Source: Polyangia bacterium
Lineage (GTDB): Bacteria > Myxococcota_A > Polyangia > Fen-1088
Assembly: GCA_035549075.1 (NCBI GenBank)
Contig: DASZRT010000151.1
Span: forward strand, 26,693-90,692
Direction of reading: 5' to 3'
DNA: 64,000 nt
Shown here: in pieces, positions 1 to 64,000 of the stretch
How the letters are laid out: every line of letters begins with the position of its first letter
Position numbering within the stretch: position 1 is the first letter of the stretch
Made by a program: the position numbers and the translations under genes
The notes under the pieces: model-generated
What the model saw: the letters and a program-made list of their open reading frames with translations, nothing else
What the model was told of the DNA's origin: nothing
The model's database searches: none

Positions 1-1
1 G

Positions 2-1621
2 GAGGGCGACAAGCTGCTCCAGCTCGGCAAGCTCATCAAGGGCCTGCGCCGCCCCGGCATCGTCTACTGCGCGACGGTCAAGGCCGTCGACGAGCTCTAC
101 GTCGCGCTCCGCCACGGCAAGATCCCCGTCGAGCGCTACAACGGCAAGATGACGACCGACGAGCGCGAGAAGTCGCAGGCGTCGTTCATGCAGTCGGGCC
201 GCAAGGTCGTCATGCTGGCGACGAACGCGTTCGGCCTCGGCATCGACAAGCCCGACATCCGCTACATCATCCACTACCAGATGCCCGGCTCGCCCGAGGC
301 GTACGTGCAAGAGGCCGGTCGCGCGGGCCGCGACGGCAAGCCGGCGCGCTGCGTGCTGCTCTTCCAGCCCGACGACATCGCCATTCAAGAGCACTTCTTG
401 AAAGAGGCGCACCCGACGAAGGCGCAGGCGCGCATGGTGGCCGAGGGCCTCTACGCGTGGAGCGACGAGGGCAAAGAGGTCTCGGTGCGCGACCTCGCGA
501 TGTCGCTCGCGCTGCCCGAGCGCCGCGTGCGCGTCATCTTGTCGGTGCTCGAGGCGATGGGCGTCGCGCGCGAGATCAAGGCCGCGCGCTGGGAGGGCGT
601 CGAGCCCAAGCCCTCGCGCGAGCAGATCGACAAGGCCGCGTCGGTGTTCGTCGCTCGGCAGATCTCCGATCGGCGGCGCCTCAACGATCTGCTGAAGTAC
701 ATGAACACGCAGCGCTGCCGCGTGCAGATGATGCGTGCGTACTTCGGCGAGCCCGAGGGCGACAAGTGCGGCATGTGCGACTCGTGCGCGGGCCTCGACA
801 GCGAGGTGTTCGACACGAGCGCCGACGATCGCCGCACGGGCCTGCACGCGGCCACCGACTTCCACGCGCGCCCGCGACGGCGGCGACGCGGTCGCGGCGG
901 CGCCGAGATGCCGGCCGTGGCGAATCAGCCGAGGCCCATGTCGGTGCCGGCGGCGGCGCGCCCGATCGTCTTCGAGTCGCAGATCCCGAGCGACGTCCCC
1001 GCGGCTTTGCCCGCTTGGGTGTTGCCGCCCGCCGACGAGCGCGAGCGCACGCTCGACGCGAGCGCGTGGGACGACGCGGTCTCCGCAGAGGCCTTGGCCG
1101 GCGAAGTTCTTCACGACGACGCCGACGCGTGGCTCGCCGAGATCATCGCCGCGAGCGCGCCGGCCGACGTGCCCGCGGCCACGAGCGGCGTCGAGGTTCT
1201 CGACGTGGCCCCGACGGTGAGCGAAGCGCCCATCGACGGCGTTCCCGTCGCGACCGAGGCCGATCCGTTCGCCAACGGTTGGTCCGCCGTGCGCGACGCC
1301 AACATCCGTCCGTACGTCGAGTGGCGCCCGTCGGTGTCCGTGTCGCTGCCCGCGCTACAAGCCCGGCCGGCGCAGCACGGAGCAAACGGGCAACACGGCC
1401 AAGGCGGTCGCCCCCAGCAGGGCCACCACCAGCAGCAGGGCCGCCACGGCGGGAACGGGAACGGCCGCGGCGGGAACGATCGCGGCGGCGGCAACGACCG
1501 CAACGGCCGTCGCAACAAGCGTCGCGGCCGCGACCGCGATCGCGGCAACAACAAACGCGACTTTCGCGATCGCGACCGTGGGCCGCGCCTGCCGGGCTTT
1601 TACAACCCAGGCGGCGACTAG
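2..1621 (+). CDS. recQ: RecQ-family ATP-dependent DNA helicase, C-terminal part (5' end lies outside the window). Carries a Zn-binding/RQC-like region followed by a long Ala/Pro-rich and RGG/RD-repeat disordered tail.
   Basis: Frame 2 reads continuously from position 2. Helicase motifs V/VI are present (MLATNAFGLGIDKPDIRYIIHY, QEAGRAGRDG), then CGMCDSC. The C-terminal 80 aa are G/R/N/D-rich (GRGGNDRGGGNDRNGRR...). High GC3. Confidence 0.85.
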   Translation, partial: EGDKLLQLGKLIKGLRRPGIVYCATVKAVDELYVALRHGKIPVERYNGKMTTDEREKSQASFMQSGRKVVMLATNAFGLGIDKPDIRYIIHYQMPGSPEAYVQEAGRAGRDGKPARCVLLFQPDDIAIQEHFLKEAHPTKAQARMVAEGLYAWSDEGKEVSVRDLAMSLALPERRVRVILSVLEAMGVAREIKAARWEGVEPKPSREQIDKAASVFVARQISDRRRLNDLLKYMNTQRCRVQMMRAYFGEPEGDKCGMCDSCAGLDSEVFDTSADDRRTGLHAATDFHARPRRRRRGRGGAEMPAVANQPRPMSVPAAARPIVFESQIPSDVPAALPAWVLPPADERERTLDASAWDDAVSAEALAGEVLHDDADAWLAEIIAASAPADVPAATSGVEVLDVAPTVSEAPIDGVPVATEADPFANGWSAVRDANIRPYVEWRPSVSVSLPALQARPAQHGANGQHGQGGRPQQGHHQQQGRHGGNGNGRGGNDRGGGNDRNGRRNKRRGRDRDRGNNKRDFRDRDRGPRLPGFYNPGGD

Positions 1622-1657
1622 CGGTCACGCACCAGCGTTCCGATCTTTCACAGGGCG

Positions 1658-1679
1658 GCGCGGCGCGCCCGCGCCGCGC
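1658..1679 (+). terminator. GC-rich hairpin downstream of the recQ stop (about a 10-bp stem, no U-tract)
   Basis: cgcggcgcg..cgcgccgcg are self-complementary immediately after the TAG at 1619-1621. Confidence 0.3.
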
Positions 1680-1691
1680 GCGGGGTCTTCG

Positions 1692-1707
1692 TGGCACGTC
1701 GCTTGAT
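1692..1707 (+). promoter_or_regulatory. Sigma-54 (-24/-12)-like element TGGCACG-N4-TTGA upstream of the 1720 lipoprotein gene
   Basis: gTGGCACGtcgcTTGAtacg closely matches the TGGCAC-N5-TTGC consensus. The window contains a sigma-54 enhancer-binding protein (29726..31138). Confidence 0.3.
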
Positions 1708-1719
1708 ACGAGCCGCGGC

Positions 1720-2184
1720 ATGCGTTCAGCGAAGATCTTGGTGTTGGGCGTCGCGCTCGGCGGGTGCGGCACGTCGGTGACGGTGACGCGGCTGCGTGAA
1801 AGCGACGCCGTCGGCCACCTGCGGCCGTCGCAGGTCGAAGTGTTCGCGAGCGGCCCGCCCGCGCGCCCGCACGACGACGTCGCCGTCCTCGACGCCGAAC
1901 AAGTCGAGGGTGGTGACGACACGCGCGCCTTCATCGGCGCGCTGCAATCACGCGCCGCCGAGCTCGGCTGCGACGCCATCGTCCTCGGCGGCCGCACCGA
2001 TCACGACGGCGCGCCGCTCGGCTCGGCCTGGCGCCTGGTCGATCCCGGCCGAGCGACGATGAGCGCCACCTGCATCGTCTACCGCGACGCCCGCGAGGAA
2101 ACCGTCGGTTCGTTCGACCGCCCGATCTCCACGCATCGCCGAATCGCCTCGAACCAACGCGTCGACGGCGAAGACCCGCGCTAA
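1720..2184 (+). CDS. Small lipoprotein, hypothetical (154 aa)
   Basis: An internal ATG of the 457..2184 ORF gives MRSAKILVLGVALGGCGT (signal peptide with an LGGC lipobox). The N-terminal part of the track ORF is an Arg-rich out-of-frame read of recQ. Confidence 0.7.
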   Translation: MRSAKILVLGVALGGCGTSVTVTRLRESDAVGHLRPSQVEVFASGPPARPHDDVAVLDAEQVEGGDDTRAFIGALQSRAAELGCDAIVLGGRTDHDGAPLGSAWRLVDPGRATMSATCIVYRDAREETVGSFDRPISTHRRIASNQRVDGEDPR

Positions 2185-3164
2185 GGGTTGGCTTTGACCC
2201 AGGCGGCGAAGCGCGCGATGCCGTCCTCGATCGCGACGCGCGGGGCGTAGCCGAGCGCGCGGCCCACGATCGACACGTCGGCCAGCGTGCGCTTCATGTC
2301 GCCCGGCTGCTCGGGCTTCCATTCGATGATGGGCTTCTTGCCGAGCGAATCCGAGAGCAGCTCGACGAGGCCGAGCAGCGTCGTCGTGCGCGAGCCGCCC
2401 AAATTGTAGATGCGGAAGTCGGGGGCGCCCTTCCCTTGCTGGCCCATCTGTTGGTCGATGCTGGCGACGACGCCGTCGATGATGTCGTCGATCCAGGTGT
2501 AGTCGCGCGACGTGCTGCCGTCGCCGAACAGCTGGATCGGCTTACCCGCGAGGATGTGGCGCGCGAACTTGTGGATCGCGAGGTCGGGCCGCTGGCGCGG
2601 GCCGTAGACGGTGAAGAAGCGCAGGCACGTCACGTCGAGCGCGTAGAGGTGGTGCGCCGTGAAGAGCTGCAGCTCGCCCGCGCGCTTTGTAGAAGCGTAC
2701 GGCGACAGCGGCTTGAGGCAGAGGTCGGTCTCTTTGAACGGCGGATCGCTGTCGCCGCCGTAGACCGACGACGACGACGCGAACACGAGGCGCGTGACGC
2801 CCGCGGCGCGCGCCGCCTCGGTGAGGCGCGTCGTGCCGAGAAGATTCACGTCGACGTAGCGCGCCGGATCCTCGAGCGACGGCCGCACCCCCGCGAGCGC
2901 CGCGAGGTGCACGACCGAATCGAACTTCGCGCCCAAAGGCGAAGAAGAAAAAGCCCGCCCGAGATCCGCCGTCGAGCGCAGATCGCCTTCGATCAGCGAG
3001 AAGCGAGGCGAGGCGCGCAGCCCCGCGAGGTTCCGCTCTTTGACGTCGCGTCCGTAGAACGCGTCGAAGTTGTCGAGGCCCACGACCTCGTCGCCGCGCG
3101 CGACGAGGCGCTCGGAGAGGTGAGAGCCGATGAACCCGGCGGCGCCGGTCACGAGGATGCGCAT
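2181..3164 (-). CDS. NAD-dependent epimerase/dehydratase (UDP-sugar / UDP-glucuronate 4-epimerase-like SDR)
   Basis: MRILVTGAAGFIGSHL Rossmann motif and an extended-SDR YxxxK region; 327 aa; high GC3. Confidence 0.9.
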   Translation of the reverse strand: MRILVTGAAGFIGSHLSERLVARGDEVVGLDNFDAFYGRDVKERNLAGLRASPRFSLIEGDLRSTADLGRAFSSSPLGAKFDSVVHLAALAGVRPSLEDPARYVDVNLLGTTRLTEAARAAGVTRLVFASSSSVYGGDSDPPFKETDLCLKPLSPYASTKRAGELQLFTAHHLYALDVTCLRFFTVYGPRQRPDLAIHKFARHILAGKPIQLFGDGSTSRDYTWIDDIIDGVVASIDQQMGQQGKGAPDFRIYNLGGSRTTTLLGLVELLSDSLGKKPIIEWKPEQPGDMKRTLADVSIVGRALGYAPRVAIEDGIARFAAWVKANP

Positions 3165-3188
3165 GGCCGCTCCAAAATAACCCGTCCG

Positions 3189-3941
3189 TCAGGCCGGCGC
3201 GCGCAGGTGCAGCAGAAACTCGACGTTGCCCTTGCCGCCCGTGATGGGCGAGACGGTGTCGCCGCGCGCCTCGTAGCCGAGCTCGACGGCGGCGGCGCGC
3301 ACCTCGTCGAGCGCCCGCGCGCGCGCCGCCTCGTCACGCACGATGCCGCCCTTGCCGATTTTCTCGCGCCCCACCTCAAACTGCGGCTTGACGAGCGCGA
3401 CGACGGGAGCGCCCGGCTTCGCAAAGACGATGAGCGCGGGCAGCACGAGCTTGAGCGAGATGAACGACACGTCGATGACGACGAGGTCGACGCGCGCCGG
3501 CAGCAGATCGGGCGGGGCGAGGCGGATGTTCACGCGGTCGAGCACCCGCACGCGCGCGTCCGAGGCGATCTTCCAATCGAGCTGCCCGTGCCCCACGTCG
3601 ACGCACGTGACGTGCGCCGCCCCGCGCTGGAGCAGGCAGTCCGTGAAGCCGCCCGTCGACGCGCCGACGTCCAGCGCCGTCAGCCCACGCGGGTCGACGC
3701 CGAACGCGTCGAGCGCGTGCGCGAGCTTGAGCCCGCCGCGCGACACGTACGGCATGGGCGCCGACCGCAGCCGCAGCTCCGCGCCCTCGTCGACCAAATC
3801 GCCCGCCTTTTCCACGGGCCGGTCACCCGCGAGCACCTCGCCCGCGAGGATGAGCGCCCGCGCCTTCTCGCGCGACGGCGCGAGCCCCTGCTCGACGAGC
3901 GCGAGGTCCGCGCGCGTCCGACGCGGCTTGGCGGAGGCCAT
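3189..3941 (-). CDS. tlyA: TlyA-family rRNA 2'-O-methyltransferase (hemolysin A-like)
   Basis: S4-like N-terminus (RADLALVEQGLAPSREKARALILAGEV) and FtsJ-like MTase core (LDVGASTGGFTD). ATG at 3941; an alternative TTG start lies at 3947. Confidence 0.9.
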   Translation of the reverse strand: MASAKPRRTRADLALVEQGLAPSREKARALILAGEVLAGDRPVEKAGDLVDEGAELRLRSAPMPYVSRGGLKLAHALDAFGVDPRGLTALDVGASTGGFTDCLLQRGAAHVTCVDVGHGQLDWKIASDARVRVLDRVNIRLAPPDLLPARVDLVVIDVSFISLKLVLPALIVFAKPGAPVVALVKPQFEVGREKIGKGGIVRDEAARARALDEVRAAAVELGYEARGDTVSPITGGKGNVEFLLHLRAPA

Positions 3942-4027
3942 GGGCAATCTTTAGAAGAGGTGGGTTGCAAAGTCGATCGCCCTGCGTAGAATGCAGCCGC
4001 GGTCGACGCTCCGGCGTCCACCGTGAT

Positions 4028-4103
4028 GGGGCTTTAGCTCAGCTGGGAGAGCGCCTGAATCGCACTCAGGAGGCCGACGGTTCGATCCCGTTAAGCTCCA
4101 CCA
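4028..4103 (+). tRNA. tRNA-Ala (anticodon CGC)
   Basis: Cloverleaf folds: acceptor GGGGCUU/AAGCUCC with a G3:U70 wobble (the Ala identity element), anticodon loop AUCGCAC, T-loop GGUUCGAUCC, encoded CCA end. Confidence 0.85.
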
Positions 4104-4142
4104 TCATCTCAAGTTTCGGCTCCGCCTCCCGATGCGCGGGCC

Positions 4143-5387
4143 GTGCGCCCATTCTTCGGGTTGGTCCTGGTGGCGGCGGCTGCGTTCACGCTCGGTGCCT
4201 CCTGCGGCGGTAAGGGTTCCGCCGCGGGTGAATGCACGGCGGCGGCGGACATTTCGGCCGGCAAGCTCCGATGCATGGACGAGCTCGCGACCTGCGGCTC
4301 GGTGACGGTCAACATGCTCGCCGGGGGCCTCACGTGCACGTACCCGTGTGGCACGTGCACGCCGGACGAGCGCTGCGACACGATGGACGACGTGGTCGAG
4401 GGCGGCAATGAGACGGGTGTCTGCGTCCCGCTCGACGAGCCGGACGCGTCGGTAGACGACGGCGGCGACGAGGACGCGTCGGAGCCGAACGACGCGCCGA
4501 CCAACACCTCGCCGGACGCGCCGACCGACACGCCCGTCGACCAAGCGATGACGAGCGACGCGGCCGGCGACGCGCCGGTCTCGCCGCCCTCGCTGTGCAC
4601 CGCGGTGCCGGTGCGGGCGCTCTCGATCCCCGACAGCTACAGCGGGACGCTCTCCGGCCCCAGCAAGATCGCGACGAGCAACTGCTGGGGCCAGGTCACG
4701 AGCGGCCCCGACGACGTGTTCACGCTGCACCTCGATCAGGCGACGGGCGTCGAGATCCACGCGCAGCTCGAGCCGGTGGCGTCGATCACCGACCAGACGA
4801 TCGTCGTCGGCGTCCGCAAGAAATGTGCGGACGGCGGCGGCGAGCTCGTCTGCAACGTCCATCGCAACCAAGGTACCGGCGCGCTCGTCCACACGATCCT
4901 GCAGCCCGGCGACTACCTCGTGACCGTCGATACCTTCACGGTGAGCCAGGACGGCGGCGCGCCGCCCTCGTCGGCGGCGTACTCGCTCACGACGTCGAAG
5001 TTCGACTTCCCACCCAACGTCGCATGCGCGCAGGCCGTCGAGGTCACGAACGGTCAGATGCTGACGAGCCAGGACGCCTCGGCCGGCGTCGACGATCTCT
5101 CGCGCTGCGACCGCCTCGTCACGGCGAAGGTCATCTACTACAAGGCCACCGTGCCCGCGGGGCAGACGCTCATGGTGAAGAGCACGGGCCGCAGCGCCGT
5201 GCGCATCCTCGCGTCCTGCGACGCGGCGACCTGCCTGACCGAGGCGAAGGACAACGGCACCTCGATGGGCGCGACCGCGACGTGGACCAACGCCGGCGCC
5301 GCGCCCACGACGGTCTTCATCGCGCTCGGCGCCTTCGACGCCTCGACGAGCGCCAGCTACGACATCTCCTTCGCGATCGCGCCCTGA
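4143..5387 (+). CDS. Secreted Cys-rich protein with an acidic Asp/Pro linker and two pre-peptidase C-terminal (PPC)-like beta-sandwich repeats; hypothetical
   Basis: GTG start. Signal peptide MRPFFGLVLVAAAAFTLGASC. Two repeats of ~110 aa share GTLSGPSKIATSNCWGQVTSGPDDVFTLHL and VTNGQMLTSQDASAGVDDLSRCDRLVTAKVIYYKATV. Confidence 0.75.
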   Translation: MRPFFGLVLVAAAAFTLGASCGGKGSAAGECTAAADISAGKLRCMDELATCGSVTVNMLAGGLTCTYPCGTCTPDERCDTMDDVVEGGNETGVCVPLDEPDASVDDGGDEDASEPNDAPTNTSPDAPTDTPVDQAMTSDAAGDAPVSPPSLCTAVPVRALSIPDSYSGTLSGPSKIATSNCWGQVTSGPDDVFTLHLDQATGVEIHAQLEPVASITDQTIVVGVRKKCADGGGELVCNVHRNQGTGALVHTILQPGDYLVTVDTFTVSQDGGAPPSSAAYSLTTSKFDFPPNVACAQAVEVTNGQMLTSQDASAGVDDLSRCDRLVTAKVIYYKATVPAGQTLMVKSTGRSAVRILASCDAATCLTEAKDNGTSMGATATWTNAGAAPTTVFIALGAFDASTSASYDISFAIAP

Positions 5388-5440
5388 CGTAAACCTCGTC
5401 GCGCCGCGACGCTCACAGAGCGGCGTTATGATCCGCGGCG

Positions 5441-6337
5441 ATGCCTGAACCGCGAACCGATCGCGCGCGCGGCGCCCTGTTCGGCCTCGCCGTCGGCGAC
5501 GCGCTCGGGACGACGCTCGAGTTCGCGAGGCCGGACGTTCCGTCATTTCCGACGCGGCTCGAGGGTCCTCATCGAACCATCACGGGCGCCGGGCCGTTTC
5601 GGTTGACGGCCGGCGAGGTCACCGACGACACGCAGATGGCTTGCTGCCTCGCGGCCTCGCTCACCGAGCGCGACGCGTTCGATGCGAGCGACGTTCTCAG
5701 TCGGTACAAGCGGTGGAGCCTCGTTGCGTTCGACGTCGGCCTTCAAACGAGGGCGGCGCTCTCGTTCGCCGCCGACGGCGGGCGCGCCGTGTGGGAGCGG
5801 CGAACGGGCGAAAAGCCGGCCGGCAACGGCAGCTTGATGCGGACGGCGCCGATCGGCGTGCGCTTCGCCGAAGACGACGACGCCCGCGTCGCCACGTCGT
5901 GGGCCGATTCGTCGCTCACGCACTTCGACCCGCGCTGTCTCTTCGCGTGCGTCGCCTTCAACGGCGCCGTCGCGGCCGGCGTGCGGGGCGCATCGACGGT
6001 CGAGATGCTCGCCGCGGCCACGCACGATCTCGAAGCCGCGCGCGCACGGTACGTCAAAGCTCGCTCACACATTCGCGCCGAGCTCACGAGCGGAGCGCGC
6101 GCCATCGCCGACGATCTCCGCTTCGCCGAAGCGCCCGATCCTCATCTCGAAAGCGTCTCCAGCGAAGGCGGCCTCGACCGCGGCGGCGACGCCGACACCA
6201 ACGGCGCCATCACCGGCGCGCTGCTGGGCGCGCGCCACGGCGAGAAGGCGATCCCCGCCACATGGCGCGATCGCGTTCTAAACGCGCGCGGGCTGGAGCC
6301 TCGGTACCACCCGCGCGTGTTGCTCGAGATGATTTAG
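5441..6337 (+). CDS. ADP-ribosylglycohydrolase family protein (DraG/ARH-like)
   Basis: ALFGLAVGDALGTTLEF N-terminal motif and C-terminal GGDADTNGAITGALLGARHG motif typical of ADP-ribosyl hydrolases. Confidence 0.85.
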   Translation: MPEPRTDRARGALFGLAVGDALGTTLEFARPDVPSFPTRLEGPHRTITGAGPFRLTAGEVTDDTQMACCLAASLTERDAFDASDVLSRYKRWSLVAFDVGLQTRAALSFAADGGRAVWERRTGEKPAGNGSLMRTAPIGVRFAEDDDARVATSWADSSLTHFDPRCLFACVAFNGAVAAGVRGASTVEMLAAATHDLEAARARYVKARSHIRAELTSGARAIADDLRFAEAPDPHLESVSSEGGLDRGGDADTNGAITGALLGARHGEKAIPATWRDRVLNARGLEPRYHPRVLLEMI

Positions 6338-6537
6338 GTGCGCCCGTGCGGAGGCGGGGGTGCGCTGGGCTGCTCGTCGCCTTCGCACTCTTCGAGCTTT
6401 TGTAGGTCCTTCTTCGGAATGAGCGCCGCGAGCGTCGTCCCGTACCGGGTGACCTTGATCCGTTCGCCTTTCGCCGTGCGCTCGATGAGCGCCGCGAAGT
6501 CCTTTCGCGCTTTCGCCGCCTGAACTCTTTGAGCCAT
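6334..6537 (-). CDS. Phd/YefM-like type II antitoxin-fold protein (67 aa), orphan
   Basis: KDFAALIERTAKGERIKVTRYGTTLAALIP matches the Phd/YefM N-terminal fold. It overlaps the convergent ADP-ribosylglycohydrolase gene by 4 bp. No toxin gene is adjacent. Confidence 0.55.
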   Translation of the reverse strand: MAQRVQAAKARKDFAALIERTAKGERIKVTRYGTTLAALIPKKDLQKLEECEGDEQPSAPPPPHGRT

Positions 6538-6701
6538 GACGGAAAGCTGGGTCGCGCTTTCGACACGTCAATGTGCGCAACACGGGGCCTGTCGGTAACC
6601 GCAGAAATAACGCCACCCGCAGTTGACATGGGCGAGTGCCAAACACATCTTGTACAAGAACTCGGGACTGTGTCGGTCTCGACTTCGAGGGAGGCCTCCA
6701 C

Positions 6702-7088
6702 ATGACTTCTTCCGTGGGCACGATTCTCCTCGTCGAAGACGACTTCGTCCTCCGCGCCGCGCTCGCCGAGCTGTTCACCAGCGAGGGTTATTCGGTCGCC
6801 TGTGCCGCGAACGGGCTCGAAGCGTTCGCGCTGCTCAGCAACAAAGCGATGCCGAAGCCGTCGGTGATCGTCCTCGATCTCATGATGCCGTACATGGACG
6901 GGATCGAGTTCCGCGCGCTCCAGCGCTCGTTGCCGTCGGTGTCGGACGTGCCGGTCGTCGTCATCACGGCGAACGGCAGCGTCGCCGTCGAGGCCGAGCA
7001 GCTCGCCGTCGCGCGCACGATGTTCAAGCCGGTCAACAGCTGGCGGCTGCTCGACGCCGTCCGCGAGCTCGCGCCCGCGGCGGCATGA
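6702..7088 (+). CDS. Single-domain response regulator (CheY-like receiver)
   Basis: GGGAGG RBS 8 nt upstream of ATG 6702. ILLVEDD...VLDLMMPYMDG...VVVITANG receiver motifs. Confidence 0.85.
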   Translation: MTSSVGTILLVEDDFVLRAALAELFTSEGYSVACAANGLEAFALLSNKAMPKPSVIVLDLMMPYMDGIEFRALQRSLPSVSDVPVVVITANGSVAVEAEQLAVARTMFKPVNSWRLLDAVRELAPAAA

Positions 7089-7795
7089 TGGCGTCCGAGC
7101 GTGCACGCGCCGCCGCGCTCGTGCCCGTGGACGTCTCGCTGCTGAGCCACGTGCTGCTCACCCCGCTGTCGGGGATCGTCATGTGGTGCCAGATGCTCGA
7201 GCGCCAACCGCAGCTGCCGCCGACGGTCAAGCGCGGGCTGCACGCCATCGACCACGGCGCGCGCGCGCAGGTCGCGATCCTCGAGAACCTCGTCGAGATG
7301 AGCCGCCTCCACGCGGGCGATCGCGAGCTCCATCGCACGCGCGTCGACGTCGTCGCGGGCGCGCACGACGTCGTCGCTCAGGCGACGAGCGCCGCCGAGC
7401 CTCGAGGCGTGCTGCTCGTGTTCGCGGGGCCGGCGGCGCCGTGCTTCGTCGAAGGTGATCCGGCCCGGCTGCGCTGCGCGCTCCGCAACGTCGTCGACAA
7501 CGCCGTCGCGGCTTCGTCCGACGGGGGGCGCGTCGAGGTCACCGTCGAAGAGACCGTGAACGGCGTCGTCTTCAGCGTCGCCGACGCCGGCAGCGGCCTG
7601 ACGCCCGCGACGTGGGCACGGCTGCTCGTCCTCGGTGACCTGCGCGAGGCGCGCGCGGCGCGGCGACACGGCGGCCTCGGCCTCGGCTTGCCCATCACGC
7701 GCCACCTCGTCGACCTTCACGGCGGCACGCTCGTGATGAGACCAAACACGCCGCGCGGCTGCCAGGTCGTCATCACGCTGCCGCGCGCGCCCTGA
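7085..7795 (+). CDS. Sensor-less histidine kinase (HisKA + HATPase_c only, 236 aa)
   Basis: ATGA start/stop overlap with the response regulator. H-box SHVLLTPLSGI, N-box NVVDNAV, G-boxes DAGSGL / GLGLGL. No TM or sensor domain. Confidence 0.8.
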   Translation: MMASERARAAALVPVDVSLLSHVLLTPLSGIVMWCQMLERQPQLPPTVKRGLHAIDHGARAQVAILENLVEMSRLHAGDRELHRTRVDVVAGAHDVVAQATSAAEPRGVLLVFAGPAAPCFVEGDPARLRCALRNVVDNAVAASSDGGRVEVTVEETVNGVVFSVADAGSGLTPATWARLLVLGDLREARAARRHGGLGLGLPITRHLVDLHGGTLVMRPNTPRGCQVVITLPRAP

Positions 7796-7836
7796 GCACC
7801 GTTGCGCAAGGTCGCGCGCGCGACCATGTTGGCGAC

Positions 7837-8595
7837 GTGCACCCCGCGCTGCGAACCACCGCGCACCGCCCCTGGCCGCTGCCGCGCGGGCCGTGGCGCA
7901 TGCGGCAGAGCTGGCGCGATCTCTTGTTCGCGCACTGGCCCGTGCCGGCGTCGCGCCTTCAACCGCTCGTCCCGCCCGGGGTCGCGATTCAAGAGCACGA
8001 CGGCACGTCCTGGGTCGGCGTCGTTCCCTTCCGTATGGCGGGCGTGGCGGCGCGCCCGCTGCCCGACGTCCCTGGGCTGTCGGCGTTCCCCGAGCTCAAC
8101 CTGCGCCTCTACGTCGAGGTCGCGGGACGCGCGGGCGTCTGGTTCGTGAGCCTCGACGCCGCGAGCCGCGCCGCCGTCTGGGCCGCGCGCCGCTTCTTCC
8201 ACCTGCCCTACTTCCACGCCGACATGACCGTCCGAAACCAAGGCATCCGCGTCGAGTACCGGAGCGTGCGGCGAGACGTCGCAGGCCCCCGTGTTGCGTT
8301 CGTTGGCTCGTACGGACCGACCTCGACCGTGTTCGAAGCGCGTCGCGGATCGCTCGAGCACTTTCTCACCGAACGTTATTGCCTCTTCGCGCGCGCACCC
8401 GACGGAACGTTGTTGCGCGCCGACATTCACCACGCGCCGTGGCCGATGCAAACGGCGGAAGCCGAGATCGTCGAGAACACGATCGCCGCTGGTCAGGGGA
8501 TCTCCGTACCGCTGGGGCCTCCCGCGCTGCTGCACTTCAGCCGTCGGCTCGACGTCGTCAACTGGCTGCCGGTGCCAGCGGCTGCGGCGGATTGA
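7837..8595 (+). CDS. DUF2071 (YqjF-like) family protein
   Basis: The 252-aa protein has characteristic WRDLLFAHWPV and LRLYVE motifs; coding-like composition. Confidence 0.7.
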   Translation: MHPALRTTAHRPWPLPRGPWRMRQSWRDLLFAHWPVPASRLQPLVPPGVAIQEHDGTSWVGVVPFRMAGVAARPLPDVPGLSAFPELNLRLYVEVAGRAGVWFVSLDAASRAAVWAARRFFHLPYFHADMTVRNQGIRVEYRSVRRDVAGPRVAFVGSYGPTSTVFEARRGSLEHFLTERYCLFARAPDGTLLRADIHHAPWPMQTAEAEIVENTIAAGQGISVPLGPPALLHFSRRLDVVNWLPVPAAAAD

Positions 8596-8628
8596 CGCAG
8601 GCTGATCGGACAATCGAACGGATTGGGC

Positions 8629-8643
8629 TGCACAAACTGTGCA
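8629..8643. promoter_or_regulatory. Perfect inverted repeat TGCACA-AAC-TGTGCA about 115 nt upstream of the LuxR-type regulator gene; candidate operator
   Basis: 15-nt palindrome in the 8596-8757 intergenic region. Confidence 0.3.
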
Positions 8644-8757
8644 GACCAGCTTGTTCCGCCTGCGCCCGCCACGCGTAAACACCAGAAATCACGCGGCGCG
8701 CTGGCGTGGCCGTCATGGAACACCGCTTGCTGAACGTAGCGGCGGGGGGACCTGACG

Positions 8758-9003
8758 ATGACCGTGACCAACGTGATTTTCGACCCAGCGCCTGTGCCTG
8801 CCGCCGCACCGACCGAGCCGCCCGAGCCGCCGATGCTCCTCCGGCCGCTCAGCCCACGTGAGAGCCAGATCGTTCAAATGCTCGATCAAGGCCGAACGCC
8901 GAAGGAAGTCGCCTTCGAGCTCGGCATCGCCAACGCGACGGTGCGGGTCCTGCTGTCGCGCGCGGTGAAGAAGGGCAGCCGCCCGCGCCGGGTTACCCGG
9001 TAA
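8758..9003 (+). CDS. Small LuxR/GerE-type HTH transcriptional regulator (81 aa)
   Basis: LSPRESQIVQMLDQGRTPKEVAFELGIANATVRVLLSRAVKK matches the LuxR C-terminal HTH. The 3' end overlaps the convergent cysK by 11 bp. Confidence 0.7.
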   Translation: MTVTNVIFDPAPVPAAAPTEPPEPPMLLRPLSPRESQIVQMLDQGRTPKEVAFELGIANATVRVLLSRAVKKGSRPRRVTR

Positions 9004-9928
9004 CGCGGCGGGCGAGGTCGGCGAAGACGGCGTTGTTCGCGTAGCGCTCGCCGCCATCCGGCAGCATGACGACGATGCGCTTGCCCCGCAGCTCGGGGCG
9101 CGCCGCGAGCGAGAGCGCGGCGTGCAGCGCGCCGCCGCTCGACATACCAGCCGAGATGCCCTCGCGACGCGCGAGGGAAAGCTGCGCGCGTACGGCCTCT
9201 TCCTCGGTGACGGCGACGACCTCGTCGATGACGGCGCGGTTGAGGATCTCGGGGACGAAGCCGGCGCCCAGGCCAGGCAGGTGGTGCGGCCCGGCCGCGC
9301 GGCCCGACAGCACGGCCGCGCCCGCGGGCTCGACGGCGACGACGCGAACGCCCGGCTTGCGGGCCTTGAGCACCTCGCCGACGCCCGTGATCGTGCCGCC
9401 CGTGCCGACGCCCGCGACGAAGACGTCGACGTCGCCGCCCGTGTCGGCCCAGATCTCTTCGGCCGTCGTGCGCCGGTGAACCTCGGCGTTCGCGGGGTTT
9501 CGGAACTGCTGCAGCATGACCGCGCCCGGCGTCGCGGCGACGAGCTCTTCGGCCTTCTTGACGGCCTCGCGCATGAGCGAGCCCGGCGTGAAGACGATGG
9601 TGGCGCCGAGCATGCGCAGGAAGCCGACGCGCTCTTGCGAGATGTGCTCGGGCATCGTGAGCGTGAGGGGGTAGCCCTTGGCGGCGGCGACGAACGCCAG
9701 CGCGATGCCGGTGTTGCCGCTCGTCGGCTCGACGAGCGCCGCGCCCGGCTTCAGCACGCCGCGCTTCTCGGCGTCTTCGATGAGCGCGGCGCCCACGCGA
9801 TCCTTGACGCTGCCGCACGGGTTGCGCGCCTCGAGCTTCACGAGGACGCGCGCGCCGCGCGTGTCGAGGCGGCGCAGCTCGACGAGCGGCGTGCGGCCGA
9901 CCGACTGGACGACGTCCGAGAAGAGCAT
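8993..9928 (-). CDS. cysK: Cysteine synthase A (O-acetylserine sulfhydrylase)
   Basis: PLP-lysine motif SVKDR, GNTG glycine loop, GTGGTITG; 311 aa. Confidence 0.95.
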   Translation of the reverse strand: MLFSDVVQSVGRTPLVELRRLDTRGARVLVKLEARNPCGSVKDRVGAALIEDAEKRGVLKPGAALVEPTSGNTGIALAFVAAAKGYPLTLTMPEHISQERVGFLRMLGATIVFTPGSLMREAVKKAEELVAATPGAVMLQQFRNPANAEVHRRTTAEEIWADTGGDVDVFVAGVGTGGTITGVGEVLKARKPGVRVVAVEPAGAAVLSGRAAGPHHLPGLGAGFVPEILNRAVIDEVVAVTEEEAVRAQLSLARREGISAGMSSGGALHAALSLAARPELRGKRIVVMLPDGGERYANNAVFADLARRVTG

Positions 9929-9973
9929 GGTTCCATCTTACTATCGCCGTGGGCGCACGGTACGCTCGCGGCG

Positions 9974-10561
9974 GTGAAACCCGTCGCCGTCGCCATGGCC
10001 GTCGCGCTCTCCGCGATGACGGCGGCGTGCGCGCCCGCCGTACAGAGCGCGACGGTGAAGGTCGCGTCGGAGCCCGTGCGCGCCGCCGACGACGCCGTCG
10101 TCGTCGTGATCGTCCAGCCCGAGTCGCGGCTGCGCTCGGTCGGTATTCTCGATGGGCGAGGTCAACTGGTCGCGCAGCTCGACGATCGCTCGCACGCCGT
10201 CGTGCACGTAAAGGAAGGACCCACGGTGCTCTACGCCGTGCGCGAGAACGACGTCGCGTCGGTCGATCGCGTCGAGGGCACGCTGGTCCCCGGCCGCGTC
10301 TACTACGCCATCGTCGGCGAGCGGCCGGGCGGCGTCTCGTTCGAGGTGTTGAGCCCGCGCTCGCCGGGCGGCCGCTGGGCGCACAAGGACGACTACCTTC
10401 GTTCGACGCCCCGGCTCGCCCTCGACGGCGACAAGGTCGGCCGCGTGATGAACGAGCTCGGCGATCCCGACGCCATCGTCCAGGCCGGCGAGGCCGCCGC
10501 CAGCAAGATGACGCCCGCCGCGACGGCGTCCCACACCTTCCAAGAGAACGACGGCTACTGA
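9974..10561 (+). CDS. Lipoprotein, hypothetical (195 aa)
   Basis: A GTG start gives MKPVAVAMAVALSAMTAAC (lipobox). The upstream part of track ORF 9122..10561 is antisense to cysK. Confidence 0.65.
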   Translation: MKPVAVAMAVALSAMTAACAPAVQSATVKVASEPVRAADDAVVVVIVQPESRLRSVGILDGRGQLVAQLDDRSHAVVHVKEGPTVLYAVRENDVASVDRVEGTLVPGRVYYAIVGERPGGVSFEVLSPRSPGGRWAHKDDYLRSTPRLALDGDKVGRVMNELGDPDAIVQAGEAAASKMTPAATASHTFQENDGY

Positions 10562-10682
10562 GGTGACGGGCGTCATTCCCGCGAAATAGCTCAGAATTCC
10601 TCAGGGCGCCTTCGCTGCATCGGCCAGCGATTCCGTGCCTGGTACGCCAAGGGCCATCGTCTATGTCTCCCGTACGGAGGTG

Positions 10683-12458
10683 ATGATGTCCCGAGGAATC
10701 ACGTCCACCTGCGTCGGTCTTGGCGTCGCCTTGGCCCTCGCTGGGTGCACCGGTACGATAGGCGGCTCGCCCGGCGCGGGTCGGCAGCCCGGCCAGAACG
10801 GCGGCGGTCCCGGCAGCGGCGGCACCGTTGGCTCGACGGGGGCTGGCGGAACGATCGCCGGCGCCGGTGGCACCATCGGGACGGGCTCGGGCGGTGGGGC
10901 CCCGGCGTCGTGCTCGGCGGCCGCGCCCGATCCGGGCGACACGCCCCTCGCGCGCCTCACGCAGGAGCAGTACCTCAACACGCTTCACGACCTCTTCGGC
11001 AACATCAACCTCACCTCGATCTTCCCCACGTCGCAGAGCGCCTCGCAGTTCGGGCTCGCGCAGGCCGACGTCGACGGCTCCGACCTCGACAAGTACCAGC
11101 GCGCCGCCGAGCAAGTGGCCGCCGCCGTCGTCGCCGACAAGAACGCGATGGCCAAGATCGCGCCGTGCACGGCGACCGCGGCCGCCGATCAGCGCACGTG
11201 CGCGAAGACCTTCTTGCAAAACTTCGGCACGAAGATCTACCGCGCGCCCATCGACGCCGCCGACTTCGATCGCCACCTCGCGCTCTACGACGCGGGCTCG
11301 CCCAACGGCGGCTACGCGCACGGCATCGAGCTCATGTTGCGCGGCATGATGCAGGCGCCGCGCTTCCTCTACCGCGTCGAGCTCGGCACGGCCGAGGCCG
11401 TGGGCCCGACCGCCGTGAAGCTCTCGGGCTACGAGCTCGCCTCGCGCCTGTCCTACACGCTGTGGAGCACGGGCCCCGACGACGCGCTCTTCGCGGCGGC
11501 CGCGGGCGGCAAGCTCGCGACGGCGGCCGACGCGCAGGCGCAGCTCACGCGCATGCTGGCCGATCCGCGCGGCGCGACGGCCGTGCGCCACTTCCTCGAG
11601 TCGTGGATCCACCTGCCCGATCTCGACAACGTCGCCAAGGACGGGACGCTCTACCCCGAGTGGAACGACGACGTCCGCGGCGCGATGACGACGCAGGCGC
11701 AGAAGTTCTTCGACGACGTGCTCGCGACCAAGGGCGGCACCGTCGCGTCGCTGCTGACGTCGAAGACGGTGTTCGCCAACGGCAAGCTCGCGCCGATCTA
11801 TTCGGCGCAGGCGACGACCTTCCCGACCGACGGCAGCTTCACGAGCAGCGACAAGACCGACGGCACGGCCTCGGGCCTGCTGACGCTGCCGGCGTTCCTC
11901 GCGACGCAGGCCAAGGCCAGCGAGAGCTCGCCGATCTACCGCGGCAAGTTCGTGCGCGAGCAGCTCTTCTGCCAGGAGCTGCCGTCGCCGCCCGCCAACG
12001 TCCCGCAGGCTCCCATGGTGACCCCGGGCGCGTCGACGCGCGACCGCCTCAAGCAGCACGAGAGCGACATGACCTGCGCCACGTGCCACACCCTCATCGA
12101 TCCCGTGGGCCTCGGCTTCGAGCACTACGACGCCATCGGCCGCTACCGGACCGTTGACGGCGGTAAGCCCGTGGACTCGACCGGCAAGCTCACGGGCACC
12201 GACGTCGACGGCGCGTTCGACGGCGTGAGCCAGCTGGGCACGATGATCGCCGCCAGCGCGCAGGTTCAATCGTGTGTCGCCAAGCAGTGGTTCCGCTACT
12301 CGATGGGCCGTGGCGAGCAGGACGCCGACAGCTGCTCGATCAACGCGCTCACGCAAGCCTTCACGGGCGCGGGCGCCGACCTGCGCACGCTGCCCGCGGC
12401 CATCGTCGCGACGCCCGCGTTCCTCTACCGCCGTCCGCTCGCGCAAGGGAGCAACTGA
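10683..12458 (+). CDS. DUF1592/DUF1588/DUF1585-family lipoprotein (so-called Planctomycete cytochrome-c-like) with a single CxxCH-like motif (CATCH)
   Basis: GGAGG RBS before ATGATG at 10683. Lipobox LALAGC. Gly-rich linker. C-terminal CQELPSPP...MTCATCHTLIDPVGLGFEHYDAIGRYR is characteristic of the DUF1585/DUF1588 region. Confidence 0.85.
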   Translation: MMSRGITSTCVGLGVALALAGCTGTIGGSPGAGRQPGQNGGGPGSGGTVGSTGAGGTIAGAGGTIGTGSGGGAPASCSAAAPDPGDTPLARLTQEQYLNTLHDLFGNINLTSIFPTSQSASQFGLAQADVDGSDLDKYQRAAEQVAAAVVADKNAMAKIAPCTATAAADQRTCAKTFLQNFGTKIYRAPIDAADFDRHLALYDAGSPNGGYAHGIELMLRGMMQAPRFLYRVELGTAEAVGPTAVKLSGYELASRLSYTLWSTGPDDALFAAAAGGKLATAADAQAQLTRMLADPRGATAVRHFLESWIHLPDLDNVAKDGTLYPEWNDDVRGAMTTQAQKFFDDVLATKGGTVASLLTSKTVFANGKLAPIYSAQATTFPTDGSFTSSDKTDGTASGLLTLPAFLATQAKASESSPIYRGKFVREQLFCQELPSPPANVPQAPMVTPGASTRDRLKQHESDMTCATCHTLIDPVGLGFEHYDAIGRYRTVDGGKPVDSTGKLTGTDVDGAFDGVSQLGTMIAASAQVQSCVAKQWFRYSMGRGEQDADSCSINALTQAFTGAGADLRTLPAAIVATPAFLYRRPLAQGSN

Positions 12459-13819
12459 TGAGCGCCACCGACACCCGCACCAAATTTTCGCGCCGTCGTC
12501 TGCTGGGTGGCCTCGGCGGCCTCACCGTGGCGCTGACGGCGCCCATCTGGAAGCCGGCGACGACGTTCGGTGCCGCCGCCAAGCCCGCCAAGCGCTTCAT
12601 CGGCGTGTTCTCGGCGAACGGCACGATCCCGCAGTCGTTCTTCCCCAACACGACGGCGCCCGAGTCGACGCTCGCGCTCGGCCCCGAGTGCCGCATCCTC
12701 GCGCCCATGGCCGCCCACAAGAGCCAGATGCTCGTGCTCAAGGGCGTCGACATGGTGTCGACGATCGGCGCCAACCACCCGGGCGGCCCGCACATGAAGG
12801 GCCCGGGCGCGATGCTCACGGGCGGCACGCTGCTGCCCGGCCCGTTCACGGGCTCCGAAGGCCCAGCTGGCTACGCGAACTGCATGTCGGTCGACCAGCT
12901 CATCGCGACCCGCCTTGGCACGACGACGAAGTTCCCGTCGCTCGAGTTCGGCGTGCGCATCCAGGGCCAAGAGCCGCTGCGCTACATCTCGTACCGCGGC
13001 GCCAGCATGCCCAACACGGCCGTCGACGATCCGTGGCAGCTCTACAGCCGCATGTTCGCCAACGCGGGCATGACCGACGCGCAGCTCGCGCGCACGATGA
13101 CCGAGCGCCAGAGCGTGCTCGACTTCTTGAAGGCCGACCTCACGTCGCTCGAGGCGCGCTTCTCGGCGAGCGATCGCGCGCGCCTCGACGCGCACCTCAC
13201 GGGCATCCGCACGATCGAGCAGCAGATGAAGGCGGGCACGCAAGCGTGCGCGACGCCGACGCTGCCGGCGCGCATCGACCCCGAGGTCATGGAGAACTTC
13301 CCGACCATCGCGAAGATCCAGATGGACCTCATGCTGCTCGCGCTCACGTGCGGCATGACCAACGTCGCGACGTTCATGTTCGCCAACGCCGACAGCTGGC
13401 AGTACTACCCGTGGATCGGCATCAACGAAGAGCACCACACGATGTCGCACGGCGACGACAACGACGCCGCGAACGTCGAGAAGCTCGTGCAGATCAACAT
13501 CTGGCACGCGCAGCAGATCAACTACATGCTCGACGGCCTCGCGGCGCACAACGAGGCGGACGGCAGCACGATGCTCGACAACTCGCTGCTGCTGTGGGGC
13601 AACGAGCTCGGCAAGGGCAACACGCACACCTACAAGGACATCCCCTGGATGCTCGCGGGCGGCGTGGGCGGCTCGATGCGCATGGGCCGCTTCCTCCAGT
13701 ACAACGCCCAGCCCCACAACAACCTGCTCGTCTCCGTCGCCAACGCCTTCGGCCTCAGCGACGTGAAGTCCTTCGGCGACCAGTCCGTCTGCACCGGCGC
13801 CTTGGGCAACCTCACCTGA
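12458..13819 (+). CDS. DUF1552-family protein with a twin-arginine signal (obligate partner of DUF1592)
   Basis: TGATG stop/start overlap with the upstream gene. SRRRLLGGLGGLTVALTA Tat motif; 453 aa. Confidence 0.85.
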   Translation: MSATDTRTKFSRRRLLGGLGGLTVALTAPIWKPATTFGAAAKPAKRFIGVFSANGTIPQSFFPNTTAPESTLALGPECRILAPMAAHKSQMLVLKGVDMVSTIGANHPGGPHMKGPGAMLTGGTLLPGPFTGSEGPAGYANCMSVDQLIATRLGTTTKFPSLEFGVRIQGQEPLRYISYRGASMPNTAVDDPWQLYSRMFANAGMTDAQLARTMTERQSVLDFLKADLTSLEARFSASDRARLDAHLTGIRTIEQQMKAGTQACATPTLPARIDPEVMENFPTIAKIQMDLMLLALTCGMTNVATFMFANADSWQYYPWIGINEEHHTMSHGDDNDAANVEKLVQINIWHAQQINYMLDGLAAHNEADGSTMLDNSLLLWGNELGKGNTHTYKDIPWMLAGGVGGSMRMGRFLQYNAQPHNNLLVSVANAFGLSDVKSFGDQSVCTGALGNLT

Positions 13820-13822
13820 GAC

Positions 13823-14375
13823 CGATCGGGCTCGCTCGCTGCCGCTCGCCTCGCGATGCGGGGCGACACGGGCTCGCTTGCTTCGCAAGCATCGCGGCTC
13901 GTCTCCGGTCGCTGGGCTGGCCGTGTTTGGGGATGCGTCCGCGCTCCGCGGCTCGGGCGGGCCCGACACGGCGCCAGCGGGTGTGAGGACGAAGGGGCCC
14001 TGGAAGCTCCGCGCGGCCGAGTCCCCGAACCCCTCCAGCACTGCACTCGCTACGTTCTGCCGTCGAAGTCAGGCAGGGCTCGCCGATGTTCGAGCCGCGC
14101 GCTCCAATTGTGGCGGTATCGGCCGACCTTCGAAGGCGAGACGTAGAAAGCGCGAGCGGACGGGTTTGGGGATGCGGCTGGGCGGAGCTTCCAGGCCCCT
14201 TCGACCTCACACCCGCTGGCGCCGTGCCGGGCCCGCCCGAGCCGCGGAGCCCAGACGCATCCCCAAACCCGGCCAGCCCAGCGACCGGAGACGAGCCGCG
14301 ATGCTTGCGAAGCAAGCGAGCCCGTGTCGCCCCGCATCGCGAGGCGAGCGGCAGCGAGCGAGCCCGATCGAATTG
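13823..14375. repeat. Large imperfect inverted repeat with arms 13823-14012 and 14183-14375 (about 90% complementary) around a ~170-bp spacer carrying a third partial copy of the TTTGGGGATGCG core; REP/MITE-like or structured-RNA element
   Basis: The reverse complement of 13823-13905 matches 14293-14375 almost exactly (terminal CGATCGGGCTCGCTCGC). Mirror-image ORFs on both strands translate to near-identical peptides (MLRKHRGSSPVAGLA...). An internal GCTTGCttcGCAAGC hairpin is present. Confidence 0.75.
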
Positions 14376-14415
14376 TGATTGACGGCGACCTGGGCCAGAG
14401 GCACCATGTCAAAAG

Positions 14416-15084
14416 ATGAATCGCCGTTCAGAATCTGAAATCGCGAAGGCAAATCTTCGCGAGCGCATTCGGGAGACGACCGTCCAGGCGATTCTCGACG
14501 CGGCCGAAGAGGTGTTTGCCGACGCGGGCCTTCACGCGGCGCACATGGGTGAGATCGCCGCCAAGGCCGGCACGTCGGTCGGCACGCTCTACAACCACTT
14601 CGAGGACCGCGAGGCGCTGCTGGCGGCGCTCATGGAGGCGCGCCACGCCGAGCTGGTCGCGCGCATCGACGCCGCGCTCGTCGAGAACGCCGGCCGCCCG
14701 CTGCGCGACCGGCTGCGCGGGATTCTGGGCGCGTTCTTCGCCCACTGCGAGGCGCACCGAAAGTTCGTGCTCATCGTCCTGCAGCGCGAGGTGGGGCGCT
14801 ACCACCAGACCTACCCGCAGGCGTGGGCGAAGAAGACGGACGCCATGCGCGACATCCACGCGCGCCTCGGCGACGAGATGAAGACCGGCGTCGCCGAGGG
14901 CTCGCTGCGCCCCGAGGCGCTCGACCTCGCGCCCACGTTCTTCCTGGGCATGATGCGCGCGCTCATCATCCGCGACGTCGTGCTCGAGCCGGGCGCCGAC
15001 GCGGCCGCCGACGTCGATCGCCTCATGGACATGTTCTTTCACGGCGTCGGCCCGCACGGCGCGCACCGGGAGGCGGCGGCGTGA
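14416..15084 (+). CDS. TetR/AcrR-family transcriptional regulator
   Basis: N-terminal HTH (ILDAAEEVFADAGLHAAHMGEIAAKAGTSVGTLYNHF); 222 aa. Confidence 0.9.
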   Translation: MNRRSESEIAKANLRERIRETTVQAILDAAEEVFADAGLHAAHMGEIAAKAGTSVGTLYNHFEDREALLAALMEARHAELVARIDAALVENAGRPLRDRLRGILGAFFAHCEAHRKFVLIVLQREVGRYHQTYPQAWAKKTDAMRDIHARLGDEMKTGVAEGSLRPEALDLAPTFFLGMMRALIIRDVVLEPGADAAADVDRLMDMFFHGVGPHGAHREAAA

Positions 15085-16685
15085 GCGTCGCGGCGACCTT
15101 CGCAGCGCCGGTCGCGCGCGCGCCCGTCAACAAGTGGCTCGTCACGCTGTCGGTGACGTTCGGGACGCTCATGGGCGCGATCGACACGTCGATCGTCGCC
15201 GTCGCGACGCCGCACCTCACGGGCGCGCTCGGCGCCACCGTCGAGGAGATGACCTGGGTGACGACGGGCTTCGTCATCGCGACGGTCGTCGTCATGCCGC
15301 TCACGGCGTTCCTCGGCCGCTTCTTCGGCCAGAAGCGCGTCTATCTGTTTTCGCTGGGCCTCTTCGTGCTCGGGTCGGCGTTGTGCGGCCTCGCGCGCTC
15401 GCTGCCCATGATGGTCGCGTGCCGCGCGCTGCAGGGCCTGGGCGCCGGCGCGCTGCAACCGACCGAGCAAGCGATCTTGCGCCAGACCTTCCCGCCCGAA
15501 GAGCAAGGCATGGCGATGGCGCTCTTCGGCCTCGCCGTCGTCGTCGGCCCGGCGGCCGGCCCGGCGCTCGGCGGCTACATCCTCGACAACTTCGCCTGGC
15601 CGTGGATTTTCTACATCAACCTGCCCATCGGCATCCTCGGCATCTTCATGGTGACGCGGTTCGTGCACGAGCCCGACGACATCCGCCGCGAGAACAAGGC
15701 GCGCGCCGAGCAGCAGCGCAAGAACCTCGACTGGCAGGGCATCGTGCTCATGACGGTCGGCCTCGCGTCGCTGCAGTACGTGCTGGAAGAAGGCAGCCGC
15801 AACGACTGGTTCCAGTCGACGACGATCGCCGTCATGTCGTTCGTCGCCGTGTTCGTGCTGGCGGCGTTCATCATCCGCGAGCTCACGGCGCCCGTGCCCG
15901 CCGTGGCGCTCGACCTGTTCAAGGACCGCGTGTTCCTGTCGGGCACGGTCATCGGCGCGATGATGTTCGCGATCCTCATGTCGATCACCTTCCTGCTGCC
16001 GCTGTTCATGCAGCAGCTGCTGGGCTTCCCCGCGCTCGACTCGGGCGTCGCGCTCATGCCGCGCGCGCTCGCGATGATGATCGGCATCCCCATCGTGGGG
16101 CGGCTCTACAACAAGGTGCAGCCGCGCATCCTCGTGATCCTCGGCGTCATCCTCGTGTCGACGAGCGCCGTCCTCATGTCGCGCTACACGCTCGCGACCA
16201 GCTCGCACTCCGTCGTCCTCGCCATCATGATCCAGGGCTTCGGCTTCGCGTCGCTGTTCGTGCCGCTCACGACGGTCGCGCTCGCCGGCATCCCGCGCTT
16301 CCGCCTCACCGACGCGACGGGCCTGAACTCGCTCGTGCGGCAAATCGGCGGATCGATCGGGCTCGCGGCGTTCGCGACGCTGCTGCCCCACTTCGTCGCG
16401 GCGGCGCGCTCGGGCCTCGCGGCCCACGTCGATCCGGGGCGGCCCGAGGTCGCGGCGCGCCTGCAGATGTTGCAAGGGGGCCTGCAGACGCGCGGGCTCA
16501 GCACGGGCGCCGCGCGCGAGGCCGCGCTGCGCATCGTCGACGGGACGCTGTCGATGCAGTCGTCGGTGCTCGGCTTCGAGCGCATGTTCCTCGTCGCCGG
16601 CCTCGGGTTCCTGCTCGTGATTCCGTTCGCGCTCTTCCTGCGGCGGCCCAAAGGCACGCCGGCGCCCAAAGTCGATTTGCACTGA
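15081..16685 (+). CDS. emrB: MFS drug efflux transporter, DHA2 / EmrB-QacA family (14-TMS type)
   Basis: GTGA overlap with the tetR stop. Motifs LGRFFGQKRVYLFSLGLFVLGSALCGLA and GLGAGALQP; 534 aa. Confidence 0.85.
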   Translation: MSVAATFAAPVARAPVNKWLVTLSVTFGTLMGAIDTSIVAVATPHLTGALGATVEEMTWVTTGFVIATVVVMPLTAFLGRFFGQKRVYLFSLGLFVLGSALCGLARSLPMMVACRALQGLGAGALQPTEQAILRQTFPPEEQGMAMALFGLAVVVGPAAGPALGGYILDNFAWPWIFYINLPIGILGIFMVTRFVHEPDDIRRENKARAEQQRKNLDWQGIVLMTVGLASLQYVLEEGSRNDWFQSTTIAVMSFVAVFVLAAFIIRELTAPVPAVALDLFKDRVFLSGTVIGAMMFAILMSITFLLPLFMQQLLGFPALDSGVALMPRALAMMIGIPIVGRLYNKVQPRILVILGVILVSTSAVLMSRYTLATSSHSVVLAIMIQGFGFASLFVPLTTVALAGIPRFRLTDATGLNSLVRQIGGSIGLAAFATLLPHFVAAARSGLAAHVDPGRPEVAARLQMLQGGLQTRGLSTGAAREAALRIVDGTLSMQSSVLGFERMFLVAGLGFLLVIPFALFLRRPKGTPAPKVDLH

Positions 16686-16713
16686 ACCACGCCCAACAAG
16701 AAGCACAAACAAC

Positions 16714-17958
16714 ATGGAAACAGCTCGCCAAACCACGGATCTCCCCAAGGCCGAACCCGCCGTCGCCGTCGTGCCGGCCGCCGCCGCCGCGCCCAAGCGC
16801 AAGCGGCGCCCGTTCGTCATCCTCGGCGTCGTCGCCGCGATCGCGCTCGTCGCCGTGGGCGGCTACGCGTTCGCGACGCACGGGCGTGAGACCACCGACG
16901 ACGCGCAGGTCGCCGCCGACGTCGTGCCGGTGGCGGCGCGCGTGAGCGGCCAGGTCGCGAAGGTGCACGTGCACGAGAACCAGTGGGTCAAGCGCGGCGC
17001 GCCGCTCGTCGACCTCGACGACGCCGATCTCCAGGCGCGCATGCAGCAGGCCGACGCCGAGCTCGCGACGGCGCGCGCGCAGGCGCAGGCCGCCGACGCG
17101 CAGGTGCAGATCGTCGACGCGACGTCGAAGGGCGGCCTCGCGGGGGCGCGCGCGGCGCTGTCGGGCTCGGTGGCCGGCGTCGGCACGGCCGAGGCGCAGC
17201 TCGCGAGCGCGAAGGCCGCGGCGGCGCGCGCCGACGCCGACCTCAAGAAGGCGGAGCTCGACCTCACCCGCGCGCGCACCTTGCGCCAGGCGGGCGCCGT
17301 CCCGCAGCAGCAGCTCGACACGGCGCAGATCGCCTTCGAGGGCGCGACGGCGGCCAAGGCGCAGGCCGACGCGCAGGTCGCCTTCGCGAGCGACGCGCGC
17401 GTGAGCGCGCAGAGCCGCGTCGGCGAGGCGCGCGGTCGCGTCGATCAGAGCACGCCCGTCGCGCCGCAGATCGCGGCGGCGCGCGCCGGGGCCGCGCTCG
17501 CGGCCGCGCGGGTGCGCAGCGCCGAGGCCGCGCTCGCGCTCGCCAAGCTCCAGCTCAGCTACGCGCACGTCGTCGCGCCCGCCGACGGCTTCGCGTCGAA
17601 GCTCTCGGCGCACGAGGGCCTGCTGATCTCGATCGGCATGCCGCTCGTCGAGCTCGTGCCGTCGGACACGTACCTCGTCGCCAGCTTCAAGGAGACGCAG
17701 ATCGGCCGCATGCGCCCCGGCCAGCCGGCCGAGGTCGAGATCGACGCGTTCCCGGGCCAGAAGTTCGAGGGCAAGCTCGAGAGCCTCGCCGGCGGCACGG
17801 GCGCGACCTTCTCGCTGCTGCCCCCCGACAACTCGACCGGCAACTTCGTCAAGGTCGTGCAGCGCGTGCCGGTCCGCATCTCGTGGACCTCGGCGCCGCC
17901 GGCCGACGTCGTCCTGCGCCCCGGCCTGTCGGCCGACGTCACGGTCGACACCCGCTAG
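16714..17958 (+). CDS. emrA: HlyD/EmrA-family membrane fusion (secretion) protein
   Basis: N-terminal TM segment, biotinyl-lipoyl-like VVPVAARVSGQVAKVHVHENQWVKRGAPLVDLD, long coiled coil; 414 aa. Confidence 0.85.
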   Translation: METARQTTDLPKAEPAVAVVPAAAAAPKRKRRPFVILGVVAAIALVAVGGYAFATHGRETTDDAQVAADVVPVAARVSGQVAKVHVHENQWVKRGAPLVDLDDADLQARMQQADAELATARAQAQAADAQVQIVDATSKGGLAGARAALSGSVAGVGTAEAQLASAKAAAARADADLKKAELDLTRARTLRQAGAVPQQQLDTAQIAFEGATAAKAQADAQVAFASDARVSAQSRVGEARGRVDQSTPVAPQIAAARAGAALAAARVRSAEAALALAKLQLSYAHVVAPADGFASKLSAHEGLLISIGMPLVELVPSDTYLVASFKETQIGRMRPGQPAEVEIDAFPGQKFEGKLESLAGGTGATFSLLPPDNSTGNFVKVVQRVPVRISWTSAPPADVVLRPGLSADVTVDTR

Positions 17959-18043
17959 CCGGGTCTGCTCCTCGGGTGCGGTGAAACGTCGCACCTGACG
18001 GGGCTTTGCGGGCGGTGCCCTCGCCCACTAAAATAGGCGGCCG

Positions 18044-19594
18044 ATGGACGACCAGAGCTTGCCCGCCGACGACGAGGAGGCCACCCTCCCCGCCGGAGCC
18101 AAGCTCGGAAAATACCAGGTCGTCCGCTTGCTCGGCGCGGGCGGCATGGGCGCGGTTTACGAGGCCGTACACACCGAGATCGGCAAGCGCGTCGCCGTCA
18201 AGACGCTCGCGCCGCAGGTCGCGGCGATCCCGGGCGCGCGGCAAAGATTTTTGCGCGAGGCGCAGCTCACCTCGCGCCTGCGCCACCCCAACATCGTCGA
18301 TCTCTCCGACATGGGCACGGAGGGGCGCGTCGCTTACCTCGTCATGGAGCTGCTCGCGGGCGAGGATCTCGCGGCGCGCCTCGAGCGCACGGGTCCGATG
18401 GTGCCGCGCGAGCTCGTCGACCTGACGCTGCCCGTGTGCTCGGCGCTCGTCGCCGCGCACGAAGCCGGCATCGTCCATCGCGACCTCAAGCCGCAGAACA
18501 TCTTCCTCGCCAACCAGCCGCAGGGCGTGCAGCCGAAGGTGCTCGACTTCGGCATCTCGAAGAGCGCCGACACCGACGCGTCGTCGTCGCTCACGAGCAC
18601 GGGCTCGGTCATCGGCACGCCGCACTACCTCGCGCCCGAGCAGATCAAAGACGCGCGCACGGCGAGCGCCGCGAGCGACCAGTACGCGATCGGCGTGATC
18701 CTCTACAAGTGCCTCACGGGCGACAACCCGTTCGAGGGCGACAGCATCTTCGCCGTGCTGCAGGCGATCGTCACGCAGCGGGCCGTGCCCGTGGGCGAGC
18801 GGCGCGCCGGGCTGCCGCCGGGCCTCGACGCCGTCGTCGAGCGCGCCATGAACCCGCTGCCGTGGGAGCGTTACCCGTCGGTACGCGAGCTCGGGCGCGC
18901 GCTGATTCCGTACGCGTCGCCCAAGGCGCGCATGATCTGGGAGGACACGTTCGCGGCGGGCGCGGCGACGGCCGAGCCGCCGCCCGAGGCGCGGCAGAGC
19001 CACACGATGCCCATGCCGACGCCGCAGCCGAGCGTCGTGCGCAAGCCGCAGTCGTTCTCGACGGCGAAGTCGCGGCTCGACTCGGGCACGTTGCGTCCGT
19101 CGGGAGACCTCGGGCTCGAGACGGACGTCGATGGCCTCGCGCCGTCGCGCTCGCGCCCGCGCATGATCGCGGGCATCGTCGCCGGCGCCGGCATCGCCGT
19201 CGCGGGGTTCTTCTTGTTTGCGCGCGGGTCGGGCGCGCCACCGCCGACGAGCGAGACGGTGAAGCCCGTCGCCGCGAGCGCCGCGCCGGCTCCGGCTCCG
19301 CCCGTGACGCCACCACCCGCACCGGCCGCCGTCGTGCCGGCGACGCCACCACCCGCCGCCGTCGCGCCGGCGACGCCGAAAGAAGAGCCGAAGGCGGAGC
19401 CCGAGAAGGCCGCCGTCGAACCGAAGATCGAAGAAAAGGTCGAAAAGAACGAGCCCGCGAGGTCGGCGCCGTCTTCGTCGTCGCACAAGCACGCGACGCC
19501 GCGCCACGCGCCGGCGCGCGGGAAGACCGAAGCGCCGACGACCGCACCGGCACGCCCGGCTCTGAACCCGAACGGCTCGCCCGTCATCGACTGA
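18044..19594 (+). CDS. Ser/Thr protein kinase with a C-terminal TM segment and a Pro/Ala-rich extracytoplasmic tail
   Basis: Kinase subdomains: GAGGMGAVYEA, VAVK, HRDLKPQNIFL, DFGISK, GTPHYLAPE. TM segment IAGIVAGAGIAVAGFFLF. Confidence 0.9.
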   Translation: MDDQSLPADDEEATLPAGAKLGKYQVVRLLGAGGMGAVYEAVHTEIGKRVAVKTLAPQVAAIPGARQRFLREAQLTSRLRHPNIVDLSDMGTEGRVAYLVMELLAGEDLAARLERTGPMVPRELVDLTLPVCSALVAAHEAGIVHRDLKPQNIFLANQPQGVQPKVLDFGISKSADTDASSSLTSTGSVIGTPHYLAPEQIKDARTASAASDQYAIGVILYKCLTGDNPFEGDSIFAVLQAIVTQRAVPVGERRAGLPPGLDAVVERAMNPLPWERYPSVRELGRALIPYASPKARMIWEDTFAAGAATAEPPPEARQSHTMPMPTPQPSVVRKPQSFSTAKSRLDSGTLRPSGDLGLETDVDGLAPSRSRPRMIAGIVAGAGIAVAGFFLFARGSGAPPPTSETVKPVAASAAPAPAPPVTPPPAPAAVVPATPPPAAVAPATPKEEPKAEPEKAAVEPKIEEKVEKNEPARSAPSSSSHKHATPRHAPARGKTEAPTTAPARPALNPNGSPVID

Positions 19595-19604
19595 CGCCCG
19601 TCAG
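19591..19604. terminator. Short hairpin CTGACG-cc-CGTCAG containing the stop codons of both convergent genes
   Basis: Palindrome spanning TGA (19592-19594) and TCA (19601-19603). Confidence 0.25.
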
Positions 19605-20995
19605 GGCGCGCAGCTCGGCGCTGGTGAAGGCGCCGCCATGAGCGCCGCGTGCGCCTTGGCGTCGGCGTCGGCCGGCGCGAGCCCGTCACCGAGCTGTGCG
19701 GCGACGATCGTGCGCCACACGAGCTGAAGGTCCGTCGCCGTGCCCATCGGACAGAGCGTCTTCGCGCGCGCGGCGATGGCGTCCCACTCCATCTTGAGCA
19801 AGCCGGCGGCGTCCAGCTTCTGTTCGACGCGCTCGCTGTAGGTCTTCACCTCGAACGCGAGGTATTCGGGGAAGAGCTGACCGTCGCCCGCGTACGATCG
19901 ATACACGGCGCCGAGCGGCTCGGGATCACCGGGGCAGCCGTCGAGCTTGGCGTCGACGTATCCTGGCTGGATCGTCCCCGACGCGTGACCGACGGTGACG
20001 GCCGCGTCGTAGGCCGAAGGCGCGGGGCACTTCGCGAGCGCGGGCAGCGGGTGCCAGCCCGAGGCGTCGTTGCCGGCGATCGTGCAGTCGAGGCAGCCGT
20101 CGACGGCGAGCCCCCAGCGCGCCATGCCCTCGAACACGTTGTCGCGCAGCGTGACGCCCGAGATCGTCGTCGTCTTGCCGATGACGTGCAGCCCCGCCGT
20201 GAGGCCCGTGCCCAGGTAGCGCGGCGACGTCGCCGTCACGCGGTTGCCCGAGACGACGACGCCCGTGTGATCGGCCACGATGGCGTCGCCGACGTTGATG
20301 CCCGAGAACGCGCTCGTCTTCTCGAGCGTGACGACGTTGTCGCTGATCGTCGTGCCCGCGCCGCCGTAGTAGACGATGCCGACGGCCGAGGGATCGTGGA
20401 TCTGGTTGCGCGCGATCGTCGTGTGCGAGCAGGCGATCGAGACGCCGTCGGTCCAGTGTCCGCCGGCGTCGTGCGGGCGCGACGCGCTCTCGACGACGTT
20501 GTCGGTGACGATCGACGAGTCGCACGGCTCGATGAGGTGCAGGTGCGTCCAGCCGGGCGCGTCGGTGAACGAGCAGCCGACGATCGAGTAGCCGTCGCCG
20601 GGGCCGATCTCGACGAGCGCCTGCGAGTCCTGCGTGCCCAGCACGCGTCGGTTGCCGTCGAAGCGCACCGACGCGAGGTGAATGTCGCTGCCCGAGCCGC
20701 GCACGGCGCCGCTCGAGCTGATGGGGAAGTCGGCGCCGAGACGAATCGTCGCCATCTCCGTCGGGTCGGAAGGCAGGCCCGCCGTGAAGAGCGTGAGCCC
20801 TTGGCGCAAGACGAGCAGCTGCGACAGCACGATCTCGGCGCGCGGGCACAAGAGCACGGTCTTGCGCGCGTCGATCGCCGCCTGCAGATCGGCGCCCGTG
20901 CCCGTCGCGAGGCAGTCGGTGCCGATGTACTTCGTGTCGCCGTGGCACGCGGGCACGAGCGTCGCGAGCGCAAAGACGAAGACCGCGAGCTTCAT
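19601..20995 (-). CDS. Secreted right-handed parallel beta-helix (pectin-lyase-fold) protein
   Basis: The start was re-set to an internal ATG, giving MKLAVFVFALATLVPACHG (signal peptide). The beta-helix repeats are GxxxxxNxIxxN-like (SIVGCSFTDA, TIARNQIHD, TISDNVVT, VVSGNRVTA, TLRDNVFEG). The upstream 88 codons of the track ORF are Arg-rich and overlap the upstream gene. Confidence 0.8.
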   Translation of the reverse strand: MKLAVFVFALATLVPACHGDTKYIGTDCLATGTGADLQAAIDARKTVLLCPRAEIVLSQLLVLRQGLTLFTAGLPSDPTEMATIRLGADFPISSSGAVRGSGSDIHLASVRFDGNRRVLGTQDSQALVEIGPGDGYSIVGCSFTDAPGWTHLHLIEPCDSSIVTDNVVESASRPHDAGGHWTDGVSIACSHTTIARNQIHDPSAVGIVYYGGAGTTISDNVVTLEKTSAFSGINVGDAIVADHTGVVVSGNRVTATSPRYLGTGLTAGLHVIGKTTTISGVTLRDNVFEGMARWGLAVDGCLDCTIAGNDASGWHPLPALAKCPAPSAYDAAVTVGHASGTIQPGYVDAKLDGCPGDPEPLGAVYRSYAGDGQLFPEYLAFEVKTYSERVEQKLDAAGLLKMEWDAIAARAKTLCPMGTATDLQLVWRTIVAAQLGDGLAPADADAKAHAALMAAPSPAPSCAP

Positions 20996-21936
20996 GGCAG
21001 CGGCACCGCGAGGCCGAGCGCCGCCGTGACCGACACCGGCGCGGGCGAGAACACCGTGCTCTGCGCGCCCTCGATCGCGAACGTCGGGCGCTCGAACGCG
21101 GCGGCGCCCTCGATCGTCGCGACGAGCGCGAGGTGCGACGACAGCCGGCGCTCGGCGCCCGCGCCGAGCCACGCCGTCTCCCACCACGCCGTCGCGCCGT
21201 TGGTCTCGGCGACGCCGACGCCGTTCGCGCGCGTGCGGTCGACGTCGCCGCCCGCGCACAGGCGCGCGCGCCAGCGGCCGCGCTCGGTCCAGCCGCAGAG
21301 GCCCGCGCCGAACGAAAGCAATTCGAAATCGCCGCCCGCGCCCGCGCCACCGACGGTGGCGCGCGTGCTCGCCGGGAAGATCGTGCCACGCGCGACGAAC
21401 GCGAGGTGCTCACCGCCGAGCGTCGCCTCGACGCGCGCGCCGAGCGCAGCGTGCGGCAACGCGCCGAGCGCCGCGACGCCCGACGCCGCGAGCGCGCCGC
21501 GCACATTCATCGGAGGCGGGGACGCGGGCGCTTCGATCACGGGCGCGAAGCCACCGCCCGCCTGACCGCGTTCGATCGCTGGCGCGTCGTCGGCGGCCGA
21601 GTGCTCCTCGACGGTCACGAGCGCCGCGATGACGAGCCCCAGCGTCGCCCACCGCTCGGCCGGCGCGTCGTTGGCGCGGAACGACAGATCGCGACGTACG
21701 GGCGCGCGCGCGGGCTCGCTGGGATCCGCCAGCTCGACGGTCGCCGCGCCGTCACCCGCGGACGCGACGCGCGCTTGCCAGCACGAGGCGCCGCGATCGG
21801 CGGACTCGGGCAGAACGATGCGGCAACGGCCGACGCCGAGGATCTCGCTGCAACGTCGCTCGAGCGCGGCGCGCGGCGCGTCGGCGGCGACTGGTCCGGC
21901 GATCTCGACGGCTACACAGGCCTGGGGCGCGACCAT
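20992..21936 (-). CDS. Hypothetical membrane-anchored protein (314 aa) cotranscribed with ECF sigma/FecR
   Basis: ATG at 21936 with a GGAGAGG RBS, 12 nt after the FecR stop. One TM segment (WATLGLVIAALVTV). The C-terminus is beta-strand-like (alternating hydrophobics). Confidence 0.55.
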   Translation of the reverse strand: MVAPQACVAVEIAGPVAADAPRAALERRCSEILGVGRCRIVLPESADRGASCWQARVASAGDGAATVELADPSEPARAPVRRDLSFRANDAPAERWATLGLVIAALVTVEEHSAADDAPAIERGQAGGGFAPVIEAPASPPPMNVRGALAASGVAALGALPHAALGARVEATLGGEHLAFVARGTIFPASTRATVGGAGAGGDFELLSFGAGLCGWTERGRWRARLCAGGDVDRTRANGVGVAETNGATAWWETAWLGAGAERRLSSHLALVATIEGAAAFERPTFAIEGAQSTVFSPAPVSVTAALGLAVPLP

Positions 21937-21947
21937 CCTCTCCAGGA

Positions 21948-22985
21948 TTATCGCGGATGCACCGGCGTGCCGCCAACCTCGCCCTCGATGCCGGCGCGAA
22001 CGGCGCCGAGGTTGGCGCGCGCTTGTTCCGACAGCGGTCCGCGCGGCGCGCGCGCGAGCAGCTGTTGGTAGAGGCGAGCCGCCGCGGCGCCGCGGCCCGC
22101 GCGCTGCGCCTCGAGCGCCTGTTGGAAGAGCGCGTTCTGCGCGCGGAGGTCGCTCGGACGATCCACCGGACGCTCGATCACGCGCGGCGCGACGGCGATC
22201 TTGCGCACGTGCGCCGCTTCGACGGGCGCCGGCGCCGCGGCCACGGGCGCCTCGCAGCCCCACGTCTGCCCCGGCGCGACCATGTGGGTCTCGCCGCTCG
22301 CGAACACGGCGACGAGGCCCTCCTGCACGCGCACGCACGTCGCGGGCACCGAGCCCGGGTGCAGCTCGACGTCGAACTCGGTGCCGCGCACCTGCACGTC
22401 GGCGTCGGGCGTGAGGACATGAAAGCGCTGGCCCGCGTGCAGCTTCGTCACCTTGAGGTGCGCGCGGCCGCGCAGCAGGTTCACGGCCTCGATCGCCGGC
22501 GCGCCCGCGACCTCGGTGTTGGCGGCGACGACGGTGCCGACGCGCGACGCGGGCGCGAGCGTGAGCGTCGCCGTGTTGGCGAGCTGCACGCGCGTCGCCT
22601 CGTCGGCCGGCGCCTCGAGCGCGCCCGCGCCGAGCCCCGAGGCCTCGCCCGTGCGCAGCGTGCGGCGCGCGACGCCGTCCTCGAGCCAGAGCGTGCCGTC
22701 GAGCACCGCGACCGTCGCCGTGCGCGACGGCGCGACGCGCGCGCCCGGCGCGACGAGAATGATGGCGGCCGCCGCGCTCGAGACCGCGGCGAGCGTGAGC
22801 GCCGTGCGGCGCACGAAGCGCAGGCGGCGCGTGCGCACGTGAACGCGCGCGGCGTGCGCGCGCAGCTGCGGCACGACGCGCGCGCGGCGCGATGAACGAT
22901 CTCGCGCCGGCGGGCCCCCCGCCGGCAACGCATCGACGTAACGCGCGAGCGTCACGCGCGTGTCCTCCCCCTCACCCGCGTCCAT
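21948..22985 (-). CDS. FecR-family anti-sigma factor (TM + FecR domain)
   Basis: TM segment LTLAAVSSAAAAIILVA. FecR signature GQRFHVLTPDADVQVRGTEFDVEL. It overlaps the ECF sigma stop by 14 bp. Confidence 0.85.
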   Translation of the reverse strand: MDAGEGEDTRVTLARYVDALPAGGPPARDRSSRRARVVPQLRAHAARVHVRTRRLRFVRRTALTLAAVSSAAAAIILVAPGARVAPSRTATVAVLDGTLWLEDGVARRTLRTGEASGLGAGALEAPADEATRVQLANTATLTLAPASRVGTVVAANTEVAGAPAIEAVNLLRGRAHLKVTKLHAGQRFHVLTPDADVQVRGTEFDVELHPGSVPATCVRVQEGLVAVFASGETHMVAPGQTWGCEAPVAAAPAPVEAAHVRKIAVAPRVIERPVDRPSDLRAQNALFQQALEAQRAGRGAAAARLYQQLLARAPRGPLSEQARANLGAVRAGIEGEVGGTPVHPR

Positions 22986-23619
22986 TCTGCTTCTCCTTTT
23001 TCGCGATGAAATCTAGGACGTCTTTGCGCCCGCGCACGAGGCGCGACTGAGCGGCGGCGACGGTGACGCCCGTGAGCGACGCGATCTCCGTGAGCTCGTG
23101 CCCCATGATGTCGTGCAGGATCACGGCCTCGGCGCGCGTGCGGTTGACGGTCGCGAGCGCGCCCAGCAGGCGCTCGACGCGGCGGCGCGTCTCGGCGAGG
23201 CGCTCCGGCGTGCGTCCCTCCTCGGCGACGAGCTCGAGCGCCGCCGGACCCGCGGCGCGGTCGAACAGCTTCCGCTCGCGGGTGCGCGCGCGCATCGTGT
23301 CGATCGCCAGGTTCTGCGTGACGAGCGTGGCCCACGAGCGCAGGCTGCAGTTGTTGGCGAAGCGGTTCTGGACGATCGACGTGATGACGCGCTCGAGCGC
23401 CTGCTGCGCGAGATCGTCGCGCTCGAGATCGCCCGGCCCCATCAACCGGTAGAGCACGGCGTCGACGACGTCCTCGACGCGGTCGTAGACGACCTCGGCC
23501 GCCCACGCCTCGCCCGACGCGAGCGCGCGGCAGAGCTCGGCGTCGGTGAGCGAGCTGCCGCGCGGCGCGCCCGCCGCGCCGGCTGGCCCGCTCGGCGGAC
23601 GTGCCTTGAACAAGGCCAT
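22972..23619 (-). CDS. ECF (group IV) sigma-70 factor
   Basis: An internal ATG at 23619 gives a 215-aa protein with region 2 (VYDRVEDVVDAVLYRL..DLAQQALERV) and region 4 (ILHDIMGHELTEIASLTGVTVAAAQSRLVRGRKDV). Confidence 0.85.
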   Translation of the reverse strand: MALFKARPPSGPAGAAGAPRGSSLTDAELCRALASGEAWAAEVVYDRVEDVVDAVLYRLMGPGDLERDDLAQQALERVITSIVQNRFANNCSLRSWATLVTQNLAIDTMRARTRERKLFDRAAGPAALELVAEEGRTPERLAETRRRVERLLGALATVNRTRAEAVILHDIMGHELTEIASLTGVTVAAAQSRLVRGRKDVLDFIAKKEKQNGRG

Positions 23620-23711
23620 ATCAGATACGATAGACGCCCCGGCGGCGCCGGGCAGGCAGGAAATCATGGCGTCAAAATCGTGGCGCGCGGCGGCGGCGTG
23701 CGTTGTCACGA

Positions 23712-26351
23712 TCATGGGCCCGCGATCCCCAGCGTGTTGGTGGTCCCCAGCTTCTTGACGCCCTGGTTCGGCGTGCCCGTGACCACGGACCAGGTGAAGC
23801 CGTCGAGCGGCTTCGAGGCGCGCTCGACGACGTAGACGCCGCCCTTCTGCGTGTCGAACGTGAGCGTCACGCTCGACGACGACGTCACGTCCGTGCTCGT
23901 CGCCGTCGCGCCCGCGCCGACGATCTTGCGCACCTTCACCGCCGTCGCGCCCCACGGGTTGATGACCGTCGCCGAGCCGCCGAGCTGGCTCAGGAGCCCG
24001 ACGTACTTGATGTCGCCGCCTTCGCGCTCGCTCGTGACGAGGAAGCCGCCGCGCGCCGCGAGCGTGAATCGTGTCACGAGGCCCGTGTCCTTCGGCAGCG
24101 CCGGGAACACGCGGATCCTGCCGTCGTAGCTCTGCAGCAGCGACTCGTTCATCACGCACAGGTGCACGCCCAAGTATTCGAACACCCCGTTCGTGTTGTT
24201 GGTCATGCCGTTCGGGTAGCTCTGGTAGTTCTTCAGCATCGTCTTCATGCCGGCGTTCGCGTCGTCGCCGAGGCCGAGGCGCGCGGCCTGGATCGCGTCG
24301 TTCGACCACACGTTGCCGTAGGGAAAAGGCCGCGCCTTCCAGCTCGCGAGCGCCATCGCGTAGTCGGGCGCGTCGATGCCCGTGACGTCGTAGGGCCACA
24401 GCAGCTCGCCCACGATGTTCTCGTTGTTGCGCGTCTGCGAGATCGGCGGCTCGTGCGGCAGGTACTTCGTGCCGTCGTTCGGGTACGGCGTGAGGTTGTC
24501 GAGCACGTCCTGCCACTGCGGCCGCAGATCGGCGTCGACGCCCAGCGACTGGCTGGTCTTGATGGCGACGGGGAAGAGCTGCCGCACGGCCGCGAGATCG
24601 GTGAGCGCGTTCTTCACGTGCCAGTACGTCTCGTGCGCGTTCGACGACAGCATGACGTACTTGCCCGAGCCCGCGTCCTTCGTGAGCTTCTTCACGTAGA
24701 ACTTCGCGACGTCGCGCATGAAGGGGTACGCCGTGTTCTTCAAATAGTCGGCGTCGCCCGTGTACGCGAACTGCGCGTACATGTTCATGGCGGCCTCGGT
24801 GGCCGTCGTGAAGATGTCGTTCGTGTATTCGGTGTTGCCGTCGGCGTTGCCGTTCCAGCCCATGGTCTCGGGCACCCAGAGGCCGTCGAAGCCGAACCGG
24901 CTCTTGGTGAAAGCTTCGAGCGCGGGGACGTTGCGGCTGTACAGCTTGTTGAACGGCGCCATGACGTCGGCGTGGTTCGACGCGAGGAACGAGTTGTAGA
25001 CGTCGCGCTGGTTCCAATACCAGTAGCCGTTGCTCCACTTCGTCTTGTCGGCCGTCGCGCGCTCGACGCCGTTGATGAAGTGGAACGGGTAGTTGCCGAA
25101 CCCGCCCGCGGCGATCATCTCCGTCGCGAGGAAATACACGTTCTCGAGGTAATCGGCGTCGCCGGCGGCGTTCGAGTATTGAACGAACGAGCGGCGCCAG
25201 AACGCGTGCCAGAAGTCCTCGTAACCAGCGAACGTCGTCGCGTAGGTGGCCTGCTTCGTGCGCGCGAGCGCCGCCTTCGCCTCGCCGACCGAGTCGTTGC
25301 CCGCGGCGTTCAGGCGCGACGAGCACGCGATCCAGATCGTGTAGCTCGCCGAAGGCGTGATCGTGAGGCGCACGGCGCTCGCGCTGGGCGACGACGTCGT
25401 GAAGGCCGCGCCCTCGACGGTGGCGGCGAGCGTGTAGCCGAACTCGTCGGGATCGGCCTGCCCGCGCGACAGGCCCGCGCTGTCGGCCTCGGCGTAGGTC
25501 GTGACCTTCTTCCACGTGTCGAGGTTGCGGACGTTCCAGTTCGACAGCGTCGAGAGATCCCACAGCGAGAGATCGACCGTCGCGCTCGTGACGCCCGCGC
25601 GGCCGTCGACGACGTGGATGCCGATGACCTCTGAATTCGGCGCGCCGATGACCGTGACGGTTCGGGCATCTTTGCTGGCTTCGCTGCCGTACTTCGTCGA
25701 CACGACGCCGTCGTACAGCGCGAGCCGCTGCTGGAACGCGCCGCCGCCCGAATCAATCGCCGGGTTGGTGTTGAACGCCACGAGGCCGCCCGCGTAGGCG
25801 GATTGCTCGGAGATGTCGACGTTCGACACCTGCATCGAAAGGCCGTTCTCGCTCCACACCATCGCGCCCGTGCGGCCGTTGCCGACGGTGAGGCCGTAGA
25901 GCGAGTTCGTGTTCGGCTTGGCGTAGACGAGGTCGTGCTTGGGCAGGTACGCCGCGTAGTCGACGTTGAGCACGCCCTTCGCCGTGTCGAACGCGTGGCC
26001 CGTGGGCCCGTCGACGACCGTCGTCGGCGGCGCGCTCGTGGTGCCGCCTGAGCCGCCGGTTGCGGTCGCACCACCGGTCGCAGACCCGCCCGCGCCGCCG
26101 ATCGACGACACGCCGCCAGATCCGCCGGCATCGGACGTTCCGCCCGTCGCCGTCGCGCCTGCGTCTCCACCCGTCGCCGTCACGCCGCCGGTGCCTCCCG
26201 ACGTGCCCGCTACCGCGCCGCCCGTACCCGCTGAACCCGAGCTACCGCCCGTCGCATTCGGCCCACCATGACCGCTCGACGAGCACGCGCCCAGCGCCAG
26301 CGCCAACACGGCGCCCGCTCGAAACGTTCGGCCAGAAAAGAAAGTCCACAC
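23712..26351 (-). CDS. Large secreted lipoprotein (879 aa) with a Gly/Thr/Ser linker and a putative glycoside-hydrolase-like catalytic region; function unassigned
   Basis: Lipobox LALALGAC, about 100 aa of GGT/GGS linker, then a long aromatic-rich domain (NGYWYWNQRDVYNSF, FGFDGLWVPETMGWNGN) suggestive of a carbohydrate-active enzyme. Confidence 0.7.
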   Translation of the reverse strand: MWTFFSGRTFRAGAVLALALGACSSSGHGGPNATGGSSGSAGTGGAVAGTSGGTGGVTATGGDAGATATGGTSDAGGSGGVSSIGGAGGSATGGATATGGSGGTTSAPPTTVVDGPTGHAFDTAKGVLNVDYAAYLPKHDLVYAKPNTNSLYGLTVGNGRTGAMVWSENGLSMQVSNVDISEQSAYAGGLVAFNTNPAIDSGGGAFQQRLALYDGVVSTKYGSEASKDARTVTVIGAPNSEVIGIHVVDGRAGVTSATVDLSLWDLSTLSNWNVRNLDTWKKVTTYAEADSAGLSRGQADPDEFGYTLAATVEGAAFTTSSPSASAVRLTITPSASYTIWIACSSRLNAAGNDSVGEAKAALARTKQATYATTFAGYEDFWHAFWRRSFVQYSNAAGDADYLENVYFLATEMIAAGGFGNYPFHFINGVERATADKTKWSNGYWYWNQRDVYNSFLASNHADVMAPFNKLYSRNVPALEAFTKSRFGFDGLWVPETMGWNGNADGNTEYTNDIFTTATEAAMNMYAQFAYTGDADYLKNTAYPFMRDVAKFYVKKLTKDAGSGKYVMLSSNAHETYWHVKNALTDLAAVRQLFPVAIKTSQSLGVDADLRPQWQDVLDNLTPYPNDGTKYLPHEPPISQTRNNENIVGELLWPYDVTGIDAPDYAMALASWKARPFPYGNVWSNDAIQAARLGLGDDANAGMKTMLKNYQSYPNGMTNNTNGVFEYLGVHLCVMNESLLQSYDGRIRVFPALPKDTGLVTRFTLAARGGFLVTSEREGGDIKYVGLLSQLGGSATVINPWGATAVKVRKIVGAGATATSTDVTSSSSVTLTFDTQKGGVYVVERASKPLDGFTWSVVTGTPNQGVKKLGTTNTLGIAGP

Positions 26352-26440
26352 GCGTCGTTACCGTCGAGTCCGTTCGCTGGATAGACGACGCGGACGACCC
26401 GCGGCAGGCACGAAACGAGGCCTGTTTCCCGCGGTTTTAC

Positions 26441-27376
26441 TCAGTCTTCGAGCTGCACGCGCAACGCGTAGACCAGATACGTGCGGGCGAGTGGGCCTGT
26501 CCACAGCCACGGCGGCAACAGCTCGGGGGTGCCGACCTCGGCGAGGATCGGGCGCACGACGGTGGGGTTCGCCGCGTAGTAGGCGGCGCCCTTCGCGACG
26601 ACGTCGTCGAGGACGCGGGCGAGGTCGGCGTCGGGAGGCAGCTCGTCGAGCGGATAGAAGTTCGACGACACGACGTCGCTCGCGAAGAGCGCGGTGCCAC
26701 CTTCGGCCGTGAGGCTCACGAGCGTCGACAGGTGCGTGCGCAGCAGCGCGTGGCGCGCGGCCTCGAGAGTGGGGTGGCGATCGCCGAGCGCCTCGCGCAG
26801 CGCGAACGCCATCTGCGTCATCACGCACGCCGAGACGACGACGTCGAACGGCCCGGGCAGCCGCGCGATGAGCCCGTCGAGGGTGGCGCCCGCGACCTCT
26901 TCCAGCTCGGCGGCGTCGGGCGGCGCGCGCCGCCAGCGCGCGAGGCGGCGCGCCGACAAACCCGAGAGATCGACGTCGCCGTGACGATGCAGCCGCGCGC
27001 GTACGGCGGCTTCGGGCCGCGCGACGGCGCGCGCGAGCGCCTTGCCGTCGAGGTCGACGAGGTGGATCTCCGCGAACGCGGCGTCGCCGGCGAGCGCCGC
27101 GAGATCGAGATCGTTGCACGCGCCGGCGCCGAGCACGCACAACCGCCCGCCGGGCCGCGCGAGCTGCGCGCGCACGGCCGCCGTGAAGCGCGCGCGGTGC
27201 GCGGCGTAGAGCTGCCAGTCGTCGATGGTCGCAGTCTGCGCGCGCGGGCTCAGAACTGCGACCAAAACCGCCACGTGCCGACGGTGCTCATCGGGACCTG
27301 CGGCGAGTGGCCGAGCCCCGTCGTGGGGCACCACACGACGGGGAAGCCCGGCAGGCAGCCTTGATACTCGACGCAC
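26441..27376 (-). CDS. Putative class I SAM-dependent methyltransferase-like protein; start uncertain
   Basis: CVLGAGACNDLDL (motif I-like), EIHLVDLD (motif II-like), DVVVSACVMTQM (motif IV-like). The first ATG of the ORF overlaps the upstream esterase gene by 126 nt, so the true start is probably internal or non-ATG. Confidence 0.45.
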   Translation of the reverse strand: MRRVSRLPAGLPRRVVPHDGARPLAAGPDEHRRHVAVLVAVLSPRAQTATIDDWQLYAAHRARFTAAVRAQLARPGGRLCVLGAGACNDLDLAALAGDAAFAEIHLVDLDGKALARAVARPEAAVRARLHRHGDVDLSGLSARRLARWRRAPPDAAELEEVAGATLDGLIARLPGPFDVVVSACVMTQMAFALREALGDRHPTLEAARHALLRTHLSTLVSLTAEGGTALFASDVVSSNFYPLDELPPDADLARVLDDVVAKGAAYYAANPTVVRPILAEVGTPELLPPWLWTGPLARTYLVYALRVQLED

Positions 27377-28395
27377 ACCGACGGCGTCTTCGGATCACCG
27401 TCCCAATCGTAGGGCTTGGTGTCGGTGCCGCACTTGTTGATGGCGAGGATCCGGTCGCGCGCCATCTCGCCGCCCGCGATCGGGTTCATCGTGTCGGTCG
27501 TGTCGTGCATCATCATCGCGGCGACCGGCCCGCTGCACGCAGGGATGCCCGGCGGCAAGCCGCCCGTCGTGTTCGCCTGCGCCCGCAGCGTCACGCTGCC
27601 GCGCGCGCAGCCGATCAAGTTCGACAGCCACGAGCCGCTGCTGTGGCCGATCAAAAAGACGCGCGCCTCGTCGACGCACGTGAGGCCCTCGACGTCCTTC
27701 AGGACCTGGTCGTAGTACGGCACCTCGGGCGAATTCGGGTTCATTGTGTCGAAGCAGCCGCCGCCGTAGAGCATGCCGCTGTTCTGCGAGTCCTTGGAGC
27801 GCAACGCGACGAGGATCGCGTCGCCCTTCGTCGCCTGCTCCATCGGGTACGGAATGCTGCCGTCGCAGCCGTGCGCGAGGAACACGAGCGGGTACGCGCG
27901 CGTCATGTCGTAGCCCGTCGGGAGGCGGAGATCGTAGACCCGCGTCGAATTCGTGACCGTGTGGCGCACGTAGCTCGCGAACGCCTGCGCCGGCACCTTG
28001 TTGCAACCGAGGCTGGGCATGGGCGGCGGCTTCGTCATGAGGCCGCCGTCGCCAGCGCCGCCTTCGGGCGCGCCGCCGTCGGAGCCGTCGACGCCCGCGT
28101 CGGCCGTCGCGCCGCCAGCTCCGCCCGGAGCGCCGGCGACGGACGAGCCTCCGGTGCCACCGCCTTCGGTCATCTGACCGCCCGCGCTCGAGGTCGAACC
28201 GCCGCCGCCCGAACCGCCGGGGGCCGCCGTCGCGCCGCCGGCTCCGCCGATGCCGTTCTTGGGCGCTTCACTGGCGGCGCACGCCGCCAGCGAGAGGACG
28301 AGGACCGCGAACGACCAAGGAAAGCCACCAAAATGAAACGACTTCGAGGGGGGCACGCCAGGGTCTAGACGACGGAAAAGCCGCCCGGCAGGCAT
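27250..28395 (-). CDS. Secreted alpha/beta-hydrolase: PHB-depolymerase/feruloyl-esterase-family lipoprotein with a Gly-rich linker
   Basis: Lipobox LSLAAC, GGxGG linker, VFLAHGCDGS oxyanion region, and a LIGHSSGSWL GxSxG nucleophile. Confidence 0.8.
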   Translation of the reverse strand: MPAGRLFRRLDPGVPPSKSFHFGGFPWSFAVLVLSLAACAASEAPKNGIGGAGGATAAPGGSGGGGSTSSAGGQMTEGGGTGGSSVAGAPGGAGGATADAGVDGSDGGAPEGGAGDGGLMTKPPPMPSLGCNKVPAQAFASYVRHTVTNSTRVYDLRLPTGYDMTRAYPLVFLAHGCDGSIPYPMEQATKGDAILVALRSKDSQNSGMLYGGGCFDTMNPNSPEVPYYDQVLKDVEGLTCVDEARVFLIGHSSGSWLSNLIGCARGSVTLRAQANTTGGLPPGIPACSGPVAAMMMHDTTDTMNPIAGGEMARDRILAINKCGTDTKPYDWDGDPKTPSVCVEYQGCLPGFPVVWCPTTGLGHSPQVPMSTVGTWRFWSQF

Positions 28396-28662
28396 TCGTC
28401 GACGGAATCACGAGCGTCAACGACGTGACGTCGCATCACCAGCTTCCGTCAACCCGTTCGCGGAATCGCGCCGTCGCCTCGTGAAAAGACGGGCGCCACA
28501 TTTCGTCAACCGCCCTTGGAATGACGTGGTCAACGCCGTTCTCGGCGATGGCGTTCTTTCGTCGACAGGCGCTTCGGGCGTGAGCGCCCAGCCACCTCGC
28601 TAGGTAGCCGGCCCGCGGCCGACCTGCGGCGCATCTTCCCTGCATGCTACCCTTGCGGACGC

Positions 28663-29631
28663 ATGTCGCGGGCGAGCCGCACCGGTTGGAGCCGACGCGA
28701 GGCCGTGACGGCGCTCGCAGGCGCGGGCGTCGCCGTCGGTTGCGACAAGCTGTGGCACGCGCCGACGAAATCGCTCGCGGCGGCTTCGCGCGAGCGCGAG
28801 GTCGTCAACGTCGTCGACGCGCAGCCGACGATCGAGGGCGCGGGCGTTCACCTGCGGCGCTCGCTCGGGTCGCGCGCGCTGCCGCTGCTCGATCCCTTCC
28901 TCATGCTCGACGAGTTCCACTCGGATCGTCCCGAGGACTACCTGCCCGGCTTCCCGAGCCACCCGCACCGCGGCTTCGAGACGGTGACGTACATGCTCGA
29001 GGGCGCCGTCGAGCACCGCGACAGCCTCGGCAACCACGGCCACCTGGGCCCGGGTTGCGCGCAGTGGATGACCGCCGGCCACGGCATCATCCACTCGGAG
29101 ATGCCGGTCGAAGAGCGCACGAGCCCGCGCATGTGGGGCTTCCAGCTGTGGGTCAACCTGCCGGCGGCGAAGAAGCTGATCGCGCCGCGCTATCAGGATC
29201 TGCCGCCCGCGCGCATCCCCGAGGTCGACGTCGACGACGGCCGCATCCGGCTCGTCGCGGGAACCATCGGCGGCGCGGTTGGGCCCGTCAGCGGCATCGT
29301 CACGGCGCCGCAGATGTTCGAGGTGAAGCTCGGGCGGCGCGGCTCCGTGCGCCACGACGTGCCCACGTCGCACAACGCGTTCGTCTACGTCTTCGACGGC
29401 GAGGCGCAGCTGGGACCGGCGCGCACGAAGGTCGGCGCGGGCCAGCTCGCCGTGCTCGGCCCGGGCGAGCGCCTCGTCGCGCGCGCCGAGACGTCGGCGC
29501 GTTTGCTCTCGTTCGCGGGCGCGCCCATCGGCGAGCCCGTCGCGCGCTACGGTCCGTTCGTCATGAACACCGAGGACGAGCTGCGCCAGGCCGTCGACGA
29601 CTACCGCTCGGGCCGCCTGACCTTGCTCTGA
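28663..29631 (+). CDS. Pirin-family bicupin (quercetinase-like) with a Tat-type signal
   Basis: SRREAVTALAGAGVAVGC Tat/lipobox-like leader. Pirin metal-ligand motif HPHRGFETVTYMLEG...H. Confidence 0.85.
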   Translation: MSRASRTGWSRREAVTALAGAGVAVGCDKLWHAPTKSLAAASREREVVNVVDAQPTIEGAGVHLRRSLGSRALPLLDPFLMLDEFHSDRPEDYLPGFPSHPHRGFETVTYMLEGAVEHRDSLGNHGHLGPGCAQWMTAGHGIIHSEMPVEERTSPRMWGFQLWVNLPAAKKLIAPRYQDLPPARIPEVDVDDGRIRLVAGTIGGAVGPVSGIVTAPQMFEVKLGRRGSVRHDVPTSHNAFVYVFDGEAQLGPARTKVGAGQLAVLGPGERLVARAETSARLLSFAGAPIGEPVARYGPFVMNTEDELRQAVDDYRSGRLTLL

Positions 29632-29649
29632 TCGCGCGCGCGATCAGAG
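29626..29649. promoter_or_regulatory. Perfect 24-bp palindrome CTCTGATCGCGCG|CGCGATCAGAG overlapping the pirin stop codon; terminator or EBP/operator site
   Basis: Exactly self-complementary 24-mer, 77 nt upstream of the sigma-54 activator gene. Confidence 0.4.
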
Positions 29650-29725
29650 CAAGGGTCCGTCGCCCATCCGCGGGAGAGTCCGTCGTCCGTTGCCGCGTAC
29701 GCCCGCGATCGACTAACGTCGATGC

Positions 29726-31138
29726 GTGCCGCGCGTCTCGTGGTCGGGGCCGTCGCCTGGAACCAAGCTGCGGGCCGCGCTCGCGGCCGAGGGGCTCGAG
29801 ATCGGCGCCGAACCGGACGCGATCCTGATCGTCGCGACGCGTCCGCGCGCGGCTGCGCCCAACCCTCCCCCTCGCGCGCCCTGGCTGTGGCTCGCGCGCG
29901 GCGCCGTCTCGCCCGAAGACGCGGCCCTCGCGATCGATCGCGGCGCCTACGACGTCGTCGACGGCGACGCGCCCGATGCGGCGGCGCGCCTCGCGGCACG
30001 CGCCCGCGAGCTCGCTTCGCCCGAGGCGCCCATGCCCGACATGTCGCGCTTCGTCGCCGAGAGCGAGGCCGCGCGCGCCGTGCTCCGCCAGCTCGCGCGC
30101 GCGGCCCGCACGTCGATGCCCGTGCTGCTCACGGGCGAGACCGGCACGGGCAAGGAGGTCGCCGCGCGCCTCGTCCACGAGTGGTCCGATCGGCGCGCGC
30201 GCCGCTTCATCCCCATCAACTGCGCCGCGATCCCCAACGAGCTGCTCGAGGCCGAGCTGTTCGGCTACGCCAAGGGCGCGTTCACGGGCTCTGTGCGCGC
30301 CTACGAAGGCCAGCTCGCCGCCGCCGAGGGCGGCACCGTCTTCCTCGACGAGGTCGACGACACGCCGCTGCCGTTCCAAGTGAAGCTGCTGCGTGTCCTC
30401 GAGGACCGCGTCGTCACGCGCGTCGGTGAGAACACGTCGCAGGTCGTCGACTTCCGCATCCTGGCGGCGACGAACCGCGACCTCGGGCCGCTGTGCGCCG
30501 CGGGTGCGTTCGGGTCCGATCTCTACGAGCGGCTCGCGATCGTCTCGGTGCGCCTGCCGCCGCTGCGCGAGCGCCTCGCCGATCTGCCCGCGCTCGCCCT
30601 CCACATGATCGCCCGCTTCTACAAAGAAGAGCCCGCGGCGAAGGCGCGCCACGACGTCGGCGCCGTGTCCGACGCCGCGCTCGCGGCGCTGCGCGCGTAC
30701 CCCTGGCCCGGCAACATCCGCGAGCTGCGCAACGTGATCTTCGAGGCGCTCGTCGACAAGCGCGCGGGCGACGAGCTCTTGCTCGGCGATCTCCCGCGCC
30801 GCGTGCGACGACCGCCCGCGTCCCGCGCCGAACGGGACGCCGACGTCGTCGACGCGGCCGCGATCCGCCGCGCCGTCGACGAGAACCGCTTCGATCTCGG
30901 ACGCGCGCGCGAAGCGCTCGAGCGCGCCGCCGTCGAGGCCGCGCTCGCGCGCGCCGGAAACGCCGCGGCGGCGGCCGGCCTGCTCGGCCGCGTGGGCCGG
31001 GGCGCCGCCGCCGATCCCGGCGGCACCGTGCGCGCGATGATGCGGCGGCTCGGCGTCGCGCCCGAAGATCGCGCGCCGGCCGCCACACCACCGACTAGCT
31101 CTTCGCGTTCGAAGACGAAGCGCCGCCGTTCCCGTTAG
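29726..31138 (+). CDS. Sigma-54-dependent transcriptional activator (AAA+ EBP with GAFTGS and a Fis-type HTH) carrying a non-receiver N-terminal domain
   Basis: Walker A GETGTGKE, GYAKGAFTGS, Walker B VFLDEVDD, R-finger region, C-terminal HTH (AAAAAGLLG). The N-terminal ~130 aa lack the receiver Asp motifs. Confidence 0.85.
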   Translation: MPRVSWSGPSPGTKLRAALAAEGLEIGAEPDAILIVATRPRAAAPNPPPRAPWLWLARGAVSPEDAALAIDRGAYDVVDGDAPDAAARLAARARELASPEAPMPDMSRFVAESEAARAVLRQLARAARTSMPVLLTGETGTGKEVAARLVHEWSDRRARRFIPINCAAIPNELLEAELFGYAKGAFTGSVRAYEGQLAAAEGGTVFLDEVDDTPLPFQVKLLRVLEDRVVTRVGENTSQVVDFRILAATNRDLGPLCAAGAFGSDLYERLAIVSVRLPPLRERLADLPALALHMIARFYKEEPAAKARHDVGAVSDAALAALRAYPWPGNIRELRNVIFEALVDKRAGDELLLGDLPRRVRRPPASRAERDADVVDAAAIRRAVDENRFDLGRAREALERAAVEAALARAGNAAAAAGLLGRVGRGAAADPGGTVRAMMRRLGVAPEDRAPAATPPTSSSRSKTKRRRSR

Positions 31139-32906
31139 CGCCCGCGAGCATGCGCGCCATCAGGGCCTCGGCCAGCCCCGCGCCGCCGCCCGCGCCCGAG
31201 ACGGCGACGTCGGGCACGACCTTGATGTTGCGCTCGCCGACGATGGTCGCGATCTGCATCGCCGTGTAGGCCTCGGGGCCGAGCGCGTCCTTGCCGTCTC
31301 GGTAGGCCTGCGCGCGCGCCGCGCCCAGCGCGCGCGTCGCATCGGCCTGCGCCTCGGCCTCGAGCCGCGTCGCCGCCGCGTTGCCCTTGGCTGCCTCGGC
31401 CGCCGCCTGCGCGTTCTGCGTCGCGATGCGCACCATCTGCTCGCTGCGCACGACCTCGGCCTGCAGCTCGGCGACGGCGCGCTCGCGCTCGAGCTCCTGC
31501 CGCTTCTCTTGCGACTCGCGCTGCACGTCGTACGTCCTCTTGAGCTCGTCGGCGATCTTGCGGTCGGTCTGCGTCTTCATGAGCTCGGGCGGCGGCACGA
31601 TGTCGCCGATGAGCGTGTCGATGCACTCGACGTCGTAGGCCTCGACGGCGCGCCCGATCGCGGCCTTGGCCTCGTGCTGGCGCTGGCTGCGCGCCGACAG
31701 GAAGTCGAGCACGGTCACCTCCTGCGCGCTGTTGCGGAAGTAGTTGCCCACCGTCGGCTGCAAGACGTGATCGACGAGGTTCTGCATCGAGCCGACGCGC
31801 GAGATCACGCGCGGCGCGTTCTTGGCGGCGACGTGGATGATCTGCGCGACGTCGAGCGAGAACGAGAAGCCGTCCTTCGACCGCACGAGGATCGACGACA
31901 AGCGCTCGTCGTATTGATGCGCCTCCGTGCGCTCGGCCCAGTTGAGGACGATGTTGGTCGTCGGCACGAGCTCGACCTTCATGACCTCGGTGTTGAGCGG
32001 GTGCTTGCCGGGCAGCAGCGGCTCGACCCACACGCCCTTGCGGCCCTTCTCGACGAGATCGCCGTGCGTGAAATCGGCGCCCGAGACGTCGACGTGCTCG
32101 CGACCGACGTAGCTGACGACGACGCCGACGTAGCCAATGGGGATCTCGATCATGCGCACGAGCTTCACCTCGACGAACCACGGGTTGAGGTTCCACGAGC
32201 CCGCGAGCAGCACGTCCTCCTGCAGGCCGCGGCACCCGCCCGCGTCGATGAACTTCTGGCCACGCTGGAAGCTGTCGTGGTCGGCGACGGGCGGGCCCGC
32301 GAGATCGCCCGTGGGCAGCGGGCGGCCGTCGAGGACGGTCACGATGCCGACGGCCTCGGCCGGCACCTGGCGCACGCGCAGCGACGTCGCGTCGACGCCA
32401 TGGCGCTGCGCCGAGCGCGTCGTGATGACCTCGAACAGCGCGGGGTTGATGCGGTAGCTGCCGGCCGTGAGGAAGCCGAGCTGGCGGCCGCGCTCGCCGC
32501 CGCGGCGCAGGAAGGCCTCGGCGTCCTGGTAGTCGTTGCACGCGACCTCTTTGCCGAGGATGCGCTCGGCGGGGATGGGCGCGCCGTCAGCGGCGACGAC
32601 GAGGGCGATCTCGCCCGCGGGCACGACGAGCAGCGGCACCTTGACGACGGTGTACTGCCACCGAAACGGGATGAAGTGCCACCCGGGCGCGAGCAGCCGC
32701 GCTTGGTAGCCGGCCTCGCCCGCGAGCGCGACGAGCCGCCCCGACGCGAGCGGCGGCCCGTACTTTTTTACGACGAGGCCCGATTGGTCCTCGCGGATGA
32801 TCCAGGTGCTGCTGAGGATCACGGCGGCGGCGAACATGAGGGCCGCGAAGACGGCGTAGAACCGCCCATCCGAGAGCAGGGACGAGAACAGCGTGGTCAG
32901 TGTCAT
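31095..32906 (-). CDS. SPFH/band-7 flotillin-like protein (YqiK-like) with a long C-terminal coiled coil
   Basis: An internal ATG at 32906 with an AGGAGG RBS gives MTLTTLFSSLL + TM segment. SPFH domain followed by EKRQELERERAVAELQAEVV coiled coil. Its 3' end overlaps the convergent EBP gene by 44 bp. Confidence 0.8.
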   Translation of the reverse strand: MTLTTLFSSLLSDGRFYAVFAALMFAAAVILSSTWIIREDQSGLVVKKYGPPLASGRLVALAGEAGYQARLLAPGWHFIPFRWQYTVVKVPLLVVPAGEIALVVAADGAPIPAERILGKEVACNDYQDAEAFLRRGGERGRQLGFLTAGSYRINPALFEVITTRSAQRHGVDATSLRVRQVPAEAVGIVTVLDGRPLPTGDLAGPPVADHDSFQRGQKFIDAGGCRGLQEDVLLAGSWNLNPWFVEVKLVRMIEIPIGYVGVVVSYVGREHVDVSGADFTHGDLVEKGRKGVWVEPLLPGKHPLNTEVMKVELVPTTNIVLNWAERTEAHQYDERLSSILVRSKDGFSFSLDVAQIIHVAAKNAPRVISRVGSMQNLVDHVLQPTVGNYFRNSAQEVTVLDFLSARSQRQHEAKAAIGRAVEAYDVECIDTLIGDIVPPPELMKTQTDRKIADELKRTYDVQRESQEKRQELERERAVAELQAEVVRSEQMVRIATQNAQAAAEAAKGNAAATRLEAEAQADATRALGAARAQAYRDGKDALGPEAYTAMQIATIVGERNIKVVPDVAVSGAGGGAGLAEALMARMLAGANGNGGASSSNAKS

Positions 32907-33133
32907 GAGGTGACCCCTCCTTGTTGGGTCGCCCCGAGGAGTTGCATCGGCCACACCACCGCGAAGGCCGCGAAAGCCGTGGCTTCCGGCCCGCGTCACG
33001 ACGAACGGACATCATTTTAATGACGCTCACGTCATTTAATTACGCTTCCTGTGTGCGCCGGCGAGGGACGATTGCCAGACGCGGCGCGCGGGCGTTACGC
33101 TCCGGTCTCCGCGGCTTTCCGCGGTGGCGAACG

Positions 33134-34906
33134 ATGACCATGTCGATCTCGTCTGCGGAGCCCGTCTTCACGCGCCGAAGGCGCGCGCGCGTCATGGGAC
33201 GCGTCAACGCGTGGCTCATGCGCTTCCTGCCGGCGCGGCCGCCGCAGGGCGAGGCGCTGCGCCGCGCGCTCGTCACGGCCGCCGTCGCGTGCCTCTTCGC
33301 GATCGTCGCGCCCGTGTACGCGGGGCTGTCGTTCCTGTTCGAAAAGCCGCCCCTCATCTATTACGGACTCGCGATCGAGACGGCCGTCGCGTGCACGGCG
33401 GCGCTGCTGCTCCTCAAGCGCGGCCGCTTCCGGGGGTCGGCGTGGGTGCTCATGCTCGCGGGCACGTCGGCGGTCGTCACGACGGCCGTGCGCGAGGGCG
33501 CGTCGAGCCAAGCCGCCGGCAACCTGGTCCTGCCCGTCGTCATGGCCGTGCTCATCCTCGGCTGGCGCGGCGCGCTCACGATCGGCGTGCCGGGCGTGCT
33601 GCTCATCGGGACGATGGGCGTGCTCGAGCGCGCGGGCCTGTTTCACCCGGCGGCCGAGACGCACGGGCTCGGCGTGTTCGCGATCGTGCAGGTCAGCGCG
33701 GTCATGGTCATGCTGCTCGTGTTCGACGGCGTGCGGCTCGCGCTCGTCGAGGCGCAGCGCGAGCTCGAGGCGCAGCTCGCGCGCGCGCACCGGCTAGAAG
33801 CCGTGGGCCGCGTCGCGGGTGGCGTCGCGCACGACTTCAACAACCTGCTCACGGTGATCCTCGCCAACGCGAGCCTGCTGGCCGAGACGACCCATGATGA
33901 CCCGAGCGTCGCCGACATCCGCGCCGCGGCCCAACGCGGCTCGCAGCTCACGAAGCAGCTGCTCGCCTTCTCGCGCCAGCAGAAGCTCGAGCCGCGCACC
34001 TTCGATCTCGCGGCGCAGGTGAGCGAAGAGCGCGTGCTGCTCGGGCGCCTCATCCCCGAGTCGATCAAGATCGAGGTCGAGCGCCCCCCACACCCCGTGT
34101 GGGTCCACGCCGATCCCGGGCAGATCTCGCAGGTCGTGCTCAACCTCGTCGTCAACGCGCGCGACGCCATGCCGGGCGGCGGGCGGCTGCACATCACCGT
34201 CGCGCGCGCCGACGAAGAGCGCGTGCGCCTCGAGGTGCGCGACACGGGCGTCGGCATGGATCCGCACACGCTCGAGCGCGCGTTCGAGCCGTTCTTCACG
34301 ACCAAGGGCGCCGTGGGCACGGGCCTCGGGCTCGCGACGGTGCATGGCATCGTCACGCAGAGCGGCGGCCAGATCCGCGTGCGCAGCGGCGTGGGCGGCA
34401 CGACGTTCGAGGTGACGTTGCCCGCGGGCGACGGCGCCGACGAGCCGACGCGCCAGAGCAGCGGCGAGCTGCCCATGCTCCGCCGCAAGATGATCCTGCT
34501 CGTCGAGGACGACCCAGGCGTGCGCGCGGCGACGGCCAGGCTGCTCAAGGCGCTGGGCCACGACGTCACGGCCTGCGGCGACGTCGCGACGGCGCTCGCG
34601 GCGTGGCGCAAGAGCGGCTCGCGCATCGACCTCATCTTGAGCGACGTCGTCATGCCGAACGGCGGCGGCCCCGAGCTCGTGCGCGCGTTGCCGGCGGGCA
34701 GCGGCGCGCGCGTGCTCTTCATGTCGGGCTACACCAACGACGCGCTCGAGGCGCCCGATCTCGCGCGCATCCCGTTCCTCTCGAAGCCTTTCACGCGCCA
34801 CGAGCTGGCGCGCAAGCTCGAGGAGGTGCTGACCGCGCCCGACCTCGACGACACCTCGGCGCTGCGCCGCGCGCGCGCCGCCAGCGATCCCGTCGAGCGG
34901 TCCTGA
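33134..34906 (+). CDS. Hybrid sensor histidine kinase/response regulator with a 5-6 TM membrane-embedded sensor
   Basis: Hydrophobic N-terminus, HisKA (VAHDFNNLLTVI), HATPase_c (NLVVNARDAM...DTGVGM...GTGLGL), C-terminal receiver (ILLVEDD...DLILSDVVMP). Confidence 0.9.
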   Translation: MTMSISSAEPVFTRRRRARVMGRVNAWLMRFLPARPPQGEALRRALVTAAVACLFAIVAPVYAGLSFLFEKPPLIYYGLAIETAVACTAALLLLKRGRFRGSAWVLMLAGTSAVVTTAVREGASSQAAGNLVLPVVMAVLILGWRGALTIGVPGVLLIGTMGVLERAGLFHPAAETHGLGVFAIVQVSAVMVMLLVFDGVRLALVEAQRELEAQLARAHRLEAVGRVAGGVAHDFNNLLTVILANASLLAETTHDDPSVADIRAAAQRGSQLTKQLLAFSRQQKLEPRTFDLAAQVSEERVLLGRLIPESIKIEVERPPHPVWVHADPGQISQVVLNLVVNARDAMPGGGRLHITVARADEERVRLEVRDTGVGMDPHTLERAFEPFFTTKGAVGTGLGLATVHGIVTQSGGQIRVRSGVGGTTFEVTLPAGDGADEPTRQSSGELPMLRRKMILLVEDDPGVRAATARLLKALGHDVTACGDVATALAAWRKSGSRIDLILSDVVMPNGGGPELVRALPAGSGARVLFMSGYTNDALEAPDLARIPFLSKPFTRHELARKLEEVLTAPDLDDTSALRRARAASDPVERS

Positions 34907-35977
34907 CTACTTCCTGAGCTGGAAGTGATCGGCGTAGACGACGCCGTGCCACTCGGCCGCGCCCGTGCCCGACATCGTGAGGCGGAAGCCCATCGACGTG
35001 ATGTTCGTGAGGTCGCCCGTGTTGAAGGCCGACTCGATGGGGAAGGGACGGAACTCGAGCCATTTGCCGACGGTGATCGGCTTGGTCTGGCTGGCGTTGG
35101 CGAGCAGCAGGCCCTTGTCCTTCGAGACGAGCTCCATCTGCGCCGTCACCACCGCGCCCGCGGGCAGCGCCGGGCCGTCGAGGTAGAGCCAGCCGAGGCT
35201 CGCGCGTCCGACGGCGTTGGTGATGGGCAGGCCCGTGCCCGTCGCCGGGAAGGCGAACTGCGCCTCGCCGCGCATCCCGGCGTCGCTGCCGGGCACGAAG
35301 TCGACGCCCACGGTGAGGTTCGCCTTGTAGCAGTACGGGTGGCACATCTGGACGGCATATCCGGAGAACGCCGTGCCGTAGTTCGTAATCGTCACGGGCG
35401 TCGTCGACGGGTCGTAGCCGGGCGTGAGCTTCTTGACGTTCGTGGCGTAGTTCGACGCGTCGTAGTTGGCGGCGACGTCGAAGTCGATGCCCTGATCTTG
35501 AACGTCGCACTCGCTGAAGTTCGTGTTGATGCGGTTGACGGCGCCCGCGACGTCGTTGGAGATGCACGCGGGCGGCTTGCCCGCGCCGATCGAGCCACCG
35601 CCGCCCGTCGAGCCACCCGTTGCGGTCGTGCCGCCGGCGCCGCCCGTCGCCGTCGAGCCACCGCCGCCCGTCGAGCCACCCGTCGCGGTCGTGCCGCCTG
35701 TGCCGCCGGTCGCGGGCGTGCCACCGGTCCCGCCCGTCGCCGATGAGCCACCGGTGCCGGTCGTACCGCCCGTCGCGGGCGAGCCGCCATCGCCACCGTT
35801 GCTCGAAGGCGGTGGGTTGCCCGTCGAGCCACCCGTGTCGCTCGTGCCGGCAGTGCCTCCGCTGCCTGTGCTGCCGCCCGTCGCGCCGTGGCGCGGCGGC
35901 TCGGAGCTGGTGCACGCACCGATGGCGATGGCCGCGCACGCGGTGAAGACGAACGAACGAGTCTGGGGGCGCGTCAT
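34907..35977 (-). CDS. Lipoprotein with a Gly/Thr/Ser linker and an unassigned ~230-aa Cys-containing C-terminal domain (paralog A)
   Basis: ATG 35977 with an AGGAGAG RBS. Lipobox AIAIGAC. The C-terminal domain is shared with the next gene (ITNYGTAFSGY..CHPYCYKANLTVGVD..EWHGVVYADHFQLR). Confidence 0.8.
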   Translation of the reverse strand: MTRPQTRSFVFTACAAIAIGACTSSEPPRHGATGGSTGSGGTAGTSDTGGSTGNPPPSSNGGDGGSPATGGTTGTGGSSATGGTGGTPATGGTGGTTATGGSTGGGGSTATGGAGGTTATGGSTGGGGSIGAGKPPACISNDVAGAVNRINTNFSECDVQDQGIDFDVAANYDASNYATNVKKLTPGYDPSTTPVTITNYGTAFSGYAVQMCHPYCYKANLTVGVDFVPGSDAGMRGEAQFAFPATGTGLPITNAVGRASLGWLYLDGPALPAGAVVTAQMELVSKDKGLLLANASQTKPITVGKWLEFRPFPIESAFNTGDLTNITSMGFRLTMSGTGAAEWHGVVYADHFQLRK

Positions 35978-35988
35978 CGAAAGCTCTC

Positions 35989-37029
35989 CTAGAGACCGAA
36001 GGGGTATTGGCCGGACGGGTCCTTCATCGCAGCGCCCGTGCGCATCTGCAAGTGATCGAGGTAGACGACGCCGTGCCACTCCATGCCCTTCGGCAGGTTG
36101 GCGGGCGCCGTGATGCGGAAGCCGAGGCCCGTGACGTTCATCGGCACCGTCGGGAACGTCGTCGCATTGATGCCGAAGTACTTGAACTCAGCGTGCTGGT
36201 AGTCGAGCCAGTTCGCGTAGCCGATCGGCTGCGCCTTGCCGGCGACGATGATGCCCGTCGGCGTCTCGATCACCATCTGCGCCGAGATCGTGAACGGCGG
36301 CTTCGTCGGCCCGTCGAGCTGGATCCACGCGAGCGAGTCGCGTCCCACGGCCGTGGGGATCGGCAGGCCGTTGCCCGTCGTCGGGAAGCGCACGATGACC
36401 TCGCCCTGCAGCGCCTTTGCGTCGCCGCCGCCGACGATGTCGACGCCGATCGTGAGCTCTTTGCTGAAGCAGTATGGGCTGCAGTCGTTGATCTCGTAGT
36501 ACCCGAGCGCCGTGCCGTAGTCGGTGATGCGGATCGAGCCCACCGGCTGCGGGTACGAGTACCTGTCCTCGAAGTCGAGGCTCTGCAGCAGGAAGTCGCA
36601 CTCGTTCGTCGGCTTCTGCGAGGGGATCGGCGACGGCTTCTTCACGAGGCACGTCGGCGTGGTGCGGCCGCCGGCGTCGGGCGGAAGCACGAACTCGCCG
36701 TCGGTCGTCGCGCCCGCGTCGGTGTTCGTCGAGCCGCCGCCGCCCGTCGAGCCGCCCGCGCCCGTCGAGCCGCCGCTACCCGTCGAGCCGCCGGTCGAGG
36801 TCGAACCGCCCGTGCCCGTCGAGCCGCTGTTGCCGCCCGTCGACGTCGTGCCGCCCGTGCCCGAATCACCGCCCGTCGACGTCGTGCCGCCCGTGCCCGC
36901 GCCCGTCGTCCCGCCCGTCGCCGATGATCCACCGTTGCCACCCGAGCCACCGCGCGGCGGCTCCGAGCTCGTGCAAGCAACGGCCGCGAGGACGCAAACG
37001 ACCACCAAGCGAACGCCGGACAAACGCAT
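35989..37029 (-). CDS. Lipoprotein with a Gly/Thr/Ser linker and the same unassigned C-terminal domain (paralog B)
   Basis: ATG 37029 with a GAGGAG RBS. Lipobox LAAVAC. ITDYGTALGYY..CSPYCFSKELTIGVD..EWHGVVYLDHLQMR aligns with paralog A. Confidence 0.8.
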   Translation of the reverse strand: MRLSGVRLVVVCVLAAVACTSSEPPRGGSGGNGGSSATGGTTGAGTGGTTSTGGDSGTGGTTSTGGNSGSTGTGGSTSTGGSTGSGGSTGAGGSTGGGGSTNTDAGATTDGEFVLPPDAGGRTTPTCLVKKPSPIPSQKPTNECDFLLQSLDFEDRYSYPQPVGSIRITDYGTALGYYEINDCSPYCFSKELTIGVDIVGGGDAKALQGEVIVRFPTTGNGLPIPTAVGRDSLAWIQLDGPTKPPFTISAQMVIETPTGIIVAGKAQPIGYANWLDYQHAEFKYFGINATTFPTVPMNVTGLGFRITAPANLPKGMEWHGVVYLDHLQMRTGAAMKDPSGQYPFGL

Positions 37030-37122
37030 CAAATGAAATCTCCTCGAACGAAAGATTTCGACTCTCTCACGCGGCTCCGTCGACGGACCGTGCATCCCCT
37101 CGCAAAGAGATGCACCCAATTT

Positions 37123-38406
37123 TCAACGTCGCTCGCGGCCCGTAATGAGGCGCGCGCCGTGTCGAAACCTCACGTACGACCAGAACCAATCGGCCAGCAC
37201 CGACAACCGGTTCTTGAAGTCGATGAGGTACCACAGGTGCACGAACAGCCAGGCGAGCCACGCGACCACGCCCGACATCCGGAGCTTGCCCACCTGCGCC
37301 ACGGCGCGCTGGCGGCCGATCGTCGCCATCGAGCCTTTGTCGAAATAACGAAACGGCTCGCGCGGCTCACCGCGCAGGTCGCGCACGATGGTCGCGGCGA
37401 CGTGGCGTCCCTGCTGCATGGCGACGGGGCTGACGCCCGGCAACGAGCCGCCCGCCGTCGGGAAGCACGCGAGGTCGCCGATCGCGAACACGCGCGGGCG
37501 CCCCGGCAGCGCGCAATCCTCGCCCACGACGACGCGCCCGCCGCGGTCCAGCGGCGCGCCCGCCTCCTTGCTCAACTTGGCCGCGAGCCCGCTCGCGCGC
37601 ACGCCCGCCGTCCATAGAATCGACGACGACGCGATGAGCTCCTCGCCGATCCACACGCCCTGGTCGTCGATGTTGGTGACGCGCACGCCCGTACGGACGG
37701 TCACGCCCAGCTCGGTCAGCGATTCGGCCGCCTTCTCCGACAGGCGCGGATCGAACGTCGCGAGCAAGCGCTCGCCCGCCTCGACGAGGATCACCTTGAT
37801 CCACGACGGATCCAGCGTGCGAAAGTCGCTCTTGGCGATGGGGCGCGCCAGCTCGGCGATCGCGCCCGCGAGCTCGAGGCCCGTCGGGCCGCCGCCGATG
37901 ACGACGAACGTCAAGAGCTTGCGGCGCAGCGCTTCGTCTGCAGCGTCGTCGCCCGCTCCGTGGCGCGCGCTCTCGGCGCGCTCGAGCGCGACCAAGACGC
38001 GACGGCGGATCTCGAGCGCGTCCTCGATCGACTTGAGACTGGGCGCGTGCGCGGCCCACTCGGGGTGGCCGTAGTAGTTCGTCTCGGCGCCCGCGGCGAC
38101 GACGAGAAAGTCGAACGACAGCGACGTCCCGTCGTCGAGCGCGACGGTGCGCGCGTCGAGATCGAAGCCCGTGACCTCGGCCATGAGCACCGAGACGTTG
38201 CGTTCGTCGCGGAACAGCGCGCGGATGGGCACGGCGATCTCGGCGGGGCTGAGCGCCGCCATCGCGACTTGATAGAGCAGCGGCTGAAACAGGTGGTGGT
38301 TGGCGCGGTCGACGATCGTCACGCGCACCGGCGCGTCGACGAGCGCGCGCGCGGCCGCGAGCCCGCCGAAGCCGGCGCCCACGACGACGACGTGTGGCGT
38401 ATCCAT
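37123..38406 (-). CDS. ndh: Type II NADH:quinone oxidoreductase (NDH-2)
   Basis: Two dinucleotide-binding motifs (VVVVGAGFGGL; VIGGGPTGLELAG) and a C-terminal membrane-anchoring helix. Confidence 0.9.
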   Translation of the reverse strand: MDTPHVVVVGAGFGGLAAARALVDAPVRVTIVDRANHHLFQPLLYQVAMAALSPAEIAVPIRALFRDERNVSVLMAEVTGFDLDARTVALDDGTSLSFDFLVVAAGAETNYYGHPEWAAHAPSLKSIEDALEIRRRVLVALERAESARHGAGDDAADEALRRKLLTFVVIGGGPTGLELAGAIAELARPIAKSDFRTLDPSWIKVILVEAGERLLATFDPRLSEKAAESLTELGVTVRTGVRVTNIDDQGVWIGEELIASSSILWTAGVRASGLAAKLSKEAGAPLDRGGRVVVGEDCALPGRPRVFAIGDLACFPTAGGSLPGVSPVAMQQGRHVAATIVRDLRGEPREPFRYFDKGSMATIGRQRAVAQVGKLRMSGVVAWLAWLFVHLWYLIDFKNRLSVLADWFWSYVRFRHGARLITGRERR

Positions 38407-38407
38407 C

Positions 38408-39160
38408 TCAGGCCGCCATGCGACGCCGGAACGCGCGCATGCGCCCGCTGCCGGAGCGCAGCTCGCGGTAGAGCACGCCGCGGAACACCATCGCGTAGTG
38501 CACGAACACGATGAGCACCGGGATCTTCCAGTACGGATTCCCTAGGATGAGCGCGAGCACCCCCTGCGCCGACGCGAGCTCGGACAGCTGCGTGAGCACC
38601 TGGCCCGGCGAAGACAGCGACAGCGTGCCCGTCGCCCAGAAGAAGACGAAGGCCAGCACGAGGTTCGGCGCGAACCACGCCACGGGGTGCTCCATGACGA
38701 AGCTCGCCGATTCTTTGAAGGCCGCGAACGAGCGCCCGTCGCCGTTGTAGATGACCTCGGGCAGCGCGTTGAGGAAGATCGCGATCGCGAGCTGCACGAT
38801 CCCGGCGACGGCGACGGCGTTGTCGCCGGCGCCACGCTCGATGGGCCCGAGCACGAGGCTCACGATCCACATCGCGAAGAAGACGCTCATGACGTCCCAG
38901 ATCGCGCGCATGCCCGACTTGAGATCGCGGAGGCGGATCGGCTCGCCCGCGACGACCGACGCGAGCAACGACAAGTAGCCGGCGCACAGCGCCGCCGACA
39001 CGAATCCGAGGATGAGGCTGCCGATGATCCCGAGCGGCGCGAGCATCTTGGCGGCGACGATGAATGCGAGCGTGTAGACGGGGATCGAGACGGCGGCGAG
39101 CCACCCGCGCGCGGCGCGGCGCAGGGAGAGGACGCCGACGTCGGCGAGTTGGCGGAGCAT
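38408..39160 (-). CDS. Integral membrane protein, hypothetical (about 6 TM)
   Basis: Stop/start adjacent to ndh (TGA..ATG, 1-nt gap); multiple hydrophobic helices. Confidence 0.65.
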   Translation of the reverse strand: MLRQLADVGVLSLRRAARGWLAAVSIPVYTLAFIVAAKMLAPLGIIGSLILGFVSAALCAGYLSLLASVVAGEPIRLRDLKSGMRAIWDVMSVFFAMWIVSLVLGPIERGAGDNAVAVAGIVQLAIAIFLNALPEVIYNGDGRSFAAFKESASFVMEHPVAWFAPNLVLAFVFFWATGTLSLSSPGQVLTQLSELASAQGVLALILGNPYWKIPVLIVFVHYAMVFRGVLYRELRSGSGRMRAFRRRMAA

Positions 39161-39243
39161 GCGCGAAGCCTATCTCAGAAGGGCCGTGCGTCGAATCACG
39201 TGAACGAAGAAGACCTTGTCACCGGCAGAGCGCGCAGGAATAG

Positions 39244-40380
39244 TTGCAAGTCGCGGTGTTCAAGGCCTCTCGCATCGCTCTGATCGCGCTGATCTCGCTC
39301 GCGTGCTCGGGTGCCGGCAACCCCGGCACGGGAACCGGCGGCACCGGCGGCGTCGCCGACACCGGTGGAAGCGCCGACACGGGCGGTGCGCCCGCGACCG
39401 GCGGCAGCGGCGGCGCGCCCGCGATCGGCGGCACCGGCGGCGCTCGCGACCCCCTCGACACGGCGCCGTGGCGGCCGCTCTCGATCACGGCGACGAAGGG
39501 CCTGCACCAACACATGGTGTTCGGCGAGACCTACGTCGGCGTCGACACGCGAGCCGCGAAGATGGCCGGCAAGCTGGTCGTCGATCTCGGCGTCGACCAA
39601 GGCACGTACCTGCCGTGGCTCGGCAAGCGCGGCTTCCACGTGTTCGGCGTGAAGTTCTATCACTGCCAGCACATCGACAATTGGAGCGCGCCCTACGGCC
39701 GCGATTACCCGACGAACTGCCGTTTGCAGACGTTCGACGGCATGGCGCGCGGCGGGGCCGAAAACGACGCCAACGGCAACGTCACCGCCACCAACAACAT
39801 CGCGTACAAGATCAAGACCGGCCTCGCGATGCTGCACGCGTCGTACCCGCAGGAGGATTGGGGGTACTTTCTCAACCAAGACGGCTCGGTCCGTTGGTCC
39901 GACGTCGCGATGACGGGTTACTCGCACGGCGCGCAGACGGCGGCGATGCTCGCGCACTACGTACGCCTCTACCGCGTCGTCTCGCGCTCGGGCCCGCGCG
40001 AGAACAACTGTGGCAACGGCGCGCTCGTGGGCGCCTACGATCCGAACAACCCACCGTTCAAAGCCAACTGCGACATGAGCCAGTGGGGCTCGTGGGAAGA
40101 CGTTCCGTTCGTCACGCCCGTCGAGCGCGTGTTCTCGTTCGCCGGCACGATGGACACGCAGTTCGGCGACGACATGTGGAGCTGCGATCACATGAAGTAC
40201 GTCGGGCTGCCCTTCGACGTCTCGAACACGGCGCCGCCGTACGACGGCCTGACCTACGACGGCTCGCACCGCTTCATCAGCAGCGAGGGCCACACCGCCT
40301 TCGACTCGAAGCCGAGCGAGCTCCAAGCCGAGAACGCCGCCTTCGGCGTCCTGCCCGAGAACCTGAACCCCAATTTCTAG
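39244..40380 (+). CDS. Secreted lipoprotein with a Gly-rich linker and a putative alpha/beta-hydrolase (GYSHG) domain
   Basis: Lipobox ISLACSG. GxSxG nucleophile-elbow-like MTGYSHGAQTAAML. Cys-rich. Confidence 0.7.
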   Translation: MQVAVFKASRIALIALISLACSGAGNPGTGTGGTGGVADTGGSADTGGAPATGGSGGAPAIGGTGGARDPLDTAPWRPLSITATKGLHQHMVFGETYVGVDTRAAKMAGKLVVDLGVDQGTYLPWLGKRGFHVFGVKFYHCQHIDNWSAPYGRDYPTNCRLQTFDGMARGGAENDANGNVTATNNIAYKIKTGLAMLHASYPQEDWGYFLNQDGSVRWSDVAMTGYSHGAQTAAMLAHYVRLYRVVSRSGPRENNCGNGALVGAYDPNNPPFKANCDMSQWGSWEDVPFVTPVERVFSFAGTMDTQFGDDMWSCDHMKYVGLPFDVSNTAPPYDGLTYDGSHRFISSEGHTAFDSKPSELQAENAAFGVLPENLNPNF

Positions 40381-41870
40381 TGCGGCAGGCGCAGCGCGAG
40401 CATGGCGTCGATCGTCGATTGAGGGACTTGCGACGGCAGGCCCGGCAACAGCGTCGCGATGGAGGCCGGCACGGCGTCCGGGTGAACGAGCGCGAGCTGC
40501 ACGGTGCGCGAGGCGACGTCGTACAGCGCGATGAAGTAGCGGTACCCCGTCGCGGGGCGGCGGAACGCCGCGCCCACGCTCGTCTTGTTGACGACGGCGC
40601 CGGCGGCGGCTTCGGTGTTGCCCGTCTTCTTGTTGACGAGGTCGACGGACGCCGGCAGCGCCGAGACGTCGCACTTCGTGCCGCACGGGCCCTCGCCCAC
40701 GTAGCCACCGTAGCCGAAGAAGTTGGTGCTGATGATGTCGAGGTTCTTCGAGGTGTTCTTGTCGTTGACGACCTCGAAGGCGTTCAGCTGGCCGCAGCCG
40801 TCCCCCGAGTAGTTGGCGGTCGCCGGAGGCACCGGCGGGTACGAGTAACACTGGCACGAGTTGTAGAGGCCTTGGCGCACGAGCTCACCGTGGCTGATGC
40901 CGATCCAAGGCGCGTCGTACCAGCCGTCGGTCGCGTCGTTCTTGCAGTTCTGCGCGTTCGTGATCGCGCCCGATCCGTAGTGCGGCATGGTCGCGAGGAT
41001 GATGAACATCTTCGAGCCCGACCAGCCGTAGTCCTTGCTCTTGCCGGCGCCCGGCGCGGGGCAATACGGATCGCTGCCCGGGCCACAGGGGAACGCCATC
41101 CCCGACGAGACGTCGACGAAGCAGTCGTTGCCGACGACGCCCGTGAGACCGGTCGTGCCAGGCGTCATCGGCCCGCCCGAGAACGTCATGTTCGTCGCGG
41201 CCGTCGGGCTGCGCGCGTCCCACGACGACGCCAGCTTCCATGTGCCCGTGAGGCCCGAGACCGGCTGGTAGACGGCGAACTGCTTGACCAGCATCGGGCC
41301 GCGCAACGACACGGCGAGCTCTTCGTCCCAGGGCGTGAGCTGCGTACCGGTGATGACCTTGTTCGTGAGGCAGCACGTGACGTTGCCCTTGGAGTCGGTG
41401 GTCTTCTGCACGTCGCACGGGCCGACGGCGGGATCGCGTCGCGTCGGGTACATACCGGCGGCGCCGATCATGGGGAAGGTGATCGTAGCGCCGTCGGAGA
41501 CGGGCCCCGCGGCGAGGCCGGGATACGGACCGAGGCCGCCGCCCGCGCCAGGCGCGCCGCCGCTCCCCGTCGCGCCGCCCGAAGCCGTCGTGCCGCCGCT
41601 GCCCGGCGTGCCTCCGCTGCCGGTTGTACCGCCCGGCGCCGTCGTGCCGCCGCCGCCGGTCATGCCCCCGCCGCTCGACGTCGTGCCGCCGCGGCCCGGC
41701 GAGCCGCCGGTGCCACCGCTCGCGTGGCCGCCCGCGCCGCCCGTCGTTCCGCCGCCGCCGGACGATCCGCTGGTGCCGCCGCTGGCGCCCGTCGTGCCGC
41801 CACCGCCGCCGCACGCCGCGAGGCTCAACACGGCTCCCAAGACCATCGCGAGCGTCGTTTGACTTTTCAT
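40377..41870 (-). CDS. Secreted Cys/Gly/Tyr-rich lipoprotein, hypothetical (497 aa)
   Basis: An internal ATG gives MKSQTTLAMVLGAVLSLAAC. About 110 aa of GG(T/S) linker, then a Cys-rich globular domain. Convergent with the previous gene; their stops share CTAG. Confidence 0.7.
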   Translation of the reverse strand: MKSQTTLAMVLGAVLSLAACGGGGGTTGASGGTSGSSGGGGTTGGAGGHASGGTGGSPGRGGTTSSGGGMTGGGGTTAPGGTTGSGGTPGSGGTTASGGATGSGGAPGAGGGLGPYPGLAAGPVSDGATITFPMIGAAGMYPTRRDPAVGPCDVQKTTDSKGNVTCCLTNKVITGTQLTPWDEELAVSLRGPMLVKQFAVYQPVSGLTGTWKLASSWDARSPTAATNMTFSGGPMTPGTTGLTGVVGNDCFVDVSSGMAFPCGPGSDPYCPAPGAGKSKDYGWSGSKMFIILATMPHYGSGAITNAQNCKNDATDGWYDAPWIGISHGELVRQGLYNSCQCYSYPPVPPATANYSGDGCGQLNAFEVVNDKNTSKNLDIISTNFFGYGGYVGEGPCGTKCDVSALPASVDLVNKKTGNTEAAAGAVVNKTSVGAAFRRPATGYRYFIALYDVASRTVQLALVHPDAVPASIATLLPGLPSQVPQSTIDAMLALRLPH

Positions 41871-41891
41871 CGCGACACGAGAGTTTATCGC

Positions 41892-43876
41892 ATGGCCTCG
41901 ATCGCCGACACGAAGCGCGCGCTGGACGCGCGTCACGCGAGCCTCGTCATTATTTCTTCGCTCGCCGTTTCATGCGCGCCCGGGCGCGCCGTCGTCGGCC
42001 TCGAGCGCGGCAACGACGAAGGCGCGGGCGGCAGCGGCGGCGCGACCTTCGATTTGTCGCCGATGCTCGCCGATTGGCCGCGCCTCGCCATCGGCACCGA
42101 GAGCCGCTCGATCTCCAGCTTCGATCGCGCCGGCGGCAACGACGACGGCTTCTCGGGTCGTTACTCCGAGCTCTACACCGACGAGAAAGGCGAGCACGTC
42201 ATCGTCGACGTCGGCGGCCCAGGACGCCTCAACACGCTCTGGTTCACGAGCGCCGTGAGCGGCACGGCGCCGCTCGGCCTCGGCCGCCTGCGGTTCTACG
42301 TCGACGGCGCGACGACGCCCACCTTCGAAGCGGACGCCGATCGCCTGTTCGCGGGCCAGGTCGCCGGCTTCCCGCGCGCGCTCGTGTTCGACAACCGCCG
42401 CAGCACGGGCGGTTTCGTCTCATACGTGCCCGTCACGTTCCGCTTCGGCCTGCGCGTCACGACCGAGAACAAGCCGGCTTTCTACAACGCGCAGATCGAC
42501 TCGTTGCCGGCCGACGCCGTCGTCGAGAGCTGGTCACCCGACGCGGATCTCACGAACGCCCTCGCGTCCTTCGGCGCCGGCTCGACGACGAGCGGAGACG
42601 AACCGAGCGACGACGAGGTCACGCTCGACAACGAGCGCGACGGCCCCGGCCTCGTGACGCGTCTGACGTTCTTCCCTTCCGGTTCACCCTCGGCGGCCGA
42701 GCTGCGCGCCGCGCGCGTGCGCATCTTCTGGGAAAACGAAGCGCACCCCAGCGTCGATGGCCCCGTCGACGCGTTCTTCGGCAGCGGCCTCGGCGTCGCG
42801 CCCGTCGCCTCGGCGGCGTTCGAGATGTCGCCCGCCCGTTTCGTGAACCGCGTGCCCATGCCGTTCTGGCGCCACGCGCGCGTTCAACTCACGGGCGTCG
42901 CGGGACGCCTCTTCTTGCACGTCGTCGAAAATCCCTACGACGAGTCTCACACCGCGCATTTGCACGTCACGTGGCACGAAGAGCGGCCCACGACGTCGCC
43001 CGACGACTTCGAGTACGTGACCTTCACGGGCGCCGGCAAGCTCGTCGCCACCGTGCTCACCGTCGAGCCGCCCGATGCCGCGCGCGACAAGCAATGGTGG
43101 GAAGGCGACCTGCGCTCATCGGCCGACGGCCGTCGCACCCCCGGCATTCAAGGCACGGGTTACGAGGACGACCACTTCGGCGGCTGGAGCAACGAGTTCT
43201 TCTCGACACCGTTCTCGCTGCCGCTGTCGGGCGAGCCCGCGGCGCACATCCTCGATCGCAACGGCCAGTACAACGGCGACGTCACCATGTACCGCGTGTG
43301 GCCGGGCATCCCGTTCCTCGGCGAGCTTCGCCACAGCGTCGAGCACGGCGACCAGAACGGCCGCGCCGTGAACGAATCGGCCGCGACGTTCTTTTACGGC
43401 GAGCCGCGATCGTGGCTCGTCACGTCCGACACGCTGGACCTGTGCGACGCCGACGCGCGGACGGCGCATGGCTTCATGCCCTTCGGACAGACGCGGCTCG
43501 ACACGCTCACGAGCCGCTTCGAGGGCCGCGACCCGACGCCCATCACGCACTGCCACCTCGCGCAGTCGAACACAGTGACCTTCAAGCTCGCCGTGCCGGC
43601 CACCAACGAAGGTGTCTACCTGCGCCGCTGGTTCGATCAGGCGACGGGCCCGCAGGCCGCGGTCGTCTCGGTCGACGGCGAATTCGTCGAGGTGTGGTCG
43701 ATCGCCGAGACGAACGCCTCGGCCAATTGGGCCGAGCGCGATTTTTCCTGCCGAAAAGCTTCACGGCGGGCAAAACGACGATCGAAGTGAGCCTCTCGAC
43801 CGAAACCGACATGGGCCTCGTCGCCTGGGACGCCGCTCGCTACCAAGCCGTCGCCGTCGTGCCGCCCGCGCCGTAA
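41892..43876 (+). CDS. DUF2961 (GH172-like) family protein with an apparent frameshift in a T5 run near the 3' end (frame 0 up to ~43745, frame 2 thereafter); possible pseudogene or sequencing error
   Basis: Frame 0 (track ORF ending 43790) gives a coherent protein up to ...ASANWAERDF, then junk (SCRKASRRAKRRSK). Frame 2 continues with protein-like FLPKSFTAGKTTIEVSLSTETDMGLVAWDAARYQ to the stop at 43876. Adding one T to ttttt (43742-43746) would join the two frames. Confidence 0.7.
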
Positions 43877-43933
43877 ACGACGAAGCCACGACGTCGCACC
43901 ACGCGCTCGGTGAACCGTAGTACAACACGCGGC

Positions 43934-45235
43934 ATGTCGGCCACCGATGGAATGGCGAGCAGCGCGCTCGATCGCGCCCGAAGCAAAGCCTTTTGGCACC
44001 TGCTGCCGCTTTGCTTCTTTTGCTACGTCCTCAGTTACGTCGATCGAACCAACATCTCGATCGCCAAGTTGACCATGAAGGGCGACCTTCCCTGGTTCAC
44101 CGACAAGGTGTTCGGCGACGGCTCCGGTTTGTTTTTTCCCGGCTACGTCGTGCTCGCGATCCCGGGCGCGCTCATCGTCGAGCGGTGGGGCGCGCGCAAG
44201 CTCATCACGGGCTCGATGGTCTGCTGGGGCATCGTGGCCGGCGCGATGGCGTTCATCAGCTCGCCGCTTCAGTTCTACGTGTTTCGTTTCTTGCTGGGCG
44301 TCGCCGAGGCCGGCTTCTTCCCGGGGATGATCGTGTTCCTCACGCACTGGTTCCCCACTCGCGATCGCGCGCGCGCGACGGCGACGCTCATCATCGCCAC
44401 CCCGTTCTCGCAGATCGTGAGCCCCAAGCTCTCGGGCGCCATGTTGCACATGGACATGCTCGGCCTCAAAGGCTGGCAGTGGATGTTCATCAACTGGGCC
44501 GTGCCCGCCGTGGTCCTCGGCGCGCTCATCCTGTTGCTGCTTCCCGACCGCCCCAGCGAGGCCCGCTGGCTGACGGCGGAGGAGCGCGACGCGCTCGAGC
44601 AAGAGCTGGCTCGCGAACGTCTCGCGCGCGCGGGAAAACAAAAGATGAAGGTGCTCGAGGCGCTCACACACCCCAAGGTGCTGTTGCTCGCGCTCGCCTA
44701 CTTCCTGGCCGTTTCGGCCAATTACGGCCTCGAGTTCTTCCTGCCGACGATGTTGAAGGACTGGTACAAGCTGCCGCTCGACACCATCACGTGGCTGCTC
44801 ATGCTGCCGCCGGCCGCGGCCTTGACGGGACAGCTCTTCGCGGGCTGGCACTCGGACCTGCGCAAGGAGCGGCGGTTGCACACCGTGGTTCCTCTGCTGA
44901 TCGGCGCGGTGACGCTCGTGCTCGTGAGCCGCACGCAAGGAGCCCTCGCGCTCACGATGGCGTGCTTCGTGTTGGCAGCGGCTGGCATCAAGTCGTACCA
45001 ACCGTCGTTCTGGGCGCTCCCGCCCCTTCTGTTGTCCGAGGCGGCGGCGGCCGGAAGCATCGGCTTCATCAACGCGATCGGAAATCTGGGCGGTGCTTTT
45101 GGTTCGTCCATGATGGGACGAGTCCGAACCGCAACGGGGTCATACGGTGGAGGATTGACTGTCCTCTCCGTGGCCATGTTGGCGTCGGCCGCGATCATCT
45201 TTTTCATCGGCCTCGGAAAGCGGACCGAGTCGTAG
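43934..45235 (+). CDS. MFS transporter, anion:cation symporter family (hexuronate/aldonate/sugar-acid type)
   Basis: 12 TMS. Motifs LSYVDRTNISIA and GAMAFISSPLQFYVFRFLLGVAEAGFFPG. ATG 43934; an alternative in-frame GTG start lies at 43910. Confidence 0.85.
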   Translation: MSATDGMASSALDRARSKAFWHLLPLCFFCYVLSYVDRTNISIAKLTMKGDLPWFTDKVFGDGSGLFFPGYVVLAIPGALIVERWGARKLITGSMVCWGIVAGAMAFISSPLQFYVFRFLLGVAEAGFFPGMIVFLTHWFPTRDRARATATLIIATPFSQIVSPKLSGAMLHMDMLGLKGWQWMFINWAVPAVVLGALILLLLPDRPSEARWLTAEERDALEQELARERLARAGKQKMKVLEALTHPKVLLLALAYFLAVSANYGLEFFLPTMLKDWYKLPLDTITWLLMLPPAAALTGQLFAGWHSDLRKERRLHTVVPLLIGAVTLVLVSRTQGALALTMACFVLAAAGIKSYQPSFWALPPLLLSEAAAAGSIGFINAIGNLGGAFGSSMMGRVRTATGSYGGGLTVLSVAMLASAAIIFFIGLGKRTES

Positions 45236-45263
45236 GCCGCGGCGGATCGCCGCGTCTCGCAGA

Positions 45264-45316
45264 AAGAACGTTCCGGAAATCGTTCTTCTGCGTTTGATTG
45301 GCCCGCTCGTGTATAA
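45264..45316 (+). promoter_or_regulatory. Candidate promoter/operator: inverted repeat AGAACG-TTCCGGAA-atCGTTCT followed by a TATAAA box ~33 nt before the start codon
   Basis: TATAAA is an AT island in 70%-GC DNA. A GGAGGA RBS lies 8 nt before ATG 45350. Confidence 0.35.
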
Positions 45317-45349
45317 AGAAGCGGCCACAACGGAGGACACCGCCTTTCC

Positions 45350-45739
45350 ATGTCGAACATTCAGTCAATCGTTGAAGATTTCGCCAATGAGCTGAGCGCG
45401 CTCATCGAAGAGCAGGTGCTCACGCGCGCGCGCGCCGCCGTCTCAGCCGCGCTCGGCGGCGCCGCCCCCAAGCGGGGCCCGGGCCGTCCCCCGAAGGCCG
45501 CCAAGCTGCTGTCCGCCGTGGGCGTCGCGCCCGGCCGCAAGAAGCCGCGCAAGAAGGCGCCGCCGCAGCTCTGCCCCGTCCCCGGTTGCAAGAACAAGGC
45601 GGCCCCGATCTTCGGCATGGTGTGCTCCGCGCACAAGGACGTGCCCAAGGCGAAGATCAGGGAGTACCGCGAGGCACGCCGCGCCAAGAAGGAAGGCAAG
45701 AAGCCGAAGGGCCGCAAGGCCGCGGCCGCCAAGGCATAA
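45350..45739 (+). CDS. Small basic AT-hook (HMGA-like) DNA-binding protein with a C2CH zinc-knuckle-like motif (129 aa)
   Basis: KRGPGRPPKAAK and PGRKKPRKKAPP AT-hook-like motifs. CPVPGCKNKAAPIFGMVCSAH. Lys/Arg-rich C-terminus. Confidence 0.75.
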   Translation: MSNIQSIVEDFANELSALIEEQVLTRARAAVSAALGGAAPKRGPGRPPKAAKLLSAVGVAPGRKKPRKKAPPQLCPVPGCKNKAAPIFGMVCSAHKDVPKAKIREYREARRAKKEGKKPKGRKAAAAKA

Positions 45740-45821
45740 AGGGCGCGGCGACGGCTCGCGGGCCGCGCCGAGCCCGTCGGGCGCTTGCACGGGAGCCGAA
45801 TTCCCTTTAACAATAAGGGCC

Positions 45822-46583
45822 TTGGCTCAGTCTCACAAAAGCTACAACTACTCGAGGAGCCATCGTCTCCTCGAGATTGTCGGCATCGCGGGCCTGTTCA
45901 TCCTGCTCGCCTACGTCGCCGTCCGCCTCGTCATGGGCGTGTCGACGATGTCACAAGGGCTCGCCGTCCTCGGGACCATCACGGTCGGGTATTTCCTGAC
46001 CGACTTCATCTCGGGCTTCGTGCACTGGGCGGGCGACACGCTCGGCAGCGAGACGATGCCGATCATCGGCGCGACGTTCGTCAAACCCTTCCGCTTCCAC
46101 CACGTGGACCAGAAGGACATCACGCGCCACGACTTCATCGAGACGAACGGCAACAACTGCATCCTGTCGTTGCTGCTCATGCTCCACGTCGCGATCCTCA
46201 TGCCGCGCTCGCCGGGCTTCTTCTTCTATTACGGCGCGCTCATGTTCTCGATCGCGCTGTTCACGCTGGGCACGAACCAGTTCCACAAGTGGGCGCACGC
46301 CGAGCCCGAGACGTTGAGCCCCGTCGTGCGCGGTCTTCAGCGCGCGGGCCTCATCCTCTCTCCCGAGCACCACACGACGCACCACACGGCGCCGTACGAG
46401 ACTTACTACTGCATCACGCACGGCATGCTGAACCCGCTGCTGGCGCGCATCCGCTTCTTCCGCCACGCCGAGCGCTTCTTCCAGACGGTGTGGCCGTCGC
46501 TGCTGTACCTCGACGAGCGCGTGAAGTTCGAGGCCGCCAAGCGCGCCGCCGAGGCGCCGGCGCCGACGGCGCAAGCCGGCTGA
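45822..46583 (+). CDS. carF: CarF/TMEM189 (Kua-domain) family membrane lipid desaturase homolog (plasmanylethanolamine desaturase-like)
   Basis: Four TM helices and clustered His boxes (FVHWAGD, FRFHHVD..RHD, HKWAH, HHTTHH, ITHG) as in the Kua/TMEM189 family. Confidence 0.55.
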   Translation: MAQSHKSYNYSRSHRLLEIVGIAGLFILLAYVAVRLVMGVSTMSQGLAVLGTITVGYFLTDFISGFVHWAGDTLGSETMPIIGATFVKPFRFHHVDQKDITRHDFIETNGNNCILSLLLMLHVAILMPRSPGFFFYYGALMFSIALFTLGTNQFHKWAHAEPETLSPVVRGLQRAGLILSPEHHTTHHTAPYETYYCITHGMLNPLLARIRFFRHAERFFQTVWPSLLYLDERVKFEAAKRAAEAPAPTAQAG

Positions 46584-46666
46584 CGACCTGACGCTCGTGT
46601 GACGCTCCTCCGGGCGCCATGTGCGCCTTCAGGCGACCACGGCCTCCTGCCGATGCTCCGCCTTCG

Positions 46667-47203
46667 ATGAGGCGCTTCGCCACGCCCCGAAGGCTCGCGG
46701 CCCTCGCCGCGGCGATCGCCGTCTCGGGCCTCGTCGGGTGCGCGACGGCGCCGCCGCCCGCGCCGCCGTCGTCGCCGAGCGCGCTGCTGGGCGCGCCGCT
46801 GCCGGCGTTTCGAAGGTCGACGCTCGGTGGGGCGACGTCGTTCGACACGACGACCGTCGGGCCGCGCCTGCTCGTCGTCGACTTCTTCGCCTCTTATTGT
46901 GGGCCCTGCCAGCGCGCGTTGCCCGCGCTCGAATCGCTGCACGCGTCGCGGCCCGACGTCGCCATCGTCGGCGTCTCGCTCGACGACGACGAGCCGCACG
47001 CCGCGCGCGTCGTCGCGCGCCACCACCTCACCTTCCCCGTCGTCCTCGACGGCGGCCACACGCTCGCGGGCAAGTTCCGCGTGACCGAGCTGCCCGCGGC
47101 CTTCGTCGCCGATCGCGGCGGCCGCGTCGTCTGGTCGGCGGGCCCCGGCGCCGCCGAGAACGCGCTGCCGACCGCCGTCGCGGCTCTCGAGAGCGCGCCG
47201 TGA
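46667..47203 (+). CDS. TlpA/ResA-like thiol-disulfide oxidoreductase lipoprotein (thioredoxin fold, CGPC)
   Basis: An internal ATG gives MRRFATPRRLAALAAAIAVSGLVGC. CxxC motif in FFASYCGPCQRALP. Confidence 0.8.
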   Translation: MRRFATPRRLAALAAAIAVSGLVGCATAPPPAPPSSPSALLGAPLPAFRRSTLGGATSFDTTTVGPRLLVVDFFASYCGPCQRALPALESLHASRPDVAIVGVSLDDDEPHAARVVARHHLTFPVVLDGGHTLAGKFRVTELPAAFVADRGGRVVWSAGPGAAENALPTAVAALESAP

Positions 47204-48474
47204 GCGCACGCGGACTTCTCGCCACGACGCTCGCGCTCGCCTCATGCGCATGGTCGAGCGGGCCGCGGGGCGCGCGCGCGATCCTACCGACGGCGCCAGC
47301 CGAGCTCGGCAAGTGCCGCGTCGCCGCGAGCCAATCGAGCCCGCTCGTCACCGAGTGGCCCGCGTCGGAGAAGGCGAACCTCGAGGTGCTCTCGCGCAGC
47401 GGCGCCGTCGCCGTCGCGTACTCGGGCTGCAGCCTGCGCGTGCTGCCCGAGTGCCGCGTGCGCGGCGGCTACCGCTGGCAGCGCTCGACGCCCGCGACCG
47501 ACTCGCTGCAGATCAACGACAGCGACGATCTCTACGCGAAGCTGCCGCTCGGCGCGGCGTCGCTCGAGGGCGAGCTCAAGCGGGCCGGCCAGCTGGGCGT
47601 CAAGACGGTCGTCTCGGGCCAGCTGCGCCTCGTCGACGCGAGCCTGAGCGACGTGCCCGCCGACGGCGCGTGCGCGCAGGCGACGCACCTCGTGACGGCG
47701 ATGTCCGTCGGCGCGTTCGAGCTCACGGCGGGCGGCTCGCGCGAGGGCAGCGCGAACGCGAGCGTCACGACGTTCGGCGAGGCGAAGCTCGACAGCCAGC
47801 GCGCCGTCGAGCAGCTGCGCTCGGCCGGCGACTTCGCGGCGTGCGCCGCCGCCACCGACGAGAGCCCCAACGCCAACTGCGCGTCGCCCGTGCAGGTGTT
47901 CCTCACGCCGCTGCCCGGCCGCGCCGCCGAAGAAGGTCCGCCCGGCACGGTGAAGGTCGACTTCCTCTCGGCGAACCCGTCGAGCCGCTGGGACGTGTAC
48001 GCCGACGACCAAGTCATCTGCACGACGCCGTGCGCGCGCTTCGTGCACCCCGCGCACCCCGTGATGCTGCGGACGCGCGACGACGGCTTCTTCTGGTCGC
48101 ACCCCGACAAGGTCGAGGTCGCGAGCTTCCTCGCGTACCCCGACGCTCACTTGCAGCTGCAAGCACACCCCACGTCGCGCGGCGAGCTCTCGACGGGCAT
48201 CATCTTCACGACCTTCTCGGGCGCCGCCATCATGTCGGGCGCCGCGCTCATGGGCGTCGGCTGCAGCAGCTCCGATCACCGCGCGATGTGCACGGCCGGC
48301 ATCATCTCCGGCGGCGTCGGCGCCGTCGGCCTCGCGGGAAGCCTGTGGCTGTTGTTCGACGCCATGCCGAAGGCGGAGATCGCGCCGTACACGGAGGGTG
48401 GATCGTTGATGGCGCGGCGGGGATCCGACTTTCGTTGGCACCTCTCGCCCGGCGGGGCATGGGGCACGTTCTAG
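47200..48474 (+). CDS. Lipoprotein, hypothetical (424 aa), translationally coupled to the TlpA-like gene
   Basis: GTGA overlap with the upstream stop. LALASCAW lipobox. C-terminal predicted TM/amphipathic segment (GIIFTTFSGAAIMSGAALMGVG...GLAGSLWLLF). Confidence 0.65.
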   Translation: MSARGLLATTLALASCAWSSGPRGARAILPTAPAELGKCRVAASQSSPLVTEWPASEKANLEVLSRSGAVAVAYSGCSLRVLPECRVRGGYRWQRSTPATDSLQINDSDDLYAKLPLGAASLEGELKRAGQLGVKTVVSGQLRLVDASLSDVPADGACAQATHLVTAMSVGAFELTAGGSREGSANASVTTFGEAKLDSQRAVEQLRSAGDFAACAAATDESPNANCASPVQVFLTPLPGRAAEEGPPGTVKVDFLSANPSSRWDVYADDQVICTTPCARFVHPAHPVMLRTRDDGFFWSHPDKVEVASFLAYPDAHLQLQAHPTSRGELSTGIIFTTFSGAAIMSGAALMGVGCSSSDHRAMCTAGIISGGVGAVGLAGSLWLLFDAMPKAEIAPYTEGGSLMARRGSDFRWHLSPGGAWGTF

Positions 48475-48484
48475 AAAGAACGAC

Positions 48485-49069
48485 CTAGACCATCGTCACG
48501 TCCGTCAGCGCGCCGTCCGCGAACACCGCGCGGAACACCGCGGTGTTCGCCAGCGGCGGCGGCATCGCTCCCGTCGCGCGCGCGACGAGCGCGCGGATCG
48601 AGCCGCCGTGGCTCACGACGAGCACGGCGCCGTCACCCTCGCCGTCACGCGTCTCCCCGGCGCGGGCGACGGCGGCCTCCATGCGGCGCCCCAGCGCGTC
48701 GTGCGCCTCGGCGCCGGGCGGCACGCGGCTCACGTCGGCGCGGTAGGCGGCCCAGTGCTCCGGATGTCGCGCCTGACACTCGTCGCGCGTCAGGCCTTCG
48801 AACAAGCCGAACGAGCGCTCGCGCAGATCGCGATCGACGACGAGCGGGCCCGCGCCGAGGATCGCGCGCACGATCTCCGCCGTCTCTCGCGCGCGCAGCA
48901 AGTCGCTCGTGTGGACGCGCGCGAAGACGGCACCGCGTAGCTTCTCGGCGAGCGCGCGCGCCTGCGCCCGGCCCGCGTCGTTGAGCGCGACGTCGGTGTG
49001 GCCTTGCCACCGCCCGTCGCGGTTCCAGTCGGTCTCGCCGTGTCGCGCGAGGTAAAGGACGCGTCCCAC
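48485..49069 (-). CDS. Histidine phosphatase family protein (phosphoglycerate-mutase-like)
   Basis: A GTG start 3 nt after the marR stop gives MGRVLYLARHGETDWN (RHG catalytic motif); the second His lies in VVSHGGSIRAL. Confidence 0.8.
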   Translation of the reverse strand: MGRVLYLARHGETDWNRDGRWQGHTDVALNDAGRAQARALAEKLRGAVFARVHTSDLLRARETAEIVRAILGAGPLVVDRDLRERSFGLFEGLTRDECQARHPEHWAAYRADVSRVPPGAEAHDALGRRMEAAVARAGETRDGEGDGAVLVVSHGGSIRALVARATGAMPPPLANTAVFRAVFADGALTDVTMV

Positions 49070-49074
49070 GCGCG

Positions 49075-49554
49075 TCAGCGTTTCGCTGCTTCTTCGGCGA
49101 GGCGCTCCTCGAGCACGGCCGAGAGCGCTTCGGCGAGCCGGCGCCGCGTCTCCTCGGGCAGCGCCGTCACGGCGCGCGGCGTCTCCATCGTCCGCGCCCA
49201 CAGCTTCTCTCGCAGGTGACGGCCCTTGTCCGTCAGCACGAGCACCTTGATGCGCCGATCGGTCTCGTCGGCGCGCCGCGCGGCGAGGCCGCGCGCCTCG
49301 AGCTTGTCGACGATCCCCGTGATGTTCGAGGCGTCGCAGGCGAGCTCTTCGGCGAGCGCGCTCATGGGCACCGGCTTCTCGGGATCGATCGAGCGGACGG
49401 CGTGGCCCTGCATGGGGGTCAGGTCGAACTCCGCGCACATCGCGACCCACCAGGACTTCTGACTGAGCAGAAACTCGATCATCACCGGCCAACAGTCGTC
49501 GGCCGACAGCTTCTTCACCCGATTTCGCCGGGGATTTTTGAGCTTGTCATCCAT
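49075..49554 (-). CDS. MarR-family transcriptional regulator
   Basis: Winged-helix core LAEELACDASNITGIVDKLEARGLAARRADETDRRIKVLVLTDKG; 159 aa. Divergent from the RND operon. Confidence 0.9.
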   Translation of the reverse strand: MDDKLKNPRRNRVKKLSADDCWPVMIEFLLSQKSWWVAMCAEFDLTPMQGHAVRSIDPEKPVPMSALAEELACDASNITGIVDKLEARGLAARRADETDRRIKVLVLTDKGRHLREKLWARTMETPRAVTALPEETRRRLAEALSAVLEERLAEEAAKR

Positions 49555-49579
49555 CCGCAGCTAATACTTTCACACAACT

Positions 49580-49625
49580 TAATAATTGACAACTTCAATC
49601 TTTATCGAATACGAATACCATCGCT
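49580..49625. promoter_or_regulatory. AT-rich divergent promoter/operator region between marR and the RND operon (TTGACA -35-like hexamer; ATTGA-N5-TCAAT partial palindrome; tandem CGAATA repeats)
   Basis: About 35% GC in a 70%-GC genome. TTGACA at ~49586-49591. GAGG RBS before ATG 49654. Confidence 0.4.
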
Positions 49626-49653
49626 TCACACCCACTGACCAATGAGGTCCGTC

Positions 49654-50760
49654 ATGAGAGTCCGTCCGTCGAGCTTCCTCGCGCACCCGCTTCCGCTCTT
49701 GCTCGCGCTCCCGCTGGTCATCTTCGAGGCGGGCTGCCACAAGTCGTCGGCCGAGGCGGCGCCGACCGAGGCCAAGCCGGAGGCCTCGGCGCCGGTCGCC
49801 GTCAAGGCGTTCGAGGTCCGCGAGCTCAAGGTGCCGCGCACGCTCACGCTCTCGGGCTCGCTCATCGGCTCGGAGGAGGCCAAGGTCGCCGCGGGCGCCG
49901 CGGGCAAGGTGCTCGCGACGTACGTCGAGCGCGGCGCGGTCGTCCACAAGGGCGCTTTGCTCGTGAAGCTCGACGCGCGCACGCTGGGCGCGCAGGCCGA
50001 GGAGGCGTCGGCGCAGGTCGAGTCGCTCAAGGCGCAAGCGGCGCAGGCGCAGCTCGACTGCGCGCGCACGCAGCAGATGTTCGACAAGGGCGCGATCTCG
50101 AAGGCCGAGTACGATCGTCAGCACACGGCCTGCACGACCTCGAAGTGGTCGGTGTCGGCGGCCGAGGCGCGCAAGACGCTCACGGCCGAGGCGCTGCGCG
50201 ACACCGAGATCCGCGCGCCCTTCTCGGGGATGATCGTCGAGCGCTTCGTGAGCGCCGGTGAGTACGTGCAGCCGGCGACGCCCGTCGTCGAGCTCGTCGA
50301 CGTCGACGCCCTCCGCGTCGAGCTCACGGTGCCCGAAGCCGACGTCGCGCAGGTGCGTCAGGGCATGCCCATAGACTTCCACACGGCCGCCAACGACGAC
50401 GGCCCCGCCTACCACGGCAAGATCCGCTACGTCGGCCCGTCGGTGCGCGAGAAGACGCGCGACGCCGTCGTCGAGGCCGCCGTCGAGAACCAGGGCCACG
50501 ATCTGCGCCCCGGCATGTTCGTGCAGGCGCACCTCGCGCTCGGCGTGCAGTCGCTGCCGGCCGTGCCCGCGGCCGCCGTGCGCACCGAAGGCTCGCTCAA
50601 GCACGTGTTCGTCGTGCAGGACGGCCGGCTCGAGGATCGCCTCGTCCAGGTCGCCGACGTCGTCGACGGGCACGTGCCCGTCTTGAGCGGCCTCAAGGCC
50701 GGCGAGAAGATCGCCGCCGAGGCCACCCCCGAGCTGCGCGACGGCGCGAAGGTGCAGTGA
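49654..50760 (+). CDS. RND efflux periplasmic adaptor (membrane fusion protein, AcrA/HlyD family) lipoprotein
   Basis: Lipobox FEAGC, biotinyl-lipoyl hairpin, beta-barrel and MP domains; 368 aa. Confidence 0.9.
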   Translation: MRVRPSSFLAHPLPLLLALPLVIFEAGCHKSSAEAAPTEAKPEASAPVAVKAFEVRELKVPRTLTLSGSLIGSEEAKVAAGAAGKVLATYVERGAVVHKGALLVKLDARTLGAQAEEASAQVESLKAQAAQAQLDCARTQQMFDKGAISKAEYDRQHTACTTSKWSVSAAEARKTLTAEALRDTEIRAPFSGMIVERFVSAGEYVQPATPVVELVDVDALRVELTVPEADVAQVRQGMPIDFHTAANDDGPAYHGKIRYVGPSVREKTRDAVVEAAVENQGHDLRPGMFVQAHLALGVQSLPAVPAAAVRTEGSLKHVFVVQDGRLEDRLVQVADVVDGHVPVLSGLKAGEKIAAEATPELRDGAKVQ

Positions 50761-50767
50761 GGCCGCC

Positions 50768-53700
50768 ATGCAGTGGCTCGCATCGATCTCCGTTCGCCGC
50801 CCCGTCTTCGCGACGGTGATGATCCTGACGATCCTCGTCGTCGGCATCGTCGGCTACAAGCAGCTCAACGTCGACCGCTTCCCCAACGTCGACTTCCCCA
50901 TCATCTCGATCATCACGACGCTCCCCGGCGCCGCGCCCGAGGAGGTCGAGACCGAGCTCACCGACAAGATCGAGGAGGCCGTCAACACGCTGGGCGGCAT
51001 CGAGGAGCTCCGCTCGACCTCGACGGAGGGCGTCTCGCAGGTCTTCGTGACGTTCACGCTCGACAAGAACGTCGACACGGCCGCGCAGGACGTGCGTGAC
51101 CACGTGAGCCTCGTGCTGCCCGACCTGCCCGAGGGCACGAAGCCGCCCGTCATCAGCAAGCTCGACCCCGACGCCGCGCCCGTGCTCTTCATCGCCATGG
51201 AGTCGAAGATGGCGAACCGCGAGCTCACCGAGCTCGCCGATCACGAGGTGCGCCAAGCGCTCGAGAGCATCGAGGGCGTCGGTCAGGTCACGATCGTCGG
51301 CGGCCGCAAGCGGCAGGTCCAGGTGTTCGTCGACCCCGTGAAGATGCGCGCCGCGGGCATCTCGGCGACCGAGGTCCAGCGCGCCATCGTCTCGCAGAAC
51401 GTCACGATCCCGGGCGGCGCGATCGAGACCGGCCCGCAGCGCCTCACGTTCCGCGTGCGCGGCCGCATCCAGAACGTCGCGGGCGTCGGCGACGTCATCA
51501 TCCGCAACGTCGACAACCACCCGATCCTCGTGCGCGACGTCGCGACCGTCGTCGACGGCGAGGAGGAGGCCGAGACCGCGGCGAGGGTCAACGGCGTGCA
51601 GTCCGTCGTCCTGTCGATCCGCAAGCAGTCGGGCGAGAACAGCGTCGCCGTCGTCGACGCGCTCCGCGAGCGCATGAAGGAGCTCGAGAAGACGCTGCCC
51701 AACGACACCCACCTGCGCGTCATCCGTGACAACACCGAATCGACGCGCACGTCGGTCGACGCCGTGCGCGAGCACCTCATCTTAGGCGCGATCTTCGCGT
51801 CGCTCGTCGTCCTCGTGTTCCTCGGCCACTTCCGCAGCACGATCATCGCGGCGCTCGCGATCCCGACGTCGATCATCGGCACGTTCATGGCGATGTGGCT
51901 CATGGGCTTCACGCTCAACGTCATCACGCTGCTCGCGCTCGCGCTCGCCGTCGGCATCGTCATCGACGACGCCATCGTCGTGCTCGAGAACATCTTCCGT
52001 TTCATCGAAGAGAAGCGCATCCGCCCCATGCCGGCCGCGATCTACGCGACCAAGGAGATCGGCCTCGCCGTCCTCGCGACGACGCTGTCGCTGCTGGCCG
52101 TCTTCCTGCCCGTCGCGTTCATGAACAGCATCCCGGGCCGCTTCCTGCGCAGCTTCGGCCTCACGATGGGCGCCGCCATCGCGATCTCGCTGTTCGTGAG
52201 CTTCACGCTCACGCCCATGCTCGCGTCGCGCTGGCTGCGCGTGAAGACGGGCGCCGACGGCCACCACGACAAGGGCCCATTCGAACGGCTCGTCGACGTG
52301 TTCTACCGGCCCATCGAGCGCCTCTACATGAAGGTGCTCGGCTACGTCATCGACCGCCGCTGGATCGTCGTCGTCGCGTCGATCGCGACGCTGGGATCCT
52401 GCTTCCCGCTCGTCCAGAAGGTGCCGAAGGGCTTCATCCCCAAGAACGACGAGGCGCAGTTCGAGATCACGATCCGCACGCCCGAGGGCACGAGCCTCGC
52501 GTCGACCGAGCTCACCGCCGAGCGCGTCGCGCGCGAGGTGCGCGAATGGCCCGAGGTCACGGCCACGAACGTCACGATCGGCGACAACGCCACGAAGACG
52601 CCCAACCTCGCGTCGGTCTTCGTGCGCCTCGTGCCGCCCGACCAGCGCAAGCTCACGCAGGATCAGCTGCAGGACAAGGCGCGCAAGGAGATCGTCACCA
52701 AGCTCCCGAAGGACTGGCGCGTCTCGGTGCTCGCCGTCGCGGCCTTCGGCGGCGGCGCGTTCAGCACGGCGACGGTCCAGTACGTCTTGACGGGCCCGTC
52801 GCTCGAGAAGCTCGGCGAGTACGCCGACGCGATCTCGAAGAAGCTCAAAGCGGTGCCGGGCGCCGTCGACGTCGACACGTCGATGATCACGGGCAACCCC
52901 GAGGTCGTCGCCGTCGTGAACCGGCGCAAGGCCGCCGACCTCGGCGTCAACGTCCTCGACGTGTCGGCCGCGGGGCAGATCCTCGTCGGCGGCCTCAAGG
53001 TCTCGCGCTACGAGGAGAAGGGCCGCGAGTACGACATCCTCGTGCGTGCCGAGGACAAGTTCCGCTCGAGCCCCGAGGCGCTGTCGCTGCTCACCGTGCC
53101 CTCGTCGAAGCTCGGCACCGTGCCGCTGCTCGACGTCGTCGACCTCAAGCGCGACGAGAGCCCGTCGAAGATCGACCGCATCGCGCGCCAGCGCCAGGTG
53201 ACCTTCCTCGCCAACACGACGCCCGGCGTCGGCGCCGGCGAGGTCGGCTCGGCGCTCGAGAAGATCGTCGCCGACATGCACCTGCCGGCCGAATACCGCT
53301 TCGCGCCGTTCGGTCAGTCGAAGGAGCTCAAGCGCACGGGCGGCGCCTTCATCCTGGCCTTCGGCATGGCCTTCATCTTCATGTACCTCATCCTCGCGGC
53401 GCAGTTCGAGTCGTGGCTCCACCCCATCACGATCCTGCTGGCGCTGCCGCTCACGGTGCCGTTCGCGCTCTTGTCGCTGCTGATCTTCGGGCAGGCGCTC
53501 GACATCTTCACGATGCTGGGCATTCTGGTGCTCTTTGGGGTTGTCAAAAAGAACTCCATCCTTCAGATCGACCACATCAATCATTTGAGAAAAGAGGGCA
53601 TGAGCCGCCGCGACGCGATCCTCCACGGCAACCGAGACCGTCTCCGTCCGATCTTGATGACCACGCTGGCGTTCGTCGCCGGCATGGCGCCGCTCGTGAC

Positions 53701-53965
53701 GTCGAAGGGCATCGGCGCCGAGTTCAACCGCGCGACGGCCGGTCCCGTCGTCGGTGGGCAGATCCTGTCGTTGCTGCTGACGTTGCTCGCGACGCCGATC
53801 GCTTATTCGTTGTTTGATGACCTGTCGGGCTTCGTGCGGCGCAAGCTGGGCCTCAAGGACCGTCCCGACTCCGAGACGGGCGCGAGCGAAATCATGCCGC
53901 CGCCCGATGTGATCCCCAATGTCCATGACGGCCACGCCGTCCGCACTGCCGAGGTGACTTCGTGA
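50768..53965 (+). CDS. RND multidrug efflux pump, HAE1/AcrB family (1065 aa)
   Basis: N-terminal MQWLASISVRRPVFATVMILTILVVG. 12 TMS with two large periplasmic loops; conserved TM4/TM10 regions. Confidence 0.95.
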   Translation: MQWLASISVRRPVFATVMILTILVVGIVGYKQLNVDRFPNVDFPIISIITTLPGAAPEEVETELTDKIEEAVNTLGGIEELRSTSTEGVSQVFVTFTLDKNVDTAAQDVRDHVSLVLPDLPEGTKPPVISKLDPDAAPVLFIAMESKMANRELTELADHEVRQALESIEGVGQVTIVGGRKRQVQVFVDPVKMRAAGISATEVQRAIVSQNVTIPGGAIETGPQRLTFRVRGRIQNVAGVGDVIIRNVDNHPILVRDVATVVDGEEEAETAARVNGVQSVVLSIRKQSGENSVAVVDALRERMKELEKTLPNDTHLRVIRDNTESTRTSVDAVREHLILGAIFASLVVLVFLGHFRSTIIAALAIPTSIIGTFMAMWLMGFTLNVITLLALALAVGIVIDDAIVVLENIFRFIEEKRIRPMPAAIYATKEIGLAVLATTLSLLAVFLPVAFMNSIPGRFLRSFGLTMGAAIAISLFVSFTLTPMLASRWLRVKTGADGHHDKGPFERLVDVFYRPIERLYMKVLGYVIDRRWIVVVASIATLGSCFPLVQKVPKGFIPKNDEAQFEITIRTPEGTSLASTELTAERVAREVREWPEVTATNVTIGDNATKTPNLASVFVRLVPPDQRKLTQDQLQDKARKEIVTKLPKDWRVSVLAVAAFGGGAFSTATVQYVLTGPSLEKLGEYADAISKKLKAVPGAVDVDTSMITGNPEVVAVVNRRKAADLGVNVLDVSAAGQILVGGLKVSRYEEKGREYDILVRAEDKFRSSPEALSLLTVPSSKLGTVPLLDVVDLKRDESPSKIDRIARQRQVTFLANTTPGVGAGEVGSALEKIVADMHLPAEYRFAPFGQSKELKRTGGAFILAFGMAFIFMYLILAAQFESWLHPITILLALPLTVPFALLSLLIFGQALDIFTMLGILVLFGVVKKNSILQIDHINHLRKEGMSRRDAILHGNRDRLRPILMTTLAFVAGMAPLVTSKGIGAEFNRATAGPVVGGQILSLLLTLLATPIAYSLFDDLSGFVRRKLGLKDRPDSETGASEIMPPPDVIPNVHDGHAVRTAEVTS

Positions 53966-55260
53966 AGACCCTTCTCAAGACGACCGCTCTGGGTGTTTTT
54001 CTGGTGACCGCGCCGGCGTTGGCTCAGACCGCGCCGAGCGACGGATCTGAGCTCTCGTTCGATCAAGCCCTGGCGCTCGCGCGCAAGAACAACCGCGCCG
54101 TCAAGGTCGATCGCGCGCAGCTCACCGCGGCGCAGACGGCGACAGAGACGGCATGGTCGTCGCTGCTGCCGACGATCGCGGCGCAGGGAAAGTACACGCG
54201 CAACTACAAGCAGGTGGAGTTCCCGGCGGGCACGTTCGGGCCGAAGGGGCTGCTCCTCCAGCCGACCAACCAGTTGGACGGAACGATCAGCGCGACGCTG
54301 CCGTTGATCGCGCCCGCGGCCTGGGCCGCGCTCAAGTCGGTGCAGGCCAACGTCGACTCGGCCGAGGCGAACTTCGCGGCGCAAGAGGCCGATCTGCTCG
54401 TCCAGGTGGCGCAGACGTACCTCGCCGCCGCGGGTACCGACGAGCTCGTCACGGCGCGCCAGTCGAGCCTGAGCGTCGCGCGCGCGACGCTCAAGGACGC
54501 GGAGGTGCGGCTGGCCGCGGGCTCGGTCACGAAGGTCGACGTCGACCGCGCCGAGGTCGCCGTCGTCCGCGCCGAGCAGGCGGAGCGCGAGGCGCTCACC
54601 GCGCGCGAGCGAACCTACCGCGGGCTCGGGACGCTCCTCCAGTCCAACGTCCAGAAGGTCAGCACGACTTTCCCGACGGCGCCCGCGCCGGACGCCAACG
54701 ACGTCCAGACCGCGCTGCACCTCCGCCCCGAGTTCCGCGCGCTCGAGATGACGGCGCGCTCGGCCGATCAGGAAGCCAATGCGCGCGCTTGGCTCTGGGC
54801 GCCGAGCATCTCGGCCTTCGGCAACGCGCGCAAGTTCAACTACGACAACTTCGCGCTGGATCGCTACTCGTGGGCAGCCGGTGCTCAACTCGACTGGCTG
54901 CTGTTCGACGGCGGCTCGCGCGACGCGGCCCGACACCAGGCCAACGCGCGCGCCGCGGCGGCGCGCGAGCAGGCCTCCCTCTTCGGCGACACCGTGCGCG
55001 ACGATCTCGCCAACACGTCGGCTGACCTGCGCACGAAACGCGAGGCCGTCAACGCCGCGCAGAAGTCGGCGGCGCTGTCGCAAGAGTCGCTCGACCTCAT
55101 TCGCACGCAGTACACGGCGGGCACGGCGACGCAGCTCGACCTGCTGCAGGCGCAGGACGCCCTCGTGAGCGCGAACATCGCGCTCGTCCAGGCGCACTTC
55201 GACGTCGCGGCCGCGGACCTCGCGTTTCGCCACGCCGCGGGCACGTTCCCGCCTAAGTAG
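53962..55260 (+). CDS. Outer-membrane efflux protein (TolC/OprM-like OMF)
   Basis: GTGA overlap with the RND stop. Signal peptide LVTAPALAQ. Duplicated alpha-helical/beta-barrel repeats; 432 aa. Confidence 0.9.
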   Translation: MKTLLKTTALGVFLVTAPALAQTAPSDGSELSFDQALALARKNNRAVKVDRAQLTAAQTATETAWSSLLPTIAAQGKYTRNYKQVEFPAGTFGPKGLLLQPTNQLDGTISATLPLIAPAAWAALKSVQANVDSAEANFAAQEADLLVQVAQTYLAAAGTDELVTARQSSLSVARATLKDAEVRLAAGSVTKVDVDRAEVAVVRAEQAEREALTARERTYRGLGTLLQSNVQKVSTTFPTAPAPDANDVQTALHLRPEFRALEMTARSADQEANARAWLWAPSISAFGNARKFNYDNFALDRYSWAAGAQLDWLLFDGGSRDAARHQANARAAAAREQASLFGDTVRDDLANTSADLRTKREAVNAAQKSAALSQESLDLIRTQYTAGTATQLDLLQAQDALVSANIALVQAHFDVAAADLAFRHAAGTFPPK

Positions 55261-55295
55261 AACGAGAGGCAACGGGGCACGACGGAGCGCTCATC

Positions 55296-56129
55296 GTGCC
55301 TCCCTCGCTGATAGCGCCCGAGCTCGCGCGCGCGATCCTCGCGAGCTCGGGGCCGATCGTTTTCCTCACGGGCGCCGGGGTCTCCGCCGAGAGCGGCGTC
55401 CCGACGTTCCGCGGGCCCGAGGGCTACTGGCGCGTCGGATCGCGCAACTATCAGGCGACGGACCTCGCGACGGCCGAGGCCTTCGCGCGCATGCCCGACG
55501 AGGTCTGGCGCTGGTACCTCTACCGTCGCGGCGTGTGCCGCGCCGCCGAGCCGAACGCCGCGCACCTCGCGCTCGTCGAGGCCGAGCGGCGCTTCGGCGA
55601 GCGCTTCCTGCTCGTCACGCAGAACGTCGACGGGTTGCACGCGCGCGCCGGCAACACGGCCGCGCGCACGTACCGCATCCACGGCGATCTCGATCTGTGC
55701 CGCTGCGCCGACGGCTGCGCGCCGGCCGTGCGGCCCATGCCCGCTGCGATCGCGGTGGCGTGGGCCAAGGATCGCGTGCTCGACGACGACGCACGCGCCG
55801 CGCTCCACTGCGACTGCGGCGCGTGGCTGCGCCCGCACGTGCTGTGGTTCGACGAGGCGTACGACGAGCCGCTCTTTCGTTACCTCTCGGCGCGGCGCGC
55901 AGCCGGTGCGGCGGCCGCGCTCGTCGTCATCGGCACGAGTGGCGCGACCAACTTGCCCGCGCAGATGTGCGCGATCGTCGCCGCGCGCGCGGCGCCGCTC
56001 ATCGTGGTCGATCCCGATCCAGCGGCCTACGGCGCCGTCGCGGGCCGAGGCACGCGCGGTGTCCAGATCGTCGGCGGCGCCTGCGCCACCGTCCCCCCGC
56101 TCGTCGACGCACTCCTCGCGGCCGCCTAA
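55296..56129 (+). CDS. cobB: Sir2-family NAD-dependent protein deacylase (CobB-like)
   Basis: GAGVSAESGVPTFRG, QNVDGLH, zinc-ribbon cysteines CRC..C / CDC, GTSGA. Confidence 0.85.
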   Translation: MPPSLIAPELARAILASSGPIVFLTGAGVSAESGVPTFRGPEGYWRVGSRNYQATDLATAEAFARMPDEVWRWYLYRRGVCRAAEPNAAHLALVEAERRFGERFLLVTQNVDGLHARAGNTAARTYRIHGDLDLCRCADGCAPAVRPMPAAIAVAWAKDRVLDDDARAALHCDCGAWLRPHVLWFDEAYDEPLFRYLSARRAAGAAAALVVIGTSGATNLPAQMCAIVAARAAPLIVVDPDPAAYGAVAGRGTRGVQIVGGACATVPPLVDALLAAA

Positions 56130-56143
56130 CCACCTCTCATCAT

Positions 56144-56666
56144 CCGTCACCTCTCGCCGGAGGATCCTCCTTTTGTCGGGCGGCGGGCGCTCGCGGGAAC
56201 GGGTCCTGCCGCTGCGGGGTCCTCCCCGCTGAGTCTTTTTCCCTCGTTCACCGTCGTGGTTCTGATGCTCTGATCAACCGGCAGCTGATCCCCATGGACT
56301 GCCTCGGGAAAAAGCCTCATCGGGGTCCCCCCCCTTCGCGTCACCCGTTCCCGCTCGCTTCCCGCCGCCGGCACGACGAACCCGATCCCGCCAAACTGGA
56401 TGCGGCCATGACGGACCTAAATCGGGACGATCGGGTCGTGTTGTCGGCGGGGTGTAGCCCGTGGAACGGGTGGCAGTGAGGGAAGGGGCCCGCTGAAGCT
56501 TTTTTTCGCGAGTCCATGGGGATCCGTCCGCTCGCAGCGACGAGCACGAGTCCCTCGAGGCCCGAAAAAAAGTTCAGTGGGAAGGGATCGCCGAGCTGAC
56601 AGGACCCGTTCCGCGGGATGCACCCCGCCCTCACCCGGAGAACCGTCCGCAGGCGAGAGGTGACGG
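56144..56666. repeat. ~520-bp noncoding element: two diverged head-to-head inverted copies (~250 bp each) of a unit, bounded by perfect 15-bp terminal inverted repeats (CCGTCACCTCTCGCC / GGCGAGAGGTGACGG). Multiple internal hairpins; lower GC with A/T runs. MITE-like or structured-RNA candidate.
   Basis: Shared ordered blocks in both arms: GGAACGGGTCCTG, GATCCCCATGGACT, GAAAAA(A)AGCnTCAnCGGG, CACCCGTTCC. The 12-bp palindrome GGAGGATCCTCC is present. There are four copies of GGAACGGGT, in both orientations. The ORFs in this interval lack coding periodicity. Confidence 0.65.
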
Positions 56667-56681
56667 AAGACGAGAGCCTAG

Positions 56682-57326
56682 TTAGCGCACCAAGTGGACG
56701 TTGAACATGGGCGTTTGCAGCGCGCCCATGAGGCGCACCCACAGGATCACGAACATCTCCTGGCCGCGCGCCGCCGAGAGATCGCCGAGATCGTGGACGG
56801 TCTTCCAGCCGAACCAGCCCTCGAGGATCTCCTTCACCTTGCCCTTGGCGCCCGCGTCGTTGCCGCACAGGAATGCGTCGTGCGCGCCCGCGAGGAGCGA
56901 CGGGTTCACCATGAGCTTGCAGTTCATCGTGTTGAGCGCCTTGACGACCTTCGTCTCGGGCAGCGCGCGCTGGATCTGCTCGGCCAGCGAGTCGGTGTTG
57001 GCGACCGACAGCGACGGCGGCATGCCCTTCGAAAAGTCGAGCGGGTTCGTGACGTCGATCAGCACCTTACCGGCGAGGCCCTTCGCCGCCGCTTGCGTCG
57101 CCGGGAGCGCGCCCACGCCCGACGTGCAGTTGAACGCCAGCTCGCCGAAGGCCGCGGCGTCGGCGAAGGTGCCCTGCGAGGCCTTCGGGCCCGCCGCCTT
57201 CACCCACTCGGCCGCCTTCGCGTTGTCGGCGGTGCGCGAGCCCATCTTCACTTCGTGGCCGAGCTCCACGAGCTTCGTCGCGATGGTGTTCCCGACCATT
57301 CCCGTTCCGAGAACTGCGATTTTCAT
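56682..57326 (-). CDS. NAD(P)-binding oxidoreductase of the F420_oxidored / NADPH-dependent F420 reductase (Npd)-like family
   Basis: MKIAVLGTGMVGNTIATKL Rossmann motif; 214 aa. Confidence 0.8.
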   Translation of the reverse strand: MKIAVLGTGMVGNTIATKLVELGHEVKMGSRTADNAKAAEWVKAAGPKASQGTFADAAAFGELAFNCTSGVGALPATQAAAKGLAGKVLIDVTNPLDFSKGMPPSLSVANTDSLAEQIQRALPETKVVKALNTMNCKLMVNPSLLAGAHDAFLCGNDAGAKGKVKEILEGWFGWKTVHDLGDLSAARGQEMFVILWVRLMGALQTPMFNVHLVR

Positions 57327-57368
57327 GTGGCGCCTCCGTGCGCGACTCTAGCGCAGTAAGATGCCGGC

Positions 57369-57887
57369 ATGATCGTGAGCACCATGTCGATGTTGGGGGC
57401 GTGGTTGACGACGGCCGCCGCGCCCGCGCCCGGCAAGCTCGCGCCGGCGACGAGCCACGAGATGACCGACGCGATCGTCGCCGTCAACAAGGCGCTCGGC
57501 CTCGAGAGCTGGCCCGCCCAGGGGGTCAAGCCGTGCGTCGATCGCGGCGGGCAAGGCGTGCTCGCGAAGAACGTCACGGCCGACGACGCGCGCAAGTGCG
57601 CCGCCGCCGCCGTCGAGAAAGGCTTCCCCTCGCTCGGTCCGTCGTTCGCGCTCGCGATCCTCATGAGCGAGATCGGCCCCATCACGGTGATCGCGCTCGG
57701 CACCGGCGACGCCGCGGGCTGGGGCGCCTACTCGTGCGATCCGACGCGCACGTGCAAGCCGATGAAGATCAACCCCGACAACAAGTGGGGCAAGCGGCTC
57801 GACGAGCGGCGCGCGAAGGCGTGCGCGGATGCGACGACGGTGTGGCTACCGGCGGGCGCGAGAGTTTGCGACGCGGTCGCGAAGTGA
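57369..57887 (+). CDS. Small secreted Cys-containing protein, hypothetical (172 aa)
   Basis: Signal peptide MSMLGAWLTTAAAPAPG; strong GC3 periodicity; 6 Cys. Confidence 0.6.
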   Translation: MIVSTMSMLGAWLTTAAAPAPGKLAPATSHEMTDAIVAVNKALGLESWPAQGVKPCVDRGGQGVLAKNVTADDARKCAAAAVEKGFPSLGPSFALAILMSEIGPITVIALGTGDAAGWGAYSCDPTRTCKPMKINPDNKWGKRLDERRAKACADATTVWLPAGARVCDAVAK

Positions 57888-57890
57888 CGC

Positions 57891-58343
57891 TCAGCTCTCG
57901 AGCTGCTTGACGAGCTTCACGGGCGCGATCGCGCGGTAGCTCTCTTCGATCCACGCTTCGAGCAAATCGAGCGGTGGTTTGTCGCCGGCGGCGAAGCGCG
58001 CCGTGACCCAGCCGCTCTTGCCGAGGCCGTAGCCCGTCGGCGACGCGAACGGGAGTGTCAGGGCGATGGACGCCGAGCGCGGCAGCTTCGCCGACAATCC
58101 GAAGCCGCCGTCGGTCGCCGATGTGCCCATGAAGACGAACACCTTCTTGTTCACCTTGACGACGCGATCGCCCCAGGGGAACTCTTCGACGGCGCCTGGC
58201 AGCGACAGCGCGTAGGCGCGCAGCTTCGCTTCGGCGTCACCGCCCGCGGGCACCTTCTTCGCGACGCGAGGCTTCGCTTTCGGCTTGGGCGTCTTCGATC
58301 TCGGGTTGGGCTTCGAAGACTTCGCCTTCACCTTCGTCGCCAT
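57891..58343 (-). CDS. MmcQ/YjbR (DUF419)-family putative DNA-binding protein with a histone-H1-like Lys/Pro/Ala-rich N-terminal tail
   Basis: An internal ATG 4 nt after the purL stop gives [30 protein letters not shown], followed by the YjbR core ([21 protein letters not shown]). Confidence 0.7.
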
Positions 58344-58347
58344 CGCG

Positions 58348-61300
58348 TCATCCCACCCAGGCGCGCGCGTTGCGGAACATGCGCATCCACGGGCTGTCGT
58401 CGCCGGTCCATGCGCGAGGGCGCCACGACAGCTGCACGTTGCGGAACACGCGCTCGGGGTGCGGCATGAGGATCGTGACGCGACCGCCGGCCGCCGTGAG
58501 CGCCGTGACGCCGCCGGGCGAGCCGTTCGGGTTCTCGGGGTAGCGCTCGGTGACGTGGCCGCGGTGATCGACGAAGCGCGCCGCGACGGCGCCCGCGCGC
58601 TCGAGCGCCGCGAGGTCGTCGGGCGACGCGAACTCCGCGCGGCCCTCGCCGTGCGCCGTCGAGATCGGGATGCGCGAGCCCTCCATTCCGGCGAAGAAGA
58701 TCGAGTCGCTCTTGTCGATCGCAACGAGCGGCAACCGGGCTTCGAACTGCTCGCTGCGGTTGCGCACGAAGCGCGGCCACCGCGCGGCGCCCGGGATGAG
58801 CTCCTTGAGGTTCGACATCATCTGGCAACCGTTGCAGACGCCCAGCGAGAACGTGTCGGGCCGCGCGAAGAACGCCGAGAACGCCGCGCGCGCGCCCGCG
58901 TGGAAGAGGATCGACTTCGCCCAGCCCTCGCCCGCGCCGAGGACGTCGCCGTACGAGAAGCCACCGCACGCGGCGAGCCCGCGGAACGACGCGAGGTCGA
59001 CGCGGCCCGAGAGCACGTCGGTCATGTGCACGTCGACGGCCTCGAAGCCGGCGCGATCGAACGCGGCCGCCATCTCGATCTGGCCGTTGACGCCTTGCTC
59101 GCGCAGGATCGCGACGCGCGGCCGCGACGTCACGCCGACGGTCTTCACGTCGTCGAGCGAGAACGTGAGATGCGCCGAGCGTCCCGGATCGGCGGCCTCG
59201 TGGTGCGCCGCGCGCTCTTCGTCGGCGGACGCGGCGTCGTCGCGCAGGCGCTGGATCGCGTGCGTCGTCTCCGACCACGCCGCGCGCAGGAACGTCAGGT
59301 CCTCGTCGAGGCGCACGCGGTGCTCGCCCTGACGAATTTGCACGCGGCCGCCGGTCACCGGGCGCGCGACGTCCGTGACGGCGTCGCCGAGGCCGTGCTT
59401 CGCGAACACGGCGCGCACGCGCTCCACGTCGCCCGCGCGCACCTGCACGACGGCGCCCAGCTCTTCGCTGAACAGCGCCGCGACGGCGTCGGCGTCCTCG
59501 GGCAGATCGACCTCGAGGCCCGTGCCGCCCGCGAACGCCATCTCGACCAGCGTCACGAACAAGCCGCCGTCGCTGCGGTCATGGTACGCGAGCAGCGCGC
59601 CCGCGGCGTTGAGCTCTTGCACGGCCGCGAAGAAGCCGGTGAGGCGCGCCGGATCGTCGAGGTCGGGCGGCGCGTCGCCGAGCTGGCCGTACACCTGCGC
59701 GAGGCACGAGCCGCCGAGGCGGTTCTTGCCGCCGCCGAGATCGACGAGCAGCAGCTCGGTGTCGGTGACGTCGACGTCGCCGTCGGCGCGCAGCTCGGGC
59801 GTGAGCGCGCGGCGCACGTCGGTCACGGGCGCGAACGCGCTCACGACGAGCGACAGCGGCGCCGTCACGCTCTTCTTCTCACCTCGATCGTCCCACACCG
59901 TGCGCATCGACATCGAGTCCTTGCCGACGGGGATCGCGATGCCGAGCGCGGGGCAGAGCTCGACGCCCACGGCGCGGACGGCGTCGTAGAGGCGCGCGTC
60001 CTCACCGGGATGGCCCGCGGGCGCCATCCAGTTTGCCGAGAGCTTCACGTCGGACAGCTTGGCGACCGGCGCGCTCGCGAGGTTCGTGAGCGCCTCGGCG
60101 ACGGCCATGCGCGCCGACGCCGCGGCGTCGAGCAGCGCGAGCGGCGAGCGCTCGCCCATCGCCATCGCCTCGCCCGTGTAGACGTCGAACGCCGTCGCCG
60201 TGACGCCGGCGTCGGCGACCGGCACCTGCCACGGGCCCACGAGCTGATCGCGCGCGACGAGGCCGCCCACCGTGCGGTCGCCGATCGTGATGAGGAAGGA
60301 TTTGTCGGCGATCGTCGGCAGGCGCAGCAGGCGCAGCGCCGCCTCGCGCACGTCGAGCGACGCGGCCTCGAACGGCACGCGCTTGGCGGCGACATGCGCG
60401 GCGTTGCGGGTCATCTTCGGCGGCTTGCCGAGCAGCACGTTGAGCGGCATCTCGATGGGCCGCCGCGCGAGCAAGGCGTCGTCGACGCGCAGCAGGCCGT
60501 CTCCGGTGGCGTGGCCCACGACGGCGAACGGGCAGCGCTCGCGCGCGCACAGCGCCTCGAACTCGGCCAGGCGCTCGGGCGCGAGCGCGAGCACGTAACG
60601 CTCCTGCGCCTCGTTGCACCACAGCTCGAGCGGCGACAACCCCTGCTCGTCGCTCGGCACCTTGCGCAGGTCGAACGTCGCGCCGCGCCCGCTGTCGTTG
60701 ACGAGCTCGGGCAACGCGTTCGACAAACCGCCCGCGCCCACGTCGTGGATCGACACGATCGGGTTCGCGTCGCCGCGCGCCCAGCAGCGGTCGATGACCT
60801 CCTGGCAGCGCCTCTGCATCTCGGCGTTGTCGCGTTGGACCGACGCGAAGTCGAGGTCCTCTTCCGACGCGCCCGACGCCACCGACGACGCCGCGCCGCC
60901 GCCGAGGCCGATGAGCATCGCCGGCCCGCCCAACACGATCACGGGAGCGCCCACTGGGATCGTGCCCTTCTGCACGTCCGACGGGCGCACGTTGCCGAGG
61001 CCGCCCGCAAGCATGATGGGCTTGTGGTAGCCGCGCACCTCGGTGCCGCCGCCGGGCAACGGGCTCTCCACTTCGAACGTTCGAAAATAGCCGGCGATCG
61101 CCGGACGCCCGAACTCGTTGTTGAAGGCGGCGCCGCCGAGCGGGCCGTCGATCATGATGTCGAGCGCGCTGGCGATGCGCGCGGGTTTGCCATGGTCGCG
61201 CTCCCACTCGCGCACGGCGCCCGGCAGGCGCAGGTTCGAGACCGAGAAGCCCGTGAGGCCCGCCTTCGGCTTCGCGCCGCGGCCCGTCGCGCCCTCGTCG

Positions 61301-62253
61301 CGGATCTCGCCGCCCGAGCCCGTGGCCGCGCCCGGGAACGGCGAGATGGCCGTCGGGTGGTTGTGCGTCTCGACCTTCATCAAGATGTGCACGGGCTCGA
61401 CGTGCGCGCCGTAGACGCCGGTCGACGGGTCGGGGAAGAAGCGACCGCCCGTCGCGCCCTCGATGACGGCGGCGTTGTCCTTGTAGGCCGACAGCACGCC
61501 GCGCGGGCTCGCCTCGGTGCTGCGTCGGATCATCTTGAAGAGCGACAGGGGCTGCGGCGCGCCGTCGACGACGAAGTCGGCGTTGAAGATCTTGTGGCGG
61601 CAGTGCTCGCTGTTCGCCTGCGCGAACATCATGAGCTCGACGTCGGTGGGATCGCGGCCCAGCGTCGCGTAGGCCTCGACCAGGTAGTTGATCTCGTCGG
61701 GCGCGAGCGCCAGGCCGAGCCGCGCGTTGGCGCGCGCGAGCGCGGCGCGGCCGTCGCCGGCGAGCGCGACCGTCGCCAGCGGGCGCGGCCGCTCGGTCGC
61801 GAAGAGCTTCGCCGCCTCGGCCGAGCTCGCGAGCACGGACTCGGTCATGCGGTCGTACAGCGCGCGTCGCAGCGCCGCTTCGTCGTCGACGGCGCCCGAG
61901 ACGGCGTACCAGATGCCGCGCTCGATGCGCCGCACCTTCGCGAGGCCGCAGATGCGCGCGATGTCGGTCGCCTTCGACGACCACGGCGAGATCGTCCCGA
62001 GCCGCGGCACGACGAGCATACGCACGGCGCCCGCCGGATCGGCCGCGGCGCCGAGGCGCGGGCCGTAGGTGAGCAGCCGGTCGAGGACGCCGCGCTCGGC
62101 GGCCGCGAGCTGACCGTCGTCGCCTCCGACGTCGACGAAGTGAGCGAAGCGCGCCGAGAGCGCCGAGACGCGCGGGTTGCGCGCGCGCGCCGCGGCGAGC
62201 CGTTTCTCCAAACGAGCCGGCGTGAAAGCGGGCGCGCCAGCGATTTCGATCAT
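58348..62253 (-). CDS. purL: Phosphoribosylformylglycinamidine synthase, large single-chain type (FGAM synthase)
   Basis: About 1300 aa with N-terminal, central FGAM-synthetase and C-terminal glutamine amidotransferase (GVCNGCQ) domains. The start was chosen at MIEIAG (62253); an alternative ATG lies at 62286. Confidence 0.9.
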
Positions 62254-62307
62254 GTGCCGGCAGCCTGCCAAAGCAGACCGCGACATGCAACGGCGGACCC
62301 TGACCTT

Positions 62308-63147
62308 CTACTTGGTCACCTTCGTCGCCAGCGTCGTCGTCGCGAGGTTGTTCGCGGTCTTGTCGAGCGCCGTCTTGATGTCGCCCGCGAACTGCGCCGT
62401 CGTGACGCCTGGGAGCGGGCGCGCCTTCTGCGCGTAGAGCGTGAAGACGTAGTCGTGCGTTCCGCTCGGCGGGCACGGGCGGATGTAGCCCATCGACTCG
62501 TTGTTGCCGCCGACCTGCATCGCGCCCGACGGATCGGGCGGCGTGTGCGAGGCCTGCGAGACGTCCTCGGGCAGCGCGAACGTGTCGGGCTTGATGTCCC
62601 AGATCGCCCAGTGCGTGAAGCCGTTGGTGTTGTCCTTGAGGACGATCGCGTAGCCGGCCGTGCCCTCGGGGCCCTTGCCCCACATGAGCGGCGGCGACGG
62701 CTTCGAGCCGTTGCCGCTGATGCAGGTGTACTTCATCGGGATCGTGCCGCCCGCCTCGACGACGGTGCTCGTGAGGGCGAAGCCGCCCGCGCCGGCGGAG
62801 GCGTCGGGCGTCGTGCCGCCGTCGCTGCCTCCGGAGGCCGCCGTGCCGCCGGTTCCCGTCGTACCACCGCTCGCCGTCGTGCCCCCGGTGCCCGTCGCGC
62901 CGCCCGTCGCCGTCGTGCCACCCGTGCCCGTGGTTCCACCCGTCGCGCTCGAACCGCCGGTGCCCGTGGTCCCGCCGCTCGCCGTCGTGCCGCCCGTGCC
63001 TCCACTCGCCGTCGTGCCACCCGTCCCCGTCGTGCCACCCGTGCCCCCGGGCGTCGAGCCGCCCGACGAGCAGCCGTAAACAACGAAGGCGCCCGCGAGC
63101 GCCACCACCATCCCGAACGTTTCGGCTTTGTGTCGCAACGTCGTCAT
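62308..63147 (-). CDS. YbhB/YbcL (PEBP/RKIP)-family lipoprotein with a Gly/Thr linker
   Basis: ATG 63147 with a GAGGAG RBS. Lipobox VVYGCSSGG. PEBP core (GYAIVLKDNTNGFTHWAIWDIKPD...YVFTLYAQ). Confidence 0.8.
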   Translation of the reverse strand: MTTLRHKAETFGMVVALAGAFVVYGCSSGGSTPGGTGGTTGTGGTTASGGTGGTTASGGTTGTGGSSATGGTTGTGGTTATGGATGTGGTTASGGTTGTGGTAASGGSDGGTTPDASAGAGGFALTSTVVEAGGTIPMKYTCISGNGSKPSPPLMWGKGPEGTAGYAIVLKDNTNGFTHWAIWDIKPDTFALPEDVSQASHTPPDPSGAMQVGGNNESMGYIRPCPPSGTHDYVFTLYAQKARPLPGVTTAQFAGDIKTALDKTANNLATTTLATKVTK

Positions 63148-63379
63148 CGAGTCTCCTCTCGGCATCGCGGCAGCGTCGCGCCCCGCGCCGGCGGCGATGG
63201 TGCATCCTCGCGCGAGCCGCTGCAACGGGGGGCTGCCTAACCGCCCTGCGACGCGAAAAACCCCGTGGTACTCACGGATCGGAGTTTTCCTGTCGGCGAC
63301 GGCGGCGGCGTTCGGGGGAGCGTCCGCCGCCGGCGCCGCGGGATTTACGGGCCCGCTAACAGGCCGGCCCAACGGGCCG

Positions 63380-64000
63380 TCAAAGGCCCGCTAATGTCCC
63401 GTCGGCGTCGCCGACCTTCACGTTCACGCCCATCGTCGCGATGACGCTCGTGAGCAGGTTCGAGACCTTCGTGTGCGTCGCCGTCGGGAAGAGCAGGTGC
63501 TTGCCGGGCGTGAACATGCCGCCGCCGTGGCCCGCGAGAATCACGGGCATGTCGTCATGGTTGTGGCGATCTCCGTCGGAGATCTCGCTCGAGAAGAAGA
63601 TCGTCGAGTTGTAGAGCATGTCGTTCGCGCCCTCGGGCACGGCCTTCAGCTTGGTCAAGAAGTAGGCGAACAGCTGGATCTCGTAGGTGCCGATCTGCTG
63701 CAGCATCATGAGGTTCGCCGGCATCATCCCGTGGTGCGAGATGTCGTGGTGGCCGCGCGAGATGCCGAGGTTGTTGTAGGTGCGGTTGCTGCCGGCGTTG
63801 CCGAGCATGAACGAGATGATGCGCGTCGAATCGCACTGCATGGCGAGCACCATGAGGTCGCTCATGGCCTTGACCTGCGTCTCGAAGTCCGTCGACGAGG
63901 CGGTCTTCGTCGTCGGCATCGTGCACATCGCCGTGGGCGTCGCGACGGCCGCCTGACGCTCGAGCTCGCGCACACCCGTGAGGAATTGATCGAGCTTCTC
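63380..64000 (-). CDS. Second DUF1552-family protein, C-terminal part (5' end beyond the window)
   Basis: HDDMPVILAGHGGGMFTPGKHLLF...SNLLTSVIATMGVNVKVGDADGTLAGL parallels the C-terminus of the 12458..13819 protein. The stop is at 63380. Confidence 0.75.
   Translation of the reverse strand, partial: EKLDQFLTGVRELERQAAVATPTAMCTMPTTKTASSTDFETQVKAMSDLMVLAMQCDSTRIISFMLGNAGSNRTYNNLGISRGHHDISHHGMMPANLMMLQQIGTYEIQLFAYFLTKLKAVPEGANDMLYNSTIFFSSEISDGDRHNHDDMPVILAGHGGGMFTPGKHLLFPTATHTKVSNLLTSVIATMGVNVKVGDADGTLAGL

What the first reader, a model, noticed from the sequence alone, without database searches (positions are those of the whole stretch)
56144..56666. ~520-bp structured noncoding element: inverted dimer with 15-bp perfect terminal inverted repeats
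Between the convergent sirtuin and F420_oxidored genes lies a region of unusually low GC with T/A runs. It is bounded by the perfect inverted repeats CCGTCACCTCTCGCC...GGCGAGAGGTGACGG. The interior consists of two diverged inverted copies of a ~250-bp unit with conserved blocks (GGAACGGGTCCTG, GATCCCCATGGACT, GAAAAAAGCnTCAnCGGG, CACCCGTTCC). There are also nested hairpins: a GGAGGATCCTCC palindrome, and 4 copies of GGAACGGGT in both orientations. This fits either a non-autonomous transposable element (MITE) inserted as a head-to-head dimer, or a large structured RNA. I see no similarity to RNase P, tmRNA, 6S or SRP RNA.
Basis: seen in the sequence. Interest (0 to 1): 0.65.

Follow-up and report, generated by a model that had tools for sequence, protein, structure and literature searches.

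The report
Decaying nested DNA palindrome between genes
The flagged 543-bp stretch is a real but orphan and mutationally decaying DNA palindrome, present between two convergent genes in one Polyangia (myxobacterial) lineage and absent from its relatives; it most likely acts only as a two-way transcription stop, and nothing supports a structured RNA gene.

Summary
Window 56134-56676 is a 543-bp imperfect palindrome (self-inverted BLAST E 1e-21; fold z about -11 on both strands). It fills the space between the stop codons of a SIR2 gene and an F420_oxidored gene.

- **Structure:** it is nested. Four ~136-bp quarters in + - + - orientation are all related, which implies two rounds of inverted duplication. 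Each carries GGAACGGGT and a terminator-like ...CTGAnnCTTTTT tail.
- **Decay:** the arms are 77% identical. Mismatches show no wobble or transition bias and no strand bias. The "perfect 15-bp TIR" is no longer than chance allows at that identity.
- **Insertion:** two syntenic relatives have an empty site, with the two stop codons overlapping by 8 nt.
- **No homologue:** none in Rfam, 185,579 genomes, JGI metagenomes, IMG/VR, plasmids, phages, 720 kb of related loci or 5.8 billion proteins (six-frame query).
- **Second palindrome:** a 548-bp palindrome of unrelated sequence lies at 13823-14370.

Best reading: an orphan foldback insertion, MITE-like but with mobility unproven, that serves at most as a bidirectional terminator. 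No evidence supports an RNA gene. Interest is low to moderate.

The parts
56134..56676 (.). E1: the whole 543-bp imperfect nested palindrome, centred near 56405
   Evidence: Self-inverted BLAST E 1.5e-21. Arms are 77% identical. Fold z is -11.3 and -11.6.
56144..56158 (+). Left copy of the perfect 15-nt inverted repeat CCGTCACCTCTCGCC
   Evidence: The run length is not exceptional at this arm identity (P = 0.23).
56652..56666 (-). Right copy of the perfect 15-nt inverted repeat
56134..56270 (+). Quarter q1. Its core unit u1 is 56174-56243, with GGAACGGGT at 56196-56204 and T5 at 56236-56240
   Evidence: Quarter alignments give q1-q4 z 11.5, q1-q2 z 6.7 and q1-q3 z 5.6. Unit alignments are A2 and A3.
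56271..56405 (-). Quarter q2. Its core unit u2 is 56306-56373, with GGAACGGGT at 56343-56351 on the - strand and a T5 on the - strand (A5 at 56309-56313)
   Evidence: q2-q3 z 9.7..
56406..56541 (+). Quarter q3. Its core unit u3 is 56441-56507, with GGAACGGGT at 56463-56471 and T7 at 56500-56506
56542..56676 (-). Quarter q4. Its core unit u4 is 56565-56635, with GGAACGGGT at 56604-56612 on the - strand and a T7 on the - strand (A7 at 56565-56571)
   Evidence: q3-q4 z 6.5..
56214..56240 (+). Intrinsic-terminator-like site 85 nt after the SIR2 stop: GCGGGG-TCCT-CCCCGC, then TGAGTC, then TTTTT
   Evidence: This is the only terminator-like site in 55900-56900. It resembles other hairpin-plus-T5/6 sites in the window, such as those at 32764 and 43742.
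56159..56170 (.). GGAGGATCCTCC, a 12-nt perfect palindrome followed by TTTTG
56287..56300 (+). GATCCCCATGGACT, a 14-nt perfect block; its mirror copy is at 56511-56524
   Evidence: (I13).
56511..56524 (-). Mirror copy of GATCCCCATGGACT
55296..56129 (+). SIR2-family gene. Its stop codon TAA lies 4 nt before the palindrome
   Evidence: Pfam PF02146, E 1.2e-28. The C-terminus is conserved to the last residues in relatives.
56682..57326 (-). F420_oxidored / NAD(P)-binding gene. Its stop codon lies 5 nt after the palindrome
   Evidence: Pfam PF03807, E 2e-12. The C-terminus ...FNVHLVR* is conserved in relatives.

Best explanation
E1 is a lineage-specific piece of palindromic ("foldback") DNA. It entered a site where the stop codons of two convergent genes overlapped in the ancestor.

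- **How it was built (inferred from the similarity hierarchy):** two successive inverted duplications of a ~136-bp module. The module contains GGAACGGGT and a terminator-like "G/C hairpin ...CTGAnnCTTTTT" tail. The first duplication gave a 272-bp foldback monomer. The second gave the 543-bp head-to-head dimer.
- **Its state now (shown):** it has been decaying by ordinary mutation.
- **Its nature (inferred):** it behaves like a non-autonomous foldback or MITE-like insertion whose mobility is not demonstrated. It is not an RNA gene.
- **Its present effect (inferred):** if it has one, it is a bidirectional transcription stop or insulator. Each convergent transcript meets, about 85-110 nt after its stop codon, a sense-oriented terminator-like module (u1 for SIR2, u4 for F420_oxidored) and then a second one (u3, u2). 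Any read-through RNA can fold into a long hairpin.

Shown: the palindrome, its nesting, its absence from relatives, its non-coding and orphan status, and the neutral-looking decay. Inferred: the mode of insertion, the order of duplications, and the terminator role.
For: - **Real palindrome:**
- **Nested quarters all related:** q1-q4 z 11.5, q2-q3 z 9.7, q1-q2 z 6.7, q3-q4 z 6.5, q1-q3 z 5.6. The non-palindromic block GATCCCCATGGACT lies next to u2 and u3. That placement shows the last duplication was inverted, not direct.
- **Empty site in both syntenic relatives:** L008 (GCA_038325725.1) and L093 (GCA_028287125.1) have the order PurL...F420_oxidored / SIR2-OEP-RND. Their two stop codons overlap by 8 nt (GCTACCTGACGACG), and both proteins are conserved to their C-termini. 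The ~550 bp is therefore absent from both, and insertion in this lineage is the simplest reading.
- **No coding signal:** no Pfam hit for internal ORFs. Six-frame translations match nothing among 5.8 billion proteins.
- **Neutral-looking decay:** 26 transitions against 32 transversions, 33 gap columns, G.U-compatible mismatches 11 against 15 on the two strands, and a longest perfect run that is not exceptional.
- **Terminator-like features:** the + strand site at 56214-56240. Four of the window's 16 A/T runs of 5 or more are here, one per unit and always at the unit's 3' end, including the only two runs of 7. Other hairpin-plus-T5/6 sites exist in this window.
- **Comparable cases:** a 193-bp imperfect palindrome exactly fills the gap between two convergent ORFs in an unrelated soil contig (L083 3927-4119). 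A second long palindrome is in this window.
- **Assembly behaviour:** short-read assemblies of the same organism break inside E1 but not inside the much stronger hairpin E2. This is compatible with extra similar copies or variants in the sample.
Against: - **Mobility is unproven.** There is no second copy in the 64-kb window.
- **No match elsewhere.** A pattern that fits all four units found only one hit in 185,579 genomes, a Zixiibacteriota contig that I take to be a chance match. It found none in JGI metagenomes and none in IMG/VR. nhmmer found nothing in 720 kb of related loci. Plasmids and phages gave nothing.
- **No clear target-site duplication.** The only candidate is CCTAA at 56125-56129 against CCTAG at 56677-56681. 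It is offset by 4 nt on the left, and a match of that kind is expected by chance about one time in five (my estimate).
- **No transposase gene** among the ORFs I scanned next to E1 or E2.
- **Terminator role only partly backed.** Only u1 has a canonical hairpin. The simple scan found no terminator on the - strand, and single units fold no better than shuffles.
- **The source genome outside about 67 kb could not be searched.**
Confidence: 0.5

Rival explanations
1. Palindrome made in place. A short stretch of non-mobile DNA was captured or arose between the two genes. It was then doubled twice by replication template-switching or fold-back priming. No transposition was ever involved, and the element is a neutral by-product.
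For: - The two-level similarity hierarchy is what successive inverted duplications predict.
- E1 is an orphan in every search.
- There is no target-site duplication.
- The same window holds a second palindrome, E2, of unrelated sequence (z < 2). This suggests the genome makes or tolerates long palindromes.
- E2 has 101 perfect outer base pairs and a diverged centre. That is the pattern expected when central asymmetry stabilises a young palindrome (general knowledge of long-palindrome instability in bacteria).
Against: - The ancestral site had no spacer at all, because the stop codons overlap in L008 and L093. At least the first ~136-270 bp therefore had to come from elsewhere.
- Neither arm resembles the flanking genes or anything else in the window. 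Fold-back copying of local sequence would leave such a resemblance.
- The palindrome ends 4-5 nt from both stop codons, which an untargeted duplication does not predict.
Confidence: 0.22
2. Functional RNA. E1 is transcribed as one long hairpin RNA (an RNase III substrate or antisense regulator), or as up to four small RNAs that each end at a T-run.
For: - The predicted fold is very stable, z about -11.
- Each unit ends in a T-run, as a Rho-independent terminator does.
- GGAACGGGT is kept exactly in all four units although they have otherwise diverged by about 30%.
Against: - No Rfam family matches, even at E <= 10.
- Both strands fold equally well, as any DNA palindrome does.
- Arm mismatches are not enriched for transitions or G.U pairs, and they show no strand bias.
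- Single units have no significant structure, z -1.3 to +0.6. The consensus fold is only -8.1 kcal/mol, with a covariation term of 0.25 kcal/mol that gives no support.
- No sigma-70-like promoter was found.
- No homologue exists in relatives, and the site is empty in the nearest ones.
Confidence: 0.12
3. DNA-level protein-binding array, analogous to BIME/REP clusters. The four GGAACGGGT-containing units in alternating orientation would bind a nucleoid protein, gyrase or a regulator, or would extrude a cruciform.
For: - There are four exact GGAACGGGT copies within 417 bp, against 0.45 expected in 64 kb.
- The + - + - arrangement at gene 3' ends recalls BIMEs (general knowledge; REP dimers are described in PMC3733652).
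Against: - The units are ~136 bp, not 20-40 bp.
- They carry no GTAG or CGTC-tagged stem-loop of the REP type (PMC3733652).
- REP and BIME sequences are multi-copy. The only other GGAACGGGT in the window (25082) lies outside any unit, and nhmmer with the unit profile found no other unit in the window.
- The exact cores are fully explained by common descent of the four quarters.
Confidence: 0.08
4. Assembly artefact: a fold-back chimera created by the assembler or the sequencing library.
For: Short-read contigs of the same organism end inside E1. Six of the seven differences between those contigs and the window lie inside E1.
Against: - The two independent contigs of MAG GCA_964589105.1 together cover all of E1, with 1 and 5 mismatches respectively.
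- Artefactual fold-backs are perfect palindromes. E1's arms differ at 23% of aligned positions and also carry indels.
Confidence: 0.03

Closest known systems
Foldback-type bacterial MITEs and imperfect-palindrome intergenic repeats (ERIC, Correia/NEMIS, RUP, YPAL; reviewed in PMC3184786)
   Same: - Small and non-coding.
- The entire length folds into a long hairpin.
- Sits at gene 3' ends.
- Shows presence/absence between relatives.
- Can supply terminators.
   Different: - Those families are defined by many copies per genome, recognisable terminal repeats shared with an IS element, and target-site duplications. None of these was found here.
- At 543 bp, E1 is larger than ERIC, Correia, RUP and YPAL (about 100-170 bp, from general knowledge).
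- E1 is a palindrome of palindromes.
BIMEs: clusters of REP sequences in alternating orientation (REP families in PMC3733652)
   Same: - Repeated units in alternating orientation.
- Lies between genes at their 3' ends.
- Proposed roles in termination or mRNA stabilisation.
   Different: - REP units are 20-40 bp GC-rich stem-loops with GTAG or CGTC tags, and they occur tens to thousands of times per genome.
- E1's units are ~136 bp, untagged, and seen only at this locus.
Bidirectional intrinsic terminators between convergent genes
   Same: - Palindromic DNA that fills the gap between two convergent stop codons.
- A/T runs flank GC-rich stems.
- The + strand site at 56214-56240 fits the hairpin-plus-T-run consensus.
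   Different: - Ordinary terminators have stems of about 5-20 bp (general knowledge).
- E1 has ~270-nt arms and four modules, and only one of them is a canonical hairpin plus T-run.
E2, the second long palindrome in the same window (13823-14370)
   Same: - Almost the same length, 548 bp against 543 bp.
- A full-length palindrome that starts 3 nt after a stop codon.
- Orphan and non-coding.
- Absent upstream of the TetR operon in the relatives examined.
   Different: - No sequence similarity to E1 (z < 2).
- Not nested.
- Arms are 90% identical, with 101 perfect outer base pairs.
- GC content is 72.6%, with no A/T runs.
- It lies between tandem genes, not convergent ones.

Membership tests
MITE (miniature inverted-repeat transposable element) | Terminal inverted repeats | tested here: met
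   15 nt are perfect, and 31 nt match at 87%. These are only the outer end of a full-length palindrome and are not exceptional in length.
MITE (miniature inverted-repeat transposable element) | Target-site duplication flanking the element | tested here: inconclusive
   No clean direct repeat is present. The only candidate is CCTAA (56125-56129) against CCTAG (56677-56681), offset by 4 nt on the left. I estimate a match like this arises by chance about 20% of the time.
MITE (miniature inverted-repeat transposable element) | Multiple dispersed copies in the genome | tested here: inconclusive
   - No copy in the 64-kb window or in 720 kb of related loci.
- No true hit in 185,579 genomes, JGI metagenomes or IMG/VR with the unit pattern.
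- No hit in 5.8 billion proteins with a six-frame query.
- The rest of the source genome could not be searched.
MITE (miniature inverted-repeat transposable element) | Small (under about 600 bp) with no coding capacity | tested here: met
   The element is 543 bp. Internal ORFs have no Pfam hit and no protein homologue. Indels between units do not preserve a reading frame.
MITE (miniature inverted-repeat transposable element) | Presence/absence polymorphism (empty sites) | tested here: met
   L008 and L093 have overlapping stop codons and no spacer.
MITE (miniature inverted-repeat transposable element) | A parent IS or transposase with matching ends | not testable with these tools
   The ORFs I scanned beside E1 and E2 include no transposase. 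The whole genome is not available.
REP / BIME | 20-40 bp GC-rich stem-loop units with a GTAG or CGTC tag | tested here: not met
   The units are ~136 bp with no tagged 8-13-bp stem. The REP definition is taken from PMC3733652.
REP / BIME | High copy number in intergenic regions | tested here: not met
   The unit profile found no other copy in the 64-kb window or in related loci.
Structured RNA family (Rfam) | Match to a curated covariance model | tested here: not met
   Nothing reached a gathering score. The best sub-threshold hit inside E1 (Actinomyces-1) had E 7.1, and the best in the scanned stretch (chrB-a, inside the SIR2 gene) had E 2.1; both are consistent with chance matches.
Structured RNA family (Rfam) | Covariation that supports conserved base pairs | tested here: inconclusive
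   There are no homologues to compare. Within the element, mismatches show no wobble or strand bias, and the four-unit consensus has 0.25 kcal/mol of covariation energy.
Intrinsic (Rho-independent) terminator | GC-rich hairpin followed directly by a U-tract, downstream of a gene | tested here: met
   This is met on the + strand only: 56214-56229 plus T5 at 56236-56240, 85 nt after the SIR2 stop. Nothing passed the scan on the - strand.

The most novel reading that the evidence does not exclude
Two palindromes of unrelated sequence have almost the same length, 543 and 548 bp. Both abut stop codons and both lie within 42 kb of each other in one Polyangia genome. The most novel reading is that they are products of a length-defined mechanism that makes or inserts palindromes. 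Examples would be integration of snap-back or hairpin DNA of fixed size, or an unrecognised mobile system that copies arbitrary ~270-bp segments head-to-head. On this reading E2 is a young insertion and E1 an old one.
Probability: 0.08. Interest if true: 0.6.

Novelty: new member of a known kind. Interest (0 to 1): 0.25.

Why it matters
If the reading is right, E1 is an ordinary piece of genome debris, with one mildly useful lesson. A compact convergent gene pair with overlapping stop codons acquired a 543-bp palindrome. That palindrome now provides terminator-like modules in both directions.

E1 also shows how long hairpin elements break short-read MAG assemblies, so such elements are under-represented in MAG-based catalogues.

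The only feature that could raise its importance is the second palindrome of the same size and unrelated sequence. If a genome-wide census found many ~545-bp palindromes in this lineage, that would point to an undescribed mechanism for generating them.

Tried and rejected
**Searches that found nothing**
- Rfam at gathering score and at E <= 10: nothing.
- A pattern that fits all four units, GGAACGGGT-N-CCCRMTGARNYTTTTT: one hit in 185,579 genomes, a Zixiibacteriota contig that I take to be a chance match; none in JGI metagenomes; none in IMG/VR with a looser version.
- nhmmer with the unit profile and blastn of E1 and E2 against 88 loci (720 kb) of related genomes: only the same organism's own contigs.
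- blastn in distant mode against plasmids and phages: none.
- Concatenated six-frame translations of E1, plus the + strand frames of E2, against 5.8 billion proteins, to catch spurious ORF calls on hidden copies: none.

**Hypotheses tested and dropped**
- "Four small-RNA paralogues": single units fold no better than shuffles, and the consensus is weak.
- "E1 and E2 belong to one family": global alignments give z < 2.
- "Conserved blocks mark functional sites": the run-length test gives P = 0.23.
- "Hairpins alone explain the assembly breaks": E2, a far stronger hairpin at -554 kcal/mol, is assembled through and is 100% identical in the same MAG.
- Inversion polymorphism as the source of the contig differences: only 6 scattered differences were seen, not the roughly 23% that swapping the arms would give.

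**Leads that went nowhere**
- Literature searches for myxobacterial MITEs or long palindromes returned nothing specific.
- The third contig break, near 41.7 kb, is a low-complexity Gly-rich coding repeat and is unrelated.
- The weak palindrome signal at 21088-21232 lies inside coding sequence.

Full report
**What is there**

The interval lies between a SIR2-family gene (55296-56129, + strand; PF02146, E 1.2e-28) and an F420_oxidored / NAD(P)-binding gene (56682-57326, - strand; PF03807, E 2e-12). The genes converge, and the 552-bp spacer is almost entirely one imperfect palindrome, 56134-56676.

- It starts 4 nt after one stop codon and ends 5 nt before the other.
So are all the other blocks it listed, and the four GGAACGGGT copies at 56196(+), 56343(-), 56463(+) and 56604(-). 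Only 0.45 copies are expected in the whole window.
- The interval matches its own reverse complement with E about 1e-21.
- It folds with z about -11 on either strand.
- GC content is only mildly low: 65.6% against 70.5%, the 8th percentile. The element does hold 4 of the window's 16 A/T runs of 5 or more, including both runs of 7.

Each half is itself an imperfect palindrome. Cutting the element into four ~136-bp quarters and orienting them + - + - shows that all four are related:

| Pair | z-score |
|---|---|
| q1-q4 | 11.5 |
| q2-q3 | 9.7 |
| q1-q2 | 6.7 |
| q3-q4 | 6.5 |
| q1-q3 | 5.6 |
| q2-q4 | 2.4 |

(alignments)

- The hierarchy fits two successive inverted duplications: 136 to 272 to 543 bp.
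- The non-palindromic block GATCCCCATGGACT lies next to the two inner quarters, so the last step was an inverted duplication and not a direct one.
- Each quarter carries TGTCGGCGG..., then GGAACGGGT, then a G-run/C-run segment, then CTGAnnC plus T5-7.

**Is the pairing maintained?**

The evidence suggests it is not.

- The arms are 77% identical: 197 matches, 58 mismatches and 33 gap columns.
- Mismatches split into 26 transitions and 32 transversions. Those that would still allow G.U pairs number 11 on the + strand RNA and 15 on the - strand RNA.
- The longest perfect run, the 15-nt "TIR", is matched or exceeded in 23% of shuffles of the match vector.
- Single units fold no better than shuffled sequence, z -1.3 to +0.6. 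Their consensus structure is weak, at -8.1 kcal/mol with a covariation term of 0.25.
- No Rfam family matches, even at E <= 10.

This is what a DNA palindrome decaying by ordinary mutation looks like. It is not the signature of a selected RNA structure.

**Origin**

The organism is an uncultured Polyangia (Myxococcota) bacterium, according to the names that sources give to the flanking proteins.

- Both syntenic relatives that keep the F420_oxidored / SIR2-OEP-RND order have no spacer at all. These are L008 from GCA_038325725.1 and L093 from GCA_028287125.1, with flanking proteins 78-81% identical.
- In both, the two stop codons overlap by 8 nt (GCTACCTGACGACG), and both proteins are conserved to their last residues.
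- Other relatives have different genes at this position.
- E1 is therefore absent from both relatives. Insertion in this lineage, into a site that had no intergenic DNA, is the simplest reading, so at least its founding sequence came from elsewhere.

**Search for relatives**

Nothing similar was found anywhere:

- the rest of the window;
- 185,579 species-representative genomes, JGI metagenomes and IMG/VR, using a pattern that fits all four units; the single genome hit, in a Zixiibacteriota contig, I take to be a chance match;
- 720 kb of loci from related bacteria;
- plasmids and phages;
- 5.8 billion predicted proteins, queried with six-frame translations.

The source genome beyond about 67 kb could not be searched. 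Copy number in that genome is the main open point.

No convincing target-site duplication exists. The only candidate is CCTAA / CCTAG, offset by 4 nt. The ORFs I scanned next to E1 and E2 include no transposase.

**Assembly behaviour**

- In a short-read MAG of the same organism (GCA_964589105.1), two contigs end inside E1, at 56637 and 56337. In Logan contigs of SRR12170511, the two contigs end at 56199 and 56614.
- Six of the seven differences between the MAG contigs and the window fall inside E1.
- The same MAG assembles straight through the much stronger hairpin E2 with 100% identity. Hairpin strength alone therefore does not explain the breaks.
- Extra similar copies, strain variants or low coverage all remain possible.

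**A second palindrome**

A scan of the window found E2 at 13823-14370.

- It is 548 bp and starts 3 nt after the stop codon of a DUF1552 (HXXSHH) gene. It ends just upstream of the promoter region of a TetR-MFS-MFP operon.
- Its arms are 90% identical, with 101 perfect outer base pairs and a diverged centre. The fold is -554 kcal/mol, z -35.
- It is not nested.
- It has no sequence similarity to E1, z < 2.
- Relatives of the TetR operon have only about 90-145 bp upstream.
- Palindromes this long are rare in the relatives sampled. None of 300 bp or more was found in about 720 kb, and the few there are about 65-230 bp. One of them, 193 bp long, also fills exactly the gap between two convergent ORFs (L083).

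**Most likely mechanism**

I conclude that E1 is an orphan foldback insertion, MITE-like in form but with unproven mobility. It was built by two inverted duplications of a terminator-like module and is now decaying (confidence 0.5).

Its likely present effect is termination in both directions.

- The SIR2 transcript meets GCGGGG-TCCT-CCCCGC ... TTTTT at 56214-56240. This is the only terminator-like site found by the scan.
- That site resembles other hairpin-plus-T-run sites in this genome.
- By symmetry, the F420_oxidored transcript meets u4 and its T7 about 110 nt after its stop codon, although no canonical hairpin precedes that run.
- A second sense-oriented module follows on each strand.

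**Rivals**

| Explanation | Confidence |
|---|---|
| Palindrome formed in place, without mobility | 0.22 |
| Functional long-hairpin RNA or small RNAs | 0.12 |
| BIME-like protein-binding array | 0.08 |
| Assembly artefact | 0.03 |

The artefact reading is contradicted by the diverged arms and by the MAG contigs that together cover the element.

**Verdict**

The element is a new example of a known kind, long imperfect intergenic palindromes or foldback repeats, and is of low to moderate interest. The one unexplained point is why two palindromes of unrelated sequence in the same 64 kb have nearly the same length.

Noticed in passing
window 13823-14370: A second long palindrome (E2), 548 bp. Its arms are 90% identical, with 101 perfect outer base pairs and a diverged centre, and it folds at -554 kcal/mol. 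It starts 3 nt after the stop codon of a DUF1552/HXXSHH gene and ends just upstream of a TetR-MFS-MFP operon. It has no sequence similarity to the finding but almost the same length. It is open in one frame on each strand (185 codons) but has no protein homologues.
   Followed up: partly
window 56337-56637 (loci L002, L003, L004, L005): Short-read assemblies of the same organism (MAG GCA_964589105.1 and Logan SRR12170511) all break inside the finding. Six of the seven base differences between the MAG contigs and the window lie inside it, at 56402, 56419, 56445, 56446, 56511 and 56546. The cause is unresolved and could be extra copies, strain variants or low-coverage contig tips.
   Followed up: partly
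window about 41520-41820: A GC-rich, low-complexity coding repeat, Gly-rich on the - strand, coincides with another contig break in the short-read MAG (between contigs 50 and 87, near 41668-41723).
   Followed up: partly
L083 3927-4119: A 193-bp imperfect palindrome (73% identity) exactly fills the gap between two convergent ORFs (ending at 3896 and 4125) in an unrelated soil metagenome contig. A 228-bp palindrome lies between divergent ORFs in L061 (10562-10789).
   Followed up: partly
window 29621-29654: A perfect 34-nt palindrome, CCTTGCTCTGATCGCGCGCGATCAGAGCAAGG. Its context was not examined.
   Followed up: no
L006 13159-13709; L094 1196-1885: The slot between F420_oxidored and the OEP-RND efflux operon varies among relatives. 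L006 and L007 have an unknown ~214-221-aa gene plus a periplasmic-binding-protein gene in place of SIR2, and L006 also has a ParE/Phd toxin-antitoxin pair. L094 has an extra 229-aa gene between F420_oxidored and SIR2.
   Followed up: no
window 4028-4100: A tRNA gene, the only Rfam match in the window at gathering score.
   Followed up: no
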